Part shown: positions 1-64,000 of the stretch, in pieces
How positions within the stretch are numbered: the stretch's first letter is position 1
Layout: each line of letters begins with the position of its first letter
NCBI GenBank assembly: GCA_024679065.1
Contig: JAGIQG010000003.1
Location: 127,720,001 to 127,784,000, forward strand
From: Sphyrna mokarran
Taxonomy: Eukaryota
Direction of reading: 5' to 3'
DNA: 64,000 bases
Made by a program: the position numbers and the translations under genes
The notes under the pieces: generated by a model
Database searches by the model: none
Told to the model about the DNA's origin: nothing
What the model saw: only the letters and a program-made list of their open reading frames with translations

Positions 1-1174
1 TCAATGAAACAAGGTGGCAATTTGAGATGTTCCTGACTGCAGTAGTACAAACTGCAGCTCTTCATCTTCTGATCGTACTAGGTTGTATTAACTGATACTC
101 TGATAGCCTTTTGCAGCTTTACATTTCAATATTGATTTTTAAACTAGCCACAATCAAACCACTCATCTAATAGCCCAAATATTACTCCAACTCCTTTCCA
201 AATTGTTCTCAAAAGCCTAATTGTACGCAATATTTTTGCACACCCAAAAAATGCTGTCTTTCATTCCCAATTTTCTGAACTCAAATCTAGTGTTATTATA
301 TAAAGTGCTGAGTAGATAACTGACTAATAGATCAAACTTTTGTCTTGCAACATGCTATTATTTGCAAAGAGCTGCAGTTCCATTAAAAAAACATTTGCAT
401 TTATATTGCTCTTTAACAACCGTAGCACACACCAAAATACTTCACCGGCAACGAAGCACATTCACATACTTCAATGAATATAGTTGGTTATATTGGTCGC
501 AGGATAAATGTTGACTGAGACATCTGGTTAGCATGCGTTAACTCATAAAATATAGTCTCAAATTTAAATTATTTCACTTGATCAACTGTCATATTTTATC
601 TGTGGTTGGAAAACAGAAATCCCAGTTGCCTAGGGCTCCCCATTTTCGAGAAGTCAACATGGAATCCCAAAAACATAGTCGCCAAGGACTTACATTAGGA
701 AGTTCACAGCTTATAACTCGTGGAGAAAATAAAAAATATCACTTTTCTGCTTACTTTAAGCAGCTCATAATATTGCAGAAAGTACATCACTTTCTTTAGT
801 ATCAGGGTAGCAGGCAGTTGGGAAACACAAGTTTAACAAAAGTAATGAAACTGCAAGAGGTAAAAGGAAGAGAGCCTAGGCTCACTTTACTGCTGAAAAA
901 TGTTTGTTTGGTCTGTGAATGAAAGCAGTAGTGGCACCACTCGCTCTTAAGCGCCTGGAGCAGAGAATATGCCCACCCTCACATACATTCTAAGTACCAC
1001 AAAATACGACAGCAAACCATGCAATTTCTTTTATTAAACTAAAACAGAAACTACCACAAGACTTTCCCAGCTTTCTATTACTTCTTCTGTCCTACCGCCC
1101 AACTATAATTTCTAGTTTCTCTGCCGGCTTTTGTTTCTAAGAGGAATTAAAGTTCATACAAAAAAAACACCTAC

Positions 1175-4100
1175 ATCATCCTCAGTCGTAGACGAGGGAA
1201 GTCCTCGTAACATAATCGTTTTGCTTTCTTTTTCATTGTTCAGGTCATTCCGATCCGGATCCCTATAGTCGCCATCTGAATGATAACCACCATCTGACCT
1301 ATCACTGCTTCTTCTCTCTTGATGTCTCTAAAAGCAAAGAGCATTTGAATCAAGAATATGGGCATAACAGAGCTACAGAAAACTGTAGAGCAAAGGTTTT
1401 AATTGACATAAAATGACAAGGCATTCAAAAGCAGATATAGTGCTTGCTGGAAATATTTTAGAAAGGTCAGCTATCTGAAACATTAACTATTACTCTTGCC
1501 ACAGATGCTGCCTGACATGCAGAGCACTTCCAGCATTTTCTCTTTTAATTTGACTGACGAGACAGTGAGAATACAAGTACGCACTGCCAAGTAAGCAAGT
1601 GCTGATTTGATCAGCCCTATCCAACGACTGCTGAGAAGCCATACACCTTCTTGCTAAGAAAAATAAATCAGGTGAGGCTGTGATTACTGGATTGTCACCC
1701 CTCACCTCCCAGAGGTCAAAAAAGGGGACTTTCCAAGATCGTAAACTTTTCATCCCTTTATCAACAAAGGCCTTAGAGGTGAACGATAATTCAAGCGAAG
1801 ATATATTTTTTTAAGTTAAATTAACTAACCTACAGATTCAAAGTTTGTCATAAAAGATGTGTATTTCACTATCTGACTGACCAACTGAATGACTGAATTC
1901 AGTCATCCAGAAAACAGGTCAGGTTCAACCATATTGAGTTTTAAGTTTAGTTCTTTTCAGACTTTCATACTAAAGCCATTTGTTAATGCTGTTGTAAATC
2001 AAATTATGAGAAAGGAACAAAACCAGAACTTGTGGGTTCTCCTCTCCTATCTATGGAGATGCACTCAACTGACGCTGATGAGGTTATGAAATCAGAGCCA
2101 CATTCATTGGAATGAATTCAATTTTGGATATTTGAATAGATACCAGGATAGATGAATGACACAAGGAAAAATTAGGTCAGGTACAGTGATCAACAGATTA
2201 CATGACTGACTTTAATTAATATTTTGTTACTATATTTAAATGAATTTTGCCTTCAGCACATTCTTGTGCACAAGGTGAGAATATCTCTTCTGCCTTGCAC
2301 CATCATCCTTTTTGTCATTTAATTACTTCTGACCACCAATCAATAGTTAATACTATTCCCTTGTTTAAGGAAGGAAGCAAAGATAATCCAGGAAATTACA
2401 GGCTGGTGAGCCTGACATCAATGATGGGAAAGCTTTTGGGGAAGATGCTGAAGAACAGGGTTTGCGCACATTTGGAAGAAAATTGACTAGGTAGTGACAT
2501 GCAGCATGGTTTTGTACAGTAAAGTTCATGTCTCACCAACTGTATTTTGAGGAGGTGACAAAAGATGATTAATGAGGGAAGGGCTGTGAAAGAAGTTTAT
2601 ATGGACATTGTAAGGCATTTGACAAGGTCCCACATGGCAGAGTGGTACAAAACCTAGAAGTGCATGGGATCGGGGGGCGGGGGGGATGGATGGAGATTGC
2701 TGGCTCACTAGATGGATACAAAACTGGCTTGGTTACAGAAGACAGAAAAGCAGTGGGTGTTTTTCAGAATGGAGGTCTCTGTTGTTTACAATATATAAAT
2801 GATCTGAAGGAAAACGTGAGATGTCTGATTAGTAAGTTTGTGGATGACACAAATATTGGTGGAGTTGTTGATAGTGCTGGAGATTGCCAGAGGATACAAC
2901 AGGATATAGATAGATTGGAGACGGGCACAGAAACGGCAGATGTGGTTTCATTTGAAAGATGTGAGGTGATGCATTTCAGAGGATTAGATTTAGGTGTAAA
3001 TTATACATTAAATGGCAGAACCCTTAGAAACGTTACATAAAGAGGGATCTGGGCACGCAGGTTCACAGTTCCGCAATAGCGATGAAGTGATCGCTATTGG
3101 CATGCTTGCTTTCTTCAGCCGGGACACTGAGTACATGAGTTGGGAAATCAAGTTGCAGCTAAATAAAATGCTGATTAGGCCACATTTGGAGTACTGAGTG
3201 TTCTGGTCACCTCAATACCAGAAGGATGCAGAAGCTTTGGAAAGAGTGCAAAGAAGGCTCACCAGAACATCAGCTGATGTTGAGGATGCTAGCTATGAGG
3301 AGAGGTTGAATAAACTAGGATTGTTTTCACTGCAAAGACAGAGACTGAGGGGAGACCTGATAGAAGTCCATAAAATTATGGGAGGCAGAGACAGGATAGA
3401 CAGTCAGAGGCGTTTCCCAAGTGTCAATTACAAGAGGGCACAGGTTCAAGATGAGAAGGGCAAAGTTTAAGGGAGATGTGCAGGGGACTTTTTTTTAAAA
3501 AACACAAAAGTGGTGGGTGCCTGGAACGCACTGCCAGAGGTGATGGTGGAAGCAGGCACATTAGCAACACTTAAAAGGCATCTGGATGGATAGATGACTA
3601 GGGAGGGAATAGAGGGATAATGACTGATTAAGAGGTTTTATTTTAGTTAGGGCATCATGATCGACACAGGTTTAGAAGACTAGAAAACCTGTTCTGTGCT
3701 GTACTTTTCTTTCTTCTTTGCAAGAGTCTTCTGTTCTTGTCCTGTCTCACTTTCCATTAACTCTATGATAGGTTAAAAACTGGAATCTTTCCAGCATCCA
3801 GGAAACTGTGGAATTTCTACGCAGACTGATTTTAAATCTCGATCTCCACTGCCTACATCATTTCTTACTATATTCACTGATCTTTTCCTGTACTAGCAAA
3901 GCAACACAACTTCTTTTTACTTTCTCTCTAATCTTTTGAAACACTGCATATCCTTGGATATAGAACCCCCAAACCCAATCTCCTTGTAATCGTGTATCAA
4001 CAATCATCACCAAATCACATCTATTTTTCTCAATTTGCATTTAACACAATTTTATTCCAAATGCCTTATGCGCTCATAAACAAAGCCCTTAAATTTGTTC

Positions 4101-7100
4101 TGGTATCAAATGTGAGATTCCATGCTCTGTCCCTTCTTTTTGTTACCAAAAAATAATCAGTCTCATCACTCACCTGCATTCCTACCTTCTTCTTTAACTT
4201 TGATTTTCCATCAGTTACAGTCTCCTCTTCTACTATTTAGTTTAAAACCCTACTTGGGAGCTGTATAGATTTCTGGAGTGCATTGATTTGATAAAGTTCT
4301 ACACAAAATTGATGGCAAAAGTGAAAACGCAGACAACCAAAGGTTTCCCTGTAATATGTTTTGATAACTTGTTAGAAGATAGCAAACAGTTCAAGAATAA
4401 ATGGAATAACTAAGTGGATGGATCTAGCAGGGCTCTCCAAGAATGAGTACTGCAGCCTCAACAGGTCATCATTTACATTAATGACTTAGATGAACACTTT
4501 TATATTTAAGCTGGCAGAAAAAATAGATGCAGAAAGTTGTCTAGATGAGAACGGAAAGTTACAAAGAATACAAGCTAGATGGGTAGGCAAAACAATGGCT
4601 GAGAGCTTCAATGATAATTCAGAGGCTCCACAACAACTTCACTATAAGTTACTCAGAACAGACTGTCAAATTCCAATAAATTTTCACTTACACCAACTTC
4701 AGAATTCTCAGAGTTCCGGTAATCTTGATTTCGGCGATTACGACGATCATCATTAGAACTTCTGTGATCATAGTCCCGATCGGTGCCCCTTGAGCTCCGG
4801 TCCCTCCGGTCTCTCAGTTCAACTCGATCCTTGATCTGATCAGATCCATACCTGCCATTCCGTTCAGTTCTACTTATTCTGTAGAGACAGAAAAAGCTAT
4901 GAGATAAAAGCACTGGACACAAGAGAAAAAAGATGAAGTTTCAATGGCATATTTAAAATATATAATCACATAGCCCAACTGAACTGCTGACATAATTTGC
5001 AAAGTTTATAGGCAATTGAGTCATATACACCAGATGTCCAAACTCATTTCAATGCTCCCAGTTAGGAATGCTAAAAATGGCCTATAGACTCCTTGCACTG
5101 GGGGTTGGAGAGAGAGATTAAAAAAAAGAACTCTGCTTCTACTCATTATCTAATTAATTTTAGAGATTATCTGGTTATCCATCACATGGGCAATTTCTAT
5201 TTGGGTAGAAATTGCACAAAAGACAAATACTAGGTTGGACTGTAATGCTTTACAAGGAAAAAAGATTTGCTTTATTGGCAACATACCCTGAGGATAATAC
5301 CACAGACCATCTTTAAATGCAACCTAATCAAAAATTAATACTTCTGCAAGAGAATGTGAATAATTTTTTTAAACTAATAAAAGGATGTATCAGTTTTAAT
5401 GTACACTATGGTGTCAGGCACACTAAGTCAGCGCATACAATGCACAATTACATTATTCTACTGTTAAAGTAGTTACGTGTTGAAGCCAGCATGATACAAT
5501 ATACTGCTTTTTCAAAACAATGTATTTTCTTCTTATGCAAGATCCATATACATAAACTGTATCATTTGTGCGGTGTGACATCCAGACTCAAAGACTCATC
5601 GATCTTATCTAGTTATATACAAGAACCAATGAAAGACAGCCATTAGCTATCACAGTAAATGAAGATTTAAGCCCAATATACTGAGGAGAGTGTCAATGTT
5701 CGTCTATCTTCAATGTACCAGTGCTTCACAAGAACTCAGCACTCTGTAGAATTCAGGGTGAGTGACACATGATCCAAAGCAGTACAACCTGAAAAAAGTC
5801 TAGGTGGAACACTTATAAGGGCTGCCAAATTTACTTTGAAGATCAGGAGTTGACATGGCCTTCTAAAAATGACTGTAGCCTGAGCCTGGAAAGCTAGCCA
5901 TGTTAATCAGTTGGAAATATAGCTATGTGTTGCTAAGCTTTCCTCCATAAAACTAGATGTATAATTAAATCAAATCATGACAGCAACAGAGCTAAAACAT
6001 CAAATGGCCACCTCTGCTCTCAAATAGAAGAGACCTAACATTAGATGCCATATTGCAAAAAAGAACCTCAAGGAAAATTGGGGAGGTGCCTCAGTTGCCA
6101 CTTTTCAATGATATCCTTAAGCCCTCATCACAGGTTCACTGCACAACTATGCCATGAACCAATACCACACTGCATATTACCTCATGATAGCAAACAAATA
6201 GAAACACAGCTCACTGGGAAACACAATCAGTTTTACCAGTTAATGAGAGATATATTGTATAGTCTCTTTGCAATGCCACGTCAGTGCCTGTAAAACAGTT
6301 GACTTCATATATGTCAAGTTATTTGCTCTAAAGCATAATACACCACATCTAGACACTCAGGAACACTCCTACGTTTACAGCTGTGGGTGCAACACATCAG
6401 AATTCCTACTCATTTCATTCTGAGCTATCAGGACACAAATTTCACAATATTGACTCTAAGGCTGCTGAATAACTAAAACACCTATGATGTCTCTTTAAGT
6501 CCACCGACAGTTTGAAAACATCCCTCCCTGCTTTGTTTCTCCTTTGAACTTTTTCCGGTTTTTGTTTCACCACTTATACATTTACAAATAGATTTATTGC
6601 AATTTGGGAAACAAAATTACTGAGAGTTTAAGGTTTCACAGCACCATACTACCACCATTTGTGTAGGTGTGTGTAAATGCATTCATAAACATCCGTCATT
6701 AATGACAAAAAATGCAAATGTAATATTATACGCAGAACAGCAAATAACCTGTTGACTACAATCATCAGAGCCATGCACTATGATTAGCTTGAAAAAAAAA
6801 CTACTTAAATTTGCAACTGTATTCATTACTTTTTTTTTTGCTTCACTCTTCCAAGATGACAAAAGATGTTGCAATGCTGGTTTTCCAATCTTCAGTCACT
6901 TACTAAATTGTAAGGTTTCAATAGGATGACGAGGAACTCAAAGCCTGAAGACTTTGATACAACTGATAAAAAAAACAGCAGCACCTTACTTTTAACTCAA
7001 ATTCAAACACTTCAAGGTGCAGAATTTGAGCTGGGAGTTGGAATATATCTCCAAGTGAAACCCCGTGTCAAGTTTAAATGCTTCCTCATCTCATTTCCAC

Positions 7101-7224
7101 TAACCATACAACATTCTTTAACCTAAACTCCCAAGAACAGCTTCTACCACACTACTACAATGTTCCATTTTGCCTCATAAACTAACAAATCAATTCAGGA
7201 TACTCACCTCTTATTGGAACCCAT
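1175..7224 (-). CDS. RBM5: RNA-binding protein 5 (RBM5-like), 5' part; gene continues beyond the left window edge
   Basis: Coding exons with GT-AG boundaries at 7208-7224 (MGSNKR), 4692-4878 (ISRTERNGRYGS...DYRNSENSEVG) and 1175-1327 (RHQERRSSDRSDGGYHSDGDY...ESKTIMLRGLPSSTTEDD, start of RRM1). Phases are consistent and the peptides closely resemble the RBM5 N-terminus (MGSDKRVSRTERSGRYGS...GYHSDGDY...ESKTIMLRGLP). Exon 2 acceptor is at 7281. Confidence 0.85.
2340..3720 (+). mobile_element. Degenerate CR1-type LINE, RT C-terminus and 3' UTR
   Basis: Broken ORFs contain CR1 motifs: DNPGNYRLVSLTS, YINDL...ISKFVDDT, IRPHLEY, FWSP...LERVQRR, RLRGDLIEV. Confidence 0.85.
3760..4260 (-). mobile_element. 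Degenerate CR1 ORF2 N-terminal (endonuclease) fragment
   Basis: ORF 3858-4040 has IQGYAVFQKIR...VALLV, resembling the CR1 APE-domain motif. Confidence 0.45.
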
Positions 7225-8699
7225 CTTTCAAAAGGACTCGCACGTGAGAACAGCTTCAAAACAATGATCAATGCTTATAACCTGATTTAAAAAAAAATAA
7301 AGCAAATCAGCATTAACACACAAAGTTAAACTGAGTTCAACATAAAAATCACTAGTATTTTGCATCATAGCCACAAGCTCCTGTTACCACGGAAAGCCAA
7401 TGCATTTTATTTCATTTTTCAGTAATTCTGTTCAGCTACTCTTTTATAGACTTCCATGCATTAAAGTATATTTGAAAGTAATTGAAGTTAGACAGAAAAA
7501 TTTGGGTCTTCCTAACTGATCAAGTAAATGTACCACATGGGGCACTGAGCCAGAAACTAGACTGTATAGGCATGATTTCTGACCCTTGGTGTATTAACTT
7601 TAAAAGATCCATAGACGGACATGTTTTTAGGCAAGTCCTCACATACTGGGCTGAACAGGGTGAAGTAGTCACATTTACAATTCTTCTCAAGGAAGTTTTT
7701 CTTCAGAGTAGAGTGTCCATGACTGCAGACAGATGCTAAGCAGCTTCGGGATCATATACACTTTTATATACTTTTACTGCAAACCAGCCAGCCATCAAAT
7801 CAAAATTACATTGAGCTTTGACACTAATATACTGCCCAACTCGTCACTTTATTATCATCTGTTTTTGAATCATTCAGCTCCCTGATTACAGTAGCTGTGG
7901 CAGTATCAGTAAAAGTGCACTCATACCAAGAAAATAATATTCTTAATCCTTCAGAAGCCCCTTTGATCCTGCTGTCCAGGAGATAACGATCTTGTTTGTG
8001 TTTACCACAGGATATACCAGGGCCCAATCTCAATACCTAACACATGCAACATCTCTGCTTTTGTGTGCTAGTATCCATACTCAGCTTGCTCCCTGAGTTC
8101 TACTAAACTTTTCCTCTGTAGAAATACCTCATGCTAACTTTCCTAGTGGTATAACTTGTACATCTCAACTGTTCTAATAGAGAGGCAAATCTTTACAACA
8201 TACAGAAAAAAGTGTCAAAGCAATTAAAGATATGTTCTTTGTTCTGCTAATACGAAACAAAGAGTACACGACCGCCTGATGTGGTGATGAAAAGAAACAA
8301 TTTGTACCCTACTTCCCAGTATCCCACTAATACACATTGAGCTAAGACTTAATCAAACCATAATCAAAACATTCAACAATCATACATTCTGAATAGCTAA
8401 CGGCTATTTCAGAAGAACTATATGTACTTCGGCACAAGTTCTATCAGAATGGTACAGTCAGTACATTTGAGCCAGAAATGTCTTGGGTTAAGCTCCACTT
8501 TCACTGCAGTAATACCACCACCAGGGCAAAAGTGTATTAGAGCCTCTTTTCTTGATCTGGATTAATGGCGGAGTGTGGTAGAGACAATTTTAAATTTTGC
8601 AGATTACATAAAAACTGGAAATATTGAGAGCACTAAGGGGTAATGGCAAGGGAATGGAACTAGCAGAGTGGGCAAAATGGCTTCTTTCTCTGCTGTAAT

Positions 8700-8985
8700 T
8701 ATCCTATTACCCTATGCACCCTGGACAAACTCTCTTCCACTTTCTTATGTTAGGAAAAGGATACAAAAGTCTGACAGCATGTACCAACCAACTCAAGAAC
8801 AGTTTCTTCCCTGCCATCAAACTTTTGAATGGACCTACTATATATTAAGCTGATCTTTCTCTAAATCCTAGATATAACTGTAACACTCTCCTTTCCTTCT
8901 TCCTTATGTATTCCATGAACAATGTCTTACAGCATGCAAGAAACAATACTTTTCACTATATCCCAATACATGACAATAAATCAAA
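8700..8985 (+). mobile_element. Rex1/Babar-like LINE 3' end fragment
   Basis: Shares 3' sequence with the element at 22245-22862 (gaatggacct...attaagctgatcttt...gtaacact...caagaaacaat...tttcact...gacaataa). Confidence 0.6.
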
Positions 8986-10627
8986 ATGATGTCATTATCA
9001 AGAGGTGTCACTGACACGTCAAGCAATTCTACTTCAGGTAAATGTATATAGTTTTATGATACACTCAAAGAGGCATTGCTCATTATCCAGCCATCTTGCC
9101 TCTGGGATCAACATCCATAAGAAAAATCAACTGTATTGAATTCCGTTAGTTATTCATTACTTTACAGAAATATTTATTACATTTATCCACATAACAAAAA
9201 AAATGCTTTAAAAGTATTCCATTGATAATAAAACACATTAGCATTTCATGGGGGGGAACACAGTAAGAAGTATCACAACACCAGCTTAAAGTCCAACAGG
9301 TTTACATGGGGGGGTTGTCATAGATAAATGTACCTTTTTTCTTTATAAAATGACGTTCCAAGAATGTTAACTCATTAGATTAAAGATCTGCTCACCAATC
9401 ATCCTTGTGATCAAAGACATCTATTGGCTCCTGATCCAATGGCTATATTTTAAAATCTCATCCTCCTTTTTAAAATCCTCCGTGGTCTCAAACATTCTAC
9501 CTCTGCAACTTGCTCCAGTCTTACAACCCATCAAAAACTCTTTACTATATTACAGCAGCAACTCAAAATATTTTAAACTGGCTGTAGAGCACTTTGGAGC
9601 ATCCTAAAGGTGTGGAAGATGTTACATAAATCTGAGTCTTTTTGTACATTTCCCATTTTTCTCACCTTCAGTCAAAATTCAGGTGCTTTTACCCTTCAAA
9701 AACAAAAACAGCGTCTTCAATCTAGTCAAACATCCCAAGTAGCTTCACAGACACGTGAACAAAACTAAACCCAAGACTCTATATTAGGGTGGACCAAAAG
9801 CTTGATCAACAGATTTTGAGAAAAAAGGCAAGGGAAAGCATTTCAGACCTTAAAGAAAGGTCATCAACCTGATATATTAAGTGTTTCTCTCTATAGATAC
9901 TGCTGGACTGGAGCATTCCCAGCTTTTTTTCTGGTTTTAAGCCTGGTGGCAGAGCAACAAAAATCCAGAAACTCAAGGGCACAAGTTGGAGGAGTCTAAA
10001 TTCTGAGGGTTTTGGGGCTGGAGCTTACACAGGTAGGGAGAAGCCAGAGCATCAAGACGTTTGAAAAAAGAGATGTATTGAGCAACTGGAGTAAACAGCA
10101 AAACTAAAATCCCTCTCATTTGAAGGTGCGTTGCTAAACCTACCTCTTGTACCACCCAATGTCTCTTCCTCTCTTTGACAATACCAATGTTTTTCACTTT
10201 TTTTTGAAAAAAATGAAACCAAGTCAGTGGTTTAGAAAAAAAACATCAAGTTAGGCAGCTCAAGTGAACAGACCGGGAATTTTTGGATCATGTTAAGTTG
10301 AATCTGAACGGGATAAAAGTTTAAGAACGAAAACAAAATGGCAGAAAATAAACAAGTGGAAATCTAAAAGGGATTAATCTGAAATTGGAATAATTAACAC
10401 AGCGAAATCCTATGCCGAATAAACTAGTATGAAAGCTCCCCCTGCAAATGTGAAGATATATTTAACTCATTTAGCATAAAAAACGACACAAATGGAAGAT
10501 AAAGCTTACAGGAGGACTTCATCCCGCTCCCTGTAGGCCTTACCCGATTAAAGCTGCTGAAACTTGGCGATCCTCAGCCGCCCGATTTTTCGCTATCGAG
10601 CTCTTCGATACTTTGCAGAGTCCTTAC

Positions 10628-10800
10628 CGCCGGCTGGAAAATTGGATACTCACTTCCCTCCCGTCGCTGGTTCCGCAGTAATCTCGCCACCCAAACGCGC
10701 TTAGCCGGCCTTCACCGCCTGTCAACAGCCCCAACCGCCATTACACTCACACTCTCTCTCACACACACACCCCAGTACAAACCGACAAGATGGCGACTGG
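10628..10800 (-). other. RBM5: Probable non-coding first exon of RBM5
   Basis: GC/CpG-rich segment ending in minus-strand donor CG|gtaagg (10622-10627), with an alternative donor gtgagt near 10648-10653 and a YY1-like CAAGATGGCG at about 10786-10795. Confidence 0.55.
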
Positions 10801-10900
10801 CAGCAGCTTAACCCGGCATGCACCCTGCTACAACATGCTGTCCTGATTGGCTCAAACCACAATTCCCCCTTTGCATTCTGGGAGTTGTAGTCCCATCGCC
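10780..10900 (-). promoter_or_regulatory. RBM5 promoter with ZNF143/THAP11 motif, CCAAT box and YY1 site
   Basis: Reverse complement of 10871-10894 is GGGACTACAACTCCCAGAATGCAA, a canonical ACTACAnnTCCCA-SBS motif. CTGATTGGCT (NF-Y) is at about 10843-10852 and CAAGATGGCG at about 10786. Confidence 0.7.
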
Positions 10901-11112
10901 TCAAAGCAAAGTAACGACAAGCAACCAGAGTTTGCATTAATATCGCGCCTTTCGACATACTCAGTTCAAGTTTACTCATCTTTGTAACAAGTAGGCTTAC
11001 ATTAACACTGCAGTGAAAATCAAAATGTAGAGATGCCGGCGTTGGACTGGGGTAAACTCGGTAAAGTTTTGCAACACCAATTTTAAATCCAACCAATTTA
11101 TTTGATAGTAAA

Positions 11113-11154
11113 TCCGCGAGCTTTCGACACTATGTTGTGCCTTCGTCAGGCAAA
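11113..11154 (-). ncRNA. Minimal type I hammerhead ribozyme (Penelope-associated)
   Basis: Reverse complement reads TTTGC-CTGACGA-A-GGCAC aacata GTGTC-GAAA-GC-TC-GCGGA: CUGANGA and GAAA core, stem II, stem I tttgc/gcgga, vestigial palindromic stem III. Confidence 0.75.
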
Positions 11155-11370
11155 TGCAGTGTTCTGATCTGCAGAGGCACTTTTATCCACACAGACAGTT
11201 ACAGATTGCTGACTAGAATGCGAATCCTTACATCTAACCTGCTATTCAAGTGTTAAAGTGGCTAACAATGTGTGTGAAGGAAATCCTGAGCATTGGTTAG
11301 AGAATTGTGTATTTTCTCCAGACAGCACAGTAAGTGAGGTTTTTTGCTAATCCAGGCAAGTTACGGGGGT

Positions 11371-13970
11371 TACAGATAGTGTGACATGAAGCCAAGATCC
11401 CTGTTAAGACCGTCCTCATGTGTGCGGAACTTGGCTATCAGTCTCTGCTCAGCAACTCTGCGCTGTCGTGTGTCACGAAGGCCCCCTTGAAGAACATTTA
11501 CCCGCAGGTCGGAGGCGAATGCCCATGACTGCTGAAGTGTTCGCCCACAGGAAGGGAACTGTTTTGCCTGGTGATTGTTGAGCGATGCTCATTCATCCGC
11601 TGTCGTAGTGTCTGCATGGTCTCCCCAATGTACCATGCTTCGGGACATCCTTTCTTGCAACGTATTAGGTAGACAACGTTGGCCGAGTTGCAAGAGTATG
11701 TACCGTGTACCTGGTGAATGGTATCCTCACGTTTGATTATGTCGTCCATGTCTATGATCTGGCATGTCTTGCAGAGGTTGCTGTGGCAGGGTTGTGTGGT
11801 ATTGTGGTCACCGTTCTCCTGAAGGTTGGGTAGTTTGCTGCGAACAATGATCTGTTTAAGGTTGTGCGGTTGTCTGAAAGCAAGAAGTGGGGGGTGGGGA
11901 TGGCCCTAGCGAGATGTTCATCGTCATCGATGACATGTTGAAGACTCCGGAGAAGATGTCGTAGCTTCTCCGCTCTGGGGAAGTACTGGACAACAAAGGG
12001 TACTCTGTCCACCTTGTCCCGTGTTCGTCTTCTGAGGAGGTCAGTGCGGTTTATCGCTGTGGCACGTTGGAACTGTCGATTGATGAGTCGAGCGCCATAT
12101 CCTGTTCTCATGAGGGCATCCTTCAGCGTCTGGAGGTGTCTGTCACGATCCTCCTCATCTGAGCAAATTCTGTGTATACGGAGGGCTTGTCCATAGGGAA
12201 TGGCTTCTTTAACGTGTCTAGGGTGGAAGCTGGAGAAGTGGAGCATTGTGAGGTTGTCTGTCGGTTTTCGGTACAGTGAGGTGCTGAGGTGACCGTCCTT
12301 GATGGAGATGCGTGTGTCCAAGAATGCAACTGATTCTGGAAAGTAGTCCATGGTGAGTCTGATGGCGGGATGGAACTTGTTGATATCATCATACAGTTGT
12401 TTCAATGATTGTTCACCATGAGTCCAAAAGAAAAAAATGTCCTCAATGTATCTAGTATACAACCTTGGTTGAAGATCTCGTGTAGTGAAGAAGTCTTGTT
12501 CGAACCTGTGCATGAAGATGTTGGCATACTGAGGTGCAAATTTGGTCCCCATGGCTGTTCCGTGTGTCTGGATGAAAAGCTGATTGTTGAAGGTGAAGAC
12601 ATTGTGGTCCAAGATGAAGCGGATGAGTTGTAAAATTGCATCCGGAAACTGGCAGTTGTTGGCATTGAGTACTGAGGCAGTTGCAGCAATACCATCGTCG
12701 TGGGGGATGTTGGTGTAGAGCGCCGAGACATCCATTGTGACAAGGAGTGTCCCTGGTTCAACTGCTTCATGCGTGCTGAGTTTCTGTAGGAAGTCCGTAG
12801 TGTCAAGACAAAAGCTGGGGGTTCTTTGTACAATGGGTTTCAGGATGCCCTCGATATAGCCGGAGAGGTTCTCACACAGGGTCCCATTGCCCGATACGAT
12901 GGGACGGCCGGGTATGTTTGCCTTGTGTATCTTTGGGAGGCAGTAGAGATCTCCAATGCGGGGAGTACGTGGAATGAGAGTCCGGAGGGTGTTCTGAAGG
13001 TCCGGATCAAAGGTTTTGATCAGAGTGTTGAGTTGACGAGTGTGTTCTTTGGTCGGATCCGCTGGTAACTGTCTGTAGTGTTTCACATTGTTTAGTTGTC
13101 GGTACACTTCTTCACAGTAGTCCGTTCTGTTCAGTATGACGGTGGCGCCTCCATTGTCTGCTGGTTTGATGACAATGTTGCGGTTGGTCTTAAGAGCACG
13201 GATGGCCTTGCTTTGTGCTTGGGTGATGTTCGGGACTGTCTTGTAAGTGCGGTTGATGAATCTGGTGTTCACGCACCTCCTGATGGCTTGGGCATACATG
13301 TCCAGTCGAGGGCAGCGGCCTTCCGGAGGAGTCCAATTGGATTCATTCCTCTTCGGTTGCTGCACTGCGGATCCCTCTGTCGGCTGTTCTTGTTCATTAG
13401 CTATCTCATTGAGTCTGCTATTGGCCTCTTGGGGTTTGTGGAAGAACTCACGCAGCCTCATTCGCCTGATGAATTCCTCTGTGCCCGCTGCAAGACTGAT
13501 GGGGTCCATTTTGGTGGTGGGACAGAAATTGAGCCCTCGGCTGAGAACTTCGATTTCCTCTGATTGAAGTGTGTAGTCTGACAGGTTAACAATGGACCTC
13601 CCTGCGGTAGTGTTGTTTTCTACTGTGGTGCCAAGAGAGGATTGGTTGTTGCTGGTGGCAATGCCGAGTTTTTCAAGTTTCCTGTTCTTGGTGTGTATGT
13701 AAATGGTGTAGTTTCTTTGTCTCTCTGCTTGGCGAAGTTTCGCATCTGATCTGCGTCCTGAGCGCAAGTTGAGAATATGTATTCCATTTTACTTTCCAGG
13801 GTGCGGCGTTTGCTATAGAGCTGGTGTATGAGGTGATTGAGGAGTGTGAGAGAGGTGCAACGGCAAAGCCTCTCAGCGTAGTCTGTGTTATAGGTTGACC
13901 TGAGTGGGTTCGTGATCTGTAGTCCCTTTGGTATCCTGTCTGCTTTCTTGCATCTCTGTAGAAACTTGAA
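11371..13970 (-). pseudogene. Penelope RT/GIY-YIG polyprotein, left arm (frameshifted)
   Basis: ORF 11752-13767 (RT), ORF 11498-11749 (GIY-YIG part) and an N-terminal frame within 13620-13970 (KFLQRCKKADRIPKGL). Frameshifts near 13720-13770, near 11890 (C-run) and near 11517. Confidence 0.85.
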
Positions 13971-13975
13971 TCCGC

Positions 13976-15985
13976 AGGGATTCGCAGTGCAGCAACCGAA
14001 GAGGAATGAATCCAATTGGACTCCTCCGGAAGGCTGCTGCCCCCAACTGGACATGTATGTCCAAGCCATCAGGAGGTGCGTGAACACCAGGTTCATCAAC
14101 CGCACTTACAAGACAGTCCCGAACATCACCCAAGCACAAAGCAAGGCTATCTATGCTCTTAAGACCAACCACAACATTGTCATCAAACCAGCAGACAAAG
14201 GAGGCGCCACCGTCATACTGAACAGAACGGACTACTGTGAAGAAGTGTACCGACAACTAAACAATATGAAACACTACAGACAGTTACCAGCGGATCTGAC
14301 CAAAGAATACACTCGTCAATTCAACACTCTGATCAAAACCTTTGATCCGGACCTTCAGAACACCCTCCGGACTCTCATTCCACGTACTCCCCGCATTGGA
14401 GATCTCTACTGCCTCCCGAAGATACACAAGGCAAACATACCTGGCCGTCCCATCGTATCGGGCAATGGGACCCTGTGTGAGAACCTCTCCGGCTATATCG
14501 AGGGCATCCTGAAACCCATTGTACAAAGAACCCCCAGCTTTTGTCTTGACACTACGGACTTCCTACAGAAACTCAGCACACATGGAGCAGTTGAACCAGG
14601 GACACTCCTTGTCACAATGGATGTCTCGGCGCTCTACACCAACATCCCCCACGACGATGGTATTGCTGCAACTGCCTCAGTACTCAATGCCAACAACTGT
14701 CAGTTTCCGGATGCAATTTTACAACTCATCCGCTTCATCTTGGACCACAATGTCTTCACCTTCAACAATCAGCTTTTCATCCAGACACATGGAACAGCCA
14801 TGGGGACCAAATTTGCACCTCAGTATGCCAACATCTTCATGCACAGGTTCGAACAAGACTTCTTCACCACACGAGATCTTCAACCAAGGTTATATACTAG
14901 ATACATTGAGGACATCTTTTTCCTTTGGACTCATGGTGAACAATCATTGAAACAACTGTATGATGATATCAACAAGTTCCATCCCACCATCAGACTCACC
15001 ATGGACTATTCTCCAGAATCAGTTGCATTCTTGGACACACGCATCTCCATCAAGGACGGTCACCTCAGCACCTCACTGTACCGAAAACCGACAGACAACC
15101 TCACAATGCTCCACTTCTCCAGCTTCCACCCTAGACACGTTAAAGAAGCCATTCCCTATGGACAAGCCCTCCGTATACACAGAATTTGCTCAGATGAGGA
15201 GGATCGTGACAGACACCTCCAGACGCTGAAGGATGCCCTCGTGAGAACAGGATATGGCGCTCGACTCATCAATCGACAGTTCCAACGTGCCACAGCAATA
15301 AACCGCACTGACCTCCTCAGAAGACGAACACGGGACAAGGTGGACAGAGTACCCTTTGTTGTCCAGTACTTCCCCGGAGCGGAGAAGCTACGACATCTTC
15401 TCCGGAGTCTTCAACATATCATCGATGACGATGAACATCTCGCTAGGGCCATCCCCACACCCCCCACTTCTTGCTTTCAGACAACCGCACAACCTCAAAC
15501 AGATCATTGTTCGCAGCAAACTACCCAACCTTCAGGAGAACAGTGACCACAATACCACACAACCCTGCCACAGCAACCTCTGCAAGACATGCCAGATCAT
15601 AGACATGGACGACATCATCAAACGTGAGGATACCATTCACCAGGTACACGGTACATACTCTTGCAACTCGGCCAACGTTGTCTACCTAATACGTTGCAAG
15701 AAAGGATGTCCCGAAGCATGGTACATTGGGGAGACCATGCAGACACTACGACAGCGGATGAATGAGCATCGCTCAACAATCACCAGGCAAAACAGTTCCC
15801 TTCCTGTGGGCGAACACTTCAGCAGTCATGGGCATTCGGCCTCCGACCTGCGGGTAAATGTTCTTCAAGGGGGCCTTCGTGACACACGACAGCGCAGAGT
15901 TGCTGAGCAGAGACTGATAGCCAAGTTCCGCACACATGAGGACGGTCTTAACAGGGATCTTGGCTTCATGACACACTATCTGTAA
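13976..15985 (+). pseudogene. Penelope RT/GIY-YIG polyprotein, right arm (5'-truncated, one frameshift)
   Basis: ORF 13912-15546 (RT) and ORF 15356-15985 (GIY-YIG, ending GLNRDLGFMTHYL). There is a +1 C in the run at about 15460-15465. Confidence 0.85.
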
Positions 15986-16200
15986 CCCCCGTAACTTGCC
16001 TGGGTTAGCAAAAAACCTCACTTACTGTGCTGTCTGGAGAAAATACACAATTCTCTAACCAATGCTCAGGATTCCCTTCACACACATTGTTAGCCACTTT
16101 AACACTTGAATAGCAGGTTAGATGTAAGGATTCGCATTCTAATCAGCAATCTGTAACTGTCTGTGTGGATATGAGTGCCTCTGCAGATCAGAACACTGCA

Positions 16201-16242
16201 TTTGCCTGACGAAGGCACAACATTGTGTTGAAAGCTCGCGGA
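16201..16242 (+). ncRNA. Minimal type I hammerhead ribozyme (Penelope-associated)
   Basis: TTTGC-CTGACGA-A-GGCAC aacatt GTGTT-GAAA-GC-TC-GCGGA. Confidence 0.75.
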
Positions 16243-16476
16243 GTTACTATCAAATAAATTGGTTGGATTTAAAATTGGTGTTGCAAAACTTTACTGTGAA
16301 AATCAAACCCAAGGAATTATATTATTCATTGCTCTGTCCGAAATTACACTTTTTTAAAGTTGTGCTGGGATGGCATGATGGCACAGATGTAGAGATGCCG
16401 GCGTTGGACAGGGATAAATTCAGTAAGAGGTCTGGCAGCACCAATTTTAAATCCAACCGATTTATTTGATAGTAAA

Positions 16477-16514
16477 TCTGCTAGCTTTCGGCGTTTATGC
16501 CTTCGTCAGGCGAA
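16477..16514 (-). ncRNA. Minimal hammerhead ribozyme
   Basis: Reverse complement reads TTCGC-CTGACGA-A-GGC ataaac GCC-GAAA-GC-TA-GCAGA. Confidence 0.7.
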
Positions 16515-16755
16515 TGAGGTGTTCTGGTCTCCAAAAGCACACATATCAGCACAGATAGTTTTTAGATTGCTGATTAGAATGCGAATCCTTACACCTAACC
16601 TGCTATTCGAGTCTTAAGGTGGCTAACAAAGGAACACTGAGCACTGAGGTTACAGAGATGTGTAATACACATCTCTCTAACCTCACTTCACATCTCTCTA
16701 AGACATCTTAGGTGTCTGTACTGATATGTGTGCTTTTGGAGACCAGAACACCTCA

Positions 16756-16793
16756 TTCGTCTGACGAAGGCACAAACGCTGAAAGCTAGCAGA
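16756..16793 (+). ncRNA. Minimal hammerhead ribozyme
   Basis: TTCGT-CTGACGA-A-GGC acaaac GCT-GAAA-GC-TA-GCAGA. Confidence 0.65.
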
Positions 16794-16847
16794 TTTACTA
16801 TCAAATAAATCGGTTGGATTTAAAATTGGTATTGCCAGACCTCTTAC

Positions 16848-17135
16848 ATGACACAGTGGTCAGCATTGCTACCTCACAGCGATAGGATCCCAGGTTCAAT
16901 TCTGGCCTCAGGTCACTGCTCACTATGTGGCGTTTGCACATTCTTCCCATGTCTGCATGGGACCTCTGGTTTCCTCCCACAGTCCAAAGATGTGTGGATT
17001 AGGTTGATTGGTTATGATAAATTGACCCTTAGTGTTAGGGGGATTAGCAGAGTAAATGCAAAGGGCTACTGGGATTGTGGTGGTACAGACTCAATGGGCC
17101 AAATAGCCTCCCCTATACTGTAGGGACTCTTTTAT
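16848..17135 (+). mobile_element. V-SINE/HE1-like SINE, head interrupted by the Penelope hairpin
   Basis: cacagtggtcagcattgct...ggttcaatt...gtttgcacattct...gtttcctcccacagtccaaagatgtg (V-domain core). Confidence 0.8.
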
Positions 17136-17634
17136 TTTTGGATGTACTACTTTAATGTGATATTTGATCAATGAATGTAGTAAAGGGCAATAAAAGCAAA
17201 TAAAAATGCTATGGATGCTGGAAGTCTGAAATGAAACAAAAAATGCTGGAAGAACTCTTGGCTTTCTGCCAACAGTGCAAAGAAGTGTGGGTTAGGTTGA
17301 TTGACCATGCAAAATTGCCCCTTAGTGTCAGGGAGTTTGGCAGGATAAATACATGCAGTTACAGGGCTCAGACATGGGTGGATTGTCAGTGCAGGTTCAA
17401 TGGGCCAAATGACCTTTTCTGCACTATAGGGATTCTATGATTCTATGAACTCAGCAAACCTGGCCACTTTAGTGGGGAGAAGCAGAGTTAATATTTTGGA
17501 TATATAAAAATATTATAACGTCTCATCTGTACTTGTGTCTTGGTAGCACATTCAATATAAGGTTCTTAGTTGAAGTCCCACTCCAGGGTCTCTGCACAGA
17601 AGTCAAAACTGACAATGCTGTGTTTCTTTGAACA

Positions 17635-18285
17635 GGAATCTCAAGAAGTTGGTTTGCAGGTGCAGCAGGATTTTTTTCCTTTATTGCTAGAGGGATGGAG
17701 TTTAAAAGCAGTGAGGTTATGTTGAAGCTGCATAAGGTGCTGGTGAGGCCACACCCAAAATACTGTTTACAGTTTTGGTCTCCTTACTTGAGAAAGGATG
17801 TACTGTCATTGGAGGGAGTGCAGAGGAGATTCACTAGGTTAATTGCAGAGTTGAGACGGTTGGCTTATGAGGAGAGACTGAATAGACTAGCGCTACACTC
17901 ATTGGAATTCAGAAGAACGAAGGGGGATCTTATAGAAACATATAAGATTATGAAGGGAATAGATAAATTAGGAGCAGGGAAGTTGTTTCCACAGGCAGGT
18001 GAAACTAGAACCAGGGGGCATAGCCTCAAAATAAGGGAAAGCAGATTTAGGACTGAGTTGAGGAGAACTTCTTCACATAAAGGGTTGTGAATCTGGAATT
18101 CCCTGACCAGTAAAGCAGTTGAGGTTACCTTATTGAATGTTTTTAAGGCAAAGATAGATAAATTTTTGAACAGTAAAGGAATTAAGGGCAAGTGGGTAAG
18201 TGGGGCTGAATCCACAAAAAGATCAGCCATGATCTTATCAAATGGCAGAAAAGGTTCAAGGGGCCGTAGGATTTCTGTCCTGTTA
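17635..18285 (+). mobile_element. CR1 LINE 3' fragment
   Basis: ORF 17695-18090 has VRPHPKYCLQFWSP...LEGVQRRFTRLI...GDLIETYKI...TRGHSLK. Confidence 0.85.
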
Positions 18286-18360
18286 GAGGGACAGGTTTAA
18301 AAAATTGTAAACTTGTATGAAATCTCACTTTTACATTTGCTCTGCTACCAATTGTAATAA

Positions 18361-18655
18361 AATGGCACAGTGGTTAGCACTGCTGCCTTGCAGCATTAAG
18401 AACCTGGGTTCGATTCCCAGTTTGGGTCAGTGTGAATGTGTGTATGTGTGGATTTTGCACTTTTTCCTTGTGTCTGCGTGAGTGTCCTCAGGGTACTCCA
18501 GTTTTTTTCTACAGTCTGAAAGATATGCTGATTAGATGTATTAGCCACGCTAAATTCTCCTTCTGTGTACCGGAGTGTGACAACTAGGGAATTTTCACAA
18601 TAACTTCATTGCAGTGTTAATGTAACCTACTTGTGACACTAATAAATAAACTTTA
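18361..18655 (+). mobile_element. V-SINE-like SINE
   Basis: tRNA-like head tggcacagtggttagcactgctg...ggttcgattcc and tail ttttcaca...cttcattgcagtgttaatgtaa...aataaataaa. Confidence 0.8.
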
Positions 18656-21048
18656 AACAATCAATGTTTTAAACACTTTCGGCCCACTTCTCCCAGCATC
18701 TTGAAACAGTGTGTACGTCTGTAGCATAAGTATTTTAAGCACTAGGCCTGAACGGTTCAGACTTACTGGTACTAAATTTGTGGAAACTGTGGTAAAAACA
18801 GAAGAATCTGTACTCATTAAGAGAGCTTGCACTTAATGTCTTTCCCAACATCCAAAAAAAATCTACAGTTAATGAATTATTTTACAAGTGACTGTTGTAG
18901 ACAAATATTGCATTCCTTCAATATTACAATGAAATATGAGCCGGTGGTGTTTATAGCCATAAATTCAGAGCCAAAAGCTTTGCAGCAAACTGACATTTAC
19001 AAATAATATCATGTCTCTTTCAGTGATACCTGTTTGGGGGTGCATGGGGAGACAGATGCTGCAAGCAACTGCCCCACTTCTCAAGGAATTCAGAAGGCAC
19101 ACACAAAAAAGAGATGTATATCCAACATAACAATTGGTTTCACTCCCCCTTAATCTATAATAAGTGATTACGCTGAGGAATTTCACCAGAAGACATCATA
19201 ATACAAAATGACATCATAAAGCAATTTCAAGTGATTTCCTTATAGAAACTAAACATTTGACAATAATTACATCTAGAATACTGTGTAGCTTCTTTTGAAT
19301 CTTTGCCAATAATGAGGTACATTGAGTGTCCCAAACATGAATCATAAAACTGTGGTGCACTTCAGGACCTGCGCACTTAAAAAAGGCTGTAAACTGCAGC
19401 AGAGTAAAGGGAATACTACATTGGCTGAAGTGCTATATTTCAGATGAAACATTAATTGGAAAATCATTTACCTGCTCAGACAAACATGAAAGATTCCATA
19501 ATGGCACTACAAGGCAAAGGATTCTCTTGATCTCTGGGCCAAAGTTTATCCCTCAACAAACAACAGCAAAAAATACAAATTAACTGCTCATTTATTTCAC
19601 CGTTGTTTGTGGGGTCATACTATATGCAAATTGATTGCCAAATGTGCTGACACAACAATGACTTCACATTGTTGGCTGTGAAGTACTTTAGGTGTCCTCT
19701 CTGAATGTCACCATATAAATATTATCTCTTTCTTTACTAAAAACTTTTCATCAGCTATCTGGTCATCAGATGTGCATATGTCCATTTTCCATCCTCAATA
19801 ATGCTATTTATTAATTTGGATACTCTGTTGCAATTAATGGGCTATGAGTCTATATGACCTAGCCTCCTTGATGACCTATTTCACATCAAAATATAATGTC
19901 ATTCAAAAAACACATCAATTTTCACGGCACCCATTTTTACCTCACCCGTCTTTAAATTTGTCAGATTTCTTATCGGACAATCAGTATTGGAAGAGCAGAA
20001 ATCATCCTGCAGTAACCATTGAGAATCTACCACTAATGCCATTTACTAACTCCCTCCCTCTCCTTGGCAGCTGTCTGAGGCTGACCAGACTGTTTGTAAC
20101 CTTGATGTCACATGGCCCAGAGATGAGCTTCTGAGCACTTTTCCATGTCGCCATCAGACAGCCTATTTCTACCTTTGTAATGCTGCCTGTGTCCCCAGCT
20201 CAGCTCATTTGTTACTGAAACACTTATTACTTTGTTACTTCTAAAATTGACTCTTCCAATGGACTCCTGGCTGGCCTCCTATGTCCCATGTTCGACTCTG
20301 TTTTTTGAAGCTCATTTATGGCCTTTTGCTCCTTTTCAGAATCCCCTCCACCCCTCAATCTTCTGCGATATCTTTGCTCTCTAGTTCTGAACTTAAAGTA
20401 TCCTTGATTTAAATATTCCACTACTGCTGTCCACGCCTTTCAGCTTCCATCCCAAAGCTCTGGAATTCACTTGCTAAAATTTTCTGTATCTCTATCACAC
20501 TTTCCTCCTATAAGACATAACTTATCCCTTTAACTAAGATTTTGGTCAAAGCTGACCTAATATCTCCTTATTCCCCCTGCTGATTTATAATACTCCTGGG
20601 GACAAGGTATTAGCTATACTACTCTATTGACAACTTTATACTACATTAAGTTGTTGTTTCCCCTCACATTAGCATTCTTGTGATTATCCTGGTGAGTACA
20701 GGACAAAAAACTTTGACAAAATGTCTTTTTTCAGCAACACTCAAGCCAATCACAGTTGAAGAGCATCATGAGGTCATCTTAATTCATCAATCCATAAAAA
20801 TCCAAGATGTTCTCCCAATGTTACATTCAGTTGTTTTCTAAATTAGTGAGGGTATCTATCCTTAACAGAATGTTTATTCCACATAATTACTATTCTTTGT
20901 ATGAAGAACAATTGCTAGATAAGTTCTAAAATTATCTTTCACTAATTTGTACCTGTGTATCATGTTCTACCACTACAGATTAATTCAAAATATTCTCAAT
21001 TTACTGTTTCTGTACTCTTAAAAATCCAATATATTGGTCACATTTCAG

Positions 21049-22194
21049 ATAGAACATAGAACATTACAGCGCAGTACAGGCCCTTCGGCCCTCGATGTTG
21101 CGCCGGCCAGTGGACCCTCTAACCTAAACTATTCCAATATCATCCATATGCCTATCCACGACCATTTGAATGCCTCCAAAGTAGGCGAGTCCACAACTGC
21201 TGCAGGCAGGGTATTCCACGCCCTCACCACCCTCTGTGTAAAGAACCTGCCTCTGACATCCGTCCTATAACTACCACCTCTTAATTTAAAGTTATGTCCC
21301 CTCATGTTGGTCATCACCATCCGAGGAAAAAGGCTCTCACTATCCACCCTATCCAGTCCTTTGATCATCTTATACGCCTCAATTAGGTCATGCGTAACCT
21401 TCTTCTCTCTAATGAAAATAACCTCAGGTCCCTCAGCCTTTCCTCATAAGGCCTTCCCACCATACCAGGCAACATCCTGGTAAACCTCCTCTGCACCCTT
21501 TCCAATGCTTCCACATCTTTCTTATAATGCGGCGACCAGAACTGTACGCAATACTCCAAGTGCGGCCGCACCAGAGTTTTGTACAGTTGTAACATAACCT
21601 CACGGCTCCTAAATTCAATCCCTCTACCAATAAAAGCTAACACACCATACGCCTTCTTAACAACTTTATCAACCTGGGTGCCAACTTTCAAAGAGCTATG
21701 TACTTGTACCCCAAGATCCCTCTGCTCGACAACACTATTAAGGGTCCTTCCATTAGCCCTATATTTCATATGCCTGTTATTCCTACCAAAGTGAATCACC
21801 TCACACTTATCCGTATTGAACTCCATTTGCCACCTCACGGCCCAGCTCTGCAACCTATCTATGTCCCTCTGCAAACTGTAACATCCATCCTCGCTGTCTA
21901 CAACTCCCCCCACTTTGGTATCGTCAGCAAATTTACTAATCCAACCCTCTACACCCTCATCTAGGTCATTTATAAAAATGACAAACAGCAGTGGCCCTAA
22001 AACAGATCCTTGAGGTACACCACTTGTAACTGCACTCCAGGTTGAATATTTCCCATCAACCACCACCCTCTGTCTTCTATCAGCTAGCCAATTCCTAATC
22101 CAAACTGCTAAATCACCTTCAATCCCATGCATCTGCACTTTCTGCAGTAGCCTACCATGGGGAACCTTATCAAACACTTTGCTAAAATCCATAT
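21049..22194 (-). mobile_element. Relatively young 5'-truncated CR1 LINE
   Basis: 282-aa ORF 21383-22231 has MDFSKVFDKVPH, SGVPQGSVLGPLLF, ISKFADDTK and VRPHLEYCVQFWSP. The 3' tail is tctatgttctat. Confidence 0.92.
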
Positions 22195-22244
22195 GCTTCC
22201 TTTTCAAGCTGAAAAGCTCCATACTGCACATGCTTCAAGTTTTT

Positions 22245-22862
22245 AGGTGTTCAGATCACCAACAACCTGTCCTGGTCCCCCCCATGCTGACACTATAGTT
22301 AAGAAAGCCCACGAACGCTTCTACTTTCTCAGAAGATTAAGGAAATTTGACATGTCAGCTACGACTCTCACCAATCTTTACAGATGCACCAAAGAAAGCA
22401 TTCTTTCTAGTTGTATCATAGGTTGGTATGGCTCCTACTCTGCCAAGGACCACAAGATACTACAAAAGGTCGTGAATTAGCCCAATCTATCACTCAAACC
22501 AGCCTCCCACCCATTAACTCTGTCCACACTTCCTGCTGCCTTGGAAAAGCAGCCAGCATAAGTAAGGATCCCACATTCTCTCTTCCACCTTCTTTCGCTG
22601 GGAAAAAGGTACAAAAGTCTGATGTCACGTACCAAATGACTCAAGGACAGCTTCTGCCCTGCTGCCATCAGATTTCTGAATGGACCTATCTCACATTAAG
22701 TTGATCTTTCGCTATACCTTAGCTATGACTGTAACACTACATTCTGCATTCTTTTGTTTCCTTCTCTGTGAATGGTATACTTTTTCTGTGTAGTCCGCAA
22801 GAAACAATCCTTTTCACTGCATACTAATACATGTGACAATAATAAACTGAGTAAATCAAATA
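22245..22862 (+). mobile_element. Rex1/Babar-like LINE 3' fragment
   Basis: KKAHERFYFLRRLRKFDMS...YRCTKESILSSCIIGWYG is typical of the Rex1-group RT C-terminus. Confidence 0.7.
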
Positions 22863-23394
22863 AAATGCATGTAAATAGAAGCATTCCGGAAAACAGGATG
22901 GAGAATCAGATGCAGTCTCCAAAGCTAAGATTCAAAAATACAAATAGAATGTACTACGTACAAAATGTGTCCCAGAATTAAATAACTTGGAAGCAGAACA
23001 ATGACCTCAATTCTGAGAGTGTCCTGTAAAATACAGAACAGTTGGCATCTATGAAATTTCCTGAAACTTAAAGGAATTTGCCAGGAATGAAGAACATTGG
23101 TGATGAGAAAAAAATTACATAGCCTGGCTTTACTTCCATCAGAATAGAGTAGGTCATATAACAGCTATATAAAAGTATTGACTGGCTTGGTTAGAACAAG
23201 GATTGATTTCTGTTAGAAGTCAATAACTGGATGAGGTCAGAGATTGAAAATACTTGGTGGAAGGATTCGAGAAAAGTTGGGGGGTAACTTTTTAACCAAG
23301 CAGGTAGCAGGAGTCTTGAATTTACTACAGAAGTGTGGCAGGAACTTTTTCTGCATTAAAAAAACACTTGAATGGGCATTTGACCTTAATCAGC

Positions 23395-24737
23395 AGGGTT
23401 ATGAATCGTATTTGAGTGAATGGCTCTCTTCCAGCTGGCAAGAACACAACGGGTTGAAGACCTTCCTGTGTGTTATGAATGGTATTTCTTACAAACATAT
23501 AAAACAGCAGAAGCACAAAAGCGGATGCTGGAATCTGAAACAAGGACAGAAAGTGCCAGAAAACCTCAGCCAGACTAGGCAGTAACTGTGCTAAGGTTTC
23601 AAGTCCATTTACATCAATTGAGCCCAGAATTGATGGTTGTATGCAGGTACAGGCTGAGGACCACCTCAGGAGTCTCTCATAATCCCTTCATTACTGTTTA
23701 TCCAAGATCCCTGGATAAATCTCAGCAGTTCTAGCAGCAGCTGTGTGTGTGTGTGTGAGAGAGAGAGAGACAGAGAGCTGACATTTTGAGTCTGGACGAC
23801 TCTTCATAGAATCCCTACAGTGCAGAAGGAGGACATTTGGCCTATTGAGTCTGCACTGACTCTCCAACAGAGCATTTTAACGAGGCCCTATCTTTGTAAC
23901 CCCACATATTCACCCCACCAACCTACTAATCTTGGGACCCCAAGGAGCAATTTAGCATGGTGAATCTACCTAACCTGTACATCTCTCGACAACGTTGTCA
24001 GGGCATTATTCGGATGCAGAAGTTTAAAGTTCATTTATTAGTGACATTGTAGGCTTACATTAACACTGCAATGAAGTTACTGTGAAAGTCACACTCATGT
24101 CCAGGTACACTGAGGGAGAATTTAACGTGGCCAATCCACCTAACCTGCACATCTTTGGACTATGAGAGGAAACCCACACTGACACAGGGAGAATGTGCAG
24201 ACTCCACACAGACAGTGACCCAACCTGGGAATCAAACTCAGGTTCCAAGTGCTGTGAACGGCAGTGCTAACCACTGTGCAATTGAGTCTGCTCCATCATT
24301 GAATAAGGTAGTGGTTGGGCTTGTGTAAGTGGACTTGAAACCTTAAGCACAGTTTCTGCCGAGGCCGGCTGAGATTTCCCAGCACTTTCTGTCTTTGTTT
24401 CAGATTCCAGCATCTGCAGTATTTTGCTTTTGTACTTCTGCTGCTGTTTTATACGTTTGTAAGAAATACCATTTACAACACAGAGGAAGGTCATTCAGCC
24501 CACTGTGTCCTTGCCAGCTGGAAGAGAGCCATTCACTCAAATCCGATTCACAGCCCTGAGGATCTCCAACACCACTCGGGAGTCTCTTATAATCCCTCCA
24601 CTGCTAAGGCTGTTTATTCAAGATCCCTGCATAAATCTCAACAGTTCTGGCAGCAACTGTGTGTATGTGTGTGTGTGTGAGTGTGAGTGAAAGAGAGAGA
24701 GACAGAGCTGACATTTTGAGTCTGGATGACTCTTCAT
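23395..24737. repeat. Composite local duplication with one inverted and one direct repeat pair
   Basis: Segment A (about 23395-23613) is inverted at about 24323-24557. Segment B (about 23654-23807, including (TG)n(GA)n) is directly repeated at about 24556-24737. Confidence 0.8.
24025..24280 (-). mobile_element. V-SINE-like SINE
   Basis: Reverse complement of the SINE consensus (gtgctaaccactgtg head, gtaggcttacattaacactgcaatgaagttactgtgaaa tail). Confidence 0.8.
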
Positions 24738-24859
24738 GCATTTCCAAGTCTACATCCCATCCCCCCCTAAACTTTAATTCCATTGCCTCCCAAAATCTAT
24801 CTACCTCAGCCTGGATGAGCTCTGCTGGCTGAATAATATCTCTCTGCGCTGTTAATGGC

Positions 24860-25310
24860 TCTACGGTGAGCTCTGGTAAGTTTCTTCCACCTTCAGTGTA
24901 ACTCTCCCGAAGTACAGACGGTTATTCACCTCCCGACTGTTAAACGGGAGTAACCGTTCACACAGCAACCACCTCGACGCCAACTTCGCACCTGCGCAAT
25001 TCCCGCGCGACGTAATGGGGCCCGCTTCGCCCCTTCCGCACGGCGGGTTGGGCCGGCTTCGCTCCTGCGCACTTCCCAAAATGCGTGTAGAACCGGCTTT
25101 GCATCTGCACATTTTCCGCGCAGCGTGTGGGACCGGCTTCGCTCCTGCGCACTTCTGGCGATGTGTGTGAAACCGGCGCGTGCGTTTCTCTGCCTCCAAC
25201 CCCCGTGTCGGACTGAGAAAATGGCCGCTCCTTTCAGGCTGGTGGAGGGATAACAGGCTTTTGCAAACCGCAGAGTTCGTAACTTGAAGGTGGGGGCATG
25301 GAGCTGGACT
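24860..25310. promoter_or_regulatory. Orphan CpG-rich promoter-like region with a roughly 40-bp degenerate tandem repeat
   Basis: High CpG density in an AT-rich context. Repeated (ccgg)cttcgcwcctgcgcac units near 24983, 25024, 25056, 25095 and 25136. YY1-like AAAATGGCCG at about 25218. Confidence 0.55.
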
Positions 25311-25659
25311 ACATAAATATATTATTCATAATTGTCTGTCTTGACCTGTCAGCAAAAGCCTTTTAGACATCCAATATCAAATATTAAGATCTGCATCTCT
25401 GGTGCAATATCAGCTTAGGCATCAACTCCCTATGCCACTTCATGACTCCAAAATTAAAGTGTAGTTTTTTTGTTGTATCTCCATACCAAGTTAATTTTCC
25501 TTAGTACCGTTAAATTATTGCACAATACAAACGTTGCTCATGGAGCAACAAGTTTTTCATTTATTGATAAAATGCTTAGCCATCGCCCCTGTACGATGAT
25601 AAGCCCACGTCTTGAAAGTTTAAAGATTTTGTTCCTAAGCAAATTAGGAACTTATAATA

Positions 25660-25930
25660 AAATTTATTAGTGGACAAGGGCATAGGCCTACATTAACACT
25701 ACAGTGAAGTTATTGTGAAAATACTCTAGTAGCCCCACTCCAGCACCTGTTCAGGTATACAGGAGGAGATTTTGGCACAGTCAATGCATCGAACCAGCAT
25801 GTCTTTCAGACTGGGAAGAAATCAGAGCACCCAGAGAAAACTTATACGTACACAGGGAGAATGTGCATAGTCACCCAAGCCAGGAACTGAATCCCAGGTC
25901 CCTGGCGTTATGAGACAACAGTGCTGTAAC
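25660..25930 (-). mobile_element. V-SINE-like SINE
   Basis: Degenerate reverse-complement SINE with the same tail motif. Confidence 0.7.
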
Positions 25931-26444
25931 ATCTTTCGCAAACACACAACGTCACACTAAGTTTTACTTTTCTCAAACAGCAATGAATTACAAGACCAGA
26001 TCATGTTTTAAGAGTTAGTTTAAGGACAAATACTGACCAGAACACCAGAACTGAACATTTTATATTAGAAATGTTATGGTCACAACCAGTAATGTTTGTC
26101 TCAACTGAGCTCCTACCAGAACTTTTCATATATAACTGCATTTATTCCTAACCAATTAACCATCTCACATTGGGGCAGGATGCCAAAAAAGCAAACTTTA
26201 GTCAAAATTCAGTTTCAAAGTAATAGTACACTGCATCAGCTCCTGAAACACTACTGTGGATTAACTACAGACTGGTAAGTCCTAATTATACAAAATGCAT
26301 TGCATTCTATGTTCACCTTAAAGTTTGAAATATAGTTTATACAATAAAATGCTCCTGTGTCAGCTGCTTGATTGATCAAGTTCTAAAAATTCTTTGTAAA
26401 GAGCAAGCTGAAAACAAAGAAAAATACTCCGATTCTTTTCAAAA

Positions 26445-26450
26445 TTTATT
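26445..26450 (-). terminator. Polyadenylation signal of the RBM5-like paralog
   Basis: AATAAA on the minus strand about 200 nt after the stop codon. Confidence 0.6.
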
Positions 26451-26649
26451 TTGCAAAAGAAAACAGTAGATACATTATTATACACTTGATGGACAATACA
26501 AAATGTACATTGTACATTTAACATAAATAAGATTTAATCAAAGCATCAAAAAATTACATTTCCTACAGACAAATTGCACTGTTTACTCAAGTACATACCC
26601 AGTAGCAAAAATTAGGAAAAATATTTACATATTTACAATCACTGTCTAA

Positions 26650-57219
<30,570 letters not shown>

Positions 57220-58799
57220 TGTTATTGATTGATGTGAACTCAACTCTTCCAAAGAGGAGCAATCTGAAGTGAGGGAAAAATCCAAACTCATGAGCATGGA
57301 AATAAATTAAGCAGAAAAGCTACATTTCCTTGCAATGTACAGTTATTCCCTCCCATTCTCCAAAAATCAATTGGAACATCTTTACAACACAATATGTTGC
57401 TAATTGACAAAACTCTTTGTTCATTGTTGCAAAATAAATTCAGCAAACCTCAGGCACAAAAAGAACTGCAAGCCCCATAAGATAGAGAGATACATCATCA
57501 GTCACAAACATCAAAAGGAAACCTCAAATTCAGATCCTGGGCTAATTCTCTCTCAAGTACAATGCCTGTGGAATCTTAATTTGATCATTGCCCTATAAAG
57601 CGAATGACCATTAATCGCCATTAGCTATGCACTTTATCAAATGTTTGTGACCCATAATCAGCAATTTAGCAATATCTAATACGCTAGTTCAACTTTTAAC
57701 AGCTACAAATTCAGGATTGCTATGTAAAAACGCAGAGTTTGTCTAAGTATTATCATTTAAAAATGATTTGGGCGACCTAATGGGATTTTGCAGCACAATG
57801 AAAAATACCTGCTAGAGGTCTTTACTCCATAATTTGAACCAGACATTATTTTCAAAAAAAAAATTCTGTAACTCATTAGGACATTGAAATTAATCGAATG
57901 AAATGATGCAGGTTAAGCCTTGTCACCTGCCTCTTTCACTCCGCACAGTAAGTGTCAAACATTCGCCACTATATAGAAGCATCAAATAAAGATGTCAGCC
58001 AGCTTAGACATTACCCACTTCCATGTAACCATTTAGAAGCACTGAATTTCTACAGTACAGAATGAGGCCATACTCCCATCAAGTCTGCACTGACTCCCCA
58101 AAAGATATTCTTCCCCAGGCCTCAGTTCTTTCAATTGAAGCTACAATAGCCACATGACATCATCCACCAGATTCCAACTAAACTCCAGTGTATTCAAATT
58201 TAAATATATTACAGTGCATCCTGTAGTGAGCAATGCATATTTGCAGAAGTTTTATTCTTTAATCCCCATTATTTAATATCAAAAACTATGTTTTTAAGTA
58301 CTGGTTAGACTCCCTTGGCTTTGCACTCAGAGTTAAAAGCATGTGCCTTCCCGGTGAAACAAGAAGCCAAGGAACAACTGGGCAAGATCACTGAGGCATA
58401 ATTCAGACATCGGTTAGTCATTTTACACGTTCACTACAATCCCAACATTTATACCCAATGGAAACTTCCTGGGCTGTAAATACAACTCCCCAACAGGAGC
58501 ATCACTGCAGTGCTTCAACCATGGACAGGTGTCATCATGTACAACAATCTTTTGCAATCAGTTTCCATTATTAATACGAGCACAAAAATTTACATTGCAG
58601 CAAGTATACACAGACACAAAACAAACTCCTCAGGTCATAATTCCTTCAGCCCTGATTTTGTCTTGATTCCTTGCACATATACTTCCCAACCTTTGCATTC
58701 ACAGCATTACCAAGGTATATATTGCTAACATCCAGCTTGTTTACCATGCTTTTGAATATAACAGAAATTGAATCACACTATATCCTAGCCTGGTGTTAA

Positions 58800-60575
58800 C
58801 TAATATGTTCATTAAGAACCCTCAGCGCTTAAACATTCTTATAGAGCAAAAATAATCTGCACCCATATTGTAGGTATTGTTCTAAGTAGTCTGCAGAGTT
58901 CAACAATAACCAGTTGTGTGAATTTAGTACTAAAAGTGTGGCATATTTGTGATGGAAAATTTTTTATTTCAGACATCAGACACCAACACTGGATGATGAG
59001 ACGGGTGGAGGTGTTAAGGGATTGGAATATCCAGGGTGAAAATGAGACAGTCAGAGCCAGCAAGGTGGAAACAGGAAGTGATTCAGGGAATTGAGACATG
59101 GACAACGATAAGGAAAGACAGAGGAGAAGAAATAGAATTGAGCTACGAGAAAACATTCAGCAGGATAGAAACTGGCCAAAACATTGAGTCAACCAGCACT
59201 TTTGTTTATGGATTATAGGCAAAAAGTAGAAGCAGGCTGTTTGGGTCCATGAGATTGGGGGTCATGGAAGGAAAATCTCCAAAAAAAGGGAGATGTCAGT
59301 GATGTTGATTGTGGAGTCAAGATCCACAGAGATAGCCTTAGAAAGATGGCTTCTGTTAAGCAGAACTCAATACACCAGGCAGGAGGAACAGCACTATCTT
59401 TGTCAGCAGTGTTAGGGTTGCATTGAGAGAACAGAATAAGGCAAATACAGATGGAGACAGGTTAGAGGTTACCTCTGTGGATCTTGACTCTACAATCAAC
59501 ATCATTGACATCTCCCTTTTTGGAGATTTTCTTTCCATGACCCCCAACTTCATGGACCCAAACAGCCTGCTTCTAGTTTTTGCCCAAAATCCATAAACAA
59601 AATTGCTGGTTGGCCCATTGTTTTGGCCAGTTTCTGTCCCGCTGAATATGTTTTCTCATAGAAATCATGATGTCCAATGTCATTTCAGCAGTTCTCAATA
59701 ATATACAAGGATAATAGGCCAATGGAAAAGGTTTCAGTGGAATGAGAACTTTGAAGATGGTAGAAAGTTTCATTACATCCCAAGGTATAGCGAACTAATG
59801 GCTAAAGTGGGCACGAAGGTAGAGGAAACAGAAAGTGACCGATAAACCTGAGTTTTCAGAAGGTATTTGATAAAGAAGCTAAAGAGATTCGCAATAAGGA
59901 CACATTAATCAGGGTCAGATAGCAGATTGAATGGAAGATGCCTAAAAAGAGAAGCCTCTCAAATCTGGTGAAATAATATAAAGATAATTCTAATTTTAAT
60001 AGATAGGCAGATATCGGGGTGCATAAAAATGCAGCAAGATAGAGTCTGAGTGGATGGCAAATGAAATTCAATATAGTTAGTTGAAATAAGAAACTACACT
60101 ACTGGGAAAGTAAGAAAGTAGAAAGCGCATGAACAGAAAACTGGGATTATAAACAGCTATTAAACGGCTAAAAGTAGTTGCTATGGCCAACGAGTGCAAA
60201 ATTGGAGGAAACAACTATTAGGGAGGTCTAGGAAACTGAACATCCTCTTCTTGAAAAAGAAACTGAACGAAAACCAGGTGGAACTGGACAAAATTATGAA
60301 GACCTTCATCAGACTGGATGGAAAGCCAGTTGCCATTTGTGAGCAAATCAAAATAAAGGAGCCATAAATTTAAGACGTGCACTGAGGAAGGAAATTGAAG
60401 AATTCAGAAAGCTGAAGGAACATTAAACTTGGTGCCACGGAGTGACACTGATACAGAGATAGAAACCAAAGCAAGAAAGACAGAAGACAAAATTTGCCAG
60501 AGGTCATTAGAGTGGGTGGAGGCGCATGGAGTATAAATTCCGGTATCGACCAGTTCGCCTGATTCTGTGCTACAG
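58800..60575 (+). mobile_element. Degenerate CR1-derived sequence containing an internal inverted duplication
   Basis: CR1-like remnants (tggcaaatgaaattcaat; 3' UTR gagtataaattccggtatcgaccagtt...ctgattctgtgct). Confidence 0.5.
59143..59661. repeat. Inverted repeat with arms of about 200 bp
   Basis: About 59143-59338 pairs with about 59465-59661 (e.g. gaagcaggctgtttgggtccatga / tcatggacccaaacagcctgcttc); spacer about 125 bp. Confidence 0.9.
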
Positions 60576-61066
60576 TTTTGCAGGAACTCAGGACTGAAAA
60601 ACTGAGAGAGCTCTTGATCATATCTAGACACAATAAAATTTAACAAGGCATAACACTTGAAGATATGGAAGCAAAAATAATAGACGCGAGACATTTTTTC
60701 AATGGAAAATTCGTTTTAGATAGAAACACAAAAGCTACCAGCCATCTCAAAACACAGAAAGCAGAATCTGAAAAATAACAGACTACAGAACAAATTTGAT
60801 GCACAATACAAACGTGTAATTTTGAATAATCCCCTCCCAGTGAAGAAGAGTAGATTGTGATCTGAGCAGTCGGGCTGAAATGCCTCTACACTATTGTGTG
60901 CTGCAAGATGGCAGTGTCCAGTCGCTGAGGCTTTATGTCTTGGCCGAGATTTTAATTAGTCCAACATCGCATCAAACACTCGCTTTTTTTGCGAACCCAC
61001 AGAAGTACGAGGACACGATTAGCGGCTGCCTGTCTTCAAACGATCGCCACGATAGCTGAAACTTAC

Positions 61067-61140
61067 CCAATTATTCGGAAGGCTTTGCTCCCTCCTGCTT
61101 CGCCTCCCTTCGCAGCGACAAAATGGCGCCGAGCTCCTCG
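61067..61140 (-). other. Probable non-coding first exon of the RBM5-like paralog
   Basis: Strong donor TGG|gtaagt (61061-61066) in a CpG-rich segment, with YY1-like AAAATGGCG at 61120-61128. Exon 2 acceptor is at 57263. Confidence 0.65.
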
Positions 61141-61159
61141 TCCGATCGGAATCAAAGCC

Positions 61160-61320
61160 GCCTCGCTGCACGCTGGGAGAAGGAAGGTCCGCTCGTTCCC
61201 TTCAATGGGAGATGGACAGTGAGGGCACCGCGCTGCACGCCGGGAGAAGAAAGGTCCGCCCGTTCCCTTCAACGGGAGATGGACAGTGATGGCGCCGCGC
61301 TGCACGTCGGGAGAGGGCAA
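61160..61320. promoter_or_regulatory. Promoter tandem repeat (67-bp period, about 2.3 copies) with ZNF143/SBS-like motifs
   Basis: CGCTGCACGYYGGGAGA starts at 61164, 61231 and 61298. Its reverse complement TCTCCCRRCGTGCAGCG resembles the Staf-binding consensus. Confidence 0.6.
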
Positions 61321-61704
61321 GCCTGCCTGCCTGAGGGTCATGAAGAAAATGGCTTCCTGTGGCAATTGTTCTGTGTTTGAGGGAGAGAATTCTGCACTTT
61401 TACAGCTGACAGTCTCATTTCATGCATTGAAAAGATCCTCCACTGCGGTAGCAGATCTCTTCCTCAAAAGAGCTTTTGCCTCCACCATCATCTTCAAGCC
61501 ATTTTCCCATACTTTAAGATAATTAGAAAAGGATAAACAAACTAGAATGATTTTACATTTTATGTTGCACTCTTGCTTGGGCATTCTCTGAGAACCAAAC
61601 TGTGTTTCTACTCCAGTTGGATGAGTCTGACATAACTGAGAAGTTATGTCGTGCAATGCATGAATTGCAGACTCTATCAAATGCAGTACAGTTCTGATGC
61701 TTTA

Positions 61705-61950
61705 AGGGTAGCACAATGCACAGCACTGCTTTTTCACAGCACCAGAAATCGAGGTTCAATTACTGCTTTGAGTGACTGTTGGAGTTTGCACATTCTCCTG
61801 GTTGGCTTTCCTCTGGATGCTGTGGTTTCTTTCCACATTTCAAAGATGTGCTGGTTAGGTGGATTAGCTATGGTAAATGTGCAGGGTTATGGGGATAGGC
61901 CAAAGATGGGCTTGGTTAAGATGCTCTTCAAAGAGTTGGTGCTAACTTGA
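61705..61950 (+). mobile_element. V-SINE-like SINE
   Basis: gtagcaca...ggttcaatt...ggagtttgcacattctcc...caaagatgtgctggttagg. Confidence 0.7.
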
Positions 61951-62951
61951 TTCATTCTCCTACTCCTAGGTCACTCTTATCAGAGTCCAGTGATACCTGT
62001 TAAGGGTGATCAAATCCTTCCATACCACCACTTACACTTTTAAACCGGTTTTTCTTCTCCCTCTGGCAATCACTTAGACAGCTTCTCTCTCATTCAAGTC
62101 TGAACATCACAGCCTAGGCACCTCTTTCTTCAGTCTCTCCACCCACTTCATGTTCCTGACTCTTCGCATGGGGGGCTACCCCTATTAACAACTGGTCTAA
62201 GGATGGGTGTTAGAGACAGATACCTCGTTGTCTGCATATGTTCAGTTCAGCCGTCTTCCACTTCCACATTCTGTCATCACAGATGATTATCCACTGTAGT
62301 TTGACCCACTCCATTAGCCCGGTATTCTATTCTGGTGCCCCGGCTGTAGCTATTCAACCAGATCTGCAAACAGAATCCTGTTTGTGACGCCAATTTGTTG
62401 TAGGTAAAGTAATACCTCTGAGACTATGAATGAGTCAAAGTACAGTGACTTTATTACAAAAGTTTTTGGGAGAAGCCGGTTCCCATAGTCTGCCAGACTT
62501 CTCTCCGAATATAAGTAAGTGTGGATATTTATACATTATGGTTCCCAGTCCCAGTCATCACCGCAGTTCTTCCAACTCCAGTCACGATCACAGTTCCCGG
62601 GTTCAGTCACGACCACAGGTCCCAGCTCCAATCACGATCAGAGCTCCTTTCAAACAGCCATCATCACACTTCAGCATCTGCAGCTGTTTAGCTATGTTTA
62701 GTTAGCACACAAACCTACACAAACAGATAAGGTTTGCAATGCTCTTGCACAAATTCCAGGCACAATATTCATCCCTTCTTCACCTCCCCATATCAGCCAC
62801 ATCCTGATTAGCAATGAAAAAACAAAGATATTTACCCGAGAATCTAATTCTACTGCCAGATGTAATCCAGTATAATGTACTTCTCATGAAGTGATCAACA
62901 AAAAGCATCATGGGCATGTTTTACCTTCCCTAGCCTAACATCCCTATACAA

Positions 62952-63235
62952 CGGGTGGCATGGTAGCACAGTGGTTAGCATTGCTGCTTCACAGCACTAG
63001 GAACCAGGTTCGATTCCTGACTTGGGTCACTATCTGTGTGGAGTTTGCACATTCTCCCTGAGTCTGCATGGGTTTCTTCCGAATGTTCCAGTTTCTTCCC
63101 ACATTCTGAAAACCATGCTGGTGAGATGCATTGACCCAAATGGACTGTGGCAACTAGGGTAATTTCACAGTACCATCATTGCAGTGTTAATATAAGTCTA
63201 CTTATAATTAATAAATAAATTTTACTTTTACTTAC
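62952..63235 (+). mobile_element. V-SINE-like SINE
   Basis: gggtggcatggtagcacagtggttagc...ggttcgattcct...tgtgtggagtttgcacattctcc followed by the tail. Confidence 0.82.
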
Positions 63236-63343
63236 TTTTAACAATGACTCCACCAAAATGCTAATTATTATCCTTTTTTAATGGTTATCTTTTTTCTCCT
63301 ATTCAAACCCTATCAACATTCTCTAATGTGGATGTCTAACTGT

Positions 63344-63662
63344 CCTAGCTTGAAAATACACTGTCTATAACCACCATGACTTGACTGGATTTGCAAAATC
63401 TCACTAACTATCCTGGCTTGAGAGGATTCACACCTCTTTTACTTGTGCTTAATCCTCTCTTCACTCGCATTGTCTGCACCTGTAAAGACTTGATGACCCA
63501 TTAAGACTTGCATTCCAACCATTATTCTGTAATTGAGTTTGTGTCTGTTTATGCTGTTTGTGAACCCAACTCTTCACTCACCTGTAGCGGCAGCGCTCCG
63601 AAAGCTTGTGCTACCAAATAAACCTGTTGGACTTTAACCTGGTATTGTGAGACTTCTTACTG
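63344..63662 (+). mobile_element. Penelope 3' UTR/pLTR fragment with a broken hammerhead
   Basis: gcattccaaccattat...cactcacctg...gcagcgctccgaaagcttgtg...caaataaacctgttggactttaacctggt...gacttcttactg resembles the ends of the other Penelope elements; the CTGANGA core is deleted. Confidence 0.7.
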
Positions 63663-64000
63663 AACATTCATGGAGCCTTTATGGAGCACCTTGCAATATT
63701 ATCGTAGTGTATACATAATATAATTGTTTTGTACTCTGAGATCTTCACAAAAGGCATCTCCTTAATTTCCTCTCACACTATTTTGATTATGAGCTCACAT
63801 ACTTCAGTCCATGTTAAAATGATTCAAAGCATCAATTAGTATTTGCAAATTCAAGAAACATTAGAGGCAGGGTGAATCAGACATGTTGACCCTTGTGAAT
63901 CTTTCACAAAGAATGCAGTTACAAAGGGAAGTTAGGCCCCACCTATGATTTTGTGAGAGGGCTCGATAATTAGAGTTGTGATTGATGAGAATATGCATCC

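What the first reader, a model, noticed from the sequence alone, without database searches (positions are those of the whole stretch)
11025..16307. 5.3-kb Penelope palindrome: two divergent RT/GIY-YIG copies bounded by one TSD, with a ribozyme at each end
Seen: two arms of about 2.3 kb in head-to-head orientation with 3' ends outward, a 600-bp spacer, one 12-bp flanking direct repeat (GTGAAAATCAAA) and a 36-nt tail on the left end only. Many differences between arms are CpG transitions (ccgacc/ctgacc, accgca/accaca, ccgtgc/ctatgc), which points to a real methylated locus rather than a fold-back read artefact. Established: Penelope elements form inverted partial repeats with short 3' tails and carry minimal hammerheads. 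Inference: a single insertion built both arms, either by priming both ends of a break or by cDNA fold-back. Here nearly the whole coding region is mirrored, not only the pLTR.
Basis: partly seen in the sequence, partly recalled or inferred. Interest (0 to 1): 0.8.

Follow-up and report, generated by a model that had tools for sequence, protein, structure and literature searches.

The report
Back-to-back Penelope-type retrotransposon insertion
This is a real but ordinary, now broken, jumping gene in a shark-like genome that inserted as two back-to-back copies, a layout already known as typical of its family, here with an unusually long second copy.

Summary
Arms at 11061-13376 (-) and 13976-16294 (+) are 98.0% identical with 3' ends outward, bounded by one 12-nt duplication; a 36-nt tail lies on the left only, and each arm has a minimal hammerhead motif. 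Corrections: the 600-bp spacer is the left copy's own N-terminal ORF, so about 75% of the coding region is mirrored; both arms are frameshifted; the CX4CxxC linker makes it Neptune/Nematis-type, not Penelope/Poseidon; the hammerheads are motifs only. Equal, near-neutral decay of both arms, CpG bias and unmirrored flanks support one real insertion. The layout (inverted 5'-truncated copy, tail at one end, inverted repeats of variable, sometimes large size) is described as typical of Penelope-like elements, and two more insertions in this window have the same plan. Most likely mechanism (about 0.5): both staggered target ends primed cDNA, one at each of the two known RT start sites, and the cDNAs were joined by snap-back. 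Fold-back of one cDNA remains close (about 0.33). Not novel as a structure; useful as one data point for an open mechanistic question.

The parts
11013..11024 (+). Target-site duplication, left copy (GTGAAAATCAAA)
   Evidence: Only two occurrences in the window
11025..11060 (-). 36-nt PLE tail, present on the left arm only; 3' strand of a predicted terminal stem-loop
   Evidence: same tail on the left arms of insertions B and C; fold z=-0.95, not exceptional
11061..11369 (-). 3' UTR / pLTR region of the left copy
   Evidence: Between the stop codon at 11370-11372 and the tail
11112..11155 (-). Minimal type I hammerhead motif, left arm; predicted cleavage after 11118
   Evidence: Core, helix II 5 bp, helix I 6 bp, palindromic AGCU; activity not tested
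11370..13970 (-). Left copy ORF, residues 27-880 of an 881-aa homologue: N-terminal region, RT (RVT_1 about 12370-12774), CX4CxxC linker, GIY-YIG (about 11558-11677). Broken by frameshifts near 13730-13740, 11896 and 11516; DKG motif reads DNG
13377..13975 (-). The '600-bp spacer': unmirrored 5' part of the left copy's ORF
   Evidence: tblastn with P0004 and P0006
13968..13983 (+). Inversion junction: 6-bp hairpin (13968-13973 with 13978-13983) and an 8-nt templated duplicate (13970-13977) whose exact complement lies at 13365-13372
   Evidence: (z=-2.6, 2 of 200 shuffles)
13976..16295 (+). Right arm: inverted, 5'-truncated, tail-less copy. ORF from about residue 214-221 to the stop at 15983-15985; RT about 14587-14982, GIY-YIG about 15677-15799; frameshift near 15456
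16200..16242 (+). Minimal hammerhead motif, right arm; G10.1-U11.1 instead of G-C, helix I 5 bp; predicted cleavage after 16237
   Evidence: minimum-energy fold is not the hammerhead
16296..16307 (+). Target-site duplication, right copy
16386..16847 (.). Insertion B, same family and plan: tailed left arm to about 16664, tail-less 133-nt right arm, 8-9-nt duplication with one mismatch, snap-back footprints at the junction
32420..32655 (.). Insertion C, same plan: tailed left arm, tail-less right arm, hairpin centre without spacer, 7-nt exact duplication
63322..63662 (+). Insertion D: solo tail-less copy with a 7-nt duplication and no inverted partner
9257..9304 (-). Insertion E: solo 48-nt fragment ending inside the tail, 10-nt duplication

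Best explanation
A single retrotransposition event of a Neptune/Nematis-type Penelope-like element made both arms (about 0.93 on its own). Most likely route: the GIY-YIG endonuclease nicked both strands 12 nt apart; the top-strand 3' end primed cDNA at the outer RT start site (giving the tailed 2.95-kb left copy), the bottom-strand 3' end primed cDNA at the inner start site 36 nt further in (giving the tail-less 2.32-kb right arm); both stopped short of the 5' end and were joined through snap-back and microhomology; repair filled the second strands and left one 12-nt duplication. The copy lacked the first 26 codons and an upstream pLTR, so it was probably dead on arrival and has decayed since. 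Shown here: anatomy, polarity, equal decay. Shown elsewhere in vitro: two-strand cleavage and extension, two start sites. Inferred: that they act together at one site, and the join.
For: One duplication abuts both outer ends; read from each copy of it, the inserted strand is antisense (cDNA) sequence starting at a PLE 3' end. Arms decayed equally: amino-acid changes polarised with homologues are 10 right, 8 left, 2 unresolved of 20 codons; 15 synonymous and 21 non-synonymous differences, dN/dS 0.63, not different from neutral (p=0.21); all polarised changes 17 right to 12 left of 29, p=0.46. The 4 tail-less ends (A, B, C, D) stop within 2 nt of the same point and the 3 tailed ends within 1 nt of another. 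D is a solo tail-less copy with a 7-nt duplication and no inverted partner within 6 kb (score 27, shuffled mean 28), so the inner point can start an insertion without a hairpin. Anole Poseidon protein cleaves and extends both strands and starts RT at two sites that bracket the tail (PMC11167929).
Against: No test here separates it from fold-back. In vitro no difference in start site between strands was seen, which predicts tail/tail and no-tail/no-tail pairs too, yet 3 of 3 palindromes here are tail/no-tail. In A and B the tailed arm reaches further 5' and in C both end together, as fold-back predicts; dual priming explains this only if both cDNAs came from one RNA. B's junction holds a 20-nt snap-back that only the tailed arm's cDNA could template. 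The in vitro work is on a different clade. D's 7-nt duplication is weak alone (864 of 19,975 random zone pairs reach 7 nt). Three palindromes is a small sample.
Confidence: 0.5

Rival explanations
1. Single event by fold-back: one TPRT cDNA started at the tail, ran 2.95 kb, snapped back onto itself about 600 nt behind its 3' end and was copied back; the copy ended at the tail stem-loop (stall or endonuclease cut) and joined the second target end.
For: Tailed arm reaches as far 5' or further in 3 of 3 palindromes; hairpin and 8-nt templated duplicate at A's junction, 20-nt snap-back plus 13-nt duplicate at B's, hairpin centre at C's. Junction palindromes in rotifer PLEs were read as self-priming (PMC3846280); the tail was ascribed to endonuclease resolution of an intermediate (PMC8557442).
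Against: It needs a second mechanism to stop exactly at the inner point, which in vitro is an RT start site; solo tail-less copy D exists. Snap-back footprints also arise when two ends are joined by synthesis-dependent microhomology repair (recalled, no call).
Confidence: 0.33
2. A short inverted pLTR made at insertion was later lengthened, or the second arm arose later by inverted duplication or gene conversion between arms.
For: 15 of 44 substitutions fall in the inner 350 bp, mostly derived in the right arm (scan p=0.06; polarity breakpoint p=0.08); CpG-rule polarity was 13 right to 3 left (p=0.02).
Against: Neither cluster test is significant; homologues re-polarise 2 of the 13 as gains in the left arm; overall polarity is even; the duplication abuts the right arm at the family's standard tail-less end.
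Confidence: 0.07
3. Two independent insertions, the second landing in the 5' end of the first in opposite orientation.
For: The family is frequent here (5 insertions in 64 kb), and anole Poseidon can nick its own pLTR.
Against: No second duplication at the junction; one shared duplication at the outer ends; differences look like neutral decay, not selection between two active lineages; the same plan recurs in B and C.
Confidence: 0.05
4. Assembly or fold-back read artefact.
For: Long palindromes are hard to assemble (PMC8557442); the two indels between the arms sit in or beside short base runs, as read errors do. No reads were available.
Against: The mirror stops before the tail and flank; 10400-11012 has no mirror on the right; a direct, not inverted, 12-mer follows the right arm; 38 of 44 substitutions are transitions with 7-fold CpG enrichment.
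Confidence: 0.03

Closest known systems
Canonical C-terminal EN+ Penelope-like elements, Neptune/Nematis type (PMC8557442, passages seen)
   Same: Single ORF with RT, DKG motif, CX2-5CxxC linker, GIY-YIG with two internal cysteines; pLTR with hammerhead; inverted 5'-truncated copy at the 5' end; 30-40-bp tail at one end.
   Different: No direct partial-tandem pLTR between the two copies; second arm of 2.3 kb. Neptune versus Nematis not resolved.
Drosophila virilis Penelope, common form (PMC2377424 Fig. 1C legend; PMC3681739, passages seen)
   Same: Large inverted terminal repeats of variable size; short 34-bp terminal repeat; long inverted repeats reported.
   Different: Penelope/Poseidon clade lacks the linker finger; the fly form has a partial tandem that supplies a promoter and is active, this copy is not.
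Adineta vaga Pen2a / Pen2 insertions (PMC3846280, passages and Discussion seen)
   Same: Inverted pLTRs, one 9-10-bp duplication around the whole insert, 31-bp tail on one pLTR, palindromes at the junction.
   Different: Inverted part there is about 180-220 bp.
Anolis carolinensis Poseidon PAc (PMC11167929, main text read)
   Same: Tail bracketed by two end points in a stem-loop downstream of a hammerhead.
   Different: Different clade; the paper does not model inverted arms in the text read.
Shark PLE proteins P0001-P0003, P0009 (Scyliorhinus, Heptranchias, Mustelus)
   Same: 80-84% identical in the best local alignment.
   Different: Protein only; their genomic layout could not be seen.

Membership tests
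Penelope-like element (EN+) | RT followed by C-terminal GIY-YIG in one ORF | tested here: met
   RVT_1 and GIY-YIG above Pfam cut-offs in both arms; colinear with full-length homologues across frameshifts
Penelope-like element (EN+) | CCHH motif with two cysteines between GIY and YIG | tested here: met
   VVYLIRCKKGCPEAWYIG in both arms; later histidines visible in the translation
Penelope-like element (EN+) | DKG motif upstream of RT | tested here: met
   DKG in the right arm, DNG (derived) in the left
Penelope-like element (EN+) | pLTR in direct or inverted arrangement, 30-40-bp tail at one end, variable duplication | tested here: met
   Inverted, 36-nt tail left only, 12-nt duplication
Penelope-like element (EN+) | RT groups with PLEs and telomerase in a phylogeny | not tested
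   No labelled reference set was at hand; no tree built
Penelope/Poseidon clade | No CX2-5CxxC linker between RT and EN | tested here: not met
   CHSNLCKTC present in both arms; 87 of the 88 homologues (of 120) with the cysteine pair also carry it (definition)
Neptune/Nematis clades | CX2-5CxxC linker present, EN C-terminal | tested here: met
Neptune/Nematis clades | Phylogenetic placement in Neptune versus Nematis | not tested
   No reference sequences with clade labels
Minimal type I hammerhead of PLEs | CUGAnGA and GAAA core, base between 9 and 10.1, palindromic 15.2-16.2, helices I and II | tested here: met
   Both arms; descriptor written after seeing the hits finds 5 of the 6 cores and 0 in 200 shuffles (features from PMC4209133)
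Minimal type I hammerhead of PLEs | G10.1-C11.1 pair | tested here: inconclusive
   G-C in the left arm, G-U in the right; 4 of 6 cores G-C
Minimal type I hammerhead of PLEs | Covariation in helices | tested here: inconclusive
   88.9% of cells paired, 39 of 500 shuffles as high, 6 sequences only; no Rfam match
Minimal type I hammerhead of PLEs | Self-cleavage | not testable with these tools
   Needs an in vitro assay, as dimer and with protein

The most novel reading that the evidence does not exclude
The one-sided tail is obligatory because both arms are copied from one RNA: the inner-primed cDNA goes first, the outer-primed cDNA follows and displaces it, so every palindrome pairs a tailed arm with a tail-less arm and the tailed arm always reaches at least as far 5'. 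All 3 palindromes in this window fit. If this density holds genome-wide, shark genomes hold enough such insertions to settle how PLE inverted repeats and tails arise by counting arm classes and private errors.
Probability: 0.25. Interest if true: 0.6.

Novelty: new member of a known kind. Interest (0 to 1): 0.27.

Why it matters
As a structure it matters little: it is the documented inverted form of a Penelope-like insertion. Its use is as a clean, long example. How PLEs make inverted arms and a one-sided tail is still described as undefined (PMC8557442), and 2.3 kb of paired arms carry enough sites to test same-template against two-template origin in younger copies. A 2.3-kb, 98% palindrome 130-240 bp from a CpG-rich promoter-like region could also yield long double-stranded RNA if read through, as Penelope inverted regions do in flies (PMC3681739); that is inference and untested.

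Tried and rejected
Rfam at E up to 10 on 10900-17000 gave 10 sub-threshold matches, none a hammerhead; the whole window at gathering scores gave 0. Minimum-energy folds of the six cores are no better than shuffles (z from -0.46 to +0.45) and 2 of 6 do not fold as hammerheads. The first pair count used a helix II shifted by one column and was redone. A scan of bacterial and archaeal genomes returned 3 loci of 1.1-1.5 kb without flanks, useless for architecture. Cluster membership of the homologues could not be looked up, so no closer relatives or accessions were obtained. No eukaryotic DNA collection was available, so the family consensus, the empty orthologous site, reads and genome-wide counts stayed unchecked; viral and metagenome contigs were not searched. 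Unequal age of the arms was considered after the 13:3 CpG asymmetry and dropped after polarising with homologues. A shared frameshift at birth in the C-rich tract near 11896/15456 was considered as a sign of fold-back; it is as parsimonious as two independent changes and decides nothing. Five literature searches listed no paper on shark PLE palindromes or on dual priming as their cause; the library lacks most subscription papers, including the original Penelope structure papers, so this is weak.
Full report
Observation. Self-comparison of the window gives one long inverted pair, 11061-13376 and 13976-16294, 97.97% identical over 2319 columns. The 12-mer GTGAAAATCAAA occurs only at 11013 and 16296, touching both outer ends; 2 of 19,975 random pairs of 30-nt zones share as much. 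The 36 nt at 11025-11060 have no mirror. The arms differ by 38 transitions, 6 transversions and 2 indels; 16 substitutions lie at CpG positions (16 of 184 against 28 of 2135, p=7.5e-8). CpG positions were defined by either arm, which inflates the ratio a little. The flanks are not mirrored. A fold-back read would mirror the tail and flank and would not show this mutation spectrum, so the locus is very probably real; no reads were available.

What it is. Both arms match RVT_1 and GIY-YIG. The best homologues are shark proteins at 80-84% identity (1015 hits, 120 listed), so the host is probably a shark. Against an 881-aa homologue the left copy covers residues 27-880 and the right arm starts near residue 214-221. 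The 600-bp spacer is therefore the left copy's own 5' ORF: the structure is one nearly full-length copy (2.95 kb, tailed) joined at its 5' end to an inverted copy (2.32 kb, tail-less), with about 75% of the ORF mirrored. The left copy has three frameshifts and the right one; there is no upstream direct pLTR. A CX4CxxC linker precedes the endonuclease in both arms and in 87 of 88 scorable homologues; by the definition in PMC8557442 (passages) this excludes Penelope/Poseidon and points to Neptune or Nematis. No tree was built.

Hammerheads. A sequence pattern found 6 cores in the window, all in three inverted pairs. A stricter descriptor, written after seeing them, finds 5 of the 6 and none in 200 shuffles. 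They carry the features listed for PLE minimal hammerheads in PMC4209133 (parts 1-2 of 4 read). Rfam has no match, covariation is weak (39 of 500 shuffles as high), and the right-arm copy has G-U at the conserved 10.1-11.1 pair. The two motifs are on opposite strands, so one transcript cannot hold both in sense to form the dimer such motifs are thought to need (inference). Activity is untested.

One event. Of 36 coding differences, 15 are synonymous and 21 not (dN/dS 0.63, p=0.21 against neutral); of 20 changed codons, homologues mark 10 as derived in the right arm, 8 in the left, 2 unresolved. Over the 29 of 44 substitutions I could polarise, the split is 17 to 12 (p=0.46). Against this, the CpG rule alone gave 13 to 3 (p=0.02; 2 of the 13 were later re-polarised), and 15 substitutions cluster in the inner 350 bp (scan p=0.06; polarity breakpoint p=0.08). 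I cannot explain that cluster; it may be chance, patchy conversion or lower methylation of the arm beside the CpG-rich region at 10400-10800.

Other copies in the window. Searching with the tail and the end found 5 insertions of the family. B (16386-16847) and C (32420-32655) repeat the plan: tail on one arm, none on the other, one short duplication. D (63322-63662) is a solo tail-less copy with a 7-nt duplication and no inverted partner within 6 kb; E (9257-9304) is a solo fragment ending in the tail. The 4 tail-less ends coincide within 2 nt and the 3 tailed ends within 1 nt. The tailed arm reaches further 5' in A and B and equally far in C. All three junctions show hairpins or short templated duplicates.

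Mechanism. Read from each copy of the duplication, the inserted strand is cDNA-sense starting at a PLE 3' end, as expected if both 3' overhangs of a 12-nt staggered cut were extended. In PMC11167929 (abstract, main text and start of methods read; supplements not seen, and Fig. S2 bears on the tail mapping) purified anole Poseidon protein cleaves and extends both strands and starts RT at two sites that bracket the tail. With solo copy D this favours dual priming (0.5). Fold-back of one cDNA (0.33) explains equally well that the tailed arm is never shorter and that junctions carry snap-back footprints, and self-priming was proposed for rotifer PLEs (PMC3846280, passages and Discussion). Dual priming on one RNA with strand displacement would satisfy both sets of facts; that is my inference and the most novel reading left open. 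Later lengthening (0.07), two insertions (0.05) and artefact (0.03) are unlikely.

Comparison and novelty. [quoted passage not shown] PMC2377424 describes D. virilis copies flanked by large inverted repeats that vary in size (passages); PMC3681739 and PMC3136932 report long inverted repeats as a source of siRNA (passages). PMC8969392, PMC12910113 and bioRxiv 10.64898/2026.07.22.740005 were seen as passages and added nothing decisive. I found no stated maximum arm length, so whether 2.3 kb is extreme is unknown; 5' truncation points vary, and a long arm is the expected upper tail. Five searches listed no paper on this structure in sharks, within a library that lacks most subscription journals.

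Verdict. Real, correctly seen, ordinary in kind: a new member of a known family in a known arrangement. Interest 0.27.

Noticed in passing
window 10400-10900: CpG-rich promoter-like region (CpG observed/expected about 1.0 against 0.34 for the window) ending about 130 bp left of the insertion, with a CCAAT box, motifs I recall as ZNF143/THAP11-type (10891, -) and YY1-type (10787), and a possible minus-strand splice donor at 10648. Gene not identified.
   Followed up: partly
window 28600-35200 (-): Exons with OCRE, DUF7066 and G-patch Pfam matches; the peptides look like an RBM5/RBM10-type gene (name recalled, not from a call).
   Followed up: partly
window 31732-32000 and 32722-32973, part again at 30449-30527: A roughly 270-bp segment with the end of an exon and its donor site is duplicated at 84% identity in that gene; insertion C lies between the two copies. 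The thrice-repeated part has box C/D-like words, but Rfam gave no match.
   Followed up: partly
window 23394-23613 and 24324-24558: Another inverted pair, 235 bp at 84%, with a SINE-like repeat between the arms; both arms hold a remnant resembling a hammerhead helix II and GAAA. Possibly an old palindromic PLE of a second family; no duplication found.
   Followed up: partly
window 59143-59338 and 59466-59661: Inverted pair of 198 bp at 89% with a 127-bp spacer, no similarity to this PLE family, possible 8-nt duplication with one mismatch. Unexplained.
   Followed up: no
window 10981-11024 and 16291-16307: The target site resembles the tail of the SINE-like repeat seen at 24038-24097; the right arm's last bases plus the duplication match that tail for 11 nt, hinting at microhomology at the tail-less end.
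   Followed up: partly
window 13976-14325: 15 of the 44 substitutions between the arms lie in the inner 350 bp, mostly derived in the right arm (scan p=0.06).
   Followed up: yes
window 16386-16847: Insertion B lies only 78 bp right of the main insertion, inside the 5' end of a SINE-like repeat; all three palindromes carry the tail on the left arm.
   Followed up: partly
window 21386-22234 (-): RT fragment of another retrotransposon (RVT_1, E=2.9e-21).
   Followed up: no
L001, L002, L003: Three short contigs (1.1-1.5 kb) in bacterial assemblies encode relatives of this RT at 29-58% identity, probably eukaryotic contamination.
   Followed up: no
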